A stretch of DNA of 64,000 nt from Pyrinomonadaceae bacterium. Its GTDB lineage: Bacteria; Acidobacteriota; Blastocatellia; Pyrinomonadales; Pyrinomonadaceae. Location of the stretch: NCBI GenBank assembly GCA_036009765.1, contig DASYLB010000044.1:6989-70988 (forward strand). Reading direction: 5' to 3'. A program made the translations under genes and the position numbers. Below the pieces are notes generated by a model. It was not told the DNA's origin, searched no databases, and worked only from the letters and a program-made list of their open reading frames with translations. Shown piece after piece: positions 1 through 64,000 of the stretch. The stretch's first letter is position 1; each line of letters starts with the position of its first letter.

Positions 1-720
1 ACTAAAGTGCGGACGCAAGTTGTAATCACGATCGTATTGGTTGTGATCTATTGGTTGCTGATGACTCGTTTGCATGCGCCGGGATTTGCGACTGGCGATC
101 TGAGCAAAGAGGGAAGCCTCGCGTCGTTTGTCGATCGCACAGTTTTCGGCCCGCATATTTGGCGGCAGGGCAAGGTCTACGATCCGGAAGGCCTACTCAG
201 CACCATCCCGGCGATTGCTACAACTCTGTTAGGAGTATTGACGGGACAGTGGCTGCGGGCTGATAAGTCACAATTCGAAAAAGTGGCAGGACTGTTTGTG
301 GCGGGCGCTGCTTGCATCATCATTGGCTGGTGTTGGAACCCCTTTTTCCCGATCAACAAATCGTTGTGGACAAGTTCTTATGTGTTCTTCACCGGTGGAC
401 TCGCGCTTCAGTTTTTGGCGTTGTGCTACTGGTTGATTGATATCAGGAAATACCAACGTTGGGCCAAGCCGTTCGTGGTATTTGGTGTGAACGCAATCGC
501 GTTGTTCGTCGGCACGGGTTTGATGGTCCGCGTGATGGGATCGATCAAGCTCCCGTGGGGCAGCGGGAAGATCTCAACGCAAGGCTGGATCTTTCAGAAA
601 ATATTTCTCCCCTGGGCCTCACCGATCAATGCGTCACTTGCGTACGCGATTTGTTTTATTCTGCTTTGGCTGGGACTGATGTGGATCCTTTATTCGCGAA
701 AGATCTTTATCAAGGTCTGA
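1..720 (+). CDS. HGSNAT-like / DUF5009-DUF1624-type acyltransferase membrane protein, C-terminal part (5' end probably outside the window)
   Basis: The frame is open from nt 1. Multi-TM hydrophobic profile. Motif NKSLWTSSYVFFTGGLALQFLALCYWLID is typical of heparan-alpha-glucosaminide N-acetyltransferase-like proteins. TGA stop at 718-720. Confidence 0.6.
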   Translation, partial: TKVRTQVVITIVLVVIYWLLMTRLHAPGFATGDLSKEGSLASFVDRTVFGPHIWRQGKVYDPEGLLSTIPAIATTLLGVLTGQWLRADKSQFEKVAGLFVAGAACIIIGWCWNPFFPINKSLWTSSYVFFTGGLALQFLALCYWLIDIRKYQRWAKPFVVFGVNAIALFVGTGLMVRVMGSIKLPWGSGKISTQGWIFQKIFLPWASPINASLAYAICFILLWLGLMWILYSRKIFIKV

Positions 721-785
721 TCCTCGACGCGGGCCTGTTGTTCAGAAAATCTGCTACTTTACGCACCGTTGCCCCTGTCAGGCGA

Positions 786-2483
786 CTACTTTTTGTAGCC
801 TGGTCCACGCAGTGGGCGGCCTGCCAGCGCCGAAGTTCGCTTGCCGTCGTCTACGCTTACTTGCCCATTCACGATTACGTACTTGATGCCTTCGGGGTGC
901 TGGTTCGGCATCTCGAAGGTCGCGCGATCGCTGACCGTCTTGGGATCGAAGATCGTTATGTCGGCATAAGAGCCGGCGAGCAAAAGTCCACGATCACGAA
1001 GGCCGACGCGCTTGGCCGGGAGACCGGTCATCTTATGAATCGCCTGCTCTAAAGTTAGCAGGTGCTCGTCGCGAACGTAGCGACCGAGTATTCGCGGATA
1101 ACTTCCCCACCCGCGCGGATGTGATTTCGCCCCGGCCAGCGGACCATCATTCGCGCGTGCGCCGCTGTCAGTGCAGAAGCTCACGAACGGCGCCTGCATT
1201 GCCGTGCGCATGTCGTCCTCGCTCATCATGAAATAGATCGCGCCGGTTTGACCGTGGTCGGCAACAATCAAATCAAACAGCGCGTCGAGCGGGTCCTTGC
1301 CTTGTTCTGCCGCGATTTGTGAAAGGCGTTTGCCCTGCATCGCTTCCAGATCCCGATTCACAACTGACCCGATCAAAACACCTGAGGCGCCGCCGCTGCC
1401 GAGATAGATGTTTTCCCAGTCTTTGACGTCGGTGGTTATTTCTTCCTTGAGGTGTTGGCGGATCCGCAGGTCGCTCATGCGCTTCAGCATTGCTTCAGTG
1501 CCACCTTCCAAAACCCACGGTGGCAAGCAAGCGCTCAAGGAAGTACTCCCGGCGATGTAGGGGTAAATATCCGCGGTGACGTCCAGCCCCTCAGCGCGCG
1601 CGCGTCGAATTTTCGCGAGCACCTCCGGCATGCGGCCCCAATTCTTTTTGTATGCGGTTTTCAGATGCCAGATCTCAACCGGAATGCGGGCCTGGCGAGC
1701 GATTTGGAAAACTTCAGCGAGCGATTCGTCAAGAGCGTTGGCTTCACTGCGTTGATGTGTTGCGTAGATGCCGCCGTATTGCCGCGCGACTTTGGCGAGT
1801 TCTATCAGTTCATCCGTTTTCGCAAAGCGTGCGGGAACGTATTGCAGTGAAGTCGACACGCCGAGTGCCCCGTCCTTCATTGCGGCCGCCACCAGCTGCT
1901 TCATCTGTTCCAACTCCGCCGGAGTTGGCGGGCGATTGTCAAAACCAACCACGTATTCACGCAACTGAGTCGCGCCGACAAAGGTTGCGATATTGACACC
2001 GGCGCCCTGTTTTTCAAGTCGCTTAAAATATTCATCGAGCGTCCGCCAATCGATGGTCAGGTTGTAACGCTTATTGAAATCTTCCTGTTCTTTGATCAGA
2101 CGATCGTTGACTGGGGCGATCGATTCGCCTTCACCCGTGACTTCGGTGGTGACACCCATCATCACTTTGCTCATCGCGCGGGGATCGACCAGCACGTACG
2201 TTTCCGATTGACCGAGCATGTCGATGAATCCGGGAGCGACTACCAGTCCTGCAGCATCGATCTCGCGAACGCCATGCGTGCTCTTAAGTTTGCCAATCTG
2301 CACAATGCGATCGCCTTTGATCGCAAGGTCGGCGCGAAATCCGGGGCGGCCCGAACCGTCAATCACGAGTCCGTTCCTGACGATAAGATCATACTGCGGC
2401 GCCGCAGCGGTCGTAGAGGTTGTAACTAAGGAGCAGAGAAGCATAGTCGTCAAGATCAGGGAAAGTGAAACTCTTGATAGCAT
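786..2483 (-). CDS. Secreted D-aminoacylase (N-acyl-D-amino-acid deacylase), amidohydrolase superfamily
   Basis: DLIVRNGLVIDGSGRPGFRADLAIKGDRIVQIG N-terminus and overall length are typical of D-aminoacylases. I chose the internal ATG at 2483 because MLSRVSLSLILTTMLLCSLVTTSTTAAA is a signal peptide. The longer ORF to 2612 runs into a repeat arm. Confidence 0.8.
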   Translation of the reverse strand: MLSRVSLSLILTTMLLCSLVTTSTTAAAPQYDLIVRNGLVIDGSGRPGFRADLAIKGDRIVQIGKLKSTHGVREIDAAGLVVAPGFIDMLGQSETYVLVDPRAMSKVMMGVTTEVTGEGESIAPVNDRLIKEQEDFNKRYNLTIDWRTLDEYFKRLEKQGAGVNIATFVGATQLREYVVGFDNRPPTPAELEQMKQLVAAAMKDGALGVSTSLQYVPARFAKTDELIELAKVARQYGGIYATHQRSEANALDESLAEVFQIARQARIPVEIWHLKTAYKKNWGRMPEVLAKIRRARAEGLDVTADIYPYIAGSTSLSACLPPWVLEGGTEAMLKRMSDLRIRQHLKEEITTDVKDWENIYLGSGGASGVLIGSVVNRDLEAMQGKRLSQIAAEQGKDPLDALFDLIVADHGQTGAIYFMMSEDDMRTAMQAPFVSFCTDSGARANDGPLAGAKSHPRGWGSYPRILGRYVRDEHLLTLEQAIHKMTGLPAKRVGLRDRGLLLAGSYADITIFDPKTVSDRATFEMPNQHPEGIKYVIVNGQVSVDDGKRTSALAGRPLRGPGYKK

Positions 2484-2555
2484 TATTTTACCGCCGGGCT
2501 GGTTTGATGGAGCGCTGCATCGTAATGATTGATGGCGAGAATGTCTAGAAAACCA

Positions 2556-2592
2556 CTCAAGTGATTGGCCGGGACCGCGGGCGTCCCGCCCG
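2556..2592. repeat. Solo arm of repeat family B (CTCAAGTGATTGGCCGGGACCGCGGGCGTCCCGCCCGC)
   Basis: Near-identical to the terminal arms of the complete elements at 28928-29071 and 38530-38666. No partner arm is seen here. Confidence 0.6.
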
Positions 2593-2617
2593 CCTTCCTC
2601 TATTGAATTCACCTTCA

Positions 2618-3413
2618 GGTCGCGGCGCTACGAGCCAGCGGAGCTGGCGGAAAGAGTGATAGCCACAGGTGAGGCGAAGCCGAGCCTGGGGAAGGGGCCC
2701 ACGGAGCACTCCGAGCCCACGAAGTGGGCGGCAGTTACACAATGCAAGAAAATTGGCTTCGAACAAATCAAGGGATTGTTGTCCTACTTCTTGACGAATC
2801 CTGGATGGGGTGTGCAAGGTCAACACTGATCTTCAATCTCATTCTTGGTGGTAATCAAAATGTCCTACACAAACCTTCTCTATCGTATTGTTTATGGAAC
2901 CAAGGGACGTGTTCCCCTGATCACTAGCGACCTGAAAAGTGACCTGCACGGCTATCTTAGTGGGATTGTTCGAGGACTAAACTGCGTTCCAATTGAGATT
3001 AACTGAATGGCCGAACATGTTCACCTATTAGTCAGGATTCGTCCCACGATCTCGGTGTCGGACTTTTTGAGCAAGCCAAAGTCCAGCTCTTCTCTTTGGG
3101 CAAAGAGAAAAACGAAACGACGGTTCGCATGTCAAGCAAAGTATGGGGCTTTCACTGTCAGTGAATCTCAAGTCGGCTGAGTTCGGCAATACATTCGCAA
3201 TCAGGAGATGCATCATCGAAAGATATCATTTGAGCAGGAGTTCGAAGCCCTTCTCAGCGGAAATCGAATGGACTTTGATCGACGGGTTCTCTGGGCCTAA
3301 GTTGAAGCTGCCGCCCACTTCGTGGGCTCAAATGTCTAATGGGCCTTCTCCTCAGGCTCGGCTGCGCCTCACCTGGGGCTATTACTCTCTTCGCCAGCTT
3401 TGCTGGCTCGTTG
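2618..3413 (+). mobile_element. REPtron-like unit: RAYT/IS200-type Y1 transposase gene remnant flanked by ~108-bp imperfect inverted repeats
   Basis: 2618-2725 is the reverse complement of 3306-3413 with few mismatches in a hand alignment. Both arms carry small internal palindromes. The Y1 HUH gene lies between them. Confidence 0.7.
2860..3300 (+). pseudogene. IS200/IS605-family Y1 (REP-associated tyrosine transposase-like) gene interrupted by two in-frame TGA codons
   Basis: Single frame reads MSYTNLLYRIVYGTKGRVPL...IEIN*MAEHVHLLVRIRP...YGAFTVSESQVG*VRQYIRNQEMHHRKISFEQEF. It contains the HUH motif (HVHLLV) and the catalytic-Tyr motif (YIxNQxxHH). Internal TGAs at 3004-3006 and 3178-3180. 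No frameshift. Confidence 0.75.
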
Positions 3414-3547
3414 CCAGGATGAGATCGAGAGGCAATCAAGCGAAACGAAGGAAGAAGATCGAAGTCTCATGGTCGGGGAGGGGGCTTCCTGCCGCTCTTT
3501 CGCACTCAATGTGACTTTCCCCGTGTTGGTGCGTAGAATCCAACGCC

Positions 3548-5059
3548 GTGACCAACGAACCAATAACATTGAGACGAATTGCAGAAGTAACCGGCGGGAA
3601 GTTGTTTGGTGATCCGAACGGAGTTGTAACAGACGTCAGCCACGATTCGCGACGCGTCGGTCCGGACGGATTGTTTGTTGCCGTTCGCGGTGGGCTGTTT
3701 GACGCGCACAAGTTTCTGCCGCAGGTGATTGCACAAGGCGCAGTGGGGGTGCTTTCTGAACTTGAACCGTCTGAAGAATTGTTGGGAAGGCCGCTTGTCT
3801 CCGCTTCATTCGCCTGGATTCAAGTTGACGACGTCAGACGCGCCATGGCGTTGGCAGCGGCTGAAGTCCAACATCATCCTTCGAGAGAACTGAACCTCAT
3901 CGGCATCACCGGCACAAACGGCAAAACCACCACGGCGTATCTCATCGCTTCGATTCCCGAAGCGGCGGGTGAGCCGGTGGCGATGACTGGCACAGTCGAA
4001 TATCGTCTTGGCCCTGAACGTTTTAAAGCCGATCGCACCACGCCCGAAGCGACTGATATGCAGCGCATGCTGCGTCAGGCGGTGGAGATCGGTTGCAAAA
4101 CCGCGGTGATGGAAGCTTCTTCGCAAGCAATGGATTTTCATCGTTGCGACGCCCTCGATTACGCGGTCGCCGTTTTCTCGAACCTCACGCGCGATCATCT
4201 TGACTACCACAAGACGATGGAAAACTACTGGTACGCGAAGCAACGTCTATTTGATGGTCGACTGGGAACCCGGCCGCGCGTTTCAGTAATCAACCTTGAT
4301 GATCCTTATGGAGTTGAACTCGCTGAGAAACTGAAAAAGGAAGGGTTACAAGTCGTTACTTACGCAGTCGCAGCTGAAGCTGACGTCACCGCGCGAGACC
4401 CGGAGTTTTCACTCGATGGGATGCGTTTCAATTTGCGCACAGCCATGGGTAACCGTGACTTTCACTCGCCACTCGTAGGTCCGCCGCACATCTACAATAC
4501 TCTTGCTGCAGTCGCTAGCGGTTTGGCGCTTGATTATCACCTCGACATCATCACCAGTGCACTCGAAAAATGCACCGGCGCGCCGGGCCGTTTTGAGCGC
4601 GTGCCGCATGACGGAGATTTCGCGGTCGTAGTTGATTACGCACATAGCGACGATGCGCTGCTCAACGTGTTACGCACGGCCAGAGAAGTTACGAAGGGCA
4701 AGATTATTACGGTGTTTGGTTGCGGTGGGGACCGCGATGGTTCCAAGCGCGCGCCGATGGGCGAAGCGGCGGGCAGCTTGAGTGATGTAGTGATTCTTAC
4801 TTCTGACAATCCGCGTACGGAAGACCCGGAAAAAATCCTGGCTGACGCCGAGAAGGGAATTCAAAAGACCGGCAAGCCGTATCGAAAAATCGCTGACCGG
4901 CGCGACGCAATTCACCTGGCGATATCAGAAGCACGCACCGGTGATTTGGTGTTAATTGCAGGAAAGGGACACGAGGACTACCAGATTGTCGGTCGTGAGG
5001 TTTTCCACTTCGATGACAAAGAGGTTGCGCGCGAGGCACTCGGTTTGGTCAGGAAATAA
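3548..5059 (+). CDS. murE: UDP-N-acetylmuramoyl-L-alanyl-D-glutamate--2,6-diaminopimelate ligase
   Basis: Mur ligase P-loop GITGTNGKTTT. Also DYAHSDDAL, GCGGDRD and DNPRTEDP motifs. GTG start at 3548. Confidence 0.9.
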   Translation: MTNEPITLRRIAEVTGGKLFGDPNGVVTDVSHDSRRVGPDGLFVAVRGGLFDAHKFLPQVIAQGAVGVLSELEPSEELLGRPLVSASFAWIQVDDVRRAMALAAAEVQHHPSRELNLIGITGTNGKTTTAYLIASIPEAAGEPVAMTGTVEYRLGPERFKADRTTPEATDMQRMLRQAVEIGCKTAVMEASSQAMDFHRCDALDYAVAVFSNLTRDHLDYHKTMENYWYAKQRLFDGRLGTRPRVSVINLDDPYGVELAEKLKKEGLQVVTYAVAAEADVTARDPEFSLDGMRFNLRTAMGNRDFHSPLVGPPHIYNTLAAVASGLALDYHLDIITSALEKCTGAPGRFERVPHDGDFAVVVDYAHSDDALLNVLRTAREVTKGKIITVFGCGGDRDGSKRAPMGEAAGSLSDVVILTSDNPRTEDPEKILADAEKGIQKTGKPYRKIADRRDAIHLAISEARTGDLVLIAGKGHEDYQIVGREVFHFDDKEVAREALGLVRK

Positions 5060-5191
5060 AAGTAATTCGTCTCATCGCTGGGGTCTAAGTCCATAATTTC
5101 TCTGTGCCCTATTCACCACAAAGACACCGAGCACGCAGAAGTTTCGCAGAGAAAAAAATCGATTTAGGATTGTTCTGTCTCACCCTCAAAC

Positions 5192-6694
5192 TCACTCCGC
5201 CTTTTGTTCCGGATACAATCGCGACCAGATCCAATAGACCGGCAACCCGAGCGCGATCAAAAAGCTCCCGGCCAGTGGCGGATTGCGCGCCAGGATTCCC
5301 AACCCGGAAAGCACTTGCCCATGAATGATCAATCCGAAACCGTTTGCTGCGTCGTCGCGAACGCCCAAAAGTGTTGTTCCCAGAATTAATGCCGTAGCGA
5401 ATAGAAAAAGCACCGGCACCATGGGATAGCCCCAGGCGCGATAGGGACGTTCGAGTTCAGGCAGCTTGCGGCGCAGAATGAAGACGCCTGCGGTCACAAG
5501 TCCGTAGAAAATCCAGAGGCCGAAGATGGCGTAGTCAGTCAGAATATCAAACGACGAAGAGAACAGGACTACGAGTATGCACGCCCAGATCGCTTGAATT
5601 ACGAGCGCTCCAGTCGGTACATGCGTGCGCGGCGAAACTTTCGATAAGCTGCGCAGGAACAAACCATCACGCGCCATCGCGTATGGAACCCGAGCGCCGG
5701 TAAGAATCGAAGTGTGCAGCGTTCCGAAGGTTGATGACAGCAGCGCCGCGGCAATGAAACTAATCGCCAGCGGTCCGAGAAACTGTTTGGCAACTTCAGT
5801 CGCGACTGATGATTTTGTGGAAATGCTCGCGATGTCCGTGGGCGAGAGCGCATAGAAATACGCGACGTTAGCCAGCAGATAAAGCGCCATGATCAGAATC
5901 GTGCCGCCAATAAGCGCGCGCGGCAAATTTCGTCCGGGATTCTGAACTTCACCTGCAACCAGTGTGACGTTATTCCAACCGTCGTATGCCCAAAGCGCGC
6001 CCAGCATTGCAGCGATGAAACCTCCGAACCCAAATCTTGCCGCAGCGCTCACGCCCTCACAGGTGCCGCCGGCATTGGCCATGAACAAGTGAGACCAGTC
6101 AGCGCTGCGCGCGAATAGAAAAGCGCCGACGCCTACCACCAAAACAAGCGCGATCTTGACTCCCGACAGAAAAGTAGCGACACCGCCACTCACTTTTACC
6201 GCCAGACAATTGATGGCAGTGACGATAAGGATTGAAGACAGCGCGACGACTTGCAATTTTCCAAAAGGAACAGGATGCCCCCACACGGTTGTTGAAAAGA
6301 AATCCCCGGCCAGTCTCCCGCTGACCATGATGTTCAGGAAGAGAGCGAACTGCACCCCCAGTGCAGCTTGTGATCCCGCCTTACCGATGAAGAACGACAT
6401 CCAACCAAACAGAAATCCCCACGGCCGTCCATAGGCTTCACGCATGAAGACGTATTCGCCGCCCGCTTTTGGCATCATCGCCGCGAGTTCGGCATAACTC
6501 AGTGCGCCGGCAAGCGAAAGCAAACCCGCAATGACGTAGACGAAGAGCACCATCTTCGGCGTCCCGACATTGCAAGTCATCACGCGCGCCTTCAGGAAGA
6601 CTCCGGTGCCGATTACGTTTCCGACTACCACCGAGATAGCCGCGATCAAGGTCAGACCGCGAATTAACTCTGGATGCTTTGGTAAAGGTTTCAT
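5192..6694 (-). CDS. APC-superfamily amino acid/polyamine permease
   Basis: 500 aa, about 12 TM segments. N-terminal GNVIGTGVFLK motif and GGEYVFMREAYG are typical of APC transporters. ATG at 6694. Confidence 0.85.
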   Translation of the reverse strand: MKPLPKHPELIRGLTLIAAISVVVGNVIGTGVFLKARVMTCNVGTPKMVLFVYVIAGLLSLAGALSYAELAAMMPKAGGEYVFMREAYGRPWGFLFGWMSFFIGKAGSQAALGVQFALFLNIMVSGRLAGDFFSTTVWGHPVPFGKLQVVALSSILIVTAINCLAVKVSGGVATFLSGVKIALVLVVGVGAFLFARSADWSHLFMANAGGTCEGVSAAARFGFGGFIAAMLGALWAYDGWNNVTLVAGEVQNPGRNLPRALIGGTILIMALYLLANVAYFYALSPTDIASISTKSSVATEVAKQFLGPLAISFIAAALLSSTFGTLHTSILTGARVPYAMARDGLFLRSLSKVSPRTHVPTGALVIQAIWACILVVLFSSSFDILTDYAIFGLWIFYGLVTAGVFILRRKLPELERPYRAWGYPMVPVLFLFATALILGTTLLGVRDDAANGFGLIIHGQVLSGLGILARNPPLAGSFLIALGLPVYWIWSRLYPEQKAE

Positions 6695-6712
6695 CTGGTT
6701 GCCAGGTTAGTT

Positions 6713-7201
6713 TTAGTTGTTGGACGCGCGCGTATTCTTTATTGCGTCCAGCTCCGCAAGAAATTCATCCCGCTGGTGGGCCATCTCGGTTGCTCGCCTG
6801 GTCTTCTCGTTGACGTAACGCTCGCCTTTAAGGTCCGAGTCTTGAAGCGATTGAATCCAGGCCTTCAATTGTCTCGAACAGCTTTCTGACTTAAGTCTCG
6901 CCGGCTTAGTTTCTTCGACGAGGCTTTTGGCCCAAGGGAGTCGCTCAAGCAGGGTGAGCATCGAGCGAACTTCACCAGCGGAGCCGCGAGAAATGTAGAG
7001 GAACGTTAGTAGCTCGTTGTTGGTACCGCGCTCGAAACCTTCAGCAATATTGTTCGAGACTGAAACTGCTGCGCGCTCAATCTGATCCTTTACCGCGGGA
7101 TGCGGGACGCATTCGGGCTTCGCTGTGAGGGCGTAGATCGCGACGGCCAAGTCGATTGCGGTGTTCCAGACTGGAAGATCTTCGAAGCGTTTGTATTTCA
7201 T
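6713..7201 (-). CDS. Four-helix-bundle protein (23S rRNA intervening-sequence protein family)
   Basis: FEDLPVWNTAIDLAVAIY...NIAEGFERGTNNELLTFLYISRGSAGEVRSML is the family signature. Only 18 nt separate its stop from the permease start. Confidence 0.85.
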   Translation of the reverse strand: MKYKRFEDLPVWNTAIDLAVAIYALTAKPECVPHPAVKDQIERAAVSVSNNIAEGFERGTNNELLTFLYISRGSAGEVRSMLTLLERLPWAKSLVEETKPARLKSESCSRQLKAWIQSLQDSDLKGERYVNEKTRRATEMAHQRDEFLAELDAIKNTRASNN

Positions 7202-7222
7202 TGGGAGGCTCCAATCGGTCAG

Positions 7223-7391
7223 GATTTCAGATTCAAGATTCCAGATTGCAAATTCCAGATTCCAGAGTCAAGAACTAGAACTTTCTCAGTGAAAAATCGC
7301 AATGCAAAATCTCTGACAGCCGGCTGCAAATCTGATTCGACAATCGGATTTATTTGGACTCTGGAATTTGGATTCTTGAATCTTAAATTTC
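7223..7391. repeat. Long hairpin built from CCAGATT-type simple repeats (arms 7223-7269 and 7356-7391)
   Basis: ATTCAAGATTCCAGATTGCAAATTCCAGATTCCAGAGTC pairs with GACTCTGGAATTTGGATTCTTGAATCTTAAAT. It lies between the amine-oxidase stop and the four-helix-bundle start. Confidence 0.6.
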
Positions 7392-7475
7392 ACCAAGCAA
7401 AGGAAGTGGCCAACCCTTACTCTGTCAGCTGCGATTCTGTTATGTCTTTCTTGATCAAACCTTCCGAAAGGAGCC

Positions 7476-8870
7476 TCACGCAGCGCGCCTCCGAGAAGCT
7501 CTGCCCTGCAACGCCTGGGCGGCAGCTTCGCCAGTGACAACCGCTCCCTCCATAAATCCCTGCCACTCTGCCAAATGCTCGCCGGCAAACAAAACTTTGC
7601 CGTGTGGTTGCTGCAAGATCGGCCGGACTGTAAACCACTGTCCCGGCCGGTAAAACGCATAGGCGCCTTGCGTGTAGGCATCGCGTTGCCAGGGCATCGA
7701 CTGAATATTGAGAGCCAGCTCCGGCGCTTTCCTGTCTAGCGGCAAGAGATCGCGAGTAATTATTTCGCTACGCCTGTCGCTGCTTTGTGAAGCAAGCACG
7801 TCAGCCTTTTCGCCGATTGCATAGCTGCAAAGTATGCCTTGTTTGCCGCGCTGATTCTGTGTGCTGTGAAAATAATAATGCGAGGTAACGTCGCTAACGA
7901 GCGAAAAATCTTCCGCGCCCCAGAAGCGCTCTTTGAACAAGATCTGATTCTTAACGATGCGAGCGTACTGAAGCTGCTCGGCTGCGGCGCGGTGGGCCGC
8001 GGGCAATGGCGGATCAAAAACTATTTTGTTCAAAACACGCGCGGGCACGGTGCAGATGCAAGCGTCGGCTGAAAAGTCTCTCCCGCCGGCGGTGACAGTG
8101 ACACGGCCACCTCGCTGCGTAATCTTCTCGACCACCATGCCATGAAGAATTGACGTTCCCGGAAGTCGTGATGCCAACGCATTCACGAGGCGTGAATTGC
8201 CGCCCTCCATCTTGAAGTCCATTTCGTTGGCCGGACTTGATTCAAAATACTCAGCTGCAGCGGCGTAAGCCGAGATCATGCGAATCGTTTCGCCAAAGTC
8301 TGTGCTGTCCTGCAAGTCACGCAGCAGCAAATCTTCTTCGCTGAAACCGATCTCTTTTAACCAGGTCCACCAGTCGTACTGATCCAGTCGCAACCGATCT
8401 CGCTGGGTGTAGTGCTCATAAGTTTTGCGAAACTTTTCGAAAGCAGCTTTCGCGGTAGGTGAAAAGTCCCATTGGCCCGGCCGCTTCACTACTCCATCCT
8501 GCATCAGCGACGCTTCGAAGCGATGATCTTTAAGCGGTATGCCGAAGTCATGACAGAGCGCTCGCATGCGCGTGTGACTCGCTCCGACCCACTCGCCGCC
8601 CAGTTCACACACCAGCTCCGGGTTTTCTTTGAAGTTGAAAGACAAAACCCGGCCGCCAATTCGTGGCCGCGCTTCCAGCACCGTGACGTTCCAGTCCTTC
8701 AGCGCATAAGCGGCTGCCAAACCCGAGAGACCGGCGCCGATCACAATGCAAGAGTAGGAGCGCCGTTGGACGTAAGGACTCAAGATTAGCGGAGCACCAA
8801 CGGCGGCAACCGCGGCGCCCTTCAGAAATTCGCGACGAGATGTAGTCAGGGTCTTGAGTCTATTTACCAT
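7476..8870 (-). CDS. Tat-exported FAD-dependent amine oxidase (flavin amine oxidase family)
   Basis: Twin-arginine signal TSRREFLKGAAVAAVGAPLIL. Dinucleotide fold IVIGAGLSGLAAAYAL...VTVLEARPRIGGR. C-terminal LFAGEH motif. Confidence 0.85.
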   Translation of the reverse strand: MVNRLKTLTTSRREFLKGAAVAAVGAPLILSPYVQRRSYSCIVIGAGLSGLAAAYALKDWNVTVLEARPRIGGRVLSFNFKENPELVCELGGEWVGASHTRMRALCHDFGIPLKDHRFEASLMQDGVVKRPGQWDFSPTAKAAFEKFRKTYEHYTQRDRLRLDQYDWWTWLKEIGFSEEDLLLRDLQDSTDFGETIRMISAYAAAAEYFESSPANEMDFKMEGGNSRLVNALASRLPGTSILHGMVVEKITQRGGRVTVTAGGRDFSADACICTVPARVLNKIVFDPPLPAAHRAAAEQLQYARIVKNQILFKERFWGAEDFSLVSDVTSHYYFHSTQNQRGKQGILCSYAIGEKADVLASQSSDRRSEIITRDLLPLDRKAPELALNIQSMPWQRDAYTQGAYAFYRPGQWFTVRPILQQPHGKVLFAGEHLAEWQGFMEGAVVTGEAAAQALQGRASRRRAA

Positions 8871-10303
8871 ACGTCGTTGGTTACCAGATCGTCGTAAGTG
8901 TCGCGGCGCCGAATCAGTTGCGGCCCGCCGTGGTCATCGATCATCACCGCCGCTGGAAGCGGTCGGCCGTTGTAGTGAAACATCTGCGCCAAAGAATATG
9001 CGCCTGAGTTCAGCAGCGCCAGGACTTCTCCCGGCTCGACTTTCGCGGGCAGCTTACGGTAGTCGGGCAAACGTCCTTCACGCTCGATATCAAAATACAC
9101 ATCGCCCGAATCACACAACGGCCCGGCGACTTTGTAACTTGTCTCATGCGGCTCGCCGGCCCGCGACGCCGAGATGGTATGGTAGTACCACTTGTAATTG
9201 TTCATCGAGAGCATGATGTTGTAGCCCGCATCAGTCAGCAGCCACACGTCACCCGTTTCCGGCCTAGTTTTCATATTCAGAACAGTTGTCAAAACCAGAC
9301 CAGCGTCGGCGATCACACTTCTTCCCGGTTCAAGCAGAATAGTCGTCTTGTCTAGTAAATGTTCGGCGTTCGCGGCGCGAGCAGACTCGCGGGCTACGCG
9401 CAACGCTTCAGCGAGCACGACTGACGGTTCCAGATCGGCGCCGAGCATGTCGCGTTCATGCTCCGGGAGTTGATCGGCTTGCGAGCGATCGCGGAGGTAG
9501 TTAACGGGAATGCCGCCGCCGAGATTGATGTGCTCGAGCGTGTGGCCGGTCTCGCGATGAATGGCCACGAGATGTTCCCACATGCTGCGAAAAGCTTCCG
9601 CGAAGGGCTCGACGTCGGGAGTTTGCGATCCAACGTGAATATGAATGCCGCAGACATGGATGAGATCCGGGTTCTTTAAACTTCGCCGGAAAGCGTCAAG
9701 GACTTCGGACGAAGAGATTCCAAACTTCGAGGTCAGCAACGCTGTCTGCAGCCCCAGATGTGAGCGCGTGCCGATTTCAGGCACGAGACGCAGCGTGATG
9801 CGCGCAGGTTTGACTGGCTGATTCTGTGCTGCCGCTACTCGCCTGACCGCAGCTTCAACCAGACCAATTTCATAGATCGAATCGACATTGATGGCGTAGA
9901 TTCCGGCCTGCACGGCTTCGTCGAGTTCGCTATCGCTTTTGCTGGTGCCGTTGAAAATAATCTGATCGGGGCGGAAGCCAACGCGCAACGCTTTGAAGAG
10001 TTCACCACCGCTGTTGACTTCGAGGTCGATGCCGGTTTCGCGCACCAGCTTGAGCACCGCCATGTTCGAGTTTGCCTTTGAAGCGTAGAAGAAGCGAATG
10101 GGATGGTCGACTGACTCGGCAGCCGCTTTCAGCCGGTTGATATTGGAACGAATGCGAGGTCCGGAAAAGACAAACAGAGGCGAATCGAATTTAGTGATTA
10201 GTTCCAGCGCGTCTGCGCCGTTGATTGCAAGATGCTCGTTGCGAACTTCGAGAAAGTTAGGAATGGTCCAGGCCGGACTTGCAGCCGCTACCGTCGTCGA
10301 CAT
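8864..10303 (-). CDS. PLP-dependent group IV decarboxylase (Orn/DAP/Arg decarboxylase fold, LysA-like)
   Basis: FYASKANSN (PLP lysine region), HIHVGSQ, GGGIPV and GPLCDSGD motifs. Its stop overlaps the oxidase start by 7 nt (ATGGTAA). Confidence 0.85.
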   Translation of the reverse strand: MSTTVAAASPAWTIPNFLEVRNEHLAINGADALELITKFDSPLFVFSGPRIRSNINRLKAAAESVDHPIRFFYASKANSNMAVLKLVRETGIDLEVNSGGELFKALRVGFRPDQIIFNGTSKSDSELDEAVQAGIYAINVDSIYEIGLVEAAVRRVAAAQNQPVKPARITLRLVPEIGTRSHLGLQTALLTSKFGISSSEVLDAFRRSLKNPDLIHVCGIHIHVGSQTPDVEPFAEAFRSMWEHLVAIHRETGHTLEHINLGGGIPVNYLRDRSQADQLPEHERDMLGADLEPSVVLAEALRVARESARAANAEHLLDKTTILLEPGRSVIADAGLVLTTVLNMKTRPETGDVWLLTDAGYNIMLSMNNYKWYYHTISASRAGEPHETSYKVAGPLCDSGDVYFDIEREGRLPDYRKLPAKVEPGEVLALLNSGAYSLAQMFHYNGRPLPAAVMIDDHGGPQLIRRRDTYDDLVTNDVW

Positions 10304-10643
10304 GTATTGGTTTTCTCCGCGTCAGGAATTATTTATGAATGGGAGCGAAGATAGACTGCGAGTCGTAACGCGTCAAGCTTGTCGAGGAAGAATTCACGGT
10401 TGCGCATTCGAGGAAGCCGTAACCAAATCTCAGCTTGGCATGCTAAGGCTCTAAACTTGAAACGTTACCTTCCGATTAAGGAAGTGTTACCGACGCTCTT
10501 CACTGGTGGTTAGCGGTCTGGCGAGGTTCGGATTGAGTTTCATCGCCAAAAGCGCTTCCCGGTCGCCGTTTAAAGCACTCCATCAATAGAGGATCATTTT
10601 GTCCCGGAAAAGTTCAGCTGTTTGCGCTGAGGCTGGGCGAAGA

Positions 10644-11150
10644 TCACTTGCCGAGTTTTCGCAGCACCTCGCGAATTTGTTTGTAGTGCCGTTGCTCGTG
10701 GTAGCCGACAAAAGAAACAGTCGCGACGCCGTCGATTTCGCCGAGGAAGGGATGTTTGAAGACGACATTCCGGAGACGCTCAGTGCTGTGTTTGGCGCAG
10801 AGCGCTTTCAGATTGTTTCTCGCCTGGTTGAAGTTTTCCAACGCGACATCCAGAGCGGGTGCATCGAGCGGAGTCATTGCCTTGGGAGATTTCACACGGA
10901 GAAGCCGCAGGGAAACAATCGAAGTTGGTATGAACCGGCGGAGAAATCCAACTCGCCGCGGCTCACGGCCGATCGCGACTTCGAGTTCATGAGTGACGCG
11001 GCCCTCGACGAGACAGAGGTGGTGCACTATTTCAGCGACGCTCCATTCGCCTTCCGCAGGTCGTTGCGAATAGACGTTCGGCTCGAGCGGCGCGACGGTG
11101 CTCAGTAGCTTTTGGTGGATGGAGTCGAGTCGCTTGAGAACGCTTTGCAT
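10644..11150 (-). CDS. DinB-family (DinB_2) metal-dependent protein
   Basis: EWSVAEIVHHLCLVE ... GYHEQRHYKQI histidine-triad pattern of DinB-like four-helix bundles. Confidence 0.75.
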   Translation of the reverse strand: MQSVLKRLDSIHQKLLSTVAPLEPNVYSQRPAEGEWSVAEIVHHLCLVEGRVTHELEVAIGREPRRVGFLRRFIPTSIVSLRLLRVKSPKAMTPLDAPALDVALENFNQARNNLKALCAKHSTERLRNVVFKHPFLGEIDGVATVSFVGYHEQRHYKQIREVLRKLGK

Positions 11151-11223
11151 TAACGGAACTTGATGGCTTTACCTAAGACTCGTTGTCGATAGCAGAAAGT
11201 TCGACGCGTAGCGTCGATCTGAA

Positions 11224-11669
11224 TTTAGCCCGGCCTTTCAAGGCCGGAAACAATAATTGACCCACGACCTCCGTCGCGTCGCGACGGAATGAAATTGCAG
11301 AGATCTAGTCTTCATTGCGTCGCTGACGCGACGCGTAGTTTAAGGAACGAGGTGATCCCAGCCTTGAAAGGGCAATGACATACTTGACGAATCAACCGAA
11401 TTCGCAACCCGAAGGGTTTGCTAGAAAGTAGCCGGGGGTCGAAGCGCAGCGCAGACCCCGGGAACCAATCGATCAAGGATTTGCACCCTGAAAGGGGTGC
11501 CAGCCCAACTCTGTGACCCTTCCAGGGTCAAATATGATTGCCTTCTGATCCGGGGGTGTCGCTCTGCTCGACCTCCGGCTACTATCTCGCAGCCCTACGG
11601 GCTGCCTCGGTCTTATCTCGGAGGGTGTACTTGATTCGTCAAGTATGTCATTGCCCTTGAAAGGCTGGG
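11224..11669. repeat. Nest of at least three short repeat families (family H PALKGRAK-type, an outer 39-bp inverted-repeat pair, and an inner family D element)
   Basis: TTAGCCCGGCCTTTCAAGGCCGG at 11226. Palindromes CCGTCGCGTCGCGACGG and GCGTCGCTGACGCGACGC. Outer IR 11357-11395 / 11631-11669. Inner family D element 11427-11583. Confidence 0.7.
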
Positions 11670-11723
11670 CTAAGTTCACACCGATGCTACGTATCGCAAT
11701 CGATTGAGCGGTAGCTCGAAGAA

Positions 11724-12728
11724 TCAGCTCAGCGGCTTACCAAAGTTGTAAACGATTACGCCGGTGACTTTCACCGCTTCACCCTGCTGGAAGGTCGGCG
11801 AGAATTTCGCTTGTAGTGCTGCATTGACCGACGATTCCTGCAACATCTTCGGTCCTGATATCGCGCGCGCCTCAGTTACGTTTCCTTGCTCGTCGACAGT
11901 GACTTGAATGACTACCACACCTTCAGCTCCAGCGGCTTTGGCGTCGGCAGGATAATCTGGTCTCGGCAGGCTGATAGCTCTGCCGTTAAGGACACCGGCA
12001 GAGATGGGCCCGCGCTTTCCGGGTTCACTTGCGGCCTGCGCATCTTCAGCCTTGGGATCGTGATTGGCCTGCTTTGCAGGAGCTGCTTCAACCGGACTGG
12101 TCGATGCGGGAGCTTCGGCCTGAGCGGCAGCAGCTGCTGACTTAGCTGGATCAACTTGGTCGCTCTTTTCCGGCAGTATAAAAGAACTCAGAAACTCACT
12201 CTGAAGCTCATCGTTCTTTTTCGTGTCGAGGTAGACAATTGAATAGAAGCGCTTCCGCGTGGCAAAGACCTGCGCCGTGCCTGATAAGTCGCCGATGGTC
12301 ATGCGATATTCGCGGCCGGAATTTCCCTGGAGTGCTTTGTCGCCGACCAGTGTCAGTTTTGCGATTACGTCTTTGCGAATCTTTGGTGAAAAGAGAGTTT
12401 TGAAGGCATCGACGTAGGAGTTGATGCGTTGCATTTCTGTGTAGAGCGCTGGATTTGATTTGATCCCACTGAGTGAAACTACGGCGAACACCGGTCCCGG
12501 CTTGGTGTTAGAGAGATAGGTTCGCGTATTCAACTCCATCTTGTGATACGGCTCTTTGCTGGTTTCAAAAGTTGAACCCTTAGGCATGAGGACTGAAAAT
12601 TCCTCGCCGTCAGGCCGAAGCGTTTCCCAATCCGGTTTGCTGGCGGTGGATTGTCCGAGTGCTGAAATGGCAGTTGTCAGCGCGAACAGCAGGACGAACG
12701 GTTGCAGCTTGAAATGAAATGAACGCAT
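11724..12728 (-). CDS. Secreted protein with C-terminal TonB-C (energy transducer) domain
   Basis: C-terminus PRPDYPADAKAAGAEGVVVIQVTVDEQGNVTEARAISGP...AALQAKF is a TonB_C domain. It has an Ala/Pro-rich linker. I chose ATG 12728 because AAGGAG lies 9 nt upstream and a signal peptide follows. Confidence 0.75.
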   Translation of the reverse strand: MRSFHFKLQPFVLLFALTTAISALGQSTASKPDWETLRPDGEEFSVLMPKGSTFETSKEPYHKMELNTRTYLSNTKPGPVFAVVSLSGIKSNPALYTEMQRINSYVDAFKTLFSPKIRKDVIAKLTLVGDKALQGNSGREYRMTIGDLSGTAQVFATRKRFYSIVYLDTKKNDELQSEFLSSFILPEKSDQVDPAKSAAAAAQAEAPASTSPVEAAPAKQANHDPKAEDAQAASEPGKRGPISAGVLNGRAISLPRPDYPADAKAAGAEGVVVIQVTVDEQGNVTEARAISGPKMLQESSVNAALQAKFSPTFQQGEAVKVTGVIVYNFGKPLS

Positions 12729-12929
12729 GACGCAATACTCCTTTAGTGCTTTTTCGCGGTTCATGAGATTCATCGGGACTAGGTTGAGCCTGGATCGGGA
12801 ACGACGTTCTAGATTTTCGCCGTACTGACAGACAATTACAAGCGCGCAAAGGTTAGTGTCCTAGAATCAGTTTCTCAGTGACACCTCTGTGTGCCCTGTG
12901 CTGGACAGACGGCTTTGCACAAAAGGCAA

Positions 12930-13077
12930 GAAGAGCGGGGGCAAGCCCACCTTCCTCACCGCGAGCTAATTGGCGTTGAGATTGTGATCCCACTTTGAAC
13001 GGCTTTCGATGTGGCGCAAACCGTGCACAGACTGGTGAGGAAAACTCATCACCCCATAGCGGCTTGGGCAAAAGCGG
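12930..13077. repeat. MITE family A, degenerate copy
   Basis: The left arm AAGAGCGGGGGCAAGCCCACCTTCCTCACCGCGAG is intact. The right arm (GGTGAGGAA...GCTTGGGCAAAAGCGG) is decayed. Confidence 0.5.
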
Positions 13078-13090
13078 ATCGGGCAAAAAA

Positions 13091-13471
13091 CTATAGCTGC
13101 GCCATCATCTCGGCGGGATTCCAATAGGCGCGCAAGGTCTGTATCTGTCCCGCATCGTTAAGTTCAATGATGTCGATGCCTTCAAAGTGTACGCTTCGCC
13201 CCTTCTTACTGATGCCGCGTCCGGTCCATTTTACCGCGGCGCTGTTGCCGGCTATGAAAACCTGATCTTCGGTGAGGCCAACTTCTTTAAAAGCCGCAGT
13301 AACCGACTGGAAAAATTCGGCGAGTTTCTGGTGACCGACAAGCGGCGGTGCGTTGACTGGGTCGTAAGAAACCGCATCTTCAGCGAATGTGTTGACCCAG
13401 GCCTTCTCATCCATCGTGCGCAAGGCTGCAAAGTAAGCCTTCACCGTTTGTGAAACAATTTCTGGCGACAT
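13091..13471 (-). CDS. SnoaL-like / NTF2-fold protein
   Basis: 126 aa with the NTF2-like pattern (YFAALRTMDEKAWVNTFAEDAVSYDP...). Its ATG directly abuts the TAA of the upstream ligase. Confidence 0.7.
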   Translation of the reverse strand: MSPEIVSQTVKAYFAALRTMDEKAWVNTFAEDAVSYDPVNAPPLVGHQKLAEFFQSVTAAFKEVGLTEDQVFIAGNSAAVKWTGRGISKKGRSVHFEGIDIIELNDAGQIQTLRAYWNPAEMMAQL

Positions 13472-15052
13472 TTATCCCTTCTTCCTTTCGCGTTCCTGCT
13501 GCACCAACACCCGCCGCAATATTTTTCCGGACGGTGATTTGGGAATCTTATCGATAAACTCGAGCAGCCGTATTTTCTTGTGCGGCGCCACGCGCTCCGC
13601 CACGAAATCCATCAACTCTTCCGCGGTGGCTGCTTCTTTGAGGACCACAAATGCTTTCGGAATTTCTCCCGCTTCGTCGTCCTGACAGGGAATCACTGCT
13701 GCGTCCGCAACCGAAGGATGCGTTAACAATAAAGCTTCCAGTTCCGCCGGGGGCACCTGAAAACCTTTGTACTTGATTAGTTCCTTGGCGCGATCGACGA
13801 TGAAAAAGTGTCCGTCGACGTCTGCGTAGCCGATGTCGCCGGTGTGCAGCCAACCTTCGGCGTCTACAGTGGCCGCAGTGGCCTCGGGGCGATTTAGATA
13901 GCCCTTCATGATCTGCGGGCCGCGCACGCAGACCTCGCCCTCCCTGTGATGCGGCAACATCTCGCCGGTTTCCAGATCGACAACTTTGCACTCAGTGTTA
14001 GGCGCCGGCACACCAACAGAACCAAACTTTACCTGCGACGGATCGGCTGGCGAAGAATGCGTTACTGGACTCGTTTCTGTCATGCCGTAACCCTGTCGCA
14101 CATCGCAGTCGAGTCGCGTCATGCAGGCGCGCGTGAGGTGTTCATCGAGCGGTGCGGCGCCACAAAAAATAGTTTTCAGTTTAGACAAATCGTAGTCGTC
14201 AACCACCGGATGCTTGCTAAGCGCGATCACGATCGGCGGCACGAGATGCGCCAGCGTTACGCCGTGGTCCTGAACCAACTGTAGAAAAGGCTCAAGCTCG
14301 AAGCGAGGCACAGTCACAATTGTCGAGCCTTGCGAAAGACCCATGTTCAAAACAACTACGAGCCCGTAAATATGAAAGAGCGGCAAGACACAGATCAGCG
14401 TGTCGTTCTCGGTGAAGTAGTCGAGACCTTCCATCTGGCACATGTTAGCGACAAGGTTGTAGTGCGTGAGCATCACGCCTTTTGCCAAACCAGTAGTGCC
14501 GCTGGAATAGGGAAGGGCGACCAAATCTTCACGGGGATTGATCGTCACCGCCGGAAACTGTCCATCACTTTCCAGCAGCGAAGAGAAACGCGTGGCGCCG
14601 TTTAGCTCGCCTCCAGTTTCGTCAAACACAAATAATTCCTCGACGCCGGATTCGCGCGCCGCAGCGCTGGCCTTATCAAGAAACTGCGGCACGGTAACCA
14701 GAAACCGCGCGCCGGCATCTTTGAGTTGATGGGCAATTTCGTGCTCGGTATACAACGGGTTGACCGGACTCACGATGCCGCCGAGCGAAGCGACTGCATG
14801 GAACGCGATCGCATATTCCGGCAGATTCGGACTGAGAATTCCAAAGACCTCGCCCTGCTTAAATCCGCGCTGCCAGAGACTTGCAGCCACACGCGAAATT
14901 TGATCAGCCAGTTCCGAGTACTTGATGGTGCGCCCGCTGGGCCCGTCGATTAATGCAGCCTTTTCGCCACGAGCGTTCACATTGTTAAGCACAAACGTGG
15001 TTACGGGAATTTCGGGTATGTCGACTTGGGGGAAGGGGCCGCGGAAGATCAT
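13472..15052 (-). CDS. AMP-dependent acyl-CoA ligase (4-coumarate:CoA ligase-like)
   Basis: AMP-binding box LPYSSGTTGLAKGVMLTH, plus GYGMTE, TGDIGY and GKILRR motifs. I chose ATG 15052 (MIFRGPFPQVDIPE). The longer ORF runs into repeat family E. Confidence 0.9.
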   Translation of the reverse strand: MIFRGPFPQVDIPEIPVTTFVLNNVNARGEKAALIDGPSGRTIKYSELADQISRVAASLWQRGFKQGEVFGILSPNLPEYAIAFHAVASLGGIVSPVNPLYTEHEIAHQLKDAGARFLVTVPQFLDKASAAARESGVEELFVFDETGGELNGATRFSSLLESDGQFPAVTINPREDLVALPYSSGTTGLAKGVMLTHYNLVANMCQMEGLDYFTENDTLICVLPLFHIYGLVVVLNMGLSQGSTIVTVPRFELEPFLQLVQDHGVTLAHLVPPIVIALSKHPVVDDYDLSKLKTIFCGAAPLDEHLTRACMTRLDCDVRQGYGMTETSPVTHSSPADPSQVKFGSVGVPAPNTECKVVDLETGEMLPHHREGEVCVRGPQIMKGYLNRPEATAATVDAEGWLHTGDIGYADVDGHFFIVDRAKELIKYKGFQVPPAELEALLLTHPSVADAAVIPCQDDEAGEIPKAFVVLKEAATAEELMDFVAERVAPHKKIRLLEFIDKIPKSPSGKILRRVLVQQERERKKG

Positions 15053-15064
15053 GTTGTTTGAAAA

Positions 15065-15192
15065 CTCAACTCCTTGGAGTGCGCCGACTTGTCGGCGCTT
15101 TGGTCTGATGTGGGTTATGGGACATGTCGATTGAAACTGCGCTGGGATCGCCGGCAAAAGCGCCGACAAGTCGGCGCACTCCAAGGAGTTGA
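15065..15192. repeat. Repeat family E, palindromic element in a divergent promoter region
   Basis: Arms CTCAACTCCTTGGAGTGCGCCGACTTGTCGGCGCTTT (15065-15101) and AAAGCGCCGACAAGTCGGCGCACTCCAAGGAGTTGA (about 15157-15192). Each arm also contains the palindrome GCGCCGAC-TT-GTCGGCGC. Confidence 0.7.
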
Positions 15193-15271
15193 CTCCGAGC
15201 GCGCTTACCTTAGCAGGTGACCTCGGTTCCGTAAAAGGTTTATATTAGCGGCTCCATAGAAAAAGCCCGAT

Positions 15272-16525
15272 ATGTCAGCATCCGAAAATCCCTTAACAAT
15301 CGTTTGCCTGGCCACCTACTTCAAAGGTGGCGACTTTATTCGGGAGTGCAAGCGCCTTGGTTGCAGCGTAATTCTCATCACCAAGGAAAAGATGCTGCTG
15401 GAAGACTGGCCGCGCGAAAGTTTGGACGATTTGATTGCAGTGCCAAACGACGCGGGTCCGCCGCTGATGATCGACCTCACGGCGTTTATCTCGCGCAAGC
15501 TGAAAGTGGATCGTGTGGTCGCGCTCGAGGAGTTTGACGTCATGACCGCGGCCTTGATCCGCGAACATTTCTGTCTGCCGGGAATGAGCAGCTCGACGGC
15601 AAAAACGTTTCGCGACAAATACAGGATGGCGGAAGCGGCAAAAGCTGCGGGAATAGTCCTGCCCGATTTTGTGCCGCTAATTAATCCTGATGAAGTGCGA
15701 GAGTTCATGGAACGTGTGCCGCCGCCGTGGATCGTCAAACCTCGTTCAGATGTTTCGGCGATTGGCATTCGTAAGGTGAGTGACTCGGAAGAAGTGTTGA
15801 GCCTGATGACTGAAATGAACGAGCGCGAGAATTTGCGCGAGCGGGCTTCTTATTATCTGCTGGCACAGTTTGTTGCCGGCGAAGTTTTTCACGTCGATTC
15901 ACTGGTGAGCAATGGCCGGGTTTTGTTCGCCGGCGCGAATCGCTATGGACGACCACCGTTGGAAGTTGCGCACGGAGGTGGAGCATACGTGTCACGCACG
16001 GTGGCGCATCGATCGGAAGACGAAAGAAAATTGTTTACGATCAATCGCAAACTGGTAAAAGCGCTGAAACACAAAAGCGGCGCCGCTCATGCAGAGTTCA
16101 TCAAGAGCGATGTCGATGGCCGTTTCTACTTCCTGGAGATCGCGGCTCGTGTCGGTGGAGCTTATATCGCCGACGTCTTAGAGGCAGCTTCGGGGCTAAA
16201 CTTGTGGCGCGAGTGGGCGCGGATGGAAGTGCAGGCAGCAGGAGCAGGGGCAGGGGCAGGGAAGAGGGCAGAGTTGAGTGCTAAAGTTAAGGCGCTGAGA
16301 AACGAATACGCGGGAATCGTGTTGTCGCTTTCGAAACAGGATGAACCCGACACTTCTTCATATGACGATCCGGAAATCGTCTATCGCGTAAAGAAGGATC
16401 ATCACGCCGGCTTGATTGTCCGCTCTAAGAACCTGGAACGCGTCGAAGAATTGTTGACGCAGTATGCAACGCGATTCGCAGATGATTTTGTTGCAGTAGT
16501 GCCGCCGCTCGAGAAGGCGGAGTGA
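15272..16525 (+). CDS. ATP-grasp domain carboxylate-amine ligase, substrate unknown
   Basis: Pre-ATP-grasp plus ATP-grasp layout (PWIVKPRSDVSAIGIRKV ... AHAEFIKSDVDGRFYFLEIAARVGGAYI). TGA stop at 16523-16525. Confidence 0.8.
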   Translation: MSASENPLTIVCLATYFKGGDFIRECKRLGCSVILITKEKMLLEDWPRESLDDLIAVPNDAGPPLMIDLTAFISRKLKVDRVVALEEFDVMTAALIREHFCLPGMSSSTAKTFRDKYRMAEAAKAAGIVLPDFVPLINPDEVREFMERVPPPWIVKPRSDVSAIGIRKVSDSEEVLSLMTEMNERENLRERASYYLLAQFVAGEVFHVDSLVSNGRVLFAGANRYGRPPLEVAHGGGAYVSRTVAHRSEDERKLFTINRKLVKALKHKSGAAHAEFIKSDVDGRFYFLEIAARVGGAYIADVLEAASGLNLWREWARMEVQAAGAGAGAGKRAELSAKVKALRNEYAGIVLSLSKQDEPDTSSYDDPEIVYRVKKDHHAGLIVRSKNLERVEELLTQYATRFADDFVAVVPPLEKAE

Positions 16526-16548
16526 ACTTCAGTTAGCTTTTGGCTGCA

Positions 16549-16689
16549 AAGAGCGGGGGCAAGCCCACCTTCCTGACCTGCGAGACTACTCAAGTGGATC
16601 GACTACCTTGTCTTGAAAATCCTTCAAGCGCGGATGATGGCTCAACTGTGATCAGCTCTGGGCGGGAAGGCGGGCTTGCCCCCGTTCTT
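16549..16689. repeat. MITE family A, complete copy
   Basis: Arms AAGAGCGGGGGCAAGCCCACCTTCCTGACC / GGCGGGAAGGCGGGCTTGCCCCCGTTCTT. It fills the convergent gap between ATP-grasp and DUF2071, and its right end runs into the DUF2071 stop codon. Confidence 0.8.
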
Positions 16690-17401
16690 AATCTTCGATT
16701 TTCTTGAGCGGCCAGATCTCGACGCTGAGTTCTTCGCAGTAGTGGAGCAATGGATCGCCGGACGGCATGGGAAGACGATGCGATTCGATCATGCTTGAAC
16801 TGAGCGTCGTGAGTTCTGCTTTTCGCAAGGGCCACGGTTGGTGATGAATGCGCGCGCGATAGAGTTTGCCGTTATGCTCACAGTCCAGCGCGTAACGCTC
16901 GGTTAAGAAAAACTCGAGCGAGCCGGGAAAAGTTGGCGGCAACGCTTCGCCGATATTCCAGGTCGCTTGAAGTTCCGCAGGCGCACCGCGTCGATCTTTT
17001 CGCACTGATGAATAACCAATCGAATTACCAGTCTGACTTAACAACATCAGCGCGTTGAAATACGGCAGGTGATAAAACGTGCGTGCTCCCAAAACAGCGA
17101 GACGATTTGCGGCGTCAAGAGAGAGGAACAACACGCTGGCAACGCCCTCGTGATAAACGTAAGTACGCACGTTCAGTTCATGAAACGCGCTGGTACCGGG
17201 AATCGCCGGCAGGAATGAAGCGCGAATACCCCACATCGTAAAGGGCACGACGCCAATCCAAGCCGAGCCGTCGAAGGTGTCGATTTCGAGTTGCCGCGGA
17301 ATGAGCGGGCGCAGCAGCGCCGGATCGATGCGCCAATGCATGAAGAGTAGCTTGCCCCAATTCTGATACATGATCGGCCTGCCGAGAGGGCGCTCGCGCA
17401 T
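16688..17401 (-). CDS. DUF2071 (YqjF-like) protein
   Basis: LLFMHWRIDPALLRPLIP...FDGSAWIGVVPFTMWGIR...FHELNVRTYV is the DUF2071 pattern. Start is ambiguous (ATG 17401 or 17371). The ORF extension to 17476 lies inside a MITE. Confidence 0.75.
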   Translation of the reverse strand: MRERPLGRPIMYQNWGKLLFMHWRIDPALLRPLIPRQLEIDTFDGSAWIGVVPFTMWGIRASFLPAIPGTSAFHELNVRTYVYHEGVASVLFLSLDAANRLAVLGARTFYHLPYFNALMLLSQTGNSIGYSSVRKDRRGAPAELQATWNIGEALPPTFPGSLEFFLTERYALDCEHNGKLYRARIHHQPWPLRKAELTTLSSSMIESHRLPMPSGDPLLHYCEELSVEIWPLKKIED

Positions 17402-17462
17402 GCCAAGGCGATCGGCGGCAGTAGGGTCCGAAGGTTTCACAAGCAGAAGAATGGAGAAGAAA

Positions 17463-17615
17463 AAGAGCGGGGGCAAGCCGCCCTTCCCGACCGCGAGACT
17501 CTCATACTTGAGAGACGACTCTTAGCTTGTATGTCATTGCAAAGCGATCTCGCTCGAACTGCGGACTCAAGTTGAGCAGTCTCGGGGTCAGGAAGGGTGG
17601 CTTGCCCCCGCTTCT
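17463..17615. repeat. MITE family A, complete copy
   Basis: AAGAGCGGGGGCAAGCCGCCCTTCCCGACC ... GGTCAGGAAGGGTGGCTTGCCCCCGCTTCTT. Confidence 0.8.
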
Positions 17616-17625
17616 TTCGATCATG

Positions 17626-18318
17626 CTACGGTGCCGGGTTCTTCATCACGACGATCACTGAATTCTTCACACCGTAATCGTCGTCTTTCGTGTTCGGATT
17701 CTCCGGATCAAGCAGCCAGTTTCCGTCGATGATGAACTTGTACGCGTGCTCACCTGGTTCCAGATCGATACGGCAAATCCATTCATCGCCTGCGCGTGCA
17801 AGAACGTATTGTGATTGGTTCCAGTTGTTGAAAGAGCCGGCCAGCGCGACGATACTCGCATCAGCGTAGCCCTTCAATCTGAACGTTGTGTTGCCCTTGA
17901 GACTTGGCGGCGGGAGCGTAACTCTAGCAGCAATATACTTCGCGCCTTCGTATGCAAATTCGACGCTGACAATCTTGCCATCCTCGTCTTTGTTGAAGGA
18001 GAGTGGCGTGCCTTCGATTTCGTCAACGAACACTGTCTTCGATTTGTGCAGCAGTCTACGTTTCTTAACGACTGACGGCTTCACCCAAAGCTCGCCATTT
18101 TCCAAGGTGACGTCGAGGGTTGAGACAGGAATGATGCCGGCGTCGATTCCGTATCTGCCGACGTATTTCTTTAAAGTTTCAGGATCGATCTTGCGAGGCG
18201 CCGGTTGTTGGAGCGGCGATGAGGTCAGTACCGCTTGCGGTAGCGGGCGGGTCTCACCGATGGAAGATAAGAGAAATACACAAAGCATCAAGTGCAAACT
18301 ACTCATGCGATCCCCCAT
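17626..18318 (-). CDS. Secreted protein with C-terminal CBM48/AMPK-beta-type glycogen-binding module
   Basis: GSFNNWNQSQYVLARAGDEWICRIDLEPGEHAYKFIIDGNWLLDPENP matches the CBM48 pattern. Signal peptide MSSLHLMLCVFLLSSIG. The second ATG at 18306 may be the real start. Confidence 0.7.
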   Translation of the reverse strand: MGDRMSSLHLMLCVFLLSSIGETRPLPQAVLTSSPLQQPAPRKIDPETLKKYVGRYGIDAGIIPVSTLDVTLENGELWVKPSVVKKRRLLHKSKTVFVDEIEGTPLSFNKDEDGKIVSVEFAYEGAKYIAARVTLPPPSLKGNTTFRLKGYADASIVALAGSFNNWNQSQYVLARAGDEWICRIDLEPGEHAYKFIIDGNWLLDPENPNTKDDDYGVKNSVIVVMKNPAP

Positions 18319-18354
18319 CTCGAGACCCGCCCGCTATCGCGACGCGGTACTAAC
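18223..18354. repeat. Repeat family C copy whose arms flank the start codon and signal peptide of the CBM48 gene
   Basis: Arm GGTCAGTACCGCTTGCGGTAGCGGGCGGGTCTC (18223-18255) pairs with GAGACCCGCCCGCTATCGCGACGCGGTACTAAC (18322-18354). Confidence 0.6.
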
Positions 18355-18359
18355 AAGAG

Positions 18360-20504
18360 CTAGTACTGCCAATTCACATTCACAAAGCCCGTGCCGCTGC
18401 TCGGGACCGTGTAGGTATGGTTTGAACCATTCTCCCACGTGACCGCGCCCCCGGCGGCAATCTTGATGAACTTGAATTGGATCGTTTGCCCCGCCGGCAT
18501 GCTTGCCGTCAGGAACCAGTTGGGATAGTTAGGCGTCAACATCGGTCCGACAGCGCCGTCCCAGGTTGTGCTCCAGGCGCCAAGCTCTACCGTGTTTCCT
18601 GTCAGGAAGATGTAGTCGCCCGTCGACGTTGGTGTGGCGTTGTTGACCGTGAACGTGATCGGTATCAGCTTCGCAGTCAGCACGGTGTATTGAATGCCGT
18701 TCGAAACCGTGCCGCCTGAATTCGTCACGGTCACGTTGTAGCTGCCATTTGCAACTGATGGCGTGGTAACAACGATCTGTGTCGCCGACCACGAGTTTAC
18801 AGTGGCCGTCGTCGTGCCGAATTTCACACTGCCGCCACTGGCGCCAAAGTTACGTCCGGCAATAACGGTCTTGACGCCCGGCTGTCCAGCAGTCGGACCG
18901 ATTGAGCCGATTTCCGGTGACGCCGCGCCCTCGGTGAACTGCCAAACGGAAACAGCGTGCGCCGGCAGCGTGAAGGTCGAGACGGGATTGTTGCCGCCTG
19001 ATCCGGAACCGACGGTGATCGAAACTCCGCCGAGCAAACCTGTCAGGTTGTCCGTCTGGGTGCCGACAGGCAGCGACGTATTCAGACCGCTGATGCTGTA
19101 ACCAGTCGTCTCGTTTTTGTTGATGGCCACCAGTACGACGCTGCCGAAGAACTTGCGTTCGTAGATGTACACGTCATTGCTCATCCAACGCTGCGTCATC
19201 GATCCGTAGGGAATCGCTGGATTGCTGCGACGAAGAGATGACAACTTATTCGTGAGCGTGTACGCCGTGGTCGAAGTCGAGAAGGCCGGCATCATCGGGC
19301 GATTGTAGGGGTCCGTGCCGCCGCTGGTGTCGTTGTGCAGATATTGCTCGGTGCCGTAGTAGATACACGGGATGCCGCGCGCGGTAAGCACGAACGACAT
19401 CGCCTCGTGCAATCGGTTGTTGTTATTGTTCACGGAAAGAAAACGCGCCATATCGTGGTTGTCGATAAAGGTGACGAGGTCTTCCTTCCAGGTAAAGTTG
19501 CCAGCTTCCGCCGTCAGCACGGTGTCGATGTCGGAGAAATTCGAGTTGGAAGCGAAGACGCTGCGGATCGCCTGGTTGAGCGGGAAATCGAGCATCGACA
19601 TGCCGCTCTTGTTCGCGAACTTGTATGAGTCATGATAAAGCGGGTCGGAGGTGTTTCCCTGATACCACTCACCAAACAGGAAGCTATCGCCGTAAGTATA
19701 GATGGAATTTGCGAAGCTATATTCCCAACCCCAGTTCACGTGCTTGATCGCATCGATGCGGAAACCATCGACGCCGTGCTGCTGAAAGAGCTGCGCGGCG
19801 GATTTCAGGTAAGCATCGATGGTCGCGTGTTCCGAGTTAAGATCGGCGAGGTCGAACAGCGTGTAGTACTCGACCTGATAACGATCGTCCCAACCGCCGC
19901 CGGAGATGTTGGCGTTGTGGTGGAAGTAGCCGTTGCTGTCCGAAGTGTAGTTACCGACGAAGGTGCCGTTGTCATAAAGCGCACCATACTCGCCGGCGTT
20001 GTCCTGGTTGGAATGATTGGGCGCAAAGTCGATCACGACCTTGATGCCGGCTGCATGCGCCGCGGTCACCATGGCGTCGAAGTCGGTCCAGGTGTTGCTG
20101 CTGTTGCCGAAGTGTTCCTCGATGCGTTTGAAGTCGCGGGCCTGGTAGCCGTGGTAGGAAGCCTGCGGGTTGCCGCCGCCGTCGGGAATGTTGACGTTCA
20201 GATTGTCGACGGGGGGCGAGATCCAAATTGTAGTGACGCCCATACCCGCGAGATACGACATCTTCGCTTGTATGCCCTGAAGGTCGCCGCCCCAGTAGAG
20301 TCGCCAATTTGTTTTGGTCGAGTCATATAAGCCGGAACTTTGGGCCGGGTTGTTGTTGGCGCTATTTCCGTCAAAGAACCTGTCAGTGATGATTTGGTAA
20401 ATGACTTCGCGTTTGAAATCGGCCGCAAAGGCGCCGGTGAGTGGATTGAAAAGAAGTGAGAGAAGAAACGCGACTCCAGCGAGTCTGAATGTGAGCTGGC
20501 GCAT
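18360..20504 (-). CDS. GH13 cyclomaltodextrin glucanotransferase-like alpha-amylase with IPT/TIG and CBM20 domains
   Basis: VIYQIITDRFFDGNSANN, DFAPNH, GFRIDAIKHV, FGEWY and FIDNHD conserved regions. TLFDLADLN has an aromatic residue at the CGTase centre position. C-terminal CBM20 (GNTVELGAW...QFKFIK). Confidence 0.85.
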   Translation of the reverse strand: MRQLTFRLAGVAFLLSLLFNPLTGAFAADFKREVIYQIITDRFFDGNSANNNPAQSSGLYDSTKTNWRLYWGGDLQGIQAKMSYLAGMGVTTIWISPPVDNLNVNIPDGGGNPQASYHGYQARDFKRIEEHFGNSSNTWTDFDAMVTAAHAAGIKVVIDFAPNHSNQDNAGEYGALYDNGTFVGNYTSDSNGYFHHNANISGGGWDDRYQVEYYTLFDLADLNSEHATIDAYLKSAAQLFQQHGVDGFRIDAIKHVNWGWEYSFANSIYTYGDSFLFGEWYQGNTSDPLYHDSYKFANKSGMSMLDFPLNQAIRSVFASNSNFSDIDTVLTAEAGNFTWKEDLVTFIDNHDMARFLSVNNNNNRLHEAMSFVLTARGIPCIYYGTEQYLHNDTSGGTDPYNRPMMPAFSTSTTAYTLTNKLSSLRRSNPAIPYGSMTQRWMSNDVYIYERKFFGSVVLVAINKNETTGYSISGLNTSLPVGTQTDNLTGLLGGVSITVGSGSGGNNPVSTFTLPAHAVSVWQFTEGAASPEIGSIGPTAGQPGVKTVIAGRNFGASGGSVKFGTTTATVNSWSATQIVVTTPSVANGSYNVTVTNSGGTVSNGIQYTVLTAKLIPITFTVNNATPTSTGDYIFLTGNTVELGAWSTTWDGAVGPMLTPNYPNWFLTASMPAGQTIQFKFIKIAAGGAVTWENGSNHTYTVPSSGTGFVNVNWQY

Positions 20505-20608
20505 ATATGAACTCCATTCTATTTACAGGGCTGGTTTGGGAGTTGAGGCACATGAATCATACAACTAATGAGAGATGAAGTCAGTAGCAGCGTCAAGTGA
20601 TGCTGGGA

Positions 20609-20757
20609 ACGAGCGGGGGCAAGCCCCCTTCCTTACGCTGAGGCTACTGCCTTGAGGCGTCACTTCGACCGAGATCGCTTTTCAATGGCGCAAGTTCAGA
20701 ATCGTAATCTCAAGTATGAGAGTCTCGCGGGTGGGAAGGGTGCCTTGCCCCCGCTCC
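20609..20757. repeat. MITE family A, complete copy, inverted relative to 17463-17615
   Basis: ACGAGCGGGGGCAAGCCCCCTTCCTTACGC ... GGGTGGGAAGGGTGCCTTGCCCCCGCTCCT. Its interior is the reverse complement of the 17463 copy interior. Confidence 0.8.
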
Positions 20758-20782
20758 TGTCTTAGCCAATCACTTGACGCGC

Positions 20783-22825
20783 CTACTTCAAATATTTGTC
20801 CATCCAATCCTGCACGGTGTGATACCAGAGCTGTGAATTCTGCGGCTTCAACACCCAGTGCCCTTCATCCGGAAACATCAACATCTTTGAGTCAATGCCC
20901 ATGCGCTGAACTGCAGTGAACAATTGCAGTCCTTCTCCAAACGGTACGCGGAAGTCCAAGTCACTGTGAATGATCAGCATTGGTGTTTTGAAGTTTTTCA
21001 CGAACTTGTGTGGCGACCAGCGTGTGTACATCAAGGGATTGGTCCAGGGCGTGCCCTTAAATTCCCACTCGGCAAACCAAAGCTCCTCGGTAGCGCCATA
21101 CATGCTTTCGAGATTGTAAACGCCGTCGTGCGAGACAAGAACTTTGAAGTTAAAGCGCGGATCGCTATTGTGCCCCTGGATCCAGTTGATCATGTAACCG
21201 CCATAACTCGCGCCGGCAGCGCCAATGCGATTCCTGTCGATGAACGGACTACGACGGAGCACGTCAGCAACCCCATTCATGATGTCCACGTAGGGTTTGC
21301 CGCCCCAATCGCCGCTGATGTCGTCGATAAACTTCTGACCGTAGCCGGTAGAGCCGCGCGGGTTCGGCAGAAAGGCTATGTAACCGTTGTTGGCCCAGAT
21401 TTGTGGGTTCCAGCGATAGCCCCAACTGTCGTTGAAAGCGCTTTGCGGTCCGCCGTGAATGATGACCGCGAGCGGATACTTCTTGTTCGGATCGAAGTCC
21501 GGCGGCTTAACGATGAACCCGTGAATTTTTTTGCCCAGCGCGCCAACCCATTCGACCTCTTCGGCTTTCTGCAAGGCGAATGGAGTCATCAAGTTTCCGT
21601 TCGCATTCGTGAGTTGGGCAGTTGGGCCCTCGTCAATATCAGTGCGAAAGATTTCAGTGGGCATCGCCATCGTGCTGTGCGCATAGATTAACGTTTTTCC
21701 GTCGGGCGTGATTTGCAGACCGGAAGCTGAAACATTGGGAACCATCTTTTGTGGTTCGGCGCCGCCAAGCGGGACGCGATAGATTGGCAAGCGACCACGC
21801 TCGCCGGCGATGAAGTAAGCGTAGTTTCCATCTGACGACAAAACGACTTCTTCAACCTGCAGATCAAATTTCTTCACGATTTCCGTGCTCACACCGGTCG
21901 CGCGGTTGTAAGACATCAGGCGCCAACGGTCAGCTTCGAATCCGGCCCTGGCCTGGGAGCGATAGATAATCGACTTGCCATCGCGGGTGAAGATCGGGCT
22001 GACGTCGTAGCCGTGATTGTTAGCGGTAATGTTTTTCGCGGGGCCGCCGGAAAGCTGCAAAACGTAAATATCGCTGTTAGTGGAAATCGCTTCAACTTTA
22101 TCCGGGTTGCGAATGTACGCCAGCTCTTTCGAGTCAGGCGAGAAGCTAAAGTCCACGTTGGAGCTGGCGGCGTAGGGAGGGGAATCGAAGTCGCCGGGAG
22201 TTAAGTCTCGCGCGGCGCCGCCCTGACTCGCAACTACAAATACATGCGTGCGCTTGACGTCGCGCCACTCGTCCCAGTGGCGGAAAAGCAGCCGTGTCGT
22301 GATGTGCGCTTTTACTTTGCTGTTTTGGGCGGCTTCGTCTTTTTTCTTGTTGCAGTCGTCATCAGTGCAATTGGGATGGACTTCGGAGGTAAACGCGAGC
22401 CATTTACCATCTGGTGACCAAACCGGCGCGGCCGCTTCGGTTGAGATTTTCGTCACTTTGTCTTTGTTGTCGCCATCGTCTTCCATGGTCCAAAGCTGCC
22501 CGCCAGTTACGTAAGCGATCCTCTTGCCCTCGGGCGACCAACGCGGCGAGGTTGCGGAGCTGGCGCCATTAGTGAGTTGCTTGAGGTCGCTGCCGTCGAT
22601 CTTCATAACGTAGATTTGCGTGATGACCTTGTTGGCGTCCCAATTCACATCGCCGATCGTAAAAGCAACGCGTCTGCCGTTAGGTGAAATCTGCGGATCG
22701 CCAACGCGCCGGACTTTCAGCAAGTCTTCAACGGTGAAACGACGACTCGCCTGCCCGCTGGCAATTGTGGCGAATGAGAACAGGCCAAGCACAAGAACAG
22801 ATATGGCGATGACGAAACGCTTCAT
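20783..22825 (-). CDS. Secreted S9 prolyl-oligopeptidase-family serine peptidase with N-terminal beta-propeller
   Basis: Signal peptide. TolB/WD40-like repeats (SPDGK, SPRWSPEGK). Nucleophile elbow GASYGGYM. C-terminal DFRVP ... DEGHW catalytic Asp/His region. Confidence 0.85.
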   Translation of the reverse strand: MKRFVIAISVLVLGLFSFATIASGQASRRFTVEDLLKVRRVGDPQISPNGRRVAFTIGDVNWDANKVITQIYVMKIDGSDLKQLTNGASSATSPRWSPEGKRIAYVTGGQLWTMEDDGDNKDKVTKISTEAAAPVWSPDGKWLAFTSEVHPNCTDDDCNKKKDEAAQNSKVKAHITTRLLFRHWDEWRDVKRTHVFVVASQGGAARDLTPGDFDSPPYAASSNVDFSFSPDSKELAYIRNPDKVEAISTNSDIYVLQLSGGPAKNITANNHGYDVSPIFTRDGKSIIYRSQARAGFEADRWRLMSYNRATGVSTEIVKKFDLQVEEVVLSSDGNYAYFIAGERGRLPIYRVPLGGAEPQKMVPNVSASGLQITPDGKTLIYAHSTMAMPTEIFRTDIDEGPTAQLTNANGNLMTPFALQKAEEVEWVGALGKKIHGFIVKPPDFDPNKKYPLAVIIHGGPQSAFNDSWGYRWNPQIWANNGYIAFLPNPRGSTGYGQKFIDDISGDWGGKPYVDIMNGVADVLRRSPFIDRNRIGAAGASYGGYMINWIQGHNSDPRFNFKVLVSHDGVYNLESMYGATEELWFAEWEFKGTPWTNPLMYTRWSPHKFVKNFKTPMLIIHSDLDFRVPFGEGLQLFTAVQRMGIDSKMLMFPDEGHWVLKPQNSQLWYHTVQDWMDKYLK

Positions 22826-22925
22826 AGAAAATCCTCTCCAAATGGCGTGAAATTGTAGTGGGAAGCAACGGCATTATTACATTAATAAATTTTTCGCGCA
22901 CGGAGGGTCGCCTGTCAGCGGCGAT

Positions 22926-23107
22926 AAGAAGGTAGGCAGAGTTGAAACGTCTGCAGTGCGCGTCCAATGTTTCAAGCGCATCGGAGATGCGCAGCGAAGG
23001 TAGCCGGAGGTGAAACCTCTGGATCACTTCAACGCGCAATCAATTGAATTACTCTTGTCACCAGACGTTTCACGTCTGGCTACCTTCTGTGCGCATCGCC
23101 GATGCGC
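22926..23107. repeat. Repeat family F (GAAGGTAGCC..GTGAAAC..CTGG): inverted pair plus an extra partial unit
   Basis: GCGCATCGGAGATGCGCAGCGAAGGTAGCCGGAGGTGAAACCTCTGG (22976-23022) pairs with CCAGACGTTTCACGTCTGGCTACCTTCTGTGCGCATCGCCGATGCGC (23061-23107). A partial unit lies at 22926-22965. Confidence 0.6.
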
Positions 23108-23293
23108 ATTGGTCCTGCACAGCTTGGTCCAAGAAAGCGATGGACAACCCAATCGCAAACACTTATCCTAAGACTTCTTGTCCCCCAAACCTCTCAGGTT
23201 AAGATTTTCTCGTTGGGGGTTATTTCGATGCTCGCCGTCTCTTACAACCAAAGCAAAGCTGCGAAAAGTCATTTTAGCAATTTGGCAAGTGTG

Positions 23294-25429
23294 ATGCGCT
23301 TAATCGCGTTGGCCTTCCTCTGGCCGTTGTTTGCGTCAGCCGTATTGTTGCCGGCAGGCGTGAAAGCGGCGACGCTGCCCGCCAATTTTACCGAGACGAC
23401 GTTTGCCAGCGGCTTTTCCAACCCAACTGCCATGGCCTTCGCGCCGGATGGACGCCTTTTCGTTAGTCAGCAGACCGGGCAGTTGCGCGTCTTCAAAAAT
23501 GGCGCGCTGCTCGCGACGCCTTTCGTGTCGCTTACAGTTGATTCAAACGGCGAGCGCGGCTTGCTTGGTGTGGCTTTCGATCCAAACTTCGCCACTAATA
23601 GTTTCGTCTACGTTTATTACACGGCCACCACTCCGCAAGTACACAACCGGGTCAGTCGCTTTACCGCGAGCGCCGGGAATCCTGACGTCGCCGCGGCCGG
23701 CAGTGAAGTCCCTATTCTTGATCTTAATAATCTGAGCGGAGCGACCAATCACAACGGCGGCGCCATTCACTTTGGTCCCGATGGCAAGCTCTACATCGCG
23801 GTGGGCGAGAATGCGAACCCGGCAAACTCGCAATCAGTCGGCAACCTGTTAGGAAAAATTCTGCGAATCAATTCAGACGGCACAATCCCCGGCGACAATC
23901 CCACCACCTTCCCGGGAATCGCCGGCTCACCCACCGGCCTTAATTTAGCCATCTGGTCAGTTGGTTTGCGAAATCCCTACACGTTCACGTTTCATCCCAC
24001 TACCGGCAGGATGTTCATTAACGACGTCGGCCAAAACGTGTGGGAAGAAATCAACGATGGGATTGCCGGATCCAACTACGGCTGGTCGATCTGTGAGGGA
24101 TTTTGCGCGCCGCCGAACGCAAACTTTCGCGATCCGCTATTTCGCTACGGACATGGCAGCAGTGAGACAACCGGCTGCGCAATTACAGGCGGGGCTTTCT
24201 ACCATCCAGCGGTTGCGAATTTTCCCGTCGACTACGTTGACAAGTATTTCTATGCCGAGTTCTGCACCGGTTGGATCCGCCGCTTCGATCCAGCCACTGG
24301 TACCGACACCGCCTTCGCGACGGGTGCATCAAGTCCCGTAGATCTCATCGTTACAGCGGACGGCAGTCTATATTACCTGGCGCGCGGCGATGGGGCCGTA
24401 TTTCGCGTTCGCTTCACCGGACCAACTAATTCCTTTGGCGATGTCAACGGCAGGATCTCGAACAGCAGCAATGGCAACGGTGTTTCCGGAGTCGTCATTC
24501 GACTAACCGGCACGCAGAACCGTAAGACCATCACTGATACCAACGGCGACTATCACTTCGACCAGGTTCAGACCAACGGCATCTACACGCTAACGCCATC
24601 ACGTGTGAACTTCGCATTCACTCCAACCGAGCGCTCACTGAGCCAGCTGGGAAACACCACGAACGCGCCGTTTGGCGCTATCGCCGCCGGCACCGCGAAT
24701 AATCCGCTCGATACGCCCGAGTATTTTGTTCGCCAACACTATGTCGACTTTCTGAACCGCGAGCCGGACGAGAGCGGCTTCAACTTCTGGAGCGATCAGA
24801 TTATCGGTTGTGGCAGTGATCCGGTTTGCCTCGAGCGCAAACGGATCAATGTCTCCGCTGCGTATTTCCTTTCGATAGAGTTTCAACAGACGGGCGGGTT
24901 GGTCAACGGTTTGTACCGGACGAGTTTTGACCGGCGGCCGTTTTATGCCGAGTTCGTTCCTGATTCGCAAACTGTTGGGCTGAATGTAATCGTAGGGAAA
25001 GTCGGTTGGGAAGCCCTGTTGGAAGCAAACAAACAGGCGTTTGTGAATGCCTGGGTACAGCGTCCGGCTTTCGTTAATGCGTATGGCAATCTGTCGAATG
25101 ATGCTTACGTCGACACGCTAATCAGTCACACCGGAGTCAGCTTCACCACTAATGAGCGCAATGCGCTGGTTGCGAGTTTAGTAAATCAAAGCGCGACTCG
25201 CGCCCAGGTATTGCGGCAAATCGCCGAAGACTCCCGTTTCGTCAGTCTGAAATTTAACGAGACGTTTGTGATGATGGAATACTTCGGTTATCTCCGCCGC
25301 GATCCGGATGCCGCGGGCTTCCAGTTTTGGCTCGACAAGCTAAACCAGTTCAACGGCAACTTCGAACAAGCAGACATGGTCAAGGCGTTCATCGTTTCTG
25401 GTGAATATCGCGATCGGTTTCCACAGTAA
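23294..25429 (+). CDS. Secreted PQQ-dependent sugar dehydrogenase (GSDH family) fused to a CarboxypepD_reg-like domain and two DUF4214 repeats
   Basis: FASGFSNPTAMAFAPDGRLFVSQQTGQLRVF, ERGLLGVAFDPNF and HNGGAIHFGPDGKLYI. Then GRISNSSNGNGVSGVVIRLTG. Then FVRQHYVDFLNREPDESGFNFW and YFGYLRRDPDAAGFQFW (DUF4214). I chose ATG 23294 for the signal peptide MRLIALAFLWPLFASA. Confidence 0.8.
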   Translation: MRLIALAFLWPLFASAVLLPAGVKAATLPANFTETTFASGFSNPTAMAFAPDGRLFVSQQTGQLRVFKNGALLATPFVSLTVDSNGERGLLGVAFDPNFATNSFVYVYYTATTPQVHNRVSRFTASAGNPDVAAAGSEVPILDLNNLSGATNHNGGAIHFGPDGKLYIAVGENANPANSQSVGNLLGKILRINSDGTIPGDNPTTFPGIAGSPTGLNLAIWSVGLRNPYTFTFHPTTGRMFINDVGQNVWEEINDGIAGSNYGWSICEGFCAPPNANFRDPLFRYGHGSSETTGCAITGGAFYHPAVANFPVDYVDKYFYAEFCTGWIRRFDPATGTDTAFATGASSPVDLIVTADGSLYYLARGDGAVFRVRFTGPTNSFGDVNGRISNSSNGNGVSGVVIRLTGTQNRKTITDTNGDYHFDQVQTNGIYTLTPSRVNFAFTPTERSLSQLGNTTNAPFGAIAAGTANNPLDTPEYFVRQHYVDFLNREPDESGFNFWSDQIIGCGSDPVCLERKRINVSAAYFLSIEFQQTGGLVNGLYRTSFDRRPFYAEFVPDSQTVGLNVIVGKVGWEALLEANKQAFVNAWVQRPAFVNAYGNLSNDAYVDTLISHTGVSFTTNERNALVASLVNQSATRAQVLRQIAEDSRFVSLKFNETFVMMEYFGYLRRDPDAAGFQFWLDKLNQFNGNFEQADMVKAFIVSGEYRDRFPQ

Positions 25430-25447
25430 CCCGAAAGATTAGTAGAA

Positions 25448-25526
25448 AGTAGCCGGTGGTCGAAGCGCAACCTAGACCACCGGCTAATATCCGCCAACCC
25501 TCCGGGGAAGACGCCAACCGGCTACT
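25448..25526. repeat. Repeat family D, short copy (AGTAGCCGGTGGTCGAAGCGC ... CCGGCTACT)
   Basis: The ends match the family D termini at 11427 and 61675. Confidence 0.55.
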
Positions 25527-25613
25527 GTCTCTCCAAAACTCCGCGGCATTCCCCATAATCCTCACCTGATCGCCAGTCAATAGATTAGAATCCCTCGGTC
25601 TCGACCCGATCCA

Positions 25614-26951
25614 ATGACTCGCCGAATAATCGTTGCCATTCTTCGTTTCGCTATGCGCGTCTATTTCCGGCGCGTTGAAGTTGTTGGCATTGAGCACGTG
25701 CCCCTCGACAGTCCAGTGATCTTTGTCCTCAATCATCCAAACGCGCTGGTCGATCCTGCAGTTCTGCTTTCGCAGGCGCCGCGGCGCGTTTCGTTTTTAG
25801 CTAAGTCGCCGTTGTTTCGCACGCCGGTACTCGGTTTCTTTGTCCGAGCCATGGACTGTATCCCGGTATATCGCAAGCAGGACGAAGGCGAGGACATCTC
25901 CAAGAACAGCGAAACGTTCGCGGCAGCTCGGAAACTGCTGGCGCGGGGCGGCACCATCGGTATCTGTCCGGAAGGGATATCGCATGACGAGCCTCGTCTA
26001 ATGCCCATCAAAACCGGCGCCGCGCGCATTGCCCTGGGCGCCGTTTCCACTGGTGAAGTTTCCGAGTTGAAAATTGCCCCCGCCGGTCTCTACTACACTT
26101 CGAAGACAAAATTCCGCAGCGCCGCGTTGCTCTACTTTGGAAAACCGATCCTCGTGGAACCAGTCCCACTTGAAGCAGATGGGAATCCACCACGCGCTGC
26201 GGTCCGCGAGCTTTCTGATCGCATCGAGAATGCGCTTCGAGAAGTGATGCTCGACGCGTTACACGAAGAAGCGTTGCAGACCATCAGCCGAGCGGAAAGA
26301 ATTTTCTCGTCCGAGACTAGCGACGAGGGAAGCGAGAGTCTTGCCGAGGAGTTGCAGTTGCAGCAACGTTTCGTCAAGGCGTATCGAGTCTTGCAGGACC
26401 GCGCGCCGGAACGTCTGCGGCGACTTGAAGTGCGCATGAGCCGTTTTGAAGAAGAACTCATTCAGGCGGGTGTCGACCCCGACGATCTTTCAGCGCCGAA
26501 GTCTACGCTGGATGTGTTCGCGCACTTGATTAGTCGGGTGTTGATTTTTCTGTTTCTCATTGCGCCGGCTTTGCTGGGCTTCTTCGTTCATTATCCTGCC
26601 TATCGTCTCGGTGGTTATCTGGCCACGCAATTTTCGAAGAACGACGACGACGTGGTTTCGACTGTCAAGATCATGTCGGCGATGTTGTTGTTTCCGCTCA
26701 CCTGGTTGGTGGCCGCGCTTGCGGGATACAAACTTGAAGGATGGCTGCTGGCGCTGGCGGCAGTCACGCTGATTCCAGCCGCGGGCTATCTCGCGATTCT
26801 ATTTTTTGAGGGTTTTGACGAGTTTATGGGCGGACTGCGAGCGCTGGCCTTCTTTCTGGTGAGGCGCAGGTTCTTTGTGCGACTGCTTGCAGAACGCAAA
26901 GCAATTCGCAGCGAAATTCTCGCTCTCGGCAAGGAGACCGCGAATCTTTAG
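25614..26951 (+). CDS. PlsC-family lysophospholipid/glycerol-phosphate acyltransferase with C-terminal membrane domain
   Basis: HX4D box LNHPNALVD. Also FLAKSPLF, CPEGISHD and PIKTGAARIALG acyltransferase blocks. C-terminal TM helices. Confidence 0.8.
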   Translation: MTRRIIVAILRFAMRVYFRRVEVVGIEHVPLDSPVIFVLNHPNALVDPAVLLSQAPRRVSFLAKSPLFRTPVLGFFVRAMDCIPVYRKQDEGEDISKNSETFAAARKLLARGGTIGICPEGISHDEPRLMPIKTGAARIALGAVSTGEVSELKIAPAGLYYTSKTKFRSAALLYFGKPILVEPVPLEADGNPPRAAVRELSDRIENALREVMLDALHEEALQTISRAERIFSSETSDEGSESLAEELQLQQRFVKAYRVLQDRAPERLRRLEVRMSRFEEELIQAGVDPDDLSAPKSTLDVFAHLISRVLIFLFLIAPALLGFFVHYPAYRLGGYLATQFSKNDDDVVSTVKIMSAMLLFPLTWLVAALAGYKLEGWLLALAAVTLIPAAGYLAILFFEGFDEFMGGLRALAFFLVRRRFFVRLLAERKAIRSEILALGKETANL

Positions 26952-27013
26952 CCAGTGGTTTTCTTGTAATCAGTCAGGCGAGGGGAGTGGGGGATCTGCC
27001 ACCTTGTACTGAA

Positions 27014-27319
27014 CTACTTCTTGCGCGCTTTGGAAGCGGCGCTCTTCTTCGCTGCTCCCGCACGTTTTCTGCCGCTTCCGGATCTAACCGTCCGACCCTT
27101 ACGGCCTTCGCTTTGGACCCTGCCGGCCTTAATGAGATTCTCATAACTGCCGCGCACGACATTTCGCGCAACTTTTAATGAGTTGGCTAATTCGCGTTCA
27201 CTCGGCAGATAACTACCAACCGTCATGGCCCCAGATTCGATCAGGCTTGTGAGCTGGTCCGTGATCTGCTTAGTCATTGATTCCGGACGCTTGCGATTGA
27301 CACGTATCGTTGTTTTCAC
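27014..27319 (-). CDS. Stand-alone GntR-type winged-helix DNA-binding protein with Lys/Arg/Ala-rich tail
   Basis: ITDQLTSLIESGAMTVGSYLPSERELANSLKVARNVVRGSYENLIKAGRV is a GntR N-terminal HTH. No effector domain. Tail GRKRAGAAKKSAASKARKK. Start could be 27277. Confidence 0.7.
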   Translation of the reverse strand: MKTTIRVNRKRPESMTKQITDQLTSLIESGAMTVGSYLPSERELANSLKVARNVVRGSYENLIKAGRVQSEGRKGRTVRSGSGRKRAGAAKKSAASKARKK

Positions 27320-27509
27320 TCTAACTTCCCTCCTGGGTTGGTCTATTTTTGGGGTAATTGAATTTTATGCAGGCAAGATTGCTGTGTCAACTGGACCAAA
27401 AAAGTCCAAGGTCCAAAGTCTAAGGTCCAAGCTAAGTTTTCCGAACGGTCGGTTAGGAATTCGGCGTCCTGAAGTTGAGCTTAAGACTGCGGATGGTGCG
27501 TCTGGTGTG

Positions 27510-27626
27510 TTAATCCGTTGCGAAAATGGCGATGAGCGCCGGAATGGTGAGCCACAACAGTCCCTTCAGCAGGAAGAACATTACACCCCAGAATCCTAGT
27601 CTTTTGATCCACTTCTTTAAGTTCAT
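27510..27626 (-). CDS. Possible 38-aa single-TM peptide
   Basis: MNLKKWIKRLGFWGVMFFLLKGLLWLTIPALIAIFATD. The call rests only on hydrophobicity and position between the channel and GntR-like genes. Confidence 0.3.
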   Translation of the reverse strand: MNLKKWIKRLGFWGVMFFLLKGLLWLTIPALIAIFATD

Positions 27627-27694
27627 CTCGATTCTGTTATCACCAGTGTGTTGAATTTCGGTCGGGGCTTCATTCCGCTCGAAATCGTTCGTCC

Positions 27695-28795
27695 TCACTG
27701 TATTCTCCCCCAGGCGCTGGTCTTCCAGTTGTCGATTGCCTCTGCTCCCACAATCCAGGGCGGGAGTGGCATCAATAGCATTTCCGAAAGCGCGCAAACA
27801 TAAGGTTCATACATTGCGCGCAGCTCGTTTAACTTCTGTTCCGCCTCAACGCCATCCTGTAAATCAGCGCCATACCTTGAGAGGATATCTCTGATTCGTT
27901 CAAGGTCGCCAGGCATGAGCCGGTAGGCGGTTGGCTTCGGAGTTGACGGTGTAGTTCGGAAAACTTGCGCCAGATCGACTACCGCGTGCCGAGCCATTGC
28001 AAATGTCAGCTTTGCTTGCCAGGTCGGCAGCCCGCCCACGCCCACCATCACCAGCGCGCAGGTATCGAGAATCGTCGTCAAGGAACTCAGCCACGACTGG
28101 TTGTCATGCTGCGAACGAAAGTAACAGAGCACTGGATATGATAAGTGACTCTCAAGTAACTCCGCAGACCAATGTTCCCACTCATGTAGTACGACATCGA
28201 GGTCGTGCAGATGTTTGCTTTCGCCATGCCGGCGCAGCATCTCCGCGGCACTCGAGGGCGAACCTGCGCGCGCGTCGAGCAAAGCAATGTTCACTTCACG
28301 CCGCGAAAACGCCCCGTAAAGCACCGGAAGATATCCGATTACGATCGCCAGCAGACCGAAACCATTTGCTGCTTCTATTACGGCGATGGCGCGGCCGAGC
28401 GAAAGCTTAGGGACAATGTCGCCATAGCCTAGTGTGAAAAACGTCTCGCCGCTGATGTAAAGGTAAGTTGCTAATTGCCCGCTTTCTTCGGGAAGGTTAA
28501 GCCTGGTTTGCAATCCCCAGTGGAGCAGTGCATAACCGAGGATCAAACCTGCAGCCCAGAGCGCGAGCAGCATCAGCAACGACAAAGGACCAAACGTGCC
28601 CAAATACTTTTCGCGTCGCTTGCGATTGTGCATGGCGCGCACCAATCCGGCGCAGATCATCCACATCGTTTTGTAGAAAATGCTTGTGAAACGGAGACGC
28701 CTGGTCACGCGCCGCGGTAGTATGATGGTTTCAAAAGCATCCCACAGAATCGTGACGATCAAAGCAATGCCAACGATGACGGCGATCAGTCTCAT
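27695..28795 (-). CDS. Potassium channel family protein (2TM pore domain plus uncharacterised cytoplasmic domain)
   Basis: Selectivity filter FFTLGYGDIVP between two TM helices. I chose ATG 28795 (MRLIAVIVGIALIV). Confidence 0.8.
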   Translation of the reverse strand: MRLIAVIVGIALIVTILWDAFETIILPRRVTRRLRFTSIFYKTMWMICAGLVRAMHNRKRREKYLGTFGPLSLLMLLALWAAGLILGYALLHWGLQTRLNLPEESGQLATYLYISGETFFTLGYGDIVPKLSLGRAIAVIEAANGFGLLAIVIGYLPVLYGAFSRREVNIALLDARAGSPSSAAEMLRRHGESKHLHDLDVVLHEWEHWSAELLESHLSYPVLCYFRSQHDNQSWLSSLTTILDTCALVMVGVGGLPTWQAKLTFAMARHAVVDLAQVFRTTPSTPKPTAYRLMPGDLERIRDILSRYGADLQDGVEAEQKLNELRAMYEPYVCALSEMLLMPLPPWIVGAEAIDNWKTSAWGRIQ

Positions 28796-28927
28796 TTCGA
28801 GTTCAGCGTCTCGGAAAATCAAGCAGGAAAAGTTTGATATTATTCGGCGACGACAGATGTTATCGTTGAAATGCCCTTTTTGCACAGACTCCAGCGGCGC
28901 AGAGAAGTACGTTGGTCAGTGAGACCA

Positions 28928-29071
28928 CTCAAGCAAATTGCTGGGACCGCGGGCGTGCCGCCAGCAACGCGCCGTGGGCGCGCAGTTCTTACGAATGTTG
29001 CCTGCAACCCATTTTTCTCGCTCCGCGCTCATTGCGGGCGGGACGCCCGCGGTCCCAGCAATTCGCTTGAG
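28928..29071. repeat. MITE family B, complete copy
   Basis: Arms CTCAAGCAAATTGCTGGGACCGCGGGCGTGCCGCC / GCGGGCGGGACGCCCGCGGTCCCAGCAATTCGCTTGAG. Its interior is homologous, in reverse complement, to the interior of 38530-38666. Confidence 0.8.
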
Positions 29072-29111
29072 ATCTCTTCAAAGTTCGTTGGACATAAATT
29101 CGTAGATCCAG

Positions 29112-30707
29112 ATGACATCACTGATCATTCACGGTCACTTCTACCAACCGCCGCGTGAGAATCCGTGGACTGGAATTATCGACCCCGAACCGAGTGCGCG
29201 TCCGTTTCACGATTGGAATGAACGCATTCAAGCGGAATGTTACGAGCCGAACAGCGCTGCCCGAATTCTTGTAGACGGCGCCGAACGAATCGTCAACAAC
29301 TACGCGCATATAAGTTTTGACTTTGGTCCTACGTTGCTTTCCTGGCTCCAGAAATCTCATCGCGAAACTTACCTGAGGATCATAGCCGCCGATCAAGAAA
29401 GCGCCGGCAAGCACGCCGGACACGGCAACGCAATAGCTCAAGCCTACAATCACGCGATCTTGCCGCTCTGTAACGAGCGTGATCGCTGCACCCAGGTACG
29501 CTGGGGCATCGAGGACTTTCGCTATCGCTTCGGTCGTGAACCGGAGTCGATGTGGCTGCCCGAGACGGCCTGTAATGACGACGTTCTAGGTTTGCTGATC
29601 GACGAAGGGTTGCGTTTTGTAATTCTCGCTCCGCAGCAAGCCGAACGCGTTCGGTGTACGTCACGCATACCTGCCTGTCCTGGTGAGATGAAAGAAGAAG
29701 TTGCTGGACAGACTGGAAAGTCTGTCCTACCAGAATCTGAATGGCTAAACGTGGGTCGCGACAAAATCGACACCAGCATCGCCTACAGCTACTTCCATCG
29801 TGATGGTTCGCGGCGATCTATCGCGGTGTTCTTTTATGATCAAGAACTAGCACACGGCATTGCCTTCGAACAGGCGTTGAGCTCGAGCGGTGAACTCGTA
29901 AATCGCTTTGAACAACGAAGAGTCCCAGCAGCGGGTTTGCTCAATATCGCCACGGATGGCGAGACCTATGGACATCACCACAAGTTTGGTGACATCTGTC
30001 TCGCTTACGCATTGGCAGTCGATGGACCTGCGCGCGGTTTTTCGTTGACGAACTACGGAGAATATCTCGATCAGTATCCGCCGGAGTGGGAAGTCGAAAT
30101 CAACAACGGTTTGGCAGGCGAAGGTAGTTCATGGAGTTGTGTACATGGTGTCAGCCGTTGGATTCGTGATTGTGGTTGTCATACTGGTGGCGAGCCCGGC
30201 TGGAACCAGGCCTGGCGAACCCCTTTGCGCGCGGCGCTTGATTTCCTGCGTGACGAAATGGCGATCTATTTTGAGGGCACGCGCGGTGAATTGTTTACTG
30301 ATCCGTGGGTGGCAAGAGATGACGCGGTTAGTTTGGTGCTCGACGAATTCAAGTCGCGCGAAGAGTTTCTTTACGCGCATGCGCCGCGCTCGCTTTCGCG
30401 CGAACAGCAACAACGGGCTTTGCTGTTCCTCGAGTTGCAGCGGAGTGCGTTGCTTATGTACACGAGTTGTGGCTGGTTCTTCAGTGATATTTCGGGAATT
30501 GAACCAATCCAGATTTTGAAGTACGCCGGCCGCGCTCTTGATTTGATGAATCAACTGGGCCTGCCCTCGTTGCGCGCGCAGTTCCTCAAGATACTGGCTG
30601 AGGCAAAGAGCAATCGTCCGGAGTTCGGAAACGGCGCGAACATTTTTCGCCAACTGGTTGAGCCGTTGCAAGCTAGAACCATTAACGATGAAGCAGTAGT
30701 GGGTTAA
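29112..30707 (+). CDS. GH57-family glycoside hydrolase (DUF3536-containing type)
   Basis: The N-terminus LIIHGHFYQPPRENPW is the GH57 signature. Also ATDGETYGHH. ATG at 29112. Confidence 0.85.
   Translation: MTSLIIHGHFYQPPRENPWTGIIDPEPSARPFHDWNERIQAECYEPNSAARILVDGAERIVNNYAHISFDFGPTLLSWLQKSHRETYLRIIAADQESAGKHAGHGNAIAQAYNHAILPLCNERDRCTQVRWGIEDFRYRFGREPESMWLPETACNDDVLGLLIDEGLRFVILAPQQAERVRCTSRIPACPGEMKEEVAGQTGKSVLPESEWLNVGRDKIDTSIAYSYFHRDGSRRSIAVFFYDQELAHGIAFEQALSSSGELVNRFEQRRVPAAGLLNIATDGETYGHHHKFGDICLAYALAVDGPARGFSLTNYGEYLDQYPPEWEVEINNGLAGEGSSWSCVHGVSRWIRDCGCHTGGEPGWNQAWRTPLRAALDFLRDEMAIYFEGTRGELFTDPWVARDDAVSLVLDEFKSREEFLYAHAPRSLSREQQQRALLFLELQRSALLMYTSCGWFFSDISGIEPIQILKYAGRALDLMNQLGLPSLRAQFLKILAEAKSNRPEFGNGANIFRQLVEPLQARTINDEAVVG
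29662..29730. repeat. Palindromic mini-element embedded in frame in the GH57 gene
   Basis: Perfect hairpin GGACAGACT-GGAA-AGTCTGTCC at 29706-29727. The 25-nt string GGACAGACTGGAAAGTCTGTCCTAC is identical to 31539-31563 in glgB. Confidence 0.65.
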
Positions 30708-30764
30708 GTTGCTAAACTATTCCTGGTGCAAGTGCCGGGTTTCCAATTCATCTTCTCCGTGAAA

Positions 30765-30853
30765 CCTTTGTGCTTTGTGTCTCTGTGGTGGATGGACTCT
30801 AAGCGGAAGATTCACCACTGATACACAGAGAACACTGAGGACCCACAGAGAAC
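30765..30853. repeat. Repeat family G (CACAGAGA-type) inverted repeat between GH57 and glgB
   Basis: CCTTTGTGCTTTGTGTCTCTGTGGTGGA pairs with TTCACCACTGATACACAGAGAACACTGAGG, followed by ACCCACAGAGAAC. Confidence 0.5.
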
Positions 30854-30891
30854 TTCAATGAGGACACGACCAAGTAGCGCGCGACTTTCGC

Positions 30892-32994
30892 ATGCCGAAA
30901 AAGTCTCAAAGCAAATCAACCAAGGGTCGCACGGGGAAAAGTTCGAAGCTCGCGATTAAGCAAGATATTCAGAAGCGTCGCGTCTCGACTTCACCAGAAT
31001 CTCAAGCTGCAGATTCACTCCCACCCATTCTCGGCGAACTTGATCTTCACCTCTTCGGCGAAGGTCGCCACGAACTGATCTACCAAAAACTCGGGGCGCA
31101 TCTGATCACTCACGAAGGCGTCGAAGGAGTTTCATTTGCAGTCTGGGCGCCGGCGGCCGCGCAGGTAAGCGTCGTCGGTAACTTCAACGACTGGGAGGGC
31201 GCCAAACACCCGCTGCGCGCGCTTGGCAGCTCCGGAGTTTGGGAAACTTTCATTCCCGGGTTGCAGGCAGGCGAGCTTTACAAATATCAGATCAAGACGC
31301 CAGGTCTGCCAGTATTTCTCAAAGCCGACCCTTACGCTTCCTTTGCAGAAGAACCACCCGACACTTCGTCGATTGTCTACCAGTCGAGCTATCGTTTTCG
31401 CGATGCGCGCTGGCTGAAGAAACGCGACGGCCGCGAACATTTTCGCCAACCGCTGTCGATCTATGAAGTTCACTTCGGATCGTGGCGCCGCAAAGTAAGA
31501 CAGACATTCCTGTCTGTCGAAGCGGAAGAGGAAAACGGGGACAGACTGGAAAGTCTGTCCTACAAAGAAGGCGAAGCGAAGGACCGTCCGTTCAGCTATC
31601 GCGAGATGGCGGAACCGCTGGCTGAATATGTTTTGGCGATGGGCTTCACGCACGTCGAGTTTCTGCCGTTGAAGGAACATCCTTACGGACCGTCCTGGGG
31701 TTACCAGGTCAGCAACTACTATGCGCCTTCCGCTCGCTATGGAACGCCCGACGATCTTCGTTACCTGATCGATTACCTGCACCAGCGAGGCATTGGCGTA
31801 ATCATGGATTGGGTGCCGGCGCACTTTCCCAAAGATGCTTTTGCACTCGGGCGGTTTGACGGCACCGCACTCTACGAACATCTCGACCCGCGCAAAGGTG
31901 AGCATCCCGATTGGGGCACCTACATTTTCAACTACGGCCGCAATGAAGTGCGGAATTTCCTGCTGGCGAATGCGCTTTACTGGTTCAAGGAATTTCATCT
32001 CGACGGCCTGCGCGTAGATGCGGTGGCTTCAATGCTTTATCTCGATTACAGCCGCAAAGAGGGAGAGTGGGTGCCAAATCAGTTTGGCGGACGCGAAAAC
32101 CTCGAGGCAATTTCGCTGCTGAAAGAATTGAATGAGGCGGTCCATCGCGTCTGCCCCGGCGCCATGATGATCGCGGAAGAATCAACCGCGTGGCCGCAGG
32201 TTAGTCATCCGGTTTATGCCGGCGGACTCGGCTTTGATTTCAAATGGAACATGGGCTGGATGCACGACACGCTCAAATACTTCCAAACCGATCCACTGTT
32301 TCGGGTTGGTAATCACAATGCGCTGACGTTTGGGTTGCTTTATGCGTGGAGTGAAAATTTTGTGCTGCCGTTTTCACACGACGAAGTTGTTCACATGAAG
32401 GGCTCGTTGCTGAACAAGATGCCCGGCACAACGGAACAGAAGTTTGCCAACCTGCGCGCGCTGTATGGATACATGTGGATGCATCCGGGAAAGAAGCTTT
32501 TGTTTATGGGTGGTGAGTTTGGGCAGTGGCGCGAGTGGAACGAAACCGAGAGCCTTGACTGGCATCTGCTTGAAGAGCCGGCGCACAAAGGAGTACAGGA
32601 TTTAATTCGTGAACTCAATCGCGTCTACTTGAAAAAGAATGCGCTTTGGGAAGTTGACGGCGAACCTGAGGGCTTTCAGTGGATCGACGCAAACAACGGG
32701 GCGGAAAATATTGTTTCGTTCATACGTCGCGCACGATCGACCGGCCGCGAGCTGATCTGCGTCGGCAACTTCGCGCCGGTGTTGCGCGAAAACCATCAGC
32801 TTGGGTTACCGAGACCGGGAACTTACCGTTTGATCTTAAACACTGACGATGAAAGGTATGGCGGCAGTGGGATGAAATTGCCGAAGTCGATTAAGGCGAA
32901 AGAGGAACCATTTCACGGACAGGCATATTCAGCGACTATAACGTTGCCGCCGCTCGCGACGTTGTGGTTTGAAGCGTTTGCGAGCGTCAAGTAA
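30892..32994 (+). CDS. glgB: 1,4-alpha-glucan branching enzyme
   Basis: Full-length GH13_9 pattern: SFAVWAP, IYEVHFGSWRR, DWVPAHFP, GLRVDAVASMLY, MIAEESTAWP and SHDEVVH. Confidence 0.92.
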   Translation: MPKKSQSKSTKGRTGKSSKLAIKQDIQKRRVSTSPESQAADSLPPILGELDLHLFGEGRHELIYQKLGAHLITHEGVEGVSFAVWAPAAAQVSVVGNFNDWEGAKHPLRALGSSGVWETFIPGLQAGELYKYQIKTPGLPVFLKADPYASFAEEPPDTSSIVYQSSYRFRDARWLKKRDGREHFRQPLSIYEVHFGSWRRKVRQTFLSVEAEEENGDRLESLSYKEGEAKDRPFSYREMAEPLAEYVLAMGFTHVEFLPLKEHPYGPSWGYQVSNYYAPSARYGTPDDLRYLIDYLHQRGIGVIMDWVPAHFPKDAFALGRFDGTALYEHLDPRKGEHPDWGTYIFNYGRNEVRNFLLANALYWFKEFHLDGLRVDAVASMLYLDYSRKEGEWVPNQFGGRENLEAISLLKELNEAVHRVCPGAMMIAEESTAWPQVSHPVYAGGLGFDFKWNMGWMHDTLKYFQTDPLFRVGNHNALTFGLLYAWSENFVLPFSHDEVVHMKGSLLNKMPGTTEQKFANLRALYGYMWMHPGKKLLFMGGEFGQWREWNETESLDWHLLEEPAHKGVQDLIRELNRVYLKKNALWEVDGEPEGFQWIDANNGAENIVSFIRRARSTGRELICVGNFAPVLRENHQLGLPRPGTYRLILNTDDERYGGSGMKLPKSIKAKEEPFHGQAYSATITLPPLATLWFEAFASVK
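31499..31563. repeat. Palindromic mini-element embedded in frame in glgB (two opposed hairpins)
   Basis: GACAGACA-TTCC-TGTCTGTC (31499-31518) and GGACAGACT-GGAA-AGTCTGTCC (31539-31560). Confidence 0.65.
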
Positions 32995-33092
32995 TCGATT
33001 GCTGTGAGGAGTTCGGAGCGAAAAAGCTGCTCACACGATGCTTGCGTTTCCAGCCATAACGAATATGCACAGGCACGGGGAGTTCCGCTAGG

Positions 33093-33359
33093 TCAATGAC
33101 CTGAAAGAATAATGTGTTGGTCAGTCTCAAGCAGTAGTCTGGTTCCCACCTCCGCCATCTGATCAAAAAGACGCATGCGCTCGTGGGCTCGCGTGGGTAA
33201 CGGGATATTCACGATCACTCGATTGTCCTGCCTGACGACCACTCGAGTCTTCCCGCGTGCCGGCGGGTACACCTCATTCAAGAGGGATACGTATTCCCTA
33301 ATCGCATTGGCGGCTCCATTCGTCACTTTTGTTGCCTGGCGGTTTGTGTTTCGTTTCAT
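33093..33359 (-). CDS. Hypothetical 88-aa protein coupled to the HEPN-like gene
   Basis: Its ATG overlaps the upstream stop (ATGA at 33356-33359). I recognise no family. Confidence 0.4.
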   Translation of the reverse strand: MKRNTNRQATKVTNGAANAIREYVSLLNEVYPPARGKTRVVVRQDNRVIVNIPLPTRAHERMRLFDQMAEVGTRLLLETDQHIILSGH

Positions 33360-33751
33360 TCGTTTTCTTCCAATGCGCTAGCGACAGACAAGAGAAATCT
33401 CTTGGCCGACCTAAAGCTCGTTTCGCTTCTTTGGCCGAAACTGACTCGGGCTTGTAGTCGGCGATATGTCTTAACGCAATCAGGTCCATCGGCGTTCGCC
33501 CGATGTCTCCCGGTAAAACTTTCCGCCGCATAACCAAGCCGCCGGTTTAACTCCGCCTGCACTTGTCCATGATCCCACTCATTGTCCCTGGCGCGCAAAT
33601 CCGTTAGCTCGACCAGCACAGCAATGCTGGCAAGAAAGACCGAATAGTAAGCGCGACTGGCGCAAACATTATGCTTCTTGCATTGATAGGCAAGCAGCGC
33701 CATCTCAAGATTCTCCTGAGCCTTTACCCAATAGTCAGTTGAATCCCACAT
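33356..33751 (-). pseudogene. HEPN-domain gene with two compensating frameshifts
   Basis: The N-terminal helices (AQENLEMALLAYQ...ASRAYYSVFLASIAVL) and the C-terminus (AKRFLLSVASALEENE) are in one frame. The conserved core DLIALRHIADYKPESVSAKEAKRAL is only readable in the neighbouring frame (part of ORF 33298..33537). Confidence 0.55.
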
Positions 33752-34126
33752 TCAGCTCGTAGGTTCTTAGGCGTGTTTAGCCTCGATCCTATCAAGACAA
33801 TCATTGACCGCTCGTAGACCAGAGCGGGTTTCAAAGGTGATAGCCTCGATTCGATCCAAACGCGCAGACAATTCGCGTCATGTCTCTATTATTTCGTTGA
33901 GAAATTGTTCCCAGACGGACTTTGTGTCGAAAGTCGGAAGCTCTCGTTTTTGCACCTCCGAATTGCTCTCGCAGAGCCTAGTCCAAGTCATCAAGAGACA
34001 TTGAACCCCGAAGCTCTCCAATGCGCTAGGGAAGCGGTGAGACTAGCATCCGAGCTCGATGAAAGGGCTTTTGCTTTCATGAGTAGACTACCTACGCGAA
34101 GTATTCCTCGTGTATCTTCTGCCTTA

Positions 34127-35236
34127 ATGATCGATTGGGCCGAGATTCGCAAGCAGTTTCCGGTGACGGAAAACTCAACCTATCTGAACTCCGCGGCAGC
34201 TGGGCCGTTGTCGCGTGCGACGATGGCGGCGGCGACTGAGTATTACCAGCAGATGATGAGTGATGGTGACATTCACTGGGACGAATGGCTGGAAAAACGC
34301 GAGCAGGTGAGAAGCAAGGTCGCGGCGTTTATCAACGCTGAGCCGGACGAGATTGCACTTACCACCAACACCTCATCAGGAATGAACGTCATCATTGACG
34401 CGCTCGAGACGCATGGCGAAGTTATCTCATGTGATCTTGAGTTTCCTGTCTCCACGCTTCCGTGGATGAACCGGCGCATTCCGGTGCATCTCGTCGAATC
34501 CGTCGCCGGCGCAGTTGCAATCGAGGACATTCGCGCGGCGATGAATGTGCGCACTGGCATTATTTGCATGAGTCACGTGCAGTATTCCAGCGGCTTTCGC
34601 GTTGATCTTGAAGGACTCGGCAACGCCAAGGGAGGCCATGCGCTGGTAGTTAATGCCGCACAGTCTGCTGGTGTTTTTGAGATTGATGTGAAGCGGATGA
34701 AGATCGACGCACTAAGTGCCACTGGACACAAGTGGATGCTCTCCGGCTATGGGAGCGGGTTTGTTTACCTATCGCGGGAATTGCAGGAGCGGTCACGACC
34801 GCGGGCGATTGGTTGGTTAAGCGTCGAGGATCCTTATTCCGATCGAAACAACGAGATTCATTTGCGACATGATGCGGCAGCGCGCACCGAACTTGGTTGT
34901 CCCCACTTCGCTGGAATGTTTGCGCTTGGCGCTGCAGTTCATCTAACTGCGCACGTGGGAATGAAAAACATCGAACAGCGAGCGCTTGAACTCAACCGGT
35001 ATCTCACCAACCGACTTTTCGAGGCTGGCATGAAAGTGCTCTCGCCGCTTGCCGACGAGCGCGCGCGTTCCGCAGAGACGCTGGTGGAGTTTGACGATCC
35101 AGCCGGTGTAGTCGCGAAGCTTGCGGAACAGAAAATTATCGTCACCAAGAAACCGCAGGGGATTCGCGTTGCAACGCACTTCTTCAATAACGAAGCGGAC
35201 GTTGAGCAGTTAGTTAAGGCGCTTGTGAAAATCTGA
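34127..35236 (+). CDS. Class V aminotransferase / cysteine desulfurase-like PLP enzyme
   Basis: YLNSAAAGPLS at the N-terminus. PLP-lysine region SATGHKWMLSGYGSGFVYL. I chose ATG 34127. Confidence 0.8.
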   Translation: MIDWAEIRKQFPVTENSTYLNSAAAGPLSRATMAAATEYYQQMMSDGDIHWDEWLEKREQVRSKVAAFINAEPDEIALTTNTSSGMNVIIDALETHGEVISCDLEFPVSTLPWMNRRIPVHLVESVAGAVAIEDIRAAMNVRTGIICMSHVQYSSGFRVDLEGLGNAKGGHALVVNAAQSAGVFEIDVKRMKIDALSATGHKWMLSGYGSGFVYLSRELQERSRPRAIGWLSVEDPYSDRNNEIHLRHDAAARTELGCPHFAGMFALGAAVHLTAHVGMKNIEQRALELNRYLTNRLFEAGMKVLSPLADERARSAETLVEFDDPAGVVAKLAEQKIIVTKKPQGIRVATHFFNNEADVEQLVKALVKI

Positions 35237-35282
35237 AGAACCCACCGAATTCGCAGGCGTATTGACAGATCATACAGATCAT

Positions 35283-36239
35283 TTAGCTTCTAGCGCGCTT
35301 CTTGTTAGCAGGTGTCTTGGCTTTTTTTGTCGCAGCCGCTTTTGCCGTCTCGCCACCGAATTGAGTTCGTGACAACCTAATGAAAGTCAGGGCAATCGGC
35401 GATTCGTACCCGCCGGCGAGTCTGGCGATACCCAATTCCCAGTTGATCTGTGCGCCTTCAATCCACCATCTAACCAGCCGCCCTTTTGCAACGGCGTCAC
35501 TTACTGTTTGCAGCGGCACGATGCCGACGCCCATATCCTCTTCCACCATCCGGCGGATGGCCGCTTGCCGGCTCAGCTCCATTGAGACATGCAACGACAC
35601 TCCCGCTTGAGCAAAGAACTGATCAATTAGCCGGCGAGTGTTGCCGCCGCGTTCGCCGAGAATTAGTTTTTCACCAGCCAGGGTGTAGGCGCTGATGGTG
35701 CGCTGTTTTGCGAGTCGGTGACGTGGCGATGCGACTGCCACGAGCTGATCCTGGCTCAACCTTTCGGTGCTGATCCCGCGCGCCTCCACTGGAAGTGACA
35801 CGAAGGCAAGGTCCAGTTCACCGGCAAGAATCTGTTGCACCAACGCCTCGCTTGTTCCCGAGCCAACTGTGATCTCAGCTCCCGGGTGCTGCTTGCGCAG
35901 CTCTTTAAGTAGCTTGGGCAAGACGTCTGTCGTGACCATTGCCGAGGCGCTGCCGACTCGCAAGCGTCCGCGTTCCGCGCCGGCCAGTTCTGCGATCTCA
36001 TCAACTGCAGCGTCGTGATCACGGAGAATTTGTCGCGCCCGTTGCAGCAGCTGCTCGCCGGCTTCAGTGAGCATCACGCGACGTGGGGCACGAACAAAGA
36101 GCCTGGCCCCGAGTTCATTTTCCAGTTGCCGGATCTGCATGCTAATAGCGGCCTGTGTTACATGAACGCGCCGCGCCCCGGCAGTGAAAGTGCCTAGTTC
36201 GGCAATGGCGATGAAAGCTCGAAGTTGTCGGATTTCCAT
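35283..36239 (-). CDS. LysR-family transcriptional regulator with basic C-terminal tail
   Basis: N-terminal HTH MEIRQLRAFIAIAELGTFTAGARRVHVTQAAISMQIRQLE. LysR substrate-binding domain. Tail KAAATKKAKTPANKKRARS. Divergent from the sugar-kinase gene. Confidence 0.9.
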   Translation of the reverse strand: MEIRQLRAFIAIAELGTFTAGARRVHVTQAAISMQIRQLENELGARLFVRAPRRVMLTEAGEQLLQRARQILRDHDAAVDEIAELAGAERGRLRVGSASAMVTTDVLPKLLKELRKQHPGAEITVGSGTSEALVQQILAGELDLAFVSLPVEARGISTERLSQDQLVAVASPRHRLAKQRTISAYTLAGEKLILGERGGNTRRLIDQFFAQAGVSLHVSMELSRQAAIRRMVEEDMGVGIVPLQTVSDAVAKGRLVRWWIEGAQINWELGIARLAGGYESPIALTFIRLSRTQFGGETAKAAATKKAKTPANKKRARS

Positions 36240-36402
36240 AGAGATTTAGCGGTAATGCGGTATCAGCGATAAGTGAACTGTTCCAATCTGTTATCAGGGA
36301 CGGTTATTGTAATAATAAAATCTTTTAGTTTCCATTATAAATTACCGTTACCTAAAATGGGCCCGAATTGGCCCACTACTAAGAAGCGCCATTCACCCGA
36401 CT

Positions 36403-37398
36403 ATGGTCACCAACGATCGAAGACAGGCTGGACTCTTGAGCACTCGCCGTCATGCCTCAAGACGCGCCGTGGTTGGAGTTGACGGAGGGGGCACCAAGAC
36501 CCGGGCAGTCGTTCTCGATGCCGATTTTCGCGTGCTGGGAGAAGGTCTTTCGGGTGCTTCCAATCCGTTGCGCGTTGGGATCGCCGGCGCGGCGGCGGCG
36601 ATTCGCGAGGCTGTTGATCGAGCTTGCGAAACTGCGCAACTGCGGCGCACCGATTTAATTGCGGCTGAGATTGGACTGGCTGGTGCGCGACGCAGGGAGC
36701 TTAACGCTCGAATGCGCGAAGCGCTTCTCGGACTGGGAATAGCCGAGATTGTTGTTGTCGGCGACGCGGACATTGCATTGTACGGCGCTAGCGAAGGTGA
36801 ACCCGGCGTGATCGTGATTGCCGGTACCGGTTCAATTTGCTGTGGCATCAACGCGCGTCGGAAGACGATCTGTGCTGGGGGCTGGGGCCCAATCGCTGGA
36901 GACGAAGGGGCCGGCGCCTGGATAGCCCGACGAGCCCTGCGCCTCATCGCGCACGCAGTTGACGGACGTGGCCCGGCAACTTCACTGACGGCGGCCGCCT
37001 GTGCTTACTTTCATGTTTCCCAGCCCGACGATTTATCAACTGCCATTTATGCTCCATCGATGACTAACGAGCGGCTTGCCGGTTTCGCCAAAGATGTTAT
37101 TGAAGCTGCCAAGGCGAAGGATCGGGTCGCGCGTGAAATTATCTGTGAAGGTGGCCGCGAGCTTGGTTCCGCGGCTGCCGCGGTAATTCGCAATCTAAAG
37201 CTTGAGCGCGAAGCTTTTCAAGTTGCTTACGTGGGTGGCGTGTTCGAAGGCGCAGGTGAACTGCTGTTGTCACCGATGCGCGAAATACTAAACCGCGTCG
37301 CCCCTAAAGCTCATTTGGGTCCACCCAGATTTTCGCCCGCAGTTGCAGCCGCGCGGATGGCGTGGGAGCATCTCAATCATATGGCGCTTGCTGTTTGA
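36403..37398 (+). CDS. BadF/BadG/BcrA/BcrD-type ATPase: GlcNAc/MurNAc kinase (MurK/NagK-like)
   Basis: VGVDGGGTKTRAVVLD phosphate-1 motif and IAGTGSI. Sits directly upstream of murQ. Confidence 0.8.
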   Translation: MVTNDRRQAGLLSTRRHASRRAVVGVDGGGTKTRAVVLDADFRVLGEGLSGASNPLRVGIAGAAAAIREAVDRACETAQLRRTDLIAAEIGLAGARRRELNARMREALLGLGIAEIVVVGDADIALYGASEGEPGVIVIAGTGSICCGINARRKTICAGGWGPIAGDEGAGAWIARRALRLIAHAVDGRGPATSLTAAACAYFHVSQPDDLSTAIYAPSMTNERLAGFAKDVIEAAKAKDRVAREIICEGGRELGSAAAAVIRNLKLEREAFQVAYVGGVFEGAGELLLSPMREILNRVAPKAHLGPPRFSPAVAAARMAWEHLNHMALAV

Positions 37399-37429
37399 GG
37401 AAGCAGCGACCTGCAATCGTTTCCGGAGT

Positions 37430-37595
37430 GACATGAAGTCAGTACCACCTGCGGTAGCGGGTGGGTCTTTTGATTGGCCATTTGCAATTGTCGATTGCAG
37501 ATTGGCTGACACTGGAATATTAATCTGAAACCTACATTCGACCTTCAGCAACGGACAGACCCACCCGCTACCGCAGGTGGTACTGACCTCATGCC
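37430..37595. repeat. Repeat family C, complete copy with 38-bp near-perfect terminal inverted repeats
   Basis: GACATGAAGTCAGTACCACCTGCGGTAGCGGGTGGGTC ... GACCCACCCGCTACCGCAGGTGGTACTGACCTCATGCC. It ends 10 nt before the murQ ATG. Confidence 0.8.
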
Positions 37596-37604
37596 ACTAT
37601 CTTA

Positions 37605-38519
37605 ATGAATTCTGAGAATCCTGATTTCCCCATTACGGAACGAGAGAATCCGAATTCGCGCAACTTGAGTTCGTCCTCAACTCGCGAAATAGTGCGGCTG
37701 ATGAACGACGAAGATGCGCGCCTTGCTCCAGCGATTGCTCTCGTTCTTTCGGATGTGGAACGAGCAGTTGATGGAATTGTTTCCAAACTAAGAACAGGCG
37801 GCCGCCTTTTTTACATCGGCACTGGAACGTCAGGACGACTGGGTGTGCTTGACGCCGCTGAGTGTCCGCCAACGTTTGGCGTCTCGCCGGATTTGGTTCA
37901 AGCAATCATCGCCGGGGGTTACGAGGCATGCTATCGTGCGGTTGAAGCTTCTGAAGACGATGCCGTAGCCGGCGGAAAGGATTTGCAGGCCCGTAGCTTT
38001 GGCGAAGGCGACGTGCTGGTGGGCATTGCCGCATCGGGCCGTACGCCATATACCGTTGGCGCGGTGGAGTATGCGCGTCGGCTCGGTGGTTTGACGGTGG
38101 CGATTACCTGCGCACCGGGTTCTCCTATTACTAAAGTAGCTGAAGTTAGTATCGTTCCGGTTGTGGGTCCCGAAGTTGTGGCCGGCTCCACCCGACTAAA
38201 GGCGGGTACGGCACAGAAGCTGGTGCTCAACATGCTATCAACTGCGACGATGGTGAAGCTGGGCTACGTTACCGGAAATCGCATGACGAGTGTGGTCCCG
38301 CGCAATACCAAGCTTCATGCACGCGCGCTGCGCATCATCATGGCTGAGACGGGATTGGATGAAGAGGCTGCGTCAGCTGCTTTGGCGGGCGCCGAAGACG
38401 ACTTGCGCCGAGCGATCGTGATGATTAAGACCGGGTATTCGGCTGAAAAAGCAAAGGCTGCGCTCGCAGCTGCCGGCGGTGTGATTGAACAGGCAATGAA
38501 GATTCTTGCAGGCGGCTAG
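37605..38519 (+). CDS. murQ: N-acetylmuramic acid 6-phosphate etherase
   Basis: SIS domain with GTGTSGRLGVLDAAECPPTFG and AASGRTPY. C-terminal helical tail typical of MurQ. Confidence 0.9.
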   Translation: MNSENPDFPITERENPNSRNLSSSSTREIVRLMNDEDARLAPAIALVLSDVERAVDGIVSKLRTGGRLFYIGTGTSGRLGVLDAAECPPTFGVSPDLVQAIIAGGYEACYRAVEASEDDAVAGGKDLQARSFGEGDVLVGIAASGRTPYTVGAVEYARRLGGLTVAITCAPGSPITKVAEVSIVPVVGPEVVAGSTRLKAGTAQKLVLNMLSTATMVKLGYVTGNRMTSVVPRNTKLHARALRIIMAETGLDEEAASAALAGAEDDLRRAIVMIKTGYSAEKAKAALAAAGGVIEQAMKILAGG

Positions 38520-38529
38520 TGCAAGACTG

Positions 38530-38666
38530 TTCAAGTGAATTGCTGGGACCGCGGGCGTCCCGCCCGCAATGAGCGCGAAGCGCGAAAGATAAAAGTGTCA
38601 ACGAAACCTTCGCGCCTGTCGGCGCGTTGCGGGCGGGACGCCCGCGGTCCCAGACAATCTCTTGAG
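38530..38666. repeat. MITE family B, complete copy
   Basis: TTCAAGTGAATTGCTGGGACCGCGGGCGTCCCGCCCGC ... GCGGGCGGGACGCCCGCGGTCCCAGACAATCTCTTGAG. Confidence 0.8.
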
Positions 38667-38694
38667 TGGTTGTGACATACGGTTTCAAAAGTTC

Positions 38695-39597
38695 ATGATT
38701 CAGAACAAAGCTTTTGCTGTGCTTGTACTGCTGATCGCGAGCGTTAGCGCGTTCGGGCAGACGGATCAACCTGCGAAGCCACTGACTTTGGACGCACTTG
38801 TGCGCGCTGAAGTCTCGCAGTTCAAAGGTAAAGTTAGTCTCTTCGCGAAGAACCTCGATACTGGCGCGACCTACGACCTGGGCGGCGACGATCGCGTGCC
38901 GACCGCCAGCACAATCAAGATCGCAATTATGGTTGAAGCATTTGCGCGCGTAACAGAGGGCAAAGCCAAGTGGACCGATGAAGTGATCCTGACCAAAGAA
39001 AAGAAGGTGGGCGGTTCGGGAATCCTCGGCGAGTTCAGCGATGGCCTGCATCTCACGCTCCGTGATGCGGTGAACCTGATGATGACGATGAGCGACAACA
39101 CCGCCACGAATCTGGTGATCGACGTGTTGAGTGCGAACGCTGTGAACGCGCGCATGGATTCGCTCGGGTTCAAGGAAACTCGGCTGATGCGTCGAGTGTT
39201 TGGCGGCGGCGAGAGCCTCGAGGGTAAGAAAGAGGAGAACAAGCGTTTCGGTCTGGGCCGCACGACGCCGCGCGAAATGGTTGCGATCCTGGAAAAGCTG
39301 GAACGAGGTGAAGTCGTCAGTCCGGCCGCGTCCAAAGAGATGATCGAGTTAATGAAACGCGAGCAGGGAACTAACGGCATCTGGCGGGAGCTTTGGCGGG
39401 TCGACAAGGCGACAAAGTCTGGCGCGCTCGACGCCTTGCGCAGCAACATCGGCATTCTTTACCACCCACGCGGGCGCATTGCGATTGCTATAACCTGTAA
39501 CGAAATGCCTGAACCGAATTGGACTGTAGACAATCCGGCGCTGTTGTTGATGTCAAGACTCTCGGAAGTTTTGGTAGATGGCTTAGGGAAGCCATAG
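38695..39597 (+). CDS. Secreted class A beta-lactamase-fold serine hydrolase
   Basis: SxxK (ASTIKIAI), SDN (MSDNTATN) and KSG (ATKSGAL) motifs. Signal peptide MIQNKAFAVLVLLIASVSAFGQ. Confidence 0.8.
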   Translation: MIQNKAFAVLVLLIASVSAFGQTDQPAKPLTLDALVRAEVSQFKGKVSLFAKNLDTGATYDLGGDDRVPTASTIKIAIMVEAFARVTEGKAKWTDEVILTKEKKVGGSGILGEFSDGLHLTLRDAVNLMMTMSDNTATNLVIDVLSANAVNARMDSLGFKETRLMRRVFGGGESLEGKKEENKRFGLGRTTPREMVAILEKLERGEVVSPAASKEMIELMKREQGTNGIWRELWRVDKATKSGALDALRSNIGILYHPRGRIAIAITCNEMPEPNWTVDNPALLLMSRLSEVLVDGLGKP

Positions 39598-39602
39598 GTT
39601 GA

Positions 39603-39735
39603 AAGAGCTGGGGCAGCCCGCCTTCCCGACCCCGAGACTTTCTAACTGTACCGGTCGTTCTAACCTTGAGCGCCCTTCAAGACTTGGCGATCAACGATAA
39701 TCAGCTCATGGTGAGGAAGGTGGTTGCCCCCGCTG
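39603..39735. repeat. MITE family A, complete copy
   Basis: AAGAGCTGGGGCAGCCCGCCTTCCCGACC ... GGTGAGGAAGGTGGTTGCCCCCGCTGG. Lies 5 nt after the hydrolase stop and 19 nt before the transporter ATG. Confidence 0.8.
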
Positions 39736-39754
39736 GTTTTGTTTAGGTGAGCAA

Positions 39755-41368
39755 ATGAAGCCCATTGATCTCGTTATTATTTTCGGCTACCTGATCGGCA
39801 TCACGTTGTTTGGTGTTTGGTTTTCACGCAAACAGGAAACGACGCGAGACTATTTTCTCGGCGATCGAACCGTGCCCTGGTGGGCGATCGCCGCTTCGAT
39901 TGTCGCCACCGAAACCTCAACGATCACATTCATCTCGGTCCCCGGAATTGCATTCGCCCGTAACGGAAATTTTCAATTCATTCAACTGGTTTTCGGATAC
40001 CTGCTCGGACGCATAGTAATTTCTCTGCTGTTCATCCCTTCGTACTTTCGCGGCGAGTTGATGACTGTTTATCAACTGCTCGAACGACGCTTCGGGAATC
40101 GCATCAAGATGTTGGCGGCATCACTCTTTGTGGTGATGCGCAACATTGCCGACGGCATTCGTCTACTGCTGACGGCGTTCGTGCTGGCGGCGGTTTACAC
40201 GGCTTTTCAACCACAGGCAAACGCCGAGACGATTGTGATCCTATCGGTGATCCTGCTCGGCGTGGTGATGATCATCTTCACCTACTTCGGGGGGATGGAA
40301 GCAGTTATTTGGGTTGAGGTCGTGCAGCTCGGAATCTACATCGCAGGCGCGGCCATGGCCGGCGTTGTTCTGGTCATGGCGACCAAAGGTGGTCTGGGCC
40401 AAGCCGTCTCGCTCGGTGAGCAGTATCACAAGTTCAACTTTGTCGACTTCGGAATCAGGCCGACCAGCTACGCTTTTGCGGCGCCGTTTACTGGCCGTAC
40501 CTTCAATTTCAGTTTGCCGATCGATTTCACGAAAACTTACACGCTTTGGGCGGGTTTGCTCGGCGGGTGCTTTCTGACAATGAGCACGCACGGCACCGAT
40601 CAATATTTGGTGCAACGTTATTTGTGTACCGACAAACCGCGGCGGGCAGCTCTGGCGCTACTGACTAGCGGCGCAGTTGTGTTTGCACAATTCGTCGGTT
40701 TCCTGTTCATCGGTGTTCTGCTCTTTGCTTTCTACGCGCCGCATACCGATCCGGCTTATGGGACATTGGCAAACGGCGTTGCCACGCTGCCATCTTTAGG
40801 AGCCGCCGGAACATTTCAAGCGGTTGGCGGAGACCGTGTGTTTCCAGACTTCATCACGAAGTTCATGCCGTCGGGCTTATCTGGACTGGTGGTAGCCGCG
40901 ATTTTTGCCGCGGCGCTTTCGTCGTCGCTCAATTCAATAGCGGCGACTGCGGTAAACGATCTTTACAAACCGTTCCGGCCGAAACGCGACGATAAGCACT
41001 ATCTACGCGTCTCGCACTGGTTAACATTGCTGTGGGGAATCGTTCAAATCGGCGTGGCGCTGATTGCGATGCGACAGAACCGCTCGGCGCTCGATCAGGC
41101 ATTGTCAGTAGCATCGCTTATCAACGGTCCGGTGCTGGGCGTGTTTCTGGTTGGGACTTTCCTGCGACGCGTGAGCGAACCGCCGGCCTTGATCGGGATG
41201 TTGGCGAGCATGGTGGTGATGCTCTACATACGTTTCTGGACGCCCATTGCCTGGACCTGGTATGTCCTGATCGGAAGCTTAATAACTTTTGTTGTCGCCT
41301 GGTTGGCAGGATACTTCTTTGCTGCCGCTCCGAGCGATCGCCGCGACGAACTTTCACCGACAGGATGA
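39755..41368 (+). CDS. Sodium:solute symporter (SSS) family transporter
   Basis: 537 aa, about 13-14 TM helices. N-terminal DYFLGDRTVPWWAIAASIVATETSTITFISVPG is the SSS signature. AGGTGA RBS. Confidence 0.85.
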   Translation: MKPIDLVIIFGYLIGITLFGVWFSRKQETTRDYFLGDRTVPWWAIAASIVATETSTITFISVPGIAFARNGNFQFIQLVFGYLLGRIVISLLFIPSYFRGELMTVYQLLERRFGNRIKMLAASLFVVMRNIADGIRLLLTAFVLAAVYTAFQPQANAETIVILSVILLGVVMIIFTYFGGMEAVIWVEVVQLGIYIAGAAMAGVVLVMATKGGLGQAVSLGEQYHKFNFVDFGIRPTSYAFAAPFTGRTFNFSLPIDFTKTYTLWAGLLGGCFLTMSTHGTDQYLVQRYLCTDKPRRAALALLTSGAVVFAQFVGFLFIGVLLFAFYAPHTDPAYGTLANGVATLPSLGAAGTFQAVGGDRVFPDFITKFMPSGLSGLVVAAIFAAALSSSLNSIAATAVNDLYKPFRPKRDDKHYLRVSHWLTLLWGIVQIGVALIAMRQNRSALDQALSVASLINGPVLGVFLVGTFLRRVSEPPALIGMLASMVVMLYIRFWTPIAWTWYVLIGSLITFVVAWLAGYFFAAAPSDRRDELSPTG

Positions 41369-41383
41369 TTCAGAAACTACAAA

Positions 41384-41524
41384 TAGCGGGGGCAAGCCCG
41401 CCTTCCTGACCCTGAGCTGACTATCGTTGAGCGCCAATCCGTTGATTGAAAGGATCTCGAGGTTAGAGCAACCGGTCCAGTTAGAAAGTTTCGGGGTCGG
41501 GAAGGGCGGCTTGCCCTCGCTGCT
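41384..41524. repeat. MITE family A, complete copy, inverted relative to 39603-39735
   Basis: ATAGCGGGGGCAAGCCCGCCTTCCTGACC ... GGTCGGGAAGGGCGGCTTGCCCTCGCTGC. Its interior is the reverse complement of the 39603 copy interior. Confidence 0.8.
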
Positions 41525-41537
41525 TCGCTTCTTTTTT

Positions 41538-43478
41538 ATGTTTAAGTCCACTGATCAAATGAAACCAAGACCTGCAAACAACATCCGCCGCGAATGCGCA
41601 CTTGTTTTATTGACGGCTATTTTGATTGCCGGCGTATTTCAGCCTGGTACACAATCAGCGGCGCGTGGGAAAAAATCTTCCGCCGTCAAGCCTTACTCTT
41701 CCAAGCCGACCAAAGAAGCGCTCCAATGGGCCGACAAAGAACTGCGCCGGATGTCGCTTGATGAAAAGATCGGTCAGCTTGTTTCTGTCGGCATCAACGC
41801 CACGTTCCTGAACCAGGACAGCGAAGCTTTCAAAGCGTTGCGCCACCAGGTTGAGGACAATCACGTCGGCGGCATCATCCTGTTTCGCGGTCCAGTCTAT
41901 GAATCGGTAGTTCTCGTGAATCGCATGCAGTCGCTCGCGCGTTATCCGTTACTCATTTCCTCCGATCTCGAAGCAGGCGCCGGCATGCGCTTCGACGACA
42001 CCGTCAATCTTCCCTGGAACATGGCCGTGGGCGCGACTGACAATCCGGATTACGCGCGACGACAGGGAGCGTTGACGGCGCGCGAGTCACGCGCGTTGGG
42101 CGTGCAACAAATCTACGCGCCGGTCGCTGACGTGAATAACAACGCGGCGAATCCAGTAATTAACGTTCGGTCTTACGGAGAAGATCCGGCGGCCGTGGGA
42201 AGGTTTGTCGCAGCGTTCGTCGAGGGTGCGCAAAACAACGGCGTGATATCCACGGCCAAGCATTTCCCCGGTCATGGAGATACGGCGACTGATTCACATC
42301 GTGGCCTGCCGGAGATCAACGTCAGCCGCGATCGGCTGAACGCGGTAGAGTTGGTGCCGTTCCGGGCGGCAGTCAAGGCTGGTGTCGGTTCGGTAATGAC
42401 TGGGCACATTGGCATGCCGCAGATTGATCCGACCGTGGTTGTCCCTTTGCCTCGCGACGTAAAGCTAAAGCCTATCGACACCGACGAGAGCAGCGAAGTT
42501 GTAATGGAGAAGGGAACGATGCCCACTACGCTGTCGCCGGTAATGAATGGAATGCTGCGGCACGACCTGGGCTTTGATGGCTTGATTGTTACTGACGCAA
42601 TGAGCATGAGTGGGTTGACGCTTTATTTCACGCAGGAGGAAGCGTCAGTGCGCGCGCTCGAAGCAGGAGCCGATCTGTTGTTGAAGCCCGCCGATCCGGA
42701 CGCTGCGATTCGCGGAGTGAAAGAAGCTGTCTCTAAAGGCAGACTGAAAGAGCAGCGGATTGACGAGTCTGCACGACGTGTGCTGGCCGCAAAGTTTGAT
42801 CTTGGATTGGTCAGTCAAAGAATCACGCCGCTCGAGGAGATCGATATGAACGTGGCGGGCCAGGAAGCGGTCAAGCTTGCAAGCGAAATTGCTGAGCACG
42901 CCATCACCCTGGTTCGCAACGACGACAAGCTAGTGCCCCAGCGCTCATTAAGACCCGACGCGCGGATTTTCAATCTGGCGATTACGAATGGCGACGACCG
43001 TCTCTGGATCGCTAATACTTTCTCCCAGAGAATCGGGCTGTTTAGTCTTCCGGGGGATGTCGGTGAACGACGAAAAGTGGAAACGGTCGTGCTTGACGAT
43101 CGTTCAACCGACGCTGAGGTTCAGAAGGCATTGGAACGCGCAAAAGGCGCCGACCTCATCGTTGCTTCACTCTATGGGCGCGTTCGCACGGGCCAAGCTC
43201 GCAGCGTTGGCTTGCCTGACGCTGGAGCTAAAGCGCTGTCTGGGTTGATATCGAGTAAGACACCGTTCGTTGCGATTAGTTTTGGTAATCCCTATTTGCT
43301 GCAGAGCTTTCCAGAGCTGCGAACCTACATGGTGGCTTACGGCGACATGCCCAGCCTGCAGCAAGCAGCGGCGCGTGCATTATTGGGCGAGACTGACATC
43401 ACCGGCAAGCTGCCAATTTCGTTGCCCGGCCTGTATCCGCGTGGCGCCGGGATTCAACTGAAGCGTTTTGAAAGATGA
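41538..43478 (+). CDS. nagZ: Secreted GH3 beta-N-acetylhexosaminidase (NagZ-like) with extra C-terminal domain
   Basis: LDEKIGQL, AKHFPGHGDTATDSH and GLIVTDAMSM. I chose ATG 41538; the ORF extension to 41427 lies in a MITE. Confidence 0.8.
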   Translation: MFKSTDQMKPRPANNIRRECALVLLTAILIAGVFQPGTQSAARGKKSSAVKPYSSKPTKEALQWADKELRRMSLDEKIGQLVSVGINATFLNQDSEAFKALRHQVEDNHVGGIILFRGPVYESVVLVNRMQSLARYPLLISSDLEAGAGMRFDDTVNLPWNMAVGATDNPDYARRQGALTARESRALGVQQIYAPVADVNNNAANPVINVRSYGEDPAAVGRFVAAFVEGAQNNGVISTAKHFPGHGDTATDSHRGLPEINVSRDRLNAVELVPFRAAVKAGVGSVMTGHIGMPQIDPTVVVPLPRDVKLKPIDTDESSEVVMEKGTMPTTLSPVMNGMLRHDLGFDGLIVTDAMSMSGLTLYFTQEEASVRALEAGADLLLKPADPDAAIRGVKEAVSKGRLKEQRIDESARRVLAAKFDLGLVSQRITPLEEIDMNVAGQEAVKLASEIAEHAITLVRNDDKLVPQRSLRPDARIFNLAITNGDDRLWIANTFSQRIGLFSLPGDVGERRKVETVVLDDRSTDAEVQKALERAKGADLIVASLYGRVRTGQARSVGLPDAGAKALSGLISSKTPFVAISFGNPYLLQSFPELRTYMVAYGDMPSLQQAAARALLGETDITGKLPISLPGLYPRGAGIQLKRFER

Positions 43479-43518
43479 CAAAGAAGCCGGAGTTGTCTTA
43501 ATCTTGATGTGAAGTTTC

Positions 43519-43761
43519 ATGAAGAAGTCAGAAGAAAGACTTGATCGGCTCGAACGCATCGCCAAGTTACTGGTGCGCGCCGGACTGCGCGCGCGGAGGG
43601 AGATGCGCCAGCAGGACGACAAGATCACGATCATGATGGATGCGCAGATAAAAAACGAAGATCGTTTTGCGGTGTTGGCTGAATCTCAAAAAAACACCGA
43701 CCGCCGCCTTGACGCTTTGATCGAAATCATCAAGGAAGGTCGCAACGGCAAGTCACGCTGA
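43519..43761 (+). CDS. Hypothetical 80-aa charged coiled-coil protein
   Basis: ATG start, no overlap with other genes, heptad-like charged sequence. I recognise no family. Confidence 0.4.
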   Translation: MKKSEERLDRLERIAKLLVRAGLRARREMRQQDDKITIMMDAQIKNEDRFAVLAESQKNTDRRLDALIEIIKEGRNGKSR

Positions 43762-43806
43762 ATACCCTTCTATCAATTTCCACGGTCTCTGTTTGCCAAC
43801 TTACCT

Positions 43807-46323
43807 TTGCTTACCACTCGATTCCGAATCAGTGATTCTCTGAAACATTGCGCCGCGGCTTTGCTGTTGGCGTTAACCTTCTCTAGTTCCACGTTTCAAG
43901 CCCAGACTTCGCGAAGCCTTAAGCCTGCGAATCCTGCCGGGACTTCAGTTTCCCTTCAAAAACTTCAGTCGATCGATAGCCAAGTCGAGGCTGAGATCAA
44001 GCAGAAGCATTTGCCTGGAGCGGTAGTTTTGGTTGCGCGGAATGGTAGCGTTGTCTGGCGCAAGGCTTACGGCGCACGCGCCTTGGAGCCGGCGCGCGAA
44101 GCCATGACCACCGATACAATCTTCGACCTCGCAAGTCTCACTAAGATCGTTGCCACTGCCACCAGCATCATGATTCTGGTTGAGCGCGGCAAAGTCCGGC
44201 TGAGTGATCCGCTTTCGAATTACCTCCCCGAGATTAAGGGCGAGGGCAGGGAACGCATCACGCTCGAACTGCTTTTGACGCATCGCGCTGGTTATGCGCC
44301 GGACTTTGATTTGCGGGATCGCTGGAATGGTTACGACGAAGCGATCAAGAGGCTGATTAAGGAGCCGTTGCGCAACCCACCGGGCGTCAGATTTGTCTAC
44401 AGCGATATTAATTACATCGCGCTCGGCGAAGTGGTTCATCGCGTCAGCGGCCTGCCGCTCGACGAGTTTGCGCGGCAGAATATTTTTCTGCCGCTCGGCA
44501 TGCGCGACACGAGCTTTCGTCCCAGCGCGAACTTGCGTAGTCGTATCGCGCCGACTGAGCAGCGCCGCGGTCAACTGAGTTATCTTGGTGACAAGCCTGA
44601 AGGATCGGAAGCGGATGCTGACAAATGGTTGCGTGGCGAGGTTCACGATCCAACTTCCTATCGCATGGGCGGTGTTGCCGGACACGCGGGGCTATTCTCC
44701 ACGGCCGCCGATCTCGCTATTTACTGTCAGATGATCCTGAACGGGGGACAATACAAAGGCGTGCGCATCATGTCTCCATTGACCGTTGCTGAGATGACTC
44801 GCCCGCGTCTGGTTAACGACAACGGTTGGACGCGCGGACTTGGCTGGGACATCAACAGCAGTTTCTCAGCGAACCGCGGCGATCTTTTTCCGCTCGGCTC
44901 ATTTGGGCATACGGGCTTTACCGGAACGTCTTTCTGGATCGATCCGGCGAGCAAGATGTTCGTAGTCTTCCTGAGTAATCGCGTTCATCCGGATGGGAAA
45001 GGCGACGTTGCTTCGTTACGTGGCCGCGTGGCGTCGATTGCCGCCGGCGCCGTGACTGATCCGGCGCTGGTGACGCGGGCGGCGCGCAAGGAGTTGTCCC
45101 AGTTTTACGCAAGTGCGACTAGTGAGTTTGCTCGCTTCAGCGCTGCACGCGAGCAGGCGCTGGCAAGCGCTGCCGGCGTTAACTCGCCGGCGACGAAGGT
45201 GCTGACGGGAATTGACGTGCTGGCGCGGGACAACTTCAAGCAGCTCGCGGGCATGCGCATCGGATTGATAACGAATCAAACCGGTCGCGATCGCGATGGA
45301 CGGTCGACGATTGATGTCCTTTTCAAGGCGCCAGGCGTAAAGCTGGTGGCGCTCTTTTCTCCGGAGCATGGAATCCGCGGGGTTGCGGATGAGAAAGTTT
45401 CAGATTCAAAAGACGAACAGACCGGGCTGCCGATCTATTCACTTTACGGAGAATCAAGAAGACCAAAGCCGGAACAGCTAAAGGGCCTCGACGCGTTGGT
45501 CTTCGACATTCAGGACGTCGGCACACGCTTCTACACTTACATATCGACGCTCGGCTATGTGATGGAAGAAGCGGCAAAACTGAAGCTGCCCGTGGTAGTG
45601 CTTGATCGTCCCAACCCAATCGGCGGCCTTGACGTTGAAGGCCCAATCGCCGACGCCGATAAACTTTCGTTCGTTTCATATCACCGGATTCCGGTGCGGC
45701 ACGGCATGACAATCGGCGAACTGGCCCAACTCTTCAATGAACAAAGCAAGCTCGGCTGTGATTTAAGGGTGATTGAAATGGCAGGCTGGCGTCGCTCGAT
45801 GTGGCTGGACGAAACCAACCTGCTCTGGGTGAATCCGTCACCAAACATGCGTAGCCTGAATGAAGCAACGTTGTATCCCGGCATTGGATTACTTGAGACT
45901 ACCAACGTTTCAGTCGGGCGCGGCACGGATACTCCTTTTGAAGTAGTGGGCGCGCCGTGGATTGATGGCCGGCAACTCGCCGCGTATCTAAACAACCAAA
46001 AAATTCCGGGCGTGCGTTTTGTCCCCGTTCGCTTTACTCCGGCGGCTTCCGTATTCAAAGGCGAAGAGTGTGGTGGCGTCAACATCATCGTCAGCGATCG
46101 CGAAAGACTTCGGCCGGTGACAAACGGTTTGGAGGTTGCCGTCGCGCTGCATAAACTTTACCCGTCAGACTGGAAGATTGATAGTTATGTTCGCTTGCTG
46201 GCTAACACCGACACACTCGAGCGATTGAAACGCGGAGATTCCGCCGGCGACATTGTGCGTTCGTGGTCGGACGCTTTAGCGGAATTTCGCAAGGCGCGCG
46301 CGCGCGTGTTGATTTACGAGTAA
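43807..46323 (+). CDS. Fusion protein: beta-lactamase-fold serine hydrolase (PF00144-type, AmiE/PBP4*-like) + DUF1343 (NamZ exo-beta-N-acetylmuramidase family)
   Basis: N-half: SLTK (ASLTKIVA), YSDINY and HTGFTGTS. C-half: TGIDVLARDNFKQLAGMRIGLITNQTG...LFSPEHGIRG...RFYTYISTL is the DUF1343 pattern. TTG start at 43807 followed by a signal-like segment. Confidence 0.85.
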   Translation: MLTTRFRISDSLKHCAAALLLALTFSSSTFQAQTSRSLKPANPAGTSVSLQKLQSIDSQVEAEIKQKHLPGAVVLVARNGSVVWRKAYGARALEPAREAMTTDTIFDLASLTKIVATATSIMILVERGKVRLSDPLSNYLPEIKGEGRERITLELLLTHRAGYAPDFDLRDRWNGYDEAIKRLIKEPLRNPPGVRFVYSDINYIALGEVVHRVSGLPLDEFARQNIFLPLGMRDTSFRPSANLRSRIAPTEQRRGQLSYLGDKPEGSEADADKWLRGEVHDPTSYRMGGVAGHAGLFSTAADLAIYCQMILNGGQYKGVRIMSPLTVAEMTRPRLVNDNGWTRGLGWDINSSFSANRGDLFPLGSFGHTGFTGTSFWIDPASKMFVVFLSNRVHPDGKGDVASLRGRVASIAAGAVTDPALVTRAARKELSQFYASATSEFARFSAAREQALASAAGVNSPATKVLTGIDVLARDNFKQLAGMRIGLITNQTGRDRDGRSTIDVLFKAPGVKLVALFSPEHGIRGVADEKVSDSKDEQTGLPIYSLYGESRRPKPEQLKGLDALVFDIQDVGTRFYTYISTLGYVMEEAAKLKLPVVVLDRPNPIGGLDVEGPIADADKLSFVSYHRIPVRHGMTIGELAQLFNEQSKLGCDLRVIEMAGWRRSMWLDETNLLWVNPSPNMRSLNEATLYPGIGLLETTNVSVGRGTDTPFEVVGAPWIDGRQLAAYLNNQKIPGVRFVPVRFTPAASVFKGEECGGVNIIVSDRERLRPVTNGLEVAVALHKLYPSDWKIDSYVRLLANTDTLERLKRGDSAGDIVRSWSDALAEFRKARARVLIYE

Positions 46324-46353
46324 AAGATCGCTGCTCGAGAGTTACGCGTCAGT

Positions 46354-46467
46354 GACATGAGGTCAGTACCACCAGGCGGTAGCCGGTGGGTCGTTTTGAG
46401 ATCATCCGCTGAAGATCAAAAGGGGTTCCGAACCCAGCGGCTACCGCCTGGTGGTACTGACCTCATC
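46354..46467. repeat. Repeat family C, complete short copy
   Basis: GACATGAGGTCAGTACCACCAGGCGGTAGCCGGTGGGTC ... ACCCAGCGGCTACCGCCTGGTGGTACTGACCTCATC. Confidence 0.8.
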
Positions 46468-46538
46468 TCACAGTCGGGCAGAGATTGAACGGTTCGGTCG
46501 AATTCAAACTGCATCAGTGCCCAAGAACAGTCTAAGGG

Positions 46539-46566
46539 TTGAACTCTGAACTGCTTGAGCTATAAT
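46539..46566 (+). promoter_or_regulatory. Sigma70-like promoter candidate for the CADD-like gene
   Basis: TTGAAC (46539-46544), 16-nt spacer, TATAAT (46561-46566). GGAGGA RBS at 46602. Confidence 0.45.
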
Positions 46567-46612
46567 CACGCTTTCCAAAAGCTATTGTTCTTACATACAA
46601 CGGAGGAGACTA

Positions 46613-47329
46613 ATGACCAACGCGACGAACAATTCTGTTAGTTCTCAGTTTGAAAACAACCTACGTGACGCGGTGATGGAATACTCGATGCTCAAACATC
46701 CGTTTTATGTCGCGTGGACCGAGGGCAAGCTGAGCCAGGCAGTGCTCCGGGAGTATGCCAAACAGTACTACGCGCATGTTCGCGCATTTCCGACTTATGT
46801 TAGCGGCGTTCATTCGCGTTGCGAGGACCTCTCCATTCGTCAGGAATTGCTGGAGAACTTAATCGAGGAAGAGCGCGGTGATGAGAACCATCCGGAGCTG
46901 TGGCTTCGTTTTGCAGCGGCGCTGGGCGTAACGCGCGCAGATGCTACAACGGCTGAGTTGCTGCCTGCCACCAGGGATTCTGTACAGCGCTTGCGAGCGC
47001 TGACTCAAAGTGAAGACTATCGCGAGGGTTTGGCGGCGCTGTTAGCTTACGAATCACAAATCCCCGAAGTCGCGCAAACCAAGCGCGAGGGTTTGAAAAA
47101 GTTCTACGGAATTGATGACGAAAGCGCAGTGTCTTTCTTCCGCGTCCACGAGAGCATCGATCAACTTCATCAACAGGTTGAAATGCAAATACTGGAAAGG
47201 CAGTGTCAGAGTTCATCGGCTCAGGATCGAGCGATCGCGGCGGCGCGCGAAGCAGCCCGAGCGCTTTGGAACTTCCTTGATGGAGTAAGCATCTACCTGC
47301 CGGAGAACTCAACTCCCGCGAGCGTTTAG
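46613..47329 (+). CDS. CADD/PqqC-like haem-oxygenase-fold di-metal protein (CADD family, putative folate/pABA metabolism)
   Basis: HPFYVAWTEGKLSQAVLREYAKQYYAHVRAFPTYV ... LIEEERGDENHPELWLRFAAALGV strongly resembles the CADD/TenA-PqqC-like family. Confidence 0.75.
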   Translation: MTNATNNSVSSQFENNLRDAVMEYSMLKHPFYVAWTEGKLSQAVLREYAKQYYAHVRAFPTYVSGVHSRCEDLSIRQELLENLIEEERGDENHPELWLRFAAALGVTRADATTAELLPATRDSVQRLRALTQSEDYREGLAALLAYESQIPEVAQTKREGLKKFYGIDDESAVSFFRVHESIDQLHQQVEMQILERQCQSSSAQDRAIAAAREAARALWNFLDGVSIYLPENSTPASV

Positions 47330-47350
47330 ATTTTAACCGCGGACGTTTGC

Positions 47351-47416
47351 TATTAGTTCGTCTTATCTCGTCAATAAGAATCTTTAGTTTTGCTTATTTG
47401 CCGAACGGCGTATAAT
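47351..47416 (+). promoter_or_regulatory. Conserved promoter module upstream of TonB-dependent receptor 1
   Basis: CAATAAGAATCTTTAGTTTTGCTTATTTGCCGAACGGCGTATAAT ends in a perfect -10 (47411-47416). 40 of 45 nt are identical to 51022-51066. Confidence 0.5.
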
Positions 47417-47600
47417 GTCGCCGTTTCAGCGATCTTCAAGGCGTTCAGCTTCCTTCGGACGCCCATCAGAACACACAGGGTAATCAACGGCCGCTGGTCG
47501 ATCGATGCGATTGAACCTTTCCGAAGGTCCAAGTTTCGAACGATCAAGCTTGGTCTTCGTTTAACTAAAATCTGGCTCGCCTTCGAGAAGGAGTCCCCCC

Positions 47601-50600
47601 ATGCATAAGCTCAATTTTCCCAGGACGTTTCTGCTGGCCACAATCGTACTGATTGCTTGCCCATTTGTTTTCGCACAGGAAACAACAGGTAGCATTGAAG
47701 GCATCGTTAAAGATGCCGCAGGTGCGTTAGTGCCGAATGTGACTTTAACGATTACCAACGCGAAGGCCGCCGCAAGCGGTACTACCACAACTGGTATCGG
47801 CGCCGGCTTCAAGCGCGCCGTTACGAGTAACGATGAAGGATCATTTCGTGTCCTGCAAGTTCCACCGGGAACCTACGATGTAGTTACGACCGCGTCCGGC
47901 GGCTTTGGCGAAGCACGATACGAGAACGTAACAGTTGCGATCGGCCAGAGTTCGCAGTTGGCGATAACGTTGAACCCCGGCGCCAATGTGACGGTGGTTG
48001 ATATTGTTGCTGCGGACGCGCTGCCGGTCGACACGAGCAACAATGCCATCCAGACAACCATTAGCGCCCAGAAGATTGAGTTGATACCTAAAGGAACTGG
48101 CTTCACGAGTATTCTGAAAACCGTTCCGGGTACGCGTCCCGAGAGCCGTTCCGGTGGATTTTCAGTCGACGGATCATCCGGCGGCGAAAACGTTTTTGTG
48201 ATCGACGGTCAGGAAGTCACCAACTATCGCACCGGCACATTGAACGACACCTACAACATTCCGACCCAGCTCGTTCAGGAAGTACAAATCAAATCCAGCG
48301 GGTTCGAGGCGACGTACGGTGGCGCGACCGGCGGTGTGGTCAGCGTAGTCACCCGCGGTGGTGGCAATGATTTTCACGGCGAGTTTGGCATGCAGTGGGA
48401 AACGCAGAAATTCAACGGTAAGCCCACACCGCTATTGGGACGCTTCACCTCCGGTTCGGTTACGAACAACAATTTCCGACAGACCGCCGAATATCTGACT
48501 CCAAAGAAAGCGGGTGGCACAAACTATTTTCCCACCGCTAATCTCGGCGGCAGGATCATCAAGGATCGCCTCTGGTTCTTTACCAGCTACACGCCACAAA
48601 TATTCGAATCAAACGTCGTGACCGAATATTTCACTGACGTTCCATCGCCGAACCGGACGTTGATTACGGCTGAAAGATATAAACGAACCCGGCGATACGA
48701 GTACGCGTTTGGACGGATTGACGCGAATCCAATCAGCAAATTGCGACTGACGGCTACGGGACTTTGGAACCCGGTTGTTGACGATGGCGCTATTCCTACG
48801 ACCGCATTCAGCAACGTTAGTTCTTCAGCGATTGGTTTGGGGAATGTGCCAACGTCTGATTACAAGGGAAGCATCGGAGTGCTCCGAGGAAACCAATACA
48901 CAAGCCTGCAGGGCGGACGCCAGACGTCGGATCTCATTACGCTGGGCGGAGTTTACACAGCCACGGGCCGGTTGATTTTTGATGGCCGCTATAGCCGTGG
49001 TTTTCTAAATGAGAAAAACGGCAACTATTTTATTCCCACGGCAAGCCCGAGGATCGCTGCCTGCGGTACAGTAAACGTCGCTTTCCCGTGTTCCACCACC
49101 GGCGTAAACACGATTACGGTAAAAGATGTTTCTGTTCGCAGCTCTTACGATTTTTCCGCGGCATACATATTCAACGCCGGCGGACAACACGAATTGAGAG
49201 GCGGCTATCAGCGATTCACCATTCTCAACGATGTGCAGTTAGGTAATAACGCCATCGGCGAATTGCGGTTCAACTATGGAACTCCGATTTCCGGTCTGGT
49301 TCCAGGTGTGACCAATACACCCGGAGCGGTCGGGTCTGCTTCGTTCCGGCGGCAGGGAACCAATGGCAGAGGCTCAAACCTTAGCCAGAGCCTTTTCGTT
49401 CAGGATAAATATCAGCCGACCAGTAGGCTGACTTTGAACCTGGGGATCCGTATTGAGAAGGAAAATCTCCCTTCGTTTAACTCGAACCCCAGCCTGATCA
49501 ATTTTGGCTGGGGCGACAAGATCGCGCCGCGACTCGGATTTGCTTACGACCTTACCGGTCACGGCACCACGAAGATTTTTGCCAGTTATGGCCGCTTCTT
49601 CGACCGGGTTAAATTTGCACTTCCGCGCGGCTTGTTCGGCGGCGACATTTTCCTTGAAGACTATATCGAGTTGTTCCCGGGTGAGACTCCATCGAGTTTC
49701 AACATCGGAAATGTTTTGGGTGGTTTCACCGGCACCAGCACTTGTCCTTCGACCGGTTTCATCGCCCCTGGTGCTCGCAGCCGCTGTCAAAGAAACCTGC
49801 GAGTGAATGCCAACGATCCTAACGCCTCTGCCTTGAACGGCGGCGCTGTAGATCCGGACTTGAGGCCCTTCCAGCAAACGGAGTTTACCGTGGGCGCGGA
49901 AAAGCAGCTGAACCGGAACTACGTTTTCCGTGTTCGCTACACGTACAAGAATGTGGACGAGGCGGTCGAGGATGCAGGCGTTGTCAACCCGCAAAACAGC
50001 GAAGCTTATATCATTGGCAATCCCGGTAGAGGACTTCACCTGGCGACGCTGACGTCCCTTGGTTACTTGAAATCAACTCGGCCCCAGCGTCGTTATGACG
50101 GCCTGGAGTTTGTGCTTGAGCGACGACTGGCGAAGAATTATTACTTCAATGCCAACTACACCTATAGCCGATTGTTCGGTAATTACTCCGGGCTAACCAG
50201 TTCCGACGAGGCGCATCTGGTTGAAGGCCGTCTGGCGCCTGGCGTGAGTCGCGCATTCGACTTGCCGTTCATTGGATTCACAGCAAAGGGAGTGCCTGAC
50301 AATGGTCGACTCCAAACAGATCGACCGCACGTTTTCAATATCTTTGGTTCGTATATCTTGCACTGGGCGGGTGAAGGTCGACACTCGACCGAGTTTTCAG
50401 GCTTTCAAACAATCACGTCCGGCACTCCTCAAACCACAACGATCTATGGAGCCTCAACCGTTACGCCGCAGATTTTCCTCGGCCGTGGGGACCTCGGACG
50501 AAGCCCGATCTATTCGCAGACTGATTTCAACGTCACCCATCGCTACAAGTTAGGAAAGGATCAGAAGCTGACAGCAGCGTTCGATCTGAATTTCTTGAAC

Positions 50601-50852
50601 TTGTTCAACCAGGCGACGGTGACGGGTGTTTATACAACCATGAATCCGAGCACGGCGCAGGTTAACGGTCCGGCATTGGGTTTCCCTAACACGACTACCG
50701 GATACGCAAACGGCTACACCGCGGGAACACTGCTGCAGCCAATTCTCGATCGGATTGCTTCGGCGCCGGACAGGAGCGACATCCGTTATAAGATGCCGTT
50801 TTTGTATCAGTCGCCGAGAACGGTGCGATTCGGAGTTAGGTTCCTCTTCTAA
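47601..50852 (+). CDS. Oar-like TonB-dependent receptor with N-terminal CarboxypepD_reg domain
   Basis: Signal peptide. GSIEGIVKDAAGALVPNVTLTITN (carboxypeptidase-regulatory-like). Plug-like region (GGENVFVIDGQEV). Long beta-barrel ending RTVRFGVRFLF. GAAGGAG RBS. Confidence 0.85.
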   Translation: MHKLNFPRTFLLATIVLIACPFVFAQETTGSIEGIVKDAAGALVPNVTLTITNAKAAASGTTTTGIGAGFKRAVTSNDEGSFRVLQVPPGTYDVVTTASGGFGEARYENVTVAIGQSSQLAITLNPGANVTVVDIVAADALPVDTSNNAIQTTISAQKIELIPKGTGFTSILKTVPGTRPESRSGGFSVDGSSGGENVFVIDGQEVTNYRTGTLNDTYNIPTQLVQEVQIKSSGFEATYGGATGGVVSVVTRGGGNDFHGEFGMQWETQKFNGKPTPLLGRFTSGSVTNNNFRQTAEYLTPKKAGGTNYFPTANLGGRIIKDRLWFFTSYTPQIFESNVVTEYFTDVPSPNRTLITAERYKRTRRYEYAFGRIDANPISKLRLTATGLWNPVVDDGAIPTTAFSNVSSSAIGLGNVPTSDYKGSIGVLRGNQYTSLQGGRQTSDLITLGGVYTATGRLIFDGRYSRGFLNEKNGNYFIPTASPRIAACGTVNVAFPCSTTGVNTITVKDVSVRSSYDFSAAYIFNAGGQHELRGGYQRFTILNDVQLGNNAIGELRFNYGTPISGLVPGVTNTPGAVGSASFRRQGTNGRGSNLSQSLFVQDKYQPTSRLTLNLGIRIEKENLPSFNSNPSLINFGWGDKIAPRLGFAYDLTGHGTTKIFASYGRFFDRVKFALPRGLFGGDIFLEDYIELFPGETPSSFNIGNVLGGFTGTSTCPSTGFIAPGARSRCQRNLRVNANDPNASALNGGAVDPDLRPFQQTEFTVGAEKQLNRNYVFRVRYTYKNVDEAVEDAGVVNPQNSEAYIIGNPGRGLHLATLTSLGYLKSTRPQRRYDGLEFVLERRLAKNYYFNANYTYSRLFGNYSGLTSSDEAHLVEGRLAPGVSRAFDLPFIGFTAKGVPDNGRLQTDRPHVFNIFGSYILHWAGEGRHSTEFSGFQTITSGTPQTTTIYGASTVTPQIFLGRGDLGRSPIYSQTDFNVTHRYKLGKDQKLTAAFDLNFLNLFNQATVTGVYTTMNPSTAQVNGPALGFPNTTTGYANGYTAGTLLQPILDRIASAPDRSDIRYKMPFLYQSPRTVRFGVRFLF

Positions 50853-50883
50853 CTAACTGAACTGTGTCGGTGGTGTTAAGCAC

Positions 50884-50935
50884 AAGGTCGATCGCAACTG
50901 CATCAGCGGCTGCGATCGACCTTCTGCGATTTTCG
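50884..50935 (+). terminator. Intrinsic terminator candidate
   Basis: 13-bp stem AAGGTCGATCGCA / TGCGATCGACCTT followed by CTGCGATTTTCG. Confidence 0.5.
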
Positions 50936-51001
50936 ATTGCTGAACGAAAGTTGATTGATAGCCGCGACCCGTTTTAGCAGCTTAAAGGTCTGACCTTTGT
51001 C

Positions 51002-51066
51002 ATTAGCAGTTTTTATCCCAACAATAAGAATCTTTAGTTTTCCTTGTTGGCCGAACTACGTATAAT
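51002..51066 (+). promoter_or_regulatory. Conserved promoter module upstream of TonB-dependent receptor 2
   Basis: CAATAAGAATCTTTAGTTTTCCTTGTTGGCCGAACTACGTATAAT with TATAAT at 51061-51066. Paralogous to 47372-47416. Confidence 0.5.
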
Positions 51067-51423
51067 AGGCGCGTTATCAGCAGACTGCGGGCGCCCCGTT
51101 TCCTGTCGGCGCCAATCTTAAACAACTCGAGGTTGCGAGGGACGTTTGGCCCTTTCGTTCCGCTCAGCGAGTCGCGTCGATCTTTGTCGCACAAACAGCA
51201 GCCTCGATTGAAGTCGATCAAAGGTCGGTACGGTTACTTCAGTTGACCACGAAGTCTCGCTTGCAAGGCATGTGACAAGTGGGCTGAAATCCGAAATCTT
51301 GCACTGCAGATTGGCAAGAAAATTTCTTGTTTCCCGCGTGGGCGCGGGTGTATAAGTTGTTTCTCCAACTGGCATCAAACACTTCAGCTTCCAGCATCGA
51401 CAAAAACGAAAGAGGACTATCCC

Positions 51424-54400
51424 ATGACGCAGAATTCTAGCTTTTCCCCCCGGCTTCTAATCCTGGCTATCGCTTGCCTGTTGTTTACTTGCGCCACTGC
51501 GTTTGCGCAAGACGTAACCGGCTCCCTTAGCGGCTCAGTCAAAGACTCGGTCGGCGCCGCTGTGAAAGGCGCAACCGTGACCATTACCGACAGCAGCAAG
51601 AAGGTAGTCGTGCGCACGGTCACCACAAATGATGACGGCGAGTTCTCAGTTCCGCTGCTGCCCGTAGCTTTTTACGATATCACTGTGGAAGCACCAAACT
51701 TTAAGAAGCACGTTGAGAACCAGGTCAAGCTCAATGTAAATGAGCGGCGCACGGTGGATATAAGTTTGGAGGCTGGTAACATTCAGGAAGTAGTCACCGT
51801 CACCTCAGAACTATTACAGGTGAATACGCAGTCGGCTACTGCCGGCAACGTGATCAACGGCGCTCAAGTGCGCGAGCTGTCTTTGAATAACCGCAACTTT
51901 GTTCAGCTCATCACTCTGTCACCCGGCGTTTCGGCAAACATCGCCGACCAGATTTATGTCGGCTCCACCAATCCCCAGGGTCAGTCAAACGCATTGCAAA
52001 TCTCGGTCAACGGTGTGAGATCAAGTTCCAATACGTACGCAGTGGATGGCGCGGACACTACCGACAGAGGCGCTAACTTGACAGTGCAAACCTATCCTTC
52101 AGTAGATGCCATTGCCGAGTTCACCGTTCTGCGCAGTCTTTATCCAGCCGAGTCCGGTCGCAGCGCAGGTGGTCAGGTAAACGTCGTCACGAAGAGTGGC
52201 TCGAGCGATTATCACGGAGACCTTTATGAGTTCGTGCGCAACGATAGATTGAACGCCAACACCTTCCAAATAAACAGAACGGCCCCGCTTGGCCTTGATT
52301 CGAACGGAAAAGCGAAACGTGCTCCCTTCAGGTATAACAACTTCGGAGGCACATTCGGCGGCCCAGTGATGCTGCCTCGATTTGGTGAAGGCGGTCCCAG
52401 TTATAAAAAGTTAAAGAATACATTCTTCTTTTACTCACAGGAGATGAGAAGAACAATTGTCTATCCGAGTTTTAGTACCACGGTCCCGACAGCAGGCCAG
52501 CGCCTGGGAGTTTTCGCGCAGCCAGTTTGCATCGGACCAGCCGCGAATCCGTGCGTAACAACTCTCAATGCGAATACACCGCTGCCGGCAAATCTCAGAA
52601 GCCCTCTGGCAAATGCTTATGTCCAGGATATTTTCAATAAGCTGCCGCTGCCCGCCGATGCGGCCGGTAACCTGTTCTTTCCCGCTCGAGGTGTTTTTAA
52701 TTTCACGCAGGAACTTGTGCGGCTCGATCACAAATTCAACGACAAGCTCTCGGTATACTATCGTTTTGAAAACGACTCAATACCAACTATTGACCCAATT
52801 GGGCTTTTCGGCCAGGGCGGTGGACAGCCATTTGTCTCGACTACGGAATCAAACTCGCCGGGACGTACTCACGTCGGTCGCGCGACCTTCGTACAGTCGG
52901 CGACGACGGTTTGGGAGTTTGGCGCCTCATACTCTTTCGGCGACGTTCCCAGTAAGGTCACCGGTCTGTTGGCCAACGAAAATTCACCGACTGTCGTAGG
53001 TAACTTGCCGGCGTTCTCCTTTCCCGCAACTAGAGGCCGGGTTCCCACGATTACCTCGAGTGGCTTTACGAATCTCCAAACGTTTGGGCCATACAGTGAT
53101 TTCTCCTTCAACAAGTCCGCGTTTGGGACACTTTCAAAGCTATTCGGGGCGCATACAACCAAGTATGGGATCAATGTCTCAAGAATCAGGAAGCACGAAA
53201 ACTCGCTTGGTGGCTTCAACGAAGTTCGATATAGCCCCGTCTCGACTACTCCGCTACGGCCTGCCGGAACAACTGCGGCAAATCAACTTTGGGCCAATTT
53301 CCTTATGGGCGTTAATCAGGTCTACACCCAAAACCAATTTGACCTGACTGCCGACCTGAGTTCGACCAGCATCGAGGCGTTTGCTCAGGATGAGTGGCGT
53401 TACAAGTCCAACATCACGCTGTACTACGGCGTGCGATTTTCACGTTTTGGTCAGCCCTGGGATCGTAATGGCCGGATGAGCAGTTTTAATCCGGCGGCTT
53501 ATAGTGCGAGCCAGGCTTTTCAAGTCACGGCCAACGGCAATCGCGTGGCAGGCACAGGAAATCCACTCAATGGAATCATGATGAACAGTCAGAATGTCGT
53601 AGCGGGGGCTGCGATTTCACCCTGGGGCAAGGCCGTCGCGCCAACTCGGAACAACTTTGCTCCTCGCGTGGGGATCGCCTGGGACCCGTTTAAGAAGGGT
53701 ACTACTTCGGTGAGGGCGGGATACGGAATGTACTTCGATCAGCTGTCCTTCAGTTTTGAGGAGACAGATTTGGTCGCACGAAACCCTCCCTTCCAACAAC
53801 AAGTAGTCATTAATCCCACCACGCTGGACAATCCGCTGGCAGGAACCACAGCCGTGAACCTTTCAGTTCAGGATGTCGGCGGCATCGATCAGAATTTTAA
53901 GACACCTTATGTGCAAAGCTGGTCGCTTGATGTCCAACATCAACTCGATCCCAAGACGCTCCTGACGGTCGGATACTTTGGCTCGCGAGGCACGCACTTG
54001 TCAGGTCTGCTCGACAAGAATCTTTTGCCGCCAGGCTACGCGATTAGTCTTGGTGCGACCGGGTGTCGAACTAACAACGTCAATCCGCCTACGTTTGGTC
54101 CCTGCCAGACTGCGGGACAAGTTTTTACGAGTTCGACTCAGGAGTTGCTTCTCAACCAAATCCGACCGTTCAGAGGCTACGGCGCGGTCCGTATGCTGGA
54201 GACGAGGTTCAACTCAAACTATCACAGTCTTCAGGTAAGTGGTCAGCGGAGATTTTCTCGCACCAGCCAGCTGAATCTCGCTTACACCTGGTCGAAAAAT
54301 ATGACGAACGCCCAGAACGAATCTGGGACGGCTCCGCAGAACCCCTACGATCTTCGCTCAGAATATGCGCGAGCCAATCTGGATCGGCGTCACGTCCTGA

Positions 54401-54930
54401 GCATCAACTATATTTACGAGTTGCCGTTCTTTGAACGCCAGGCAAACTTCAAAGAGAAGGTGCTCGGCGGCTGGCAAATTTCGGGCATTACCTATTTCTT
54501 TACCGGCCTGGGCTTCAGTCCTGCGACTTCATCGAACGATCCATCCGGACTTGGACTCCTCGGCAGCTCGCCATCAGCTGCCCGCCCCGACGTGATTTGC
54601 GATCCGAATGCTAATGGGCCGCATACCTTTACGCAGTGGTACAACACTGCCTGCTTTGTGAATCCGCCGGCTGGAGTGAATCGGGTCGGCAACGCGGGCC
54701 GCAACACCATCCTGGGTCCCTCCACGACACGATTCGACGCGACGCTGGCCAAGAGCATCAAGTTCAGCGAATCGAAGTCAGTCCAGTTGCGGTGGGAGGT
54801 CTTTAATATCTTCAACCATACGAACTTCACAACACTGGGCCTAAACATTACAACTCCTGCGTCTTATGGATTTGTGACCGCGGTGCGCGATCCGCGCTCG
54901 ATGCAGCTCGGTGCGAAGTTTATCTTCTAG
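51424..54930 (+). CDS. Oar-like TonB-dependent receptor with N-terminal CarboxypepD_reg domain (paralog)
   Basis: Signal peptide. GSLSGSVKDSVGAAVKGATVTITD. Plug-like VSVNGVRSSSNTYAVDGAD. Barrel ending RSMQLGAKFIF. Confidence 0.85.
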   Translation: MTQNSSFSPRLLILAIACLLFTCATAFAQDVTGSLSGSVKDSVGAAVKGATVTITDSSKKVVVRTVTTNDDGEFSVPLLPVAFYDITVEAPNFKKHVENQVKLNVNERRTVDISLEAGNIQEVVTVTSELLQVNTQSATAGNVINGAQVRELSLNNRNFVQLITLSPGVSANIADQIYVGSTNPQGQSNALQISVNGVRSSSNTYAVDGADTTDRGANLTVQTYPSVDAIAEFTVLRSLYPAESGRSAGGQVNVVTKSGSSDYHGDLYEFVRNDRLNANTFQINRTAPLGLDSNGKAKRAPFRYNNFGGTFGGPVMLPRFGEGGPSYKKLKNTFFFYSQEMRRTIVYPSFSTTVPTAGQRLGVFAQPVCIGPAANPCVTTLNANTPLPANLRSPLANAYVQDIFNKLPLPADAAGNLFFPARGVFNFTQELVRLDHKFNDKLSVYYRFENDSIPTIDPIGLFGQGGGQPFVSTTESNSPGRTHVGRATFVQSATTVWEFGASYSFGDVPSKVTGLLANENSPTVVGNLPAFSFPATRGRVPTITSSGFTNLQTFGPYSDFSFNKSAFGTLSKLFGAHTTKYGINVSRIRKHENSLGGFNEVRYSPVSTTPLRPAGTTAANQLWANFLMGVNQVYTQNQFDLTADLSSTSIEAFAQDEWRYKSNITLYYGVRFSRFGQPWDRNGRMSSFNPAAYSASQAFQVTANGNRVAGTGNPLNGIMMNSQNVVAGAAISPWGKAVAPTRNNFAPRVGIAWDPFKKGTTSVRAGYGMYFDQLSFSFEETDLVARNPPFQQQVVINPTTLDNPLAGTTAVNLSVQDVGGIDQNFKTPYVQSWSLDVQHQLDPKTLLTVGYFGSRGTHLSGLLDKNLLPPGYAISLGATGCRTNNVNPPTFGPCQTAGQVFTSSTQELLLNQIRPFRGYGAVRMLETRFNSNYHSLQVSGQRRFSRTSQLNLAYTWSKNMTNAQNESGTAPQNPYDLRSEYARANLDRRHVLSINYIYELPFFERQANFKEKVLGGWQISGITYFFTGLGFSPATSSNDPSGLGLLGSSPSAARPDVICDPNANGPHTFTQWYNTACFVNPPAGVNRVGNAGRNTILGPSTTRFDATLAKSIKFSESKSVQLRWEVFNIFNHTNFTTLGLNITTPASYGFVTAVRDPRSMQLGAKFIF

Positions 54931-54954
54931 CCGTTACTTGGCAGCAGCACAACC

Positions 54955-54990
54955 CGAATGCCCGCAGCGCGAAAGTGGTGCGGGCATTCG
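54955..54990 (+). terminator. Stem-loop downstream of receptor 2 (weak terminator candidate)
   Basis: 12-bp stem CGAATGCCCGCA / TGCGGGCATTCG. Only a short T-run follows. Confidence 0.4.
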
Positions 54991-55132
54991 CACGTTTGGC
55001 TGCCCAATCAAATACTGATTAAATGACTTCATGAGTGCTTCGGATAAAAGTTTGCTCCGCAATGTTCGGGAAGCGCGCTGAGCAGCTTGTAGGCTTTGAC
55101 ACCTTGGTGAGGTTTTGCGATTCAACTCATCC

Positions 55133-55161
55133 TTGACACTCGCAGTCTACAGGCTTAGCAT
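55133..55161 (+). promoter_or_regulatory. Sigma70-like promoter candidate for the glycine-rich protein gene
   Basis: TTGACA (55133-55138), 17-nt spacer, TAGCAT (55156-55161). Confidence 0.35.
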
Positions 55162-55382
55162 CGCGTTAGAGTTGAACTCTCACGGAAACTATCGGAATCG
55201 AAGATCACGTTTGATCGTGTCTCTTCAAGCACACTTCTTCCCCCGTACACGTCGGTACAACGACTGAACCGAGCCGGTTGAATTCACTACCGCGGCGTCC
55301 TTCGCTACATCCTGTTAATCCGCCGTCCCCTGGTAGCCGCATTTCCCTGGCTCATCCCCGACATCACCAAGAAGGAGGAGAA

Positions 55383-57455
55383 ATGACAAGACTGTCTCTA
55401 TCACTCTGTCTTATGGTTGCGTTGCTCGGGCAGGTAATAAGCCAATCCGATAAAAAGACGGCGCCACTTTCGCAAGCGGCGGCGCATGTGGCCAAACAGG
55501 AGCGCGCCCTCAAACGGCGGGCGTCGTTCAACTCCACCCGAGAATTGCTGCGAAAGGAAAATGTTCCATTTGATCCGGAACTCTTGTTGAGCAGCAACTG
55601 GCGCAAGATGTTGGCGGGAACGCTGGCGGCAATGCCACAGATGCACGCGGTGCGTGGCGAAGCTGGGAATTTGCGAGGCGCCTACCTGGCAGACGTCCTC
55701 CGCTTACCCGAGCGCGTGACGCTTACCGGAGACACCGTCATTCTGGCGAACAAAGTCGTTTTTGACGGAACTGACGTTCTTATTAGTGGGCCATATGATT
55801 TCTCTCTCCTGGCGGTGGAACAAGTGGGTACCCTGGCTGACTCTGCTCGCTCAGCTGACAGTGAAGGCGCGCCGACTTTCCTCAAGACCAACTTCACACC
55901 TCGAGAGAGCCTGAGCAATGCGGTTGTCTCCCAGAGCCACATTACTATCGACGTGAGTGGAGGAATTCGTCGTAAGATCACTCAGAGTTTCAATACCCGA
56001 GGACCGCTAACTGATAGCGGGTTTGCGATCGTTCCCACTAGCTGGGGCGGAAGTTTGAAGGAAATGCCGGCGTTTCTCACTCAGAGCAGCGACGGAGCGC
56101 CGGGCTCGCCGGGATCAAATGGAGGCAATGGTGCTAACGGAGACAACGGAAGAAATGGAGAAGAAGGAAGATTTGGAAACTGCAATGAGGATGGCGGCAA
56201 TGCTCCTACTCTCGGATTGTCATCACCTTCGGAAGGCCACGCCGGTGTGAAAGGGGGAGACGGTGGGACCGGAGGCACGGGTGACCACGGAGGGACTGTT
56301 AACCTGGATATACCAGCCGGATCCACATCCACCTTTACCTTAAGCGCGAAAGGAGGAGCCGGTGGGCCAGGTGGCGGTGGCGGAAATGGTGGCGATGGCG
56401 GTGACGGTGGCAACGGCGGTAATGGCGGGGGCTCCGCCAGACAATGCGCCTGCACGGATCATCCGGGCAAAGGCGGTAACGCCAGCAGTGGCAAGAACGC
56501 CGGCGCCGGTGGCGATGGCGGCAAGGGAGGAAATGGAGGCCAGGGAGGTTCAGGAGGGACGATCAATGTCACCTACTACTCCAGTCAGGCCTTTAACTTT
56601 ACTGCCGATGCCTCCGGAGGTGATCGAGGTGAGAAAGGAATCGGAGGCCAGGGCGGACAAGCCGGTACTCACGGCAATGGCGGACAGGGCGGTGTGGGCG
56701 GCGCGCTAATGGATTCCTGCCCACCGCCGCGAGAAGGTGCGAATGGAAATAACGGAGACGATGGCCTGCCGGCGTCTCCGGGTTTTGACAGTGCCGACGG
56801 GACAATTGGCACATTTGGCTCAAACGGCACTCTGAACTTAACGGAGTTTGAGGAGTCATGCGATGAGGGTGAGGAGTGGGTGTGCCATCAGGACCACGCC
56901 CTCTGGTACGGTTTTCCTGAGTGCTATTGCGAATACACTCCGATCATCATCGATACCGCGGGCGATGGGTTCGCGCTTACAGATGCAGCCCATGGTGTGC
57001 TATTTGATTTGAACCTCGATGGTACTCCGGAACGTCTTGCCTGGACGACCGCCAAGTCCGACGATGCCTGGCTAGCCCTTGATCGCAATGGCAATGGGCT
57101 TATAGACAACGGCAAGGAACTATTCGGAAACAGTGCCAGCTGGGCCAACGGTTTTCTCGCGCTCCGTGATTATGATCAAGCCGAAAACGGTGGCAACGGT
57201 GATGGCGCTATCACCAGTCGAGATTCCCTTTACGCCGGCTTGCGACTCTGGAAAGATGCAAATCACAACGGGATATCAGAACAGGGCGAATTACATACGC
57301 TATCAAGTTTGGGGGTAGCGTCGATCTCAGTTGATTACAACGAGTCGCGCCTCAGAGATGAATACGGGAATCTGTTCCGCTACCGGGCAAAGGTAGGCGG
57401 AAGCTCAAACGTGGGACGGTGGGCCTACGATGTGTTCCTCGTTTCGAGTCATTGA
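55383..57455 (+). CDS. Secreted glycine-rich (GGX/PGRS-like) repeat protein with Cys-rich linker and C-terminal EF-hand-type calcium-binding domain
   Basis: GAAGGAGGAG RBS precedes ATG 55383. Signal peptide [21 protein letters not shown]. Blocks such as [26 protein letters not shown] alternate with short beta-like segments. C-terminal loops [13 protein letters not shown] and [12 protein letters not shown]. Confidence 0.7.
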
Positions 57456-57595
57456 TACCAACGGAGGCGAGAATAAGTCTCCTGAAATTCCGAAAGGGTT
57501 TGTCCTCATTGCCGGATGAATGGCGCCCGCCAGGTGCTCACACCTTGCGGGCGCGACGTTTGGTCAGACGATCGAATTCCTGATTTAATGCCTCC

Positions 57596-58789
57596 ATGAC
57601 TCTTACCTCCGGCGGAAGGAATATCCACCTGCGTAACGCCCGCATCGTTTTGCGGGAACGCGTCCTCCAGCGGACGTCTCTTCTGCTTCAAGACGGACGA
57701 ATCGCAAAGGTGTTTGAGATGACGCCTCAACTCGGGACTAATGAATTCGAAATTGATATCGATGCTTCAGGTCTAACGCTTTTTCCCGGCTTCATAGATG
57801 TGCATATTCATGGCGCGGTCGGCGTTGACACCATGGCAGCAACCGGGGCGGACCTTGATCGAGTTTCGCAATTCCTGGCGACGCGCGGCGTGACTGGCTG
57901 GCTGCCAACGCTGGTTCCGGCGTCCCAAGAAGAGTATGCGCAAGCGATCAAGGCAATCGACGACGCTTCAAGCTCAAGCAAAGGCGCGCGTATTCTCGGC
58001 GTCCATTACGAAGGGCCTTTCGTAAATTCCGCCCAGTGCGGCGCGTTGCATGAACAATTCTTTCGATCCTATACGACGCCGGACGATCTGGACTGCCTAC
58101 CAACCGTCGCCGCCGCAGGCGCCAAACACATGATCACCTTAGCGCCTGAGATCGATGGCGGCCTCGAACTGGTGCGCGAGCTCAATCGTCGGAATTGGAT
58201 TGTTTCTGTTGGTCACACGCACGCCACGTTCGACTTACTTGAGCAAGTCGCAGCCGCCGGCGCGCGTCATCTGACCCACTTTATGAATGCCATGCCACCG
58301 CTCCACCATCGCGCGCCCGGGCCGATCGGCTGGGCGCTTTCCCGCGACGACGTTACCTGCGACTTCATCGCCGATGGCATTCACCTCGATCCGCAAATGC
58401 TGCGGCTATTGCTGAAACTGAAGGGTGCGGATCGTTTGTCGTTGATAAGCGATGCCATAGCAGCGGCAGGAATGGGAGACGGCAACTACAAGATATGGGG
58501 AGAGACCATCAGCGTTAAGAATGGCTGCACCAGCAACCGGGGCGGCACTATCGCCGGTTCAGTGATCACAATGCACGACGCTGCGCGCATGATGCTATCT
58601 CTTGGGGCGTCAGAAATTGAAATTGCGAAGATGGCCGCGACCAATCCAGCACGGCTATTGGGAATTGATCAAGACTGCGGGTCAATTGAAGCAGGGAAGC
58701 GTGCTGACCTTGTAGCAGTTGACGCCGAAGGCAACGTCGCCTTGACCATAATCGGTGGGCAGGTCGTCTTCGAAGCGCGAAAAAAATAA
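57596..58789 (+). CDS. nagA: N-acetylglucosamine-6-phosphate deacetylase
   Basis: FPGFIDVHIHGAVGVD, HYEGPF, ITLAPE, GHTHAT, THFMNAM and LISDA motifs. Confidence 0.9.
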   Translation: MTLTSGGRNIHLRNARIVLRERVLQRTSLLLQDGRIAKVFEMTPQLGTNEFEIDIDASGLTLFPGFIDVHIHGAVGVDTMAATGADLDRVSQFLATRGVTGWLPTLVPASQEEYAQAIKAIDDASSSSKGARILGVHYEGPFVNSAQCGALHEQFFRSYTTPDDLDCLPTVAAAGAKHMITLAPEIDGGLELVRELNRRNWIVSVGHTHATFDLLEQVAAAGARHLTHFMNAMPPLHHRAPGPIGWALSRDDVTCDFIADGIHLDPQMLRLLLKLKGADRLSLISDAIAAAGMGDGNYKIWGETISVKNGCTSNRGGTIAGSVITMHDAARMMLSLGASEIEIAKMAATNPARLLGIDQDCGSIEAGKRADLVAVDAEGNVALTIIGGQVVFEARKK

Positions 58790-58825
58790 CGATTGAACAG
58801 ATTCAACCGTTTTGCACAAAGGCAA

Positions 58826-58969
58826 AAAGAGCGGGGGCAAGCCCGCCTTCCCGACCCTGAGACTCCTAAGCTTTCTCGATTGCTTCACATTGAAAGCCGT
58901 TCAACGTGAGATCAGAATCTCAACGCTGATCAGCTCGGGGTGAGGAAGGTGGGCTTGCCCCCGCTCTTC
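58826..58969. repeat. MITE family A, complete copy
   Basis: AAGAGCGGGGGCAAGCCCGCCTTCCCGACC ... GGTGAGGAAGGTGGGCTTGCCCCCGCTCTTCC. The flanking TTGCACAAAGGCAAAA / TTTTTTGCAAAG extends the pairing. Confidence 0.8.
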
Positions 58970-59013
58970 CTGCTTTTTTGCAAAGCCCGCTGAATTAACT
59001 TCGCGCTACTCAC

Positions 59014-60357
59014 TCATTTCGTATCACCGCTGCTGTAGAATCCTGCTTGCGCGTAAGCTTCGTCCAACAATTCCACGGGATGACAGACTGCTAGTTTCAT
59101 TCCTGCGAGCAGCGCGCCGGCTCCTATTTGCATTTGGCAGCCAGGATTTCCGGTGGCCAGAGTATTCGCGTGCGTCGCCTGAATGTTCGCAAGCTTTTCG
59201 GCGAGTACGCTCGCCGACAGATCCGGTTCGAGCAAGTTATAGATCCCGGCACCGCCACAACACCTCTCAGAACCTGCGAGCGGTACGAAACTAATCTTAG
59301 AAACGGCCGCCACTAATTTCAGCGGCGCTTCGCCCGCTCGCTGTCCGTAAAGCAAGTGACAAGATGAGTCGTAGGTTACGGTCTGCTCCATAGAGCTCGC
59401 GGCTTCCTTGATCTCAACAGACTCCAATTGTTGACTGACATCTCGCACGCGAGCGCTGAAGCAGCGCGCTCGTTCAGCAAATTCAGAGTCATCTCGGAGG
59501 AGATGTGCGTAAGAAACCAGCATCGCCCCACACCCGCCGGCGTTGGTGATGATCGGGTCGTCTTCGATCGTTGCGCCGGATTCAAACGCGGCGATATTTT
59601 TGCGCGCGAGTATGCACGCCCCTTCGAGATCGCCGGCGTGCGCATGCAGCGCTCCGCAGCAGACTTGTGCCGCGGGAGTCTGCACTGCAAAACCATTTAC
59701 TCTGAGCACACGCTCGGTCGCATCGTTCACGCGGGAGAAGAGTCCGGCGCCAACACAGCCGGTGAAGAGCATTGTGTTGCCGGTTCCGTTATTTCCGGCC
59801 CCGCGAAAGTCAACATTTGCTTTCCCGGGTGCGGGAGACGAGCTTTCGAGTAATGCGAGGCCGAACTGGAGTCGCCGGGAAAACAGTTTCGCAATTCCGG
59901 ACCTTCGCATCGCTCGAGCCAAGCCGCTGTCACGAATCAAACGCGACATCGCAAACAGAAACTTCAAACGCGCCGGATGTAACCAAACATGCTTCAGTAT
60001 CACTCGCAAAACGCGATAGCTGAACCCGCGTTTGTGGTCAGACTGAAACAGTTCACCGCGCGCAGCTTCCAGAAGTTCGCCATACTCGACGCCGGCGGGA
60101 CATACCTGCTCGCAGGCGCAGCAGCCGAGACAACGATCGATGTGGCGTTCGAACGACGGGGAATCGTTTGCCAACCGGCCCTCGCCGACGGCACGCATCA
60201 GATATAGCCGACCACGCGGTCCGTCGTTCTCATCGCCAGTGATTACGTAGGTGGGACAAGCCTCGAGACACAGGCCACAGTGGATGCACGCGAGTAGCTT
60301 CTCCTCTTCTCGCTGGAGTGTTGACGTCAGAGTCGTTGAGTTTTGTCTGCTCTGCAA
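59014..60357 (-). CDS. GlcF-like (Fe-S)-binding oxidoreductase subunit with two CCG domains
   Basis: Two 4Fe-4S ferredoxin motifs (CIHCGLCLEACPTY, CLGCCACEQVCPAGV) plus Cys-rich CCG repeats. TTG start at 60357; start uncertain. Confidence 0.75.
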   Translation of the reverse strand: MQSRQNSTTLTSTLQREEEKLLACIHCGLCLEACPTYVITGDENDGPRGRLYLMRAVGEGRLANDSPSFERHIDRCLGCCACEQVCPAGVEYGELLEAARGELFQSDHKRGFSYRVLRVILKHVWLHPARLKFLFAMSRLIRDSGLARAMRRSGIAKLFSRRLQFGLALLESSSPAPGKANVDFRGAGNNGTGNTMLFTGCVGAGLFSRVNDATERVLRVNGFAVQTPAAQVCCGALHAHAGDLEGACILARKNIAAFESGATIEDDPIITNAGGCGAMLVSYAHLLRDDSEFAERARCFSARVRDVSQQLESVEIKEAASSMEQTVTYDSSCHLLYGQRAGEAPLKLVAAVSKISFVPLAGSERCCGGAGIYNLLEPDLSASVLAEKLANIQATHANTLATGNPGCQMQIGAGALLAGMKLAVCHPVELLDEAYAQAGFYSSGDTK

Positions 60358-60641
60358 GATTAACCCGTCATTGCGCTTCGTTGAATTGGGAACCGATCAA
60401 GCAGGAGTATAACAGCCGAGCCGATGAGAATCGCTCCCAGTATCACTTTGCTGTCCTAACGTTGTGTGGCTAAGAATCCCGTCTAAGAAATCTTGCGAAG
60501 CAGGCACGGAACAGAGCAGTGGCTCGACAATAATGGAGGCCTTCAACTCGAACCATAGCGCCCCTCCATTACTGTCGGACGACGCGGCAACGCAGCTTTA
60601 GCGCACCGCAACCTAAGGCGGGTCACAAGCAGTCTGAAGAA

Positions 60642-61370
60642 TTAGGCCTGGGCTTGTTTGGCGGTTTCGCTTTGGGTGGCGGCGTAGACTTTTTTGCCGC
60701 CATAAAGACGTTGCCGGACCTTGTCCGGAAAACGGGTCTGGAAAACGAAATCCAGTATGCCGCTACTGGTGCCGAAGCCTCTTGTCATCCCCTGCGAGGT
60801 GTGATGATAGAGGTGATGCTTCTTCATGTAACGGAAGTAGGGATCCTTAAAATTGGAGAAGTGGGTTGCGTGATGAATCCACTCTTCGGCGATATAGGAT
60901 TGGAACGCAAAGGCAACCACAATCGAGGCGGTGTAGGGTGGAAAGAGCAAAATGCTTAGCGGCACACCAGTCAGGAAGAGCGGTAACAGATCGCGCACGC
61001 GTCCGCTCATGTGATCGCCGTCAAATGGTTTCTCGTGATGGCCGAAATGCGTTGGGTCGAGATACTTGTTCGCCAGAATGGAAAAGGGGCGCTTGAAGCG
61101 TCGCTGCGACACCTTCCAGTGGCGGTGCAAAATGAAGCGATGCGAAAAATATTCCGTCAACATCCAAAACAGTATGCCGCCGGGAATGAATGCGATCGCG
61201 CGCAACAGGTGACCTGAGCGATAGGCGAAGAGCATCAGGATCAGTGAATAAGTCGTATAGAAAGCGGTGGTCTTGTAGATTTTGCGCCGGGAGATGACTT
61301 CCTGCGCACGCTTGTACACGCGATAGGGGTGTTCCTTGCGCCTTCTATTAAGGGGTAGATCAGGGGTCAT
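60642..61370 (-). CDS. Fatty acid hydroxylase / sterol desaturase superfamily membrane protein
   Basis: Histidine boxes HRFILHRH, HFGHHEKP and HHLYHH, plus TM helices. Confidence 0.8.
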   Translation of the reverse strand: MTPDLPLNRRRKEHPYRVYKRAQEVISRRKIYKTTAFYTTYSLILMLFAYRSGHLLRAIAFIPGGILFWMLTEYFSHRFILHRHWKVSQRRFKRPFSILANKYLDPTHFGHHEKPFDGDHMSGRVRDLLPLFLTGVPLSILLFPPYTASIVVAFAFQSYIAEEWIHHATHFSNFKDPYFRYMKKHHLYHHTSQGMTRGFGTSSGILDFVFQTRFPDKVRQRLYGGKKVYAATQSETAKQAQA

Positions 61371-61547
61371 TCAGGCACTAACCTCGATTGATTTGATGAT
61401 TGCTAACAGTCGGAGATTCTGGCTGAAGTTGGTTTAACTAGTCAATAGCTGACGCGATCGTCATTCAAGTTTTTGCCGGTAAGCCCTTACTGCGGCGCGC
61501 AGGTTCTCTTTGCCGTGCACGATAAAGCGGTTTGTTATCATTCGCTT

Positions 61548-61676
61548 ATGGACTGCAAAATCATTACGATTGAACCTGGCAAGCGCAGCGGCAAGCCGTG
61601 CATTCGAGGAATACGTATTACAGTCACTGTCGTGCCCGTTTCATTAAACGAGGCAGCCCGAAGGGTTGCGAGATAG
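61548..61676 (+). pseudogene. DUF433 (antitoxin-like) gene remnant, 3'-truncated
   Basis: MDCKIITIEPGKRSGKPCIRGIRITV matches the DUF433 core (GKPxIxGTRI). The reading frame then degenerates and stops where the family D repeat begins. Confidence 0.5.
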
Positions 61677-61759
61677 TAGCCGGGGGTTGAGCGTAGCGAT
61701 ACCCCCGCAGCAGCAGGCAATTGTATTTTGACCCTGAAAGGGTCACAGAGTTAGCCCGG
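61675..61759. repeat. Repeat family D, half copy
   Basis: AGTAGCCGGGGGTTGAGCGTAGCGATACCCCCG...TTTGACCCTGAAAGGGTCACAGAGTTAGCCCGG is homologous to the reverse complement of 11500-11590. The partner arm is missing. Confidence 0.6.
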
Positions 61760-61775
61760 TCGTTGAGTGGTAAAG

Positions 61776-61995
61776 AGTAGCCGACTACTTCTTGCTACTC
61801 AACGACTAGTGTTTAGGACTAGACGAGTAGTGTTCCCGGGTAGCTGACCAGTGTTGAGGACTAGACGACTAGGCTTCATGACTAGCCGACTATTGTTCAT
61901 CACTCAAAGACTATTGTTTATCATTAGACGACTAGTAATGAGGACGACACCATTTGGGTTCATGACTAGCTGACTAGTGTTAACAACTAGACGTC
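61776..61995. repeat. Tandem array of ten full 21-bp units plus one partial unit, consensus ACTAGMCGACTAGTGTTCATG
   Basis: Units start at 61776, 61797, 61818, 61839, 61860, 61881, 61902, 61923, 61944, 61965 and 61986 with no phase slip. Confidence 0.85.
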
Positions 61996-62175
61996 CCCCT
62001 GGCAGGCCCTTAAGAACTGTACTCGGCCGTGATACATACCTTTGGCCTGGATAACTCAAAATCCCATCTGATGCTTCCGTGACAAACCGGGGGTTATTCT
62101 TTGGAGTGAACATTGATCACTGCTGTGAAGAAGGTGACTTTCACTGGTAGGTTCTCTTCGAAGCAACTCAGGACC

Positions 62176-63942
62176 TCAGTAGCCAACAGCAACGCCATCG
62201 CTGCGCCGCGGATCCGTTGCGCCTAGTCGCATGCCCGTTTTCTCTTCGATCATAATTCCTTCGGCATCTCCAAGATACCGCGGTCTCGCTAGCTTGTGGC
62301 CCAGTGACGTCAGCGCTTTCTGCGTATCGCCGGAAAGTCCATAAGGCTCAAATACCAATTCATCCGGCAGCCACTGATGATGAATGCGCGGAAAATCGAG
62401 TGCCTGTTGGATGTCCATGCCGTAGTCGACCACGTTGACGATTACGCAGAGCGCTGTGTTGATAATCGTCGGACCGCCCGGACTGCCAACCGTAAACCAG
62501 AGACTGCCGTCCTTGCGCAAAACGAAAGTGGGTGTCATCGCCGAGAGCGGACGTTTATGCGGCGCCACCGCATTGCGCTCGCCCTGAATTAGGCCATACA
62601 TGTTCGCGGTTCCCGGCTTGGCTGCGAAGTCGTCCATCTCATCGTTGAGAATTATTCCGGTACCCTTCGCCACCGCCGCGGAGCCGTATGAGTTATTGAG
62701 TGTGTAGGTGTTCGCGACCGCGTTGCCTTCGGCGTCGACGACAGTAAAGTGTGTGGTCTCCTCAGATTCATGGCCGACTGGTTGACCGGCGCTAATCTCG
62801 ACGCTGGTCGACGCTCTTTCAGTGCTAATCGACCCGCGAAGTTTTGCCGCGTAAGCCTTATCGATCAGACCAGCAATTGGCACTTTGACGAAATCGGTGT
62901 CGCCCATAAACTCGGCGCGATCGGCAAACGCTCGTCGCATTGCTTCTGTCATCAAGTGGTAGCGCTCTGACGATGCCGCATCAAATTTACTTAAGTCATA
63001 ACCTTCAAGAATGTTCAGCATCTCGATCAGTACGGCGCCGCCTGATGAAGGTGGGGGCATCGAGACAACTTCAAAGCCACGATACTTTGCGCGCACGGGG
63101 TCGCGTTCCTTAGCGACATAGCCGCGCATGTCCGCCAACGTCATCAGGCCATTATGATGCTGAATATCGTCGACAATCATCCGCGCCGTCAGTCCTTCAT
63201 AAAACTCATTCGGACCGAGACTTTGTAACCGCGCAAAGGTCGCCGCCAGATCCGGCTGACGAAGTAGATCGCCTTCGTTGTAAAACTTTCCGCTGTTTAG
63301 ATAAATACGTTTTGTTTCTGCATACTGCGACAGGTAATCGTTGTTGCCGCGCAGCGAACGCGCGAGCTCATAGGTGACGGTGAAACCATTGGCGAGTCGA
63401 CGCGCAGGCTCAACGAGTTGCGACCAGGTTAGTTTTCCCGATCCATATTTTTTGAGGGCCAGCTCCATGCCGCGCACCGTTCCCGGTACGCCCGCGGCGC
63501 GATAACCCACCAGCGATCCGCCTTCGCCTTCAATTAGTTTTCCGCTCTTGTCCAGATAGACGTCGTGCGTTGCCGCCGCCGGCGCCATCTCGCGATAGTC
63601 AATCGCCGTCGTTTTTCCATTCTTGAGGCGAATCATCATGAAGCCGCCACCGCCGAGATTGCCGGCAGCCGGGTGGGTCACTGCCAATGCAAACGCAACG
63701 GCGATCGCGGCGTCGATCGCATTGCCGCCACGTTTCATGATGTCCACGCCAACTCGCGAGGCTACCTCGTTCGTAGAGGCGACCATGCCGTGCCGCGCCC
63801 GCACCGGGTCACGCGATGCGGCGATTGCTGTGACCGGTGCTGCTTGGCGAAAGATTTCTAAATTGGGAATGCCGAGCAAGGCGGCGGTAATCGCAGTCAC
63901 CAAAAACAGGCGCAGGGCAGTCTGTAGAGTTCTGTTTCTCAT
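62176..63942 (-). CDS. ggt: Gamma-glutamyltranspeptidase
   Basis: Signal peptide. GGNAIDAA, the autoprocessing/nucleophile site ETTHFTVVD, and GSPGGPTII. Confidence 0.92.
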   Translation of the reverse strand: MRNRTLQTALRLFLVTAITAALLGIPNLEIFRQAAPVTAIAASRDPVRARHGMVASTNEVASRVGVDIMKRGGNAIDAAIAVAFALAVTHPAAGNLGGGGFMMIRLKNGKTTAIDYREMAPAAATHDVYLDKSGKLIEGEGGSLVGYRAAGVPGTVRGMELALKKYGSGKLTWSQLVEPARRLANGFTVTYELARSLRGNNDYLSQYAETKRIYLNSGKFYNEGDLLRQPDLAATFARLQSLGPNEFYEGLTARMIVDDIQHHNGLMTLADMRGYVAKERDPVRAKYRGFEVVSMPPPSSGGAVLIEMLNILEGYDLSKFDAASSERYHLMTEAMRRAFADRAEFMGDTDFVKVPIAGLIDKAYAAKLRGSISTERASTSVEISAGQPVGHESEETTHFTVVDAEGNAVANTYTLNNSYGSAAVAKGTGIILNDEMDDFAAKPGTANMYGLIQGERNAVAPHKRPLSAMTPTFVLRKDGSLWFTVGSPGGPTIINTALCVIVNVVDYGMDIQQALDFPRIHHQWLPDELVFEPYGLSGDTQKALTSLGHKLARPRYLGDAEGIMIEEKTGMRLGATDPRRSDGVAVGY

Positions 63943-64000
63943 AGTAGTTCTCAGTAGGCAGGCAGTGACGGGTGTGCCTTAAAGTCGTTTGTCGATAGCA

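Follow-up and report, generated by a model that had tools for sequence, protein, structure and literature searches.

In-frame inverted hairpin doublets, probably REPINs, in the adjacent GH57 and glgB genes of Pyrinomonadaceae

Results

We have found that two adjacent genes of a soil acidobacterium (Pyrinomonadaceae), one for a GH57-family glycoside hydrolase and one for the branching enzyme GlgB, each carry an inverted doublet of short hairpins that is read through in frame. The window (the whole 64-kb stretch of DNA that was analysed) contains just these two elements of the REP family described below, one per gene. With good confidence we identify them as REPINs, i.e. two GTAG-tagged REP hairpins in inverted orientation from a RAYT-associated family, and we refer to them as REPIN-1 and REPIN-2 on the strength of this probable identification. 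The genes and the parts of the elements are as follows.

29112-30707, + strand: host gene 1, GH57-family glycoside hydrolase with DUF3536 (531 aa; Pfam PF03065, Glyco_hydro_57, and PF12055)
29656-29680, + strand: left arm of REPIN-1, GTACGTCACGCATACCTGCCTGTCC, a decayed REP unit read as (C)TSRIPACP
29681-29705, + strand: spacer of REPIN-1, 25 nt, read as GEMKEEVA
29706-29730, - strand: right arm of REPIN-1, an intact REP unit, GTAG-GACAGACTTTCCAGTCTGTC-C on the - strand; the + strand is read as GQTGKSVL(P)
30892-32994, + strand: host gene 2, glgB, 1,4-alpha-glucan branching enzyme (700 aa; Pfam CBM_48, Alpha-amylase and Alpha-amylase_C)
31495-31519, + strand: left arm of REPIN-2, GTAAGACAGACATTCCTGTCTGTCG, a REP unit read as VRQTFLSV
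31520-31538, + strand: spacer of REPIN-2, 19 nt, read as EAEEENG
31539-31563, - strand: right arm of REPIN-2, an intact REP unit, the same as 29706-29730; the + strand is read as DRLESLSY

Anatomy of the two elements

An earlier note on this DNA had pointed to a 25-nt string shared by the two genes. Two identical copies of this string, GGACAGACTGGAAAGTCTGTCCTAC, are indeed present on the + strand, at 29706-29730 and 31539-31563; its 22-mer core has two matches in the window and none in 100 dinucleotide-preserving shuffles, and folding agrees with the perfect 9-bp stem and GGAA loop that had been described. Each copy is the right arm of an inverted doublet of 69-75 nt overall, located at 29656-29730 within the GH57/DUF3536 gene and at 31495-31563 within glgB. 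The arm is a REP unit, in which a 5' GTAG tag is followed by the hairpin GACAG(A/G)C-ATTCC-G(T/C)CTGTC. Both right arms carry the GTAG tag, and the left arms have its decayed forms GTAA and GTAC. In orthologous sites the tag is intact.

The second, opposed hairpin reported for glgB was recovered as AGACAGACATTCCTGTCTGTCG at 31498-31519, with the closing pair A-T swapped for T-A relative to the right arm. The left arm to which it belongs has two mismatches to the consensus; orthologues have GTAGGACAGACATTCCTGTCTGTCC or its GGC variant at this position. The region 31490-31570 folds into a single long hairpin (-32.7 kcal/mol, z = -5.7). The left arm in GH57, which the note had taken for a decayed copy, differs by four mismatches from the family variant GTAGGACAGGCATTCCTGCCTGTCC, and this variant is intact at the equivalent position of the orthologous loci L119, L205 and L206. 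The left arm in GH57 is one of only four units in the 64 kb at five or fewer mismatches; each of 20 shuffles scanned with up to six mismatches allowed gave 0-1 matches. The spacers differ widely between orthologous loci, from 1 to 37 nt and with varying sequence in REPIN-1, and, in REPIN-2, from 1-2 nt in L206 and L121, where the doublets are simple, to a four-unit array of ~165 nt in L119.

Within the Pfam-supported ORFs the elements are read as AGQTGKSVLP (GH57) and GDRLESLSY (GlgB), in different frames and without stops, just as had been proposed. The frames used, GTA-GGA-CAG in glgB and xGT-AGG-ACA in GH57, are the two that are free of the TAG stop codon; this would be expected because an insertion surviving in a useful gene has to keep the frame and to avoid the TAG within GTAG. 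Judging from their intact reading frames, the inserts are likely to be translated as loop extensions of ~25 residues; they are presumed to be neutral for enzyme function.

The position of the inserts in the proteins is consistent with surface loops, for which the earlier note had proposed a test. For the GH57 protein a sequence search of the PDB gave no match; its AlphaFold model (pLDDT 76, pTM 0.79) matches solved GH57 structures and places the insertion site in a predicted unstructured loop of low confidence. The GlgB protein is a 100% match to a protein named GlgB of a Pyrinomonadaceae MAG. Its AlphaFold model (mean pLDDT 54.6) was too poor for loop placement, and a sequence alignment to PDB 3K1D was used instead, in which the insertion site falls between two blocks alignable to solved GlgB structures.

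The REP family in other genomes

Copies of the hairpin are numerous elsewhere: its 20-nt core was found at no fewer than 150 sites, with ~4 expected by chance; the sites are distributed over 118 or more stretches of genomic DNA and represent eight phyla at the least. Among the 150 matches listed, the tag was CTAC (GTAG on the other strand) in 90 (60%), CTCC in 17 and CCAC (GTGG) in 15. An inverted partner lies within 150 nt for 71 of the 150 matches listed (47%; median spacer 43 nt), while single arms and same-orientation arrays also occur in the family. Several genomes have 4-9 separate loci each among the matches listed. The family is mainly extragenic: called ORFs cover 85% of the loci but contain 40 of the 150 matches listed, the majority of them at an ORF end or in an ORF that is unsupported. 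Few of the ORFs with intragenic matches have Pfam support and therefore no reliable in-frame count can be given.

REPs of the GACAG[A/G]C-ATTCC family flank Y1_Tnp genes that carry the HUH and Y motifs; this is seen in four genomes, each of a different phylum.

L043 (Xenobia): RAYT flanked by REPs
L013 (Chitinophagaceae): RAYT flanked by REPs
L123 (Acidobacteriia): RAYT flanked by REPs
L124 (Planctomycetaceae): RAYT flanked by REPs

JGI gives homologues of these genes the name 'REP element-mobilizing transposase RayT'. Neither the 64-kb window nor the Pyrinomonadaceae loci examined yielded a RAYT gene. In an extreme case (L118), a whole RAYT and REP arrays are in frame within a restriction-modification ORF. 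Contigs encoding RAYT are mostly very short, which suggests that the repeats break assemblies.

Filled and empty sites in orthologous genes

Where the palindrome is absent from an orthologue the peptide is missing as well. In L122 the empty sites read RRKVEEENRPF in GlgB (25 aa shorter) and RVRTKSGEWL in GH57 (24 aa shorter). Among the closest GlgBs the site is empty in 52 of 120, and the GlgB loop is 39-48 aa long in 62 more distant GlgBs (the loop-length baseline, made of those from a metagenome scan with a delimitable segment) vs 71 aa here. A gene pair at 89% nucleotide identity differs by exactly 57 nt, of which the REPIN makes up 51 nt. In the filled vs empty comparisons no target-site duplication is visible; the target sequence sought from the same pairs was ambiguous, and no target-site signature could be defined.

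The insertions in Pyrinomonadaceae are very variable (decayed, duplicated or nested), and they are old. Within ~130 kb around the operon in eight related genomes, the REP family is found almost only at the GH57 and glgB sites, which is not what is expected for a freely proliferating element.

Conservation of the arms and alternative explanations

The arms are conserved as nucleotide sequences. They are 24-25/25 identical between orthologous loci (for the right arm of REPIN-1, in L119, L121, L205, L207 and L208), while four-fold degenerate sites are only 44-59% identical. Over 21 intragenic units, 91.5% of stem cells are paired and four of the nine stem pairs show double-sided changes; none of 500 shuffles reached the observed values. 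Compensatory changes in the stem alter the peptide (e.g. GQTGKSVL to GQPGMAVL in L206), and free evolution is seen in the spacers but not in the arms. A purely neutral passenger does not account for such near-perfect conservation where synonymous divergence is saturated.

These same observations speak for an explanation which is compatible with REPIN origin and differs solely in the reason for persistence: the hairpins arrived as REPINs and are now held by host selection as structures in the DNA or the transcript of GH57-glgB. They might stabilise the mRNA or take part in its processing, make translation pause between domains, or serve as a site for a GGA-loop binder such as a CsrA-like carbon-storage regulator. 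Occupancy of both sites in most relatives, the GGAA loops that the right arms present in sense RNA and the involvement of both host genes in glycogen metabolism point the same way. However, the unrelated sites carrying this hairpin number at least 150 and span many phyla, in sense RNA the loops of the left arms are UUCC, one or both arms have been lost or degraded in many lineages that retain the genes, and equal conservation would result from re-seeding by the REPs of the genome or from gene conversion with them. The window encodes no CsrA-like motif, the hairpins have no Rfam match at the gathering threshold or at E <= 1, and no T-run follows them on the sense strand. We regard host-held hairpins as rather unlikely. 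A CsrA-type GGA hairpin was rejected as the primary explanation, given the widespread unrelated contexts, the opposite loop of the left arm, the absence of a CsrA motif from the window and a location in the middle of ORFs, not in a 5' UTR or at a ribosome-binding site. An intrinsic terminator was rejected too, there being no sense-strand T-run and only weak antisense matches.

The remaining alternatives deny the REPIN origin itself. A classical MITE, i.e. a deletion derivative of a DDE-transposase IS with terminal inverted repeats and target-site duplications, would fit the overall size of the elements (69-75 nt) and arms that are inverted repeats of ~25 nt. But the arms themselves form hairpins on a GTAG foot, the hallmark of REPs; arms also exist singly and in same-orientation arrays, the comparison of filled and empty sites lacks target-site duplications, and the transposase encoded by the associated gene is of the Y1/HUH type and not of the DDE type. 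A MITE is thus very improbable. Still less credit, close to none, can be given to coincidence or a conserved peptide module behind the shared 25 nt: that both segments are translated is all that speaks for it, whereas the peptides read from the copies are unrelated and come from different frames, and it is refuted by the absence of chance matches from the shuffles and by presence or absence in orthologues, which follows the DNA palindrome.

Taking the elements as REPINs, we put forward, tentatively and as the less probable outcome, a broader reading. The intragenic arms would be kept as coding-sequence hairpins by selection or by continual RAYT-dependent renewal, and the REP/RAYT pair would have been passed horizontally among eight or more phyla, readily colonising ORFs in frame. 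On that reading, selection or RAYT-dependent renewal would be why the arms have outlasted saturated synonymous divergence and why stem pairs have changed in a compensatory way.

Discussion

The following origin may be proposed. RAYT, a Y1/HUH transposase of single-stranded DNA that is akin to IS200 TnpA, would recognise the hairpin together with its 5' GTAG foot and copy the REP family in trans. An ancestor of part of the Pyrinomonadaceae would have gained one REPIN in the GH57 loop and one just after the conserved GlgB motif YEVHFGSW (in our reading, the beta1-alpha1 loop). Only insertions that kept the frame and avoided TAG would survive in such useful genes, with the enzymes tolerating loop extensions of ~25 residues. 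Afterwards the sites would act like REP clusters, undergoing decay, tandem duplication, nested insertion and, in some lineages, loss. Conjectural in this scheme are RAYT mobilisation in this lineage, the translation of both inserts and the absence of an effect on enzyme function; the anatomy, the family, its link to RAYT in other genomes, the insertion as judged from empty sites in orthologues and the conservation of the nucleotides rest on observation.

REPINs, though named 'extragenic', can thus give rise to surface loops in enzymes of core metabolism and reshape them, here in a soil phylum that has been little studied. Across hundreds of metagenomic orthologues the two sites make a natural series (empty, filled, doubled, nested and decayed), usable for rates of REPIN gain, loss and conservation. 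The series could separate host benefit from transposase activity as the cause of persistence, a matter debated in the REPIN-RAYT literature. The repeats also inflate loop lengths in GlgB and GH57 alignments.

Comparison with known systems

The earlier note likened the elements to Rickettsia palindromic elements (RPEs), palindromes that reportedly occur in frame in unrelated proteins, where the added peptides are tolerated. The likeness holds for in-frame hairpins that add a peptide to otherwise conserved proteins; kinship is not to be expected, the present element being probably a GTAG REPIN from a family associated with RAYTs. At about 100-150 nt RPE-1 is the longer element, and RPEs are not known to have a dedicated transposase. 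By their descriptions RPEs are set apart by a CGTC tag, as opposed to GTAG here, and by another host lineage; RPE-4 and RPE-6 have been classed as CGTC REPs (PMC3733652).

The 'peel and paste' TnpA (Y1) of IS200/IS605 shares the Pfam domain PF01797 with RAYT, and is alike in recognising a DNA hairpin with an adjacent tetranucleotide on single-stranded DNA. Seamless excision of the IS200/IS605 kind would explain the clean filled/empty pairs. In contrast to IS200/IS605, REPs have no IS body and a separate transposase gene acts on them in trans. In the literature RAYT is reported to be usually single-copy. REP mobility through RAYT is presumed, here and partly in the literature.

The closest counterparts are GTAG REPs and REPINs with their RAYT/TnpA-REP genes (Nunvar 2010, PMC2817692; Bertels & Rainey 2011, PMC3116915; Di Nocera 2013, PMC3733652; Quentin 2018, PMC6006769). 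They share with the present family a short hairpin that has GT[AG]G as its 5' foot, doublets in inverted orientation whose spacers are 1-120 nt long, an occurrence in clusters, a mostly extragenic location, and RAYT genes with HUH, WQ and Y..NP motifs flanked by the same hairpins. REPIN-RAYT systems are described as mostly vertically inherited (10.1101/2022.05.22.493013); compared with that description, here the same 24-nt REP spans at least eight phyla.

The earlier note knew of no such behaviour in this kind of organism. This stands insofar as GTAG REPs were unreported for Acidobacteria in the 2013 survey (PMC3733652) and the GACAG[A/G]C-ATTCC family is absent from the literature searched; the behaviour itself is already known from other phyla. 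Intragenic REP dimers that are in frame, wholly inside ORFs and encode 20-30 aa have been described (Di Nocera 2013, PMC3733652) in Opitutus terrae, Thauera, Xanthomonas and others, sometimes two per gene, and in recB of Xanthomonas they lie at about the same site in related species. DNA-repair genes were emphasised there, while the hosts here are glycogen enzymes. The present case differs further in that two adjacent genes both carry insertions and that the sites have stayed occupied across a divergence at the family level, with elements duplicating, nesting and decaying.

Two inverted REP doublets in the GH57 and glgB genes

The earlier note had described a 25-nt palindromic string occurring identically in the GH57 gene and in glgB, a second, opposed hairpin in glgB and a decayed equivalent in GH57; all of these are present. 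The string, GGACAGACTGGAAAGTCTGTCCTAC, is the right arm of two REPINs (two REP units in inverted orientation, each arm being a 5′ GTAG tag and a hairpin), whose units are as follows.

29656-29680, left arm of REPIN-1, decayed: GTACGTCACGCATACCTGCCTGTCC
29706-29730, right arm of REPIN-1, in the 531-aa ORF 29112-30707 (Glyco_hydro_57 and DUF3536)
31498-31519, opposed hairpin in the left arm of REPIN-2, in glgB
31539-31563, right arm of REPIN-2, in the 700-aa ORF 30892-32994 (CBM_48, Alpha-amylase and Alpha-amylase_C)

A Pyrinomonadaceae MAG encodes a protein named GlgB to which the product of the 700-aa ORF is 100% identical. The 22-nt core of GGACAGACTGGAAAGTCTGTCCTAC has two matches in the window and none in 100 dinucleotide-preserving shuffles, and at relaxed stringency the 64 kb yield exactly these four units (0-1 in shuffles). 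The right arms read GTAG-GACAGACTTTCCAGTCTGTC on the opposite strand, the tag preceding the hairpin, and the left arms read GTAA/GTAC-GACAGAC-ATTCC-TGTCTGTC. The closing pair of the glgB left arm is flipped with respect to that of the right arm, a compensatory change. The 81 nt at 31490-31570, which hold the 69-nt glgB element, fold into a single long hairpin (−32.7 kcal/mol, z = −5.7).

Filled and empty sites in relatives

The interpretation of the elements as mobile palindromes inserted in frame is supported by orthologous sites, filled in some relatives and empty in others. The gene order GntR - Ion_trans_2 - GH57 - GlgB is kept in relatives. At one such locus, L122, both elements are absent (GlgB reads ...GSWRRKVEEENRPFTYREM and GH57 ...APQQAKRVRTKSGEWL), and the window proteins are longer by 25 residues at the GlgB site and 24 at the GH57 site. 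Intact doublets occupy exactly the two sites in other relatives at the DNA level, e.g. C-GTAGGACAGGCATTCCTGCCTGTCC-37 nt-GGACAGACTGGAAAGTCTGTCCTAC-GA in GH57 of L119.

Among the 120 closest GlgBs the site is empty in 52 (40-41 aa between IYEVH and EFLP), holds one or two extra residues in 28 and is filled in 40 (+7 to +55 aa); the segment has 39-48 aa in the 62 more distant GlgBs listed in which it could be delimited. At this site the glgB genes of L206 and L209 (89% nucleotide identity) show a difference of exactly 57 nt, 51 of them forming a perfect doublet. A second difference between the two genes, not obviously REP-like, is an in-frame indel of 36 nt near residue 619 (QSAATDRATETA, alignment columns 1853-1889). 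In four distant glgB relatives (L133:1173-3973, L136:5001-8083, L141:5001-8144 and L182:4068-7039) a tblastn match of ∼650 residues spans 2.8-3.1 kb, which implies an excess of roughly 1 kb inside glgB.

At the GH57 site only ∼6 of 121 orthologues are empty; the others carry 10-60 REP-derived residues, including remnants (e.g. ...SISVLPGEW) and tandem doublets (L208, L205 and the orthologue P0249). In five orthologues (P0247, P0271, P0297, P0309 and P0337) the loop corresponding to window 29656-29730 carries a different palindrome nested in the REP, with the peptide IPPGSPAGQPRWGGPA; in P0337 it also has a right arm read in the other, ‘glgB’ frame (DRQECLSY). Several repeat types appear to have used the GH57 loop as a landing pad.

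Reading frames and place in the proteins

On its top strand every doublet runs GTAG...CTAC, and the frame G-TAG is a stop, leaving two frames; all three are open in the right arm. The glgB element uses GTA-GGA-CAG (VGQ...) and the GH57 element xGT-AGG-ACA (RTG...). That the same DNA is read in two frames without a stop follows from the sequence alone and is thus explained as survivorship.

Aligned with Mycobacterium tuberculosis GlgB (3K1D), the window GlgB shows a break precisely where the insert lies: query residues 63-98 stand opposite chain residues 257-260, flanked by YEVHLGSWR and LSYRQLA, which we take, from the known GH13 fold, to be strand β1 and helix α1 of the catalytic barrel. The AlphaFold prediction for GlgB had a mean pLDDT of 54.6, too low for placing the insert. 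That for GH57 is good enough to use (pLDDT 76, pTM 0.79), and solved GH57 enzymes match it; in this model the insert, residues 187-207, has pLDDT <50 and no secondary structure, and follows strand 177-182. The alignment break and the model fit, rather than prove, tolerated surface loops.

Conservation of the arms

Differences between orthologous arms tend to fall on both sides of the stem: compare GGACAGCCAGGAATGGCTGTCCTAC (read as GQPGMAVL) and GTAGGACGGGCATACCTGCCCGTC in GH57 of L206 and L207, or GGACAGGCAGGAAAGCCTGTCCTAC and GTAGGACAGACTTTCCAGTCTGTC in glgB of L207 and L205. Across the 21 distinct intragenic units compared, pairing holds for 91.5% of stem cells, with double-sided changes in four of nine pairs; the observed pairing or covariation was reached in 0 of 500 shuffles and slid registers pair at 22-36%, a result that is supportive but not decisive because the units are kin and were chosen by similarity to the consensus. 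Four-fold degenerate sites are only 44-59% identical between the window and L121, L122 and L205-L208; the GH57 right arm is identical at 24-25 of 25 positions in L119, L121, L205, L207 and L208. Spacers vary freely in length and sequence among orthologous loci. The conservation of the arms reflects either nucleotide-level constraint or renewal from the genomic REP population.

The REP family and associated transposases

A scan of GACAGACWGGAAWGTCTGTC against one genome per species (185,579 species) gave at least 150 matches in at least 118 stretches, where ∼4 are expected by chance (our estimate, uniform composition). The sequence after the match is CTAC (GTAG when read on the strand of the hairpin) for 90 of the 150 matches listed, CCAC for 15 and CTCC for 17. 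An inverted partner lies no more than 150 nt upstream for 71 of the 150 (median spacer 43 nt). The common Acidobacteriota form among them, GTAGGACAGGCATTCCTGCCTGTCC - spacer - GACAGACAGGAATGTCTGTCCTAC, is built as GTAG-tagged REPs and their doublets, REPINs, are (PMC3733652, PMC2817692, PMC3116915). Hosts among the matches listed are as follows.

Acidobacteriota: Pyrinomonadaceae, Blastocatellia, Chloracidobacterium, Terriglobia
Planctomycetota: including the isolate Aquisphaera insulae and a MAG with 434-723 kb contigs
Chloroflexota: Ktedonobacteria, Anaerolineae
Bacteroidota: Chitinophagaceae, Saprospiraceae, Ignavibacteria
Others: KSB1, Caldithrix, Latescibacterota, Xenobia, Binatia

Only 40 of the 150 hairpins listed (118 loci) lie within greedily called ORFs, which cover 85% of the loci, so the family is mainly extragenic, as expected for REPs; most of the 40 sit at the end of an ORF or in one that lacks Pfam support. 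Around the GH57-glgB operon of eight genomes (∼130 kb), copies of the family are almost confined to the two intragenic sites, the sole intergenic copy being in L205.

RAYTs, the Y1/HUH transposases of REPs, were sought among all ORFs of the fetched loci, the first lead being an E. coli RAYT sequence; candidates were confirmed by Pfam and by one match reused as query. Y1_Tnp (PF01797) ORFs, each with HUH and Y..NP motifs, adjoin the repeat.

Y1_Tnp genes and adjoining repeats
L043 (Xenobia): bracketed by GTAGGACAGGCATTCTTGCCTGTC 3402-3425 (+) and GTAGGACAGACATTCCTGTCTGTC 3952-3975 (−)
L013 (Chitinophagaceae): abutted by five alternating units, 70-nt spacing
L124 (Planctomycetaceae): GTGGCACAGACATTCCTGTCTGTG on both flanks
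L123 (Acidobacteriia): variant doublet upstream, GTAGGACAGACATTCCTGCTTGTC downstream

With REP-flanked Y1_Tnp genes at these loci, the family qualifies as RAYT-associated in four phyla. Homologues of the REP-adjacent protein share 55-78% identity across phyla, and many carry the JGI name ‘REP element-mobilizing transposase RayT’; the genes of L124 and L123 were taken from among these homologues. No RAYT gene was found within the 64-kb window. The palindromic element of the earlier note is, more exactly, a REPIN whose GTAG-tagged REP family is RAYT-associated.

A single stop-free frame of 1648 aa in the MAG ‘bacterium B46_G16’ (L118:2350-7293 (+), QNEE01000060.1) combines Type ISP/IIG restriction-modification domains with five in-frame arrays of the GACAG(A/G)C-ATTCC family, read as VGQTFLSV and EQAGMPVLP. 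A complete RAYT (aa ∼705-850) sits between two of the arrays; the whole RAYT-plus-REPs unit thus appears embedded in frame in a host ORF.

Other repeats in the window

The window holds further repeats.

12921-13019, 16548-16705, 17455-17618, 20608-20761, 39602-39723, 41381-41532, 58811-58984: intergenic inverted repeats, core AAGAGCGGGGGCAAGCCCGCCTTCC, often doublets ∼50-70 nt apart
2550-2600, 28922-29071, 38524-38671: palindromes ..GGGACCGCGGGCGTCCCGCCCGC.., one doublet lying ∼40 nt upstream of the GH57 start codon
22976-23107 (a doublet), 11415-11462, 25436-25483, 61663-61690: a different GTAG-tagged hairpin family (GTAGCCGGAGGTGAAACCTCTGG / GTAGCCAGACGTGAAACGTCTGG)
18219-18262, 37427-37598, 46347-46476: inverted repeats, core GGTCAGTACC..GGTAGCGGGTGGG
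56110-56656: 9-nt-periodic G-rich repeat (GGNGGNxxN units), probably a Gly-rich coding repeat
61775-61978, near the window end: 21-nt tandem repeat (GACTAG.CGACTAGT...)

The second GTAG-tagged family indicates that the genome carries several REP-like families.

Relation to known systems

Of specialist interest are the nucleotide-level persistence of REP arms inside coding sequence, the repeated remodelling of the same two loops and a REP/RAYT pair identical across phyla. Quentin et al. (PMC6006769) argue that tnpA-REP genes spread horizontally. The 24 GTAG families of Di Nocera et al. (PMC3733652) come from Proteobacteria, Cyanobacteria, Chloroflexi and the PVC group; for Acidobacteria those authors reported TIR-associated Y1 transposases only. 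They also found REPs wholly within ORFs, over half of which occur as dimers or groups that encode 20-30 aa, and identified RPE-4 and RPE-6 of Rickettsia conorii as CGTC REPs; the phenomenon is thus known. Six 20-mers of the GACAG(A/G)C-ATTCC family had no match in the searchable literature or the PMC3733652 supplements. The new instances are this REP family, its host phylum, and GH57 and glgB as host genes.

Follow-up and report, generated by a model that had tools for sequence, protein, structure and literature searches.

The described systems closest to the array analysed here are MITE-associated minisatellites such as BrickBuilt of Porphyromonas gingivalis, or REP clusters. BrickBuilt is present in 19 copies per genome, comprises a leader and a tail with inverted-repeat ends and has shown promoter activity (Klein et al. 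2015, PMC4596501). REPs are GTAG-tagged palindromes mobilised by RAYT transposases (PMC3733652; Bertels and Rainey 2011, PMC3116915). REP units with short stems of 5 bp have been found in Thauera via a tandem-repeat database (Di Nocera et al. 2013, PMC3733652). STRR and TAACTGA-type heptamer arrays are known from cyanobacteria, Beggiatoaceae and Bacteroidetes, and horizontal spread or a common generating process has been suggested for them (MacGregor 2015, PMC4679880).

The array was located in a chromosomal contig from a soil metagenome, within the window, i.e. the whole 64-kb stretch of DNA that was analysed. Like BrickBuilt, it is intergenic and consists of spacer-less imperfect units of about two helical turns, with 23 nt there and 21 nt here. 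Conserved and non-conserved unit positions, a widely varying unit number and MITE-type flanks are further common features, and annotation pipelines call ORFs over both, without sign of expression. It differs from BrickBuilt in its copy number, with about two abundant copies in the source sample, in sharing only the left neighbour between copies and having no common tail, and in a unit divergence of 24% from the consensus compared with 0-11% mismatches there. With REP clusters, BIMEs and REPINs it shares the extragenic position, often between convergent genes, and the tandem reiteration, and the adjoining element of family D is a typical REP doublet. The array units, however, hold CTAG in 5-bp arms that are mostly decayed and have no unpaired GTAG (or CGTC) tag, the head-to-tail order is rare in REP families, and a RAYT gene was not seen among the scanned window ORFs. 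The STRR and TAACTGA-type arrays are likewise intergenic direct repeats in scattered phyla in which ACT/CTAG-containing units recur, but they are short runs close to a start codon, whereas the array in the window has a period of 21 and is long and old.

A first-pass annotation had likened the geometry of the array to that of iterons or centromere-like parC/parS-type sites. Type II partition centromeres (parC of R1 and pSK41) and the iterons of R6K and pPS10 comprise about ten direct, helix-phased repeats of 11-22 bp, which span ~200 bp and offer dimer-sized sites. Such partition and iteron arrays are well conserved and are found on plasmids or phages, beside the parR/parM or rep gene that belongs to them. 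About ten helix-phased direct repeats of dimer-sized units are also present here. The differences are the chromosomal location, the lack of a rep or par gene among the scanned ORFs, mostly decayed sites, neutral substitution and a variable unit number. With somewhat better than even confidence, the array is read here as a chromosomal non-coding minisatellite beside a REP/MITE element of family D, carried as a passenger and without an iteron or centromere role.

Array structure and genomic setting

The array comprised 10.5 head-to-tail units of 21 bp with the consensus ACTAGACGACTAGTGTTCATG and no indels. Tandem Repeats Finder (TRF) called it at 61802-61993 with a period of 21, 9.1 copies, 0% indels and a score of 111. 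With the phase set at 61776, ten full direct units (61776-61985, plus strand) were followed by a partial eleventh unit, ACTAGACGTCCCCC (61986-61999, plus strand), at the end of which similarity to the copy from another soil study also ended. The phased array of ten units and one partial unit that had been noted in the first pass was thus borne out. Identity of the units to the consensus was 76% on average and ranged from 57% to 90%. An 852-nt contig of the Logan assembly of the source run was identical to the window across 61678-62300, and since this assembly is independent, the array is no assembly artefact. Units directly abutted one another at period 21 without CRISPR-type spacers, in agreement with the earlier exclusion of a CRISPR.

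The ideal unit consists of a 14-bp dyad (ACTAG-ACGA-CTAGT) and a 7-bp spacer. Because CTAG is palindromic, ACTAG-N3-ACTAGT is equally an inverted repeat, ACTAG / ACGA / CTAGT. The direct half-repeat ACTAG-N3-ACTAG, which had been ascribed to every unit, was kept exactly in two of the ten full units (61860 and 61965) and was degenerate in the remainder. Perfect 5-bp arms were found in units 1 and 10 only. The best-kept columns were core columns 8-13 (GACTAG), and across the units the core columns were somewhat better kept than the spacer columns (chi-square p = 0.065). The 21-bp period had an 8+13 sub-structure. No 7-bp sub-period was detected in the array, for which TRF gave period 21 only. 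TRF also called heptamer arrays in the window.

At up to three mismatches, a 17-nt core had six matches, all within the array, compared with 0.06 in shuffles, and array units were found at no other place in the 64-kb window. CTAG was the most avoided tetranucleotide of the window (observed/expected 0.21); 9 of its 52 occurrences lay in the 249 bp of the array.

The contig carries metabolic and housekeeping genes. As previously described, the array occupied a convergent gap between a truncated DUF433 ORF, covering Pfam profile positions 1-24 of 56, and ggt on the minus strand. Pfam was scanned with 35 longer ORFs at 1-39.6 kb, three further ORFs and the DUF433 remnant, precomputed Pfam families covered 55-64 kb and 5.6 kb past the window, and the ORFs at 39.7-54.9 kb lay outside the scan. 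Only metabolic, transport and regulatory families were present at 1-39.6 kb, and the same applied to 55-64 kb and the 5.6 kb beyond. The scanned ORFs, including those in the 5.6 kb past the window, contained no rep, par, partition or transposase gene.

Family D element and terminal hairpin

On its left side, the array was directly adjoined by half of a family D repeat element (61649-61759, plus strand), identified by inverted matches of 93 nt and 33 nt to a full copy at 11357-11669. This half-element truncates the DUF433 ORF. Besides the element centre, it contains a REP palindrome with a GTAG tag (GTAGCCGGGGGTTGAGCGTAGCGATACCCCCG) and a small hairpin (GACCCTGAAAGGGTC). Its alignment to the full copy extends to CACAGAGTT. 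With a GTAG tag and a palindrome, arranged as a doublet, the adjacent element fits the REP definition. A relation of the array to a family D end had been proposed in the first pass, and a physical tie was confirmed, as family D sequence abutted the array in all three copies with a readable left flank. At this junction the other array copies carried the outer arm of family D. Position 61751 was rejected as a true element boundary. It is the breakpoint of the window itself, because beyond it the other copies still have flank in common. The idea that the array interrupts a family D element at its middle was also rejected, as the right flank scored 22-26 against family D, which is noise.

One array unit was inverted at the junction (61755-61775, minus strand). 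Its reverse complement, CTTTACCACTCAACGACCGGG, resembles ACTCAACGAC, and it forms the 5' arm of a terminal hairpin. Within it, GTCGTTGAGT (61760-61769) matches the reverse complement of ACTCAACGAC (61797-61806) without a mismatch. Together with units 1-2, the inverted unit yields a 50-nt head-to-head hairpin at the left array end (61758-61807, plus strand) with a stem of ~20-22 pairs and the apex AGTAG CCGA CTACT in unit 1. Folded as DNA, it reached -14.5 kcal/mol (z = -5.5), a value that none of 200 shuffles attained. For the hairpin of the copy from the other soil study, the values were -17.1 kcal/mol and z = -5.9. No change was found in the 5' arm and apex (61758-61791) across the five contigs spanning them, and one short low-depth contig showed 8 differences within 61762-61806. 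In the 3' arm, the changes 61792 T>C, 61794 G>A, 61795 C>T and 61796 T>C all kept the pairing. Judged from these comparisons, the hairpin looks to be the only part of the array with any sign of constraint. At the right array end, no hairpin reached significance (z = -0.4). A comparison by eye of the junctions in the window and contig L011 revealed neither target-site duplications nor terminal inverted repeats.

Related copies, length change and substitutions

The source run contained a second array copy of equal depth (69.6 vs 64.6), and about two abundant copies were counted in this run. Two other soil studies yielded further copies. The DNA of one copy was recovered on contigs L010-L012, which had the same unit order as the window and 28 differences in 249 nt without gaps. 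The diverged units stayed in order across copies. Units diverged by ~24% from the consensus and two copies by 11% from each other, which upheld the view that the array is old and not a product of recent slippage.

Length differences among copies were 63, 84 (72+12), 105 (83+22) and 147 (134+13) bp, all multiples of 21. The second locus was longer by 84 bp in run X1 and by 63 bp in run X4, with an identical family A junction. A family A MITE interrupts this second copy near 61945-61952. An 84-bp higher-order period was observed in L011. With head-to-tail 21-bp units and related copies that differ by whole unit numbers, the array qualifies as a minisatellite/VNTR. The first-pass annotation had named high length variability between otherwise identical strains, or membership of a larger known element, as speaking against its reading; related copies that vary by whole units and a position within a larger repeat context largely agree with this.

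To the right, contigs from four runs of one study matched the window up to 61999 and then continued with unrelated sequence, CGAGCACGCTGCTG. The copy from the other soil study was followed by a palindromic MITE. Right flanks differed among the three loci and no common tail was found among them. The flank sequences of the other copies had no other occurrence in the window. Gene placement varied by locus: the array filled a convergent gap in the window, preceded an NlpC/P60 gene by ~420 nt in L011 and lay between divergent genes in the cyanobacterial contig L002. The genes beside L010-L012 were NlpC/P60 and DUF6897, and no partition operon was present there.

Of the 28 differences between the two copies, 25 were scored. 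The consensus base was found in the other copy at 13 positions, in the window at 11 and in neither at one. Twelve of the 25 scored differences fell into the 11 core columns, compared with 52% expected. By this measure the substitutions between copies appear to be spread neutrally, and the ACTAG half-sites show no sign of protection. The array may be fast-changing, judged solely from the contrast of a near-identical left end with 13% diverged units.

Origin of the array

According to the minisatellite reading, a 21-bp CTAG-rich unit would have been amplified long ago and its units would have diverged since. Duplication would have carried the complete block, including the adjoining end of family D, to at least one further locus, and the block seems to persist in soil bacteria that are related and uncultured. 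Units would have been gained and lost through slipped-strand mispairing or through unequal recombination between them, with multiples of 21 as the observed pattern. The hairpin and the neighbouring REP/MITE DNA could explain how the block was moved or copied, either by recombination among the surrounding repeats or by the single-strand hairpin route of REP elements, and the array itself would be a passenger. On this reading, any protein binding to the array would be incidental and a docking role putative. Three observations fit the minisatellite less well. The better-kept core columns would suit weak selection on the motif, the cyanobacterial array of 10.5 units with its ACTAGACGACTAG core could mean a shared function, and a purely neutral sequence rich in the avoided CTAG is odd.

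The locus is a documented case of a minisatellite that travels along with REP/MITE DNA, from an uncultured lineage of soil bacteria in which such elements are barely described. It is a good candidate for a length-polymorphic marker for strain tracking in soil metagenomes. If confirmed, the conserved hairpin at the REP junction may offer a handle on the birth of tandem arrays from REP-type elements or their movement with them.

Candidate protein-binding sites and searches in other genomes

In blastn searches with the array and a synthetic consensus, nothing similar was found in 72,556 plasmids and 50,697 phages. The sole match was a 27-nt chance match in otsA. A looser pattern gave two chance hits in viral contigs, both inside genes. 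A literature full-text search for the 13-mer core found no paper. The earlier reading as a chromosomal iteron or centromere was withdrawn as unsupported, given no rep or par gene among the scanned ORFs, no plasmid or phage match and mostly decayed half-sites.

Genome and metagenome contigs were scanned with the pattern ACTAGNNGACTAGNNTTNNNNACTAG. Among the genome contigs it gave a single hit, the cyanobacterial L002, a real array of 10.5 units with a 21-bp period and the same ACTAGACGACTAG core as in the window. Counted by eye from the unit table, GACTAG in columns 8-13 was also best kept in L002. The neighbours were a DUF429 gene identified by Pfam and, on the other side, a small ORF that by eye was NdhS-like; neither was a partition gene. 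No sequencing run contained the L002 array. As proof of homology it was rejected. Outside the 13 positions that the search pattern fixes in each unit, 3-4 of the 8 free positions agreed, compared with two expected, which is not significant. The resemblance may be due to chance or convergence, because repeat-rich cyanobacterial genomes hold many 21-bp arrays. Metagenome contigs gave five hits, L003-L007. L003 held 2.3 units with no ORF longer than 117 aa in its DNA and is probably unrelated, and L004-L007 were chance pattern hits without arrays.

An unlikely but tangible alternative is that the array docks proteins. The 14-bp dyads would serve dimeric helix-turn-helix or ribbon-helix-helix proteins at ten sites spaced by two helical turns, with the dimers lining one DNA face as in ParR-parC, omega and the iterons, or the array would be a chromosomal organising or sequestering site. 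Exact 21-bp phasing without indels would suit such a geometry, but the unit number differs between copies. GACTAG as the best-kept motif in the window and, by eye, in the cyanobacterial array argues for a recognised sequence, yet both half-sites are present in two of ten units only, and substitutions between copies were equal in core and spacer and balanced toward and away from the consensus. The spacing CTAG-N4-CTAG is what we take to be that of the trp operator, and AGACGACT is presumably one base off the met box. A strong local excess of the otherwise avoided CTAG and the unrelated contig L005, a chance pattern hit with ACTAG-N3-ACTAG between two divergent small ORFs that by eye resemble XRE-type repressors, point in the same direction. 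On the other hand, no DNA-binding, par or rep gene was seen near any locus among the genes scanned, gene placement differs among the window, L011 and L002, and the plasmids and phages searched held nothing similar.

A more general claim, a cross-phylum class of 21-bp-phased CTAG-N4-CTAG docking arrays with one face coated by a conserved dimeric protein and CTAG kept rare elsewhere, is considered very unlikely. If true, nucleoid organisation, segregation and repeat-element control would be candidate roles. ACTAG-based 21-bp arrays in unrelated phyla, if confirmed, would suggest a common generating process or binding factor.

Relation to REP mobilisation

Another reading, which also seems doubtful, is that the block is a non-autonomous element transposed in single-stranded form by a tyrosine (Y1/HUH) enzyme of the RAYT or IS200/IS605 type. 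This transposase would recognise the terminal hairpin, and the array would be cargo inside the element or would stem from aberrant processing of REP tags. A significant terminal hairpin with pairing kept by the changes seen is consistent with this, but the right end has no counterpart. Junctions without visible target-site duplications or terminal inverted repeats would be in line with this type of transposition, and a GTAG-tagged REP element adjoins the array in the copies with a readable flank; the left boundary at 61751, however, is a breakpoint of the window and not an element end. The apex AGTAGCCGACTACT is one base off two head-to-head REP tags, AGTAGCCGG/CCGGCTACT, although sequences of such lengths could share 8 nt with the REP tag by chance. 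REP arrays have been proposed to arise from alternative RAYT processing (PMC3733652), which favours a RAYT-derived origin, but neither a RAYT nor an IS200-type gene was found among the scanned window ORFs, and the copy number looks low.

RNA and coding potential

The plus strand of the array folded better than shuffles, with z = -3.25, mostly from the single terminal hairpin. The G-U pairs of this hairpin make sense on the plus strand only, and the L011 array shares its strand with the NlpC/P60 gene that it precedes. These points would suit a function as RNA, in which a leader or UTR with a long stem-loop and about ten ACUAG/CUAGU hairpins serves as stabiliser, insulator or protein sponge. This function is highly improbable, as the next downstream gene in the window is convergent, Rfam had no hit at E ≤ 1 on either strand of 60000-64000, no promoter- or terminator-like signal was found at the array, and no RNA sequencing run was found to contain its sequence.

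Stops were present in all six frames of the array, and one frame per strand was broken by two TGA only. No other frame avoids the TAG within CTAG, which is all that sets these two 'open' frames apart. In these two, synonymous and non-synonymous codon changes between two copies stood at 5:20 and 3:17, in line with the earlier statement that the array is non-coding. Translated in the same two frames with TGA read through, the array had no match in two word-based protein searches. HMMER against 1.84 billion proteins gave one close relative, P0003, an ORF over another array copy, and this result led to contigs L010-L012. P0003 was taken as a spurious ORF because its N-terminus is read from flanking non-array DNA. 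A remnant of a protein-coding heptad repeat of 7 codons (SRLVLNT on the minus strand, TRRLVFM on the plus strand), for which the two scarcely interrupted frames and a minus frame that is open in another copy and called as a 114-aa ORF could be cited, can practically be dismissed in view of the excess of non-synonymous changes and the single close relative. The 14 weaker HMMER hits were unrelated low-complexity heptad-repeat proteins.

Structure of the array

The sequence at 61776-61995 agreed with the first-pass annotation, which had described a strictly phased 21-bp array of ten units and a partial eleventh between a DUF433 remnant and ggt, and the array was confirmed with five refinements. 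Tandem Repeats Finder placed it at 61802-61993 with a period of 21, 9.1 copies, a score of 111 and no indels. Neighbouring copies showed 61% matches, and the 64-kb window contained no other long-period array. The ten units phased from 61776 yielded the consensus ACTAGACGACTAGTGTTCATG; individual units shared 12-19 of its 21 positions, an overall identity of 76%. A 17-nt core, allowing up to three mismatches, occurred six times, always within the array, compared to 0.06 occurrences in shuffled sequence. A JGI soil metagenome supplied the 91.6-kb contig to which the window belongs. The sole run containing the window also exists in a separate assembly, whose Logan contig (852 nt) has an identical array.

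Of the half-repeat claimed for each unit (ACTAG-N3-ACTAG), the exact ACTAG pair was kept only in the units at 61860 and 61965. As CTAG is its own reverse complement, ACTAG-N3-ACTAGT reads equally as a 14-bp dyad (ACTAG/ACGA/CTAGT). The 21 nt preceding the first listed unit (61755-61775) formed a further unit in the opposite orientation, and the array proper began at 61760. No tetranucleotide in the window was more under-represented than CTAG, with 52 observed versus 246 expected from base composition (ratio 0.21) and 92 expected under a Markov model. Nine of the 52 were located in the 249 bp of the array. TATA, TAGG and CCTA were the next most under-represented tetranucleotides.

Array copies in soil metagenomes

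Alignment of contigs of public soil runs to the window revealed further copies. The array was present in multiple homologous copies that differed in length by whole units. The source run (X1) held a second copy, with a depth of 69.6 versus 64.6 for the window's contig. Copies were also detected in other soil runs, X3 and X4-X7 (runs of two other studies), and in Logan contigs L010-L012 from three runs of one soil study. The latter were recovered as DNA via the catalogue protein P0003, and their locus carried an NlpC/P60 gene and a DUF6897 gene. L011 differed from 61751-61999 by 28 substitutions and no gap over 249 nt. Its units were the same and in the same order; the array therefore appears to have been copied as a block after the units had diverged. 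Other copies had insertions relative to the window of 63, 84 (72+12), 105 (83+22) and 147 (134+13) bp, all multiples of 21. A locus terminated by a MITE of family A was longer by 84 bp in X1 and by 63 bp in X4, and L011 showed an 84-bp higher-order period. The whole-unit length changes and the 84-bp period are minisatellite behaviour.

We lean towards reading the array as an old, decaying and hypervariable minisatellite that travels with REP/MITE DNA. Units would be gained and lost by slippage or unequal exchange, and the array block would have been duplicated together with its hairpin and the adjoining end of family D, a GTAG-tagged REP/MITE family of the window. The array itself would be without function.

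Divergence between copies and candidate binding function

Of the 28 differences that separate L011 from the window, 25 were scored against the unit consensus. L011 held the consensus base in 13 of these, the window in 11 and neither in one. The eleven core columns (ACTAG and GACTAG) took up 12 of the 25 differences, with 52% expected. The core share near expectation and the balance of consensus bases in both directions thus gave no sign of half-site protection since the copies split, and the between-copy substitutions were spread neutrally. Column conservation within the array showed marginal heterogeneity (chi-square p = 0.065). A putative docking array for a dimeric DNA-binding protein is favoured by the strict phasing, by a dyad that resembles an operator and by the excess of CTAG. 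However, the sites are decayed, the substitutions neutral and the length variable, and no partner gene was found among the ORFs covered; we regard such a function as unlikely.

The Pfam scan covered 35 longer ORFs (1-39.6 kb) and four further ORFs. Precomputed Pfam families covered 55-64 kb and 5.6 kb past the window, with the ORFs at 39.7-54.9 kb outside both. The scanned ORFs comprised Mur ligase, amino-acid permease, amylases, peptidases, a LysR regulator, MurQ-type and similar proteins, and the precomputed regions ggt, fatty-acid hydroxylase, a CCG-domain protein and others. This set of genes may point to Acidobacteriota. Rep, Par, integrase and transposase genes were absent from the ORFs covered (1-39.6 kb, 55-64 kb and 5.6 kb beyond). 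Neither the array nor a synthetic consensus had a relevant blastn match among 72,556 plasmids and 50,697 phages. A pattern scan of viral contigs gave only chance matches, inside genes. The array is chromosomal and, judged by its decayed sites and the genes covered, does not fit the definition of iterons or partition centromeres, the classes initially proposed for it. Nor does it fit that of CRISPR, as originally stated, of REP units or of heptamer STRRs; it does fit that of a minisatellite.

Left-end hairpin and flanking repeat elements

A hairpin of about 20-22 pairs was predicted at 61758-61807 on the plus strand, with the inverted unit and unit 2 as its paired arms and unit 1 (AGTAG CCGA CTACT) as its apex. 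Folded as DNA, it reached -14.5 kcal/mol (z = -5.5) in the window and -17.1 kcal/mol (z = -5.9) in L011, and none of 200 shuffles folded as well. The right end of the array had no significant hairpin (z = -0.4). The hairpin was conserved: its 5' arm and apex (61758-61791) were unchanged in all five spanning contigs, and a further short low-depth contig had eight differences within 61762-61806. Four changes in the 3' arm (61792 T>C, 61794 G>A, 61795 C>T and 61796 T>C) each swapped an allowed pair for an allowed pair.

Immediately left of the array, a family D half-element (61649-61759) comprised a GTAG-tagged REP palindrome, a small hairpin and the element centre. It matched the full copy at 11357-11669 and truncated a DUF433 ORF; another copy was located at 25436-25530. 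Family D is a GTAG-tagged REP doublet, AAAGTAGCCGGGGGTC...GACCCCGG plus its inverse, and the full copy is nested in a larger element with 39-nt outer arms that are 95% complementary (CCCAGCCTTGAAAGGGCAATGACATACTTGACGAATCAA). In L011 and the second X1 copy, the array adjoined the outer arm of family D, and GTTGATGCGTCAAGTTGTTATTGCAGATTTTAGCCTGG at that junction resembled the reverse complement of 11357-11400. Position 61751 was considered as an element end and rejected; comparison with the left flanks of other copies identified it as the window's own breakpoint.

The right flanks differed in three loci. In the window, unique sequence was followed by ggt. A family A MITE cut off the second X1 copy near 61945-61952. 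L011 continued with a palindromic MITE related to 15066-15192, and then with the NlpC/P60 gene about 420 nt downstream. In the window, this MITE family (TTGGAGTGCG...CGCACTCCAA) has perfectly complementary 36-nt arms. Taken together, the flanks of the three loci place the array in a REP/MITE nest, with a family D end always adjoining it. As proposed in the first-pass annotation, the array may have grown from an element end; the 8-nt match AGTAGCCG is by itself within chance. The scanned window ORFs included no gene for RAYT or any other transposase, and it seems improbable that the array is a passenger of a hairpin-dependent Y1-transposase. A low-depth contig of another soil run (X2) matched the region downstream of ggt but skipped 68 nt at 62088-62157 and had 13 other letters instead. 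Immediately right of the array, a relative thus probably carries an indel polymorphism.

Transcription and coding potential

The array had no Rfam match at E <= 1, no promoter- or terminator-like site touched it and its sequence was present in none of the RNA sequencing runs. A structured transcript is accordingly very improbable.

The stops reported to interrupt its frames were present, but one frame per strand was broken solely by two TGA within units. These two frames were translated with TGA read through. Word-indexed protein searches with both translations gave no match. An exhaustive HMMER search of 1.84 billion representative proteins returned a single true relative, P0003, a 114-aa ORF; the remaining matches were unrelated low-complexity heptad proteins. 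P0003 spans the array copy of the L010-L012 locus and its adjoining flank. Its residues 1-47 are read from non-array DNA right of that copy, and we therefore take it to be a spurious ORF. Between the window and this copy, codon changes were 5 synonymous to 20 non-synonymous in the minus frame and 3 to 17 in the plus frame, the pattern expected of non-coding DNA. A dead coding repeat can practically be dismissed.

Comparison with known systems

For the favoured minisatellite, the closest described system would be BrickBuilt of Porphyromonas gingivalis, whose 23-nt minisatellite lacks spacers and is linked to a MITE leader and a MITE tail (PMC4596501). Both would then be spacer-less minisatellites joined to MITE DNA, but no common tail segment was found across the array copies. 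Tandemly clustered GTAG-tagged REPs (PMC3733652) would come next.

Scanning 596 Gb of species-representative genomes with a sequence pattern yielded one match, in Cyanobacteriota bacterium JS3 (JAVYJL010000001.1; 2914-3133 of an 8-kb locus). The match belonged to a genuine 21-bp array, whose 10.5 units have the consensus ACTAGACGACTAGGTTCAAAG. It was intergenic, flanked on one side by a DUF429 gene and on the other by a small ORF (NdhS-like, read by eye), with stops in all frames. It contained unit variants of the window type (ACTCAA..., ATTAGA...) and 11 of the 22 CTAG of its 8-kb locus, and a hairpin-rich repeat came next. Thirteen unit positions were fixed by the search pattern, and only three or four of the eight free positions agreed with the window. 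With 26 TRF rows in 8 kb, this genome was dense in tandem arrays. Homology is regarded as no more likely than convergence or a shared generating process.

Other repeats and genes

Short heptamer-type tandem arrays were present at 7219-7273, 7352-7390 and 27401-27431 of the window. The heptamer (C/A)AGATTC occurred about six times, and its inverted counterpart lay 80 nt from it in one intergenic gap. GTCCAAG occurred four times. STRR-like heptamer repeats are better known from cyanobacteria. A free-standing ORF for a 23S rRNA intervening-sequence protein (PF05635, E = 4e-24) at 6713-7201 on the minus strand adjoined the heptamer-repeat gap. Among the chance matches of the pattern search, a metagenome contig (JAAGKN010000689.1; 720-780 of the locus) held four ACTAG motifs including ACTAG-CTG-ACTAG. 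Two divergent small ORFs (XRE-type helix-turn-helix, read by eye) enclose the short gap in which the motifs lie. This arrangement looks like a putative operator built on the ACTAG half-site.
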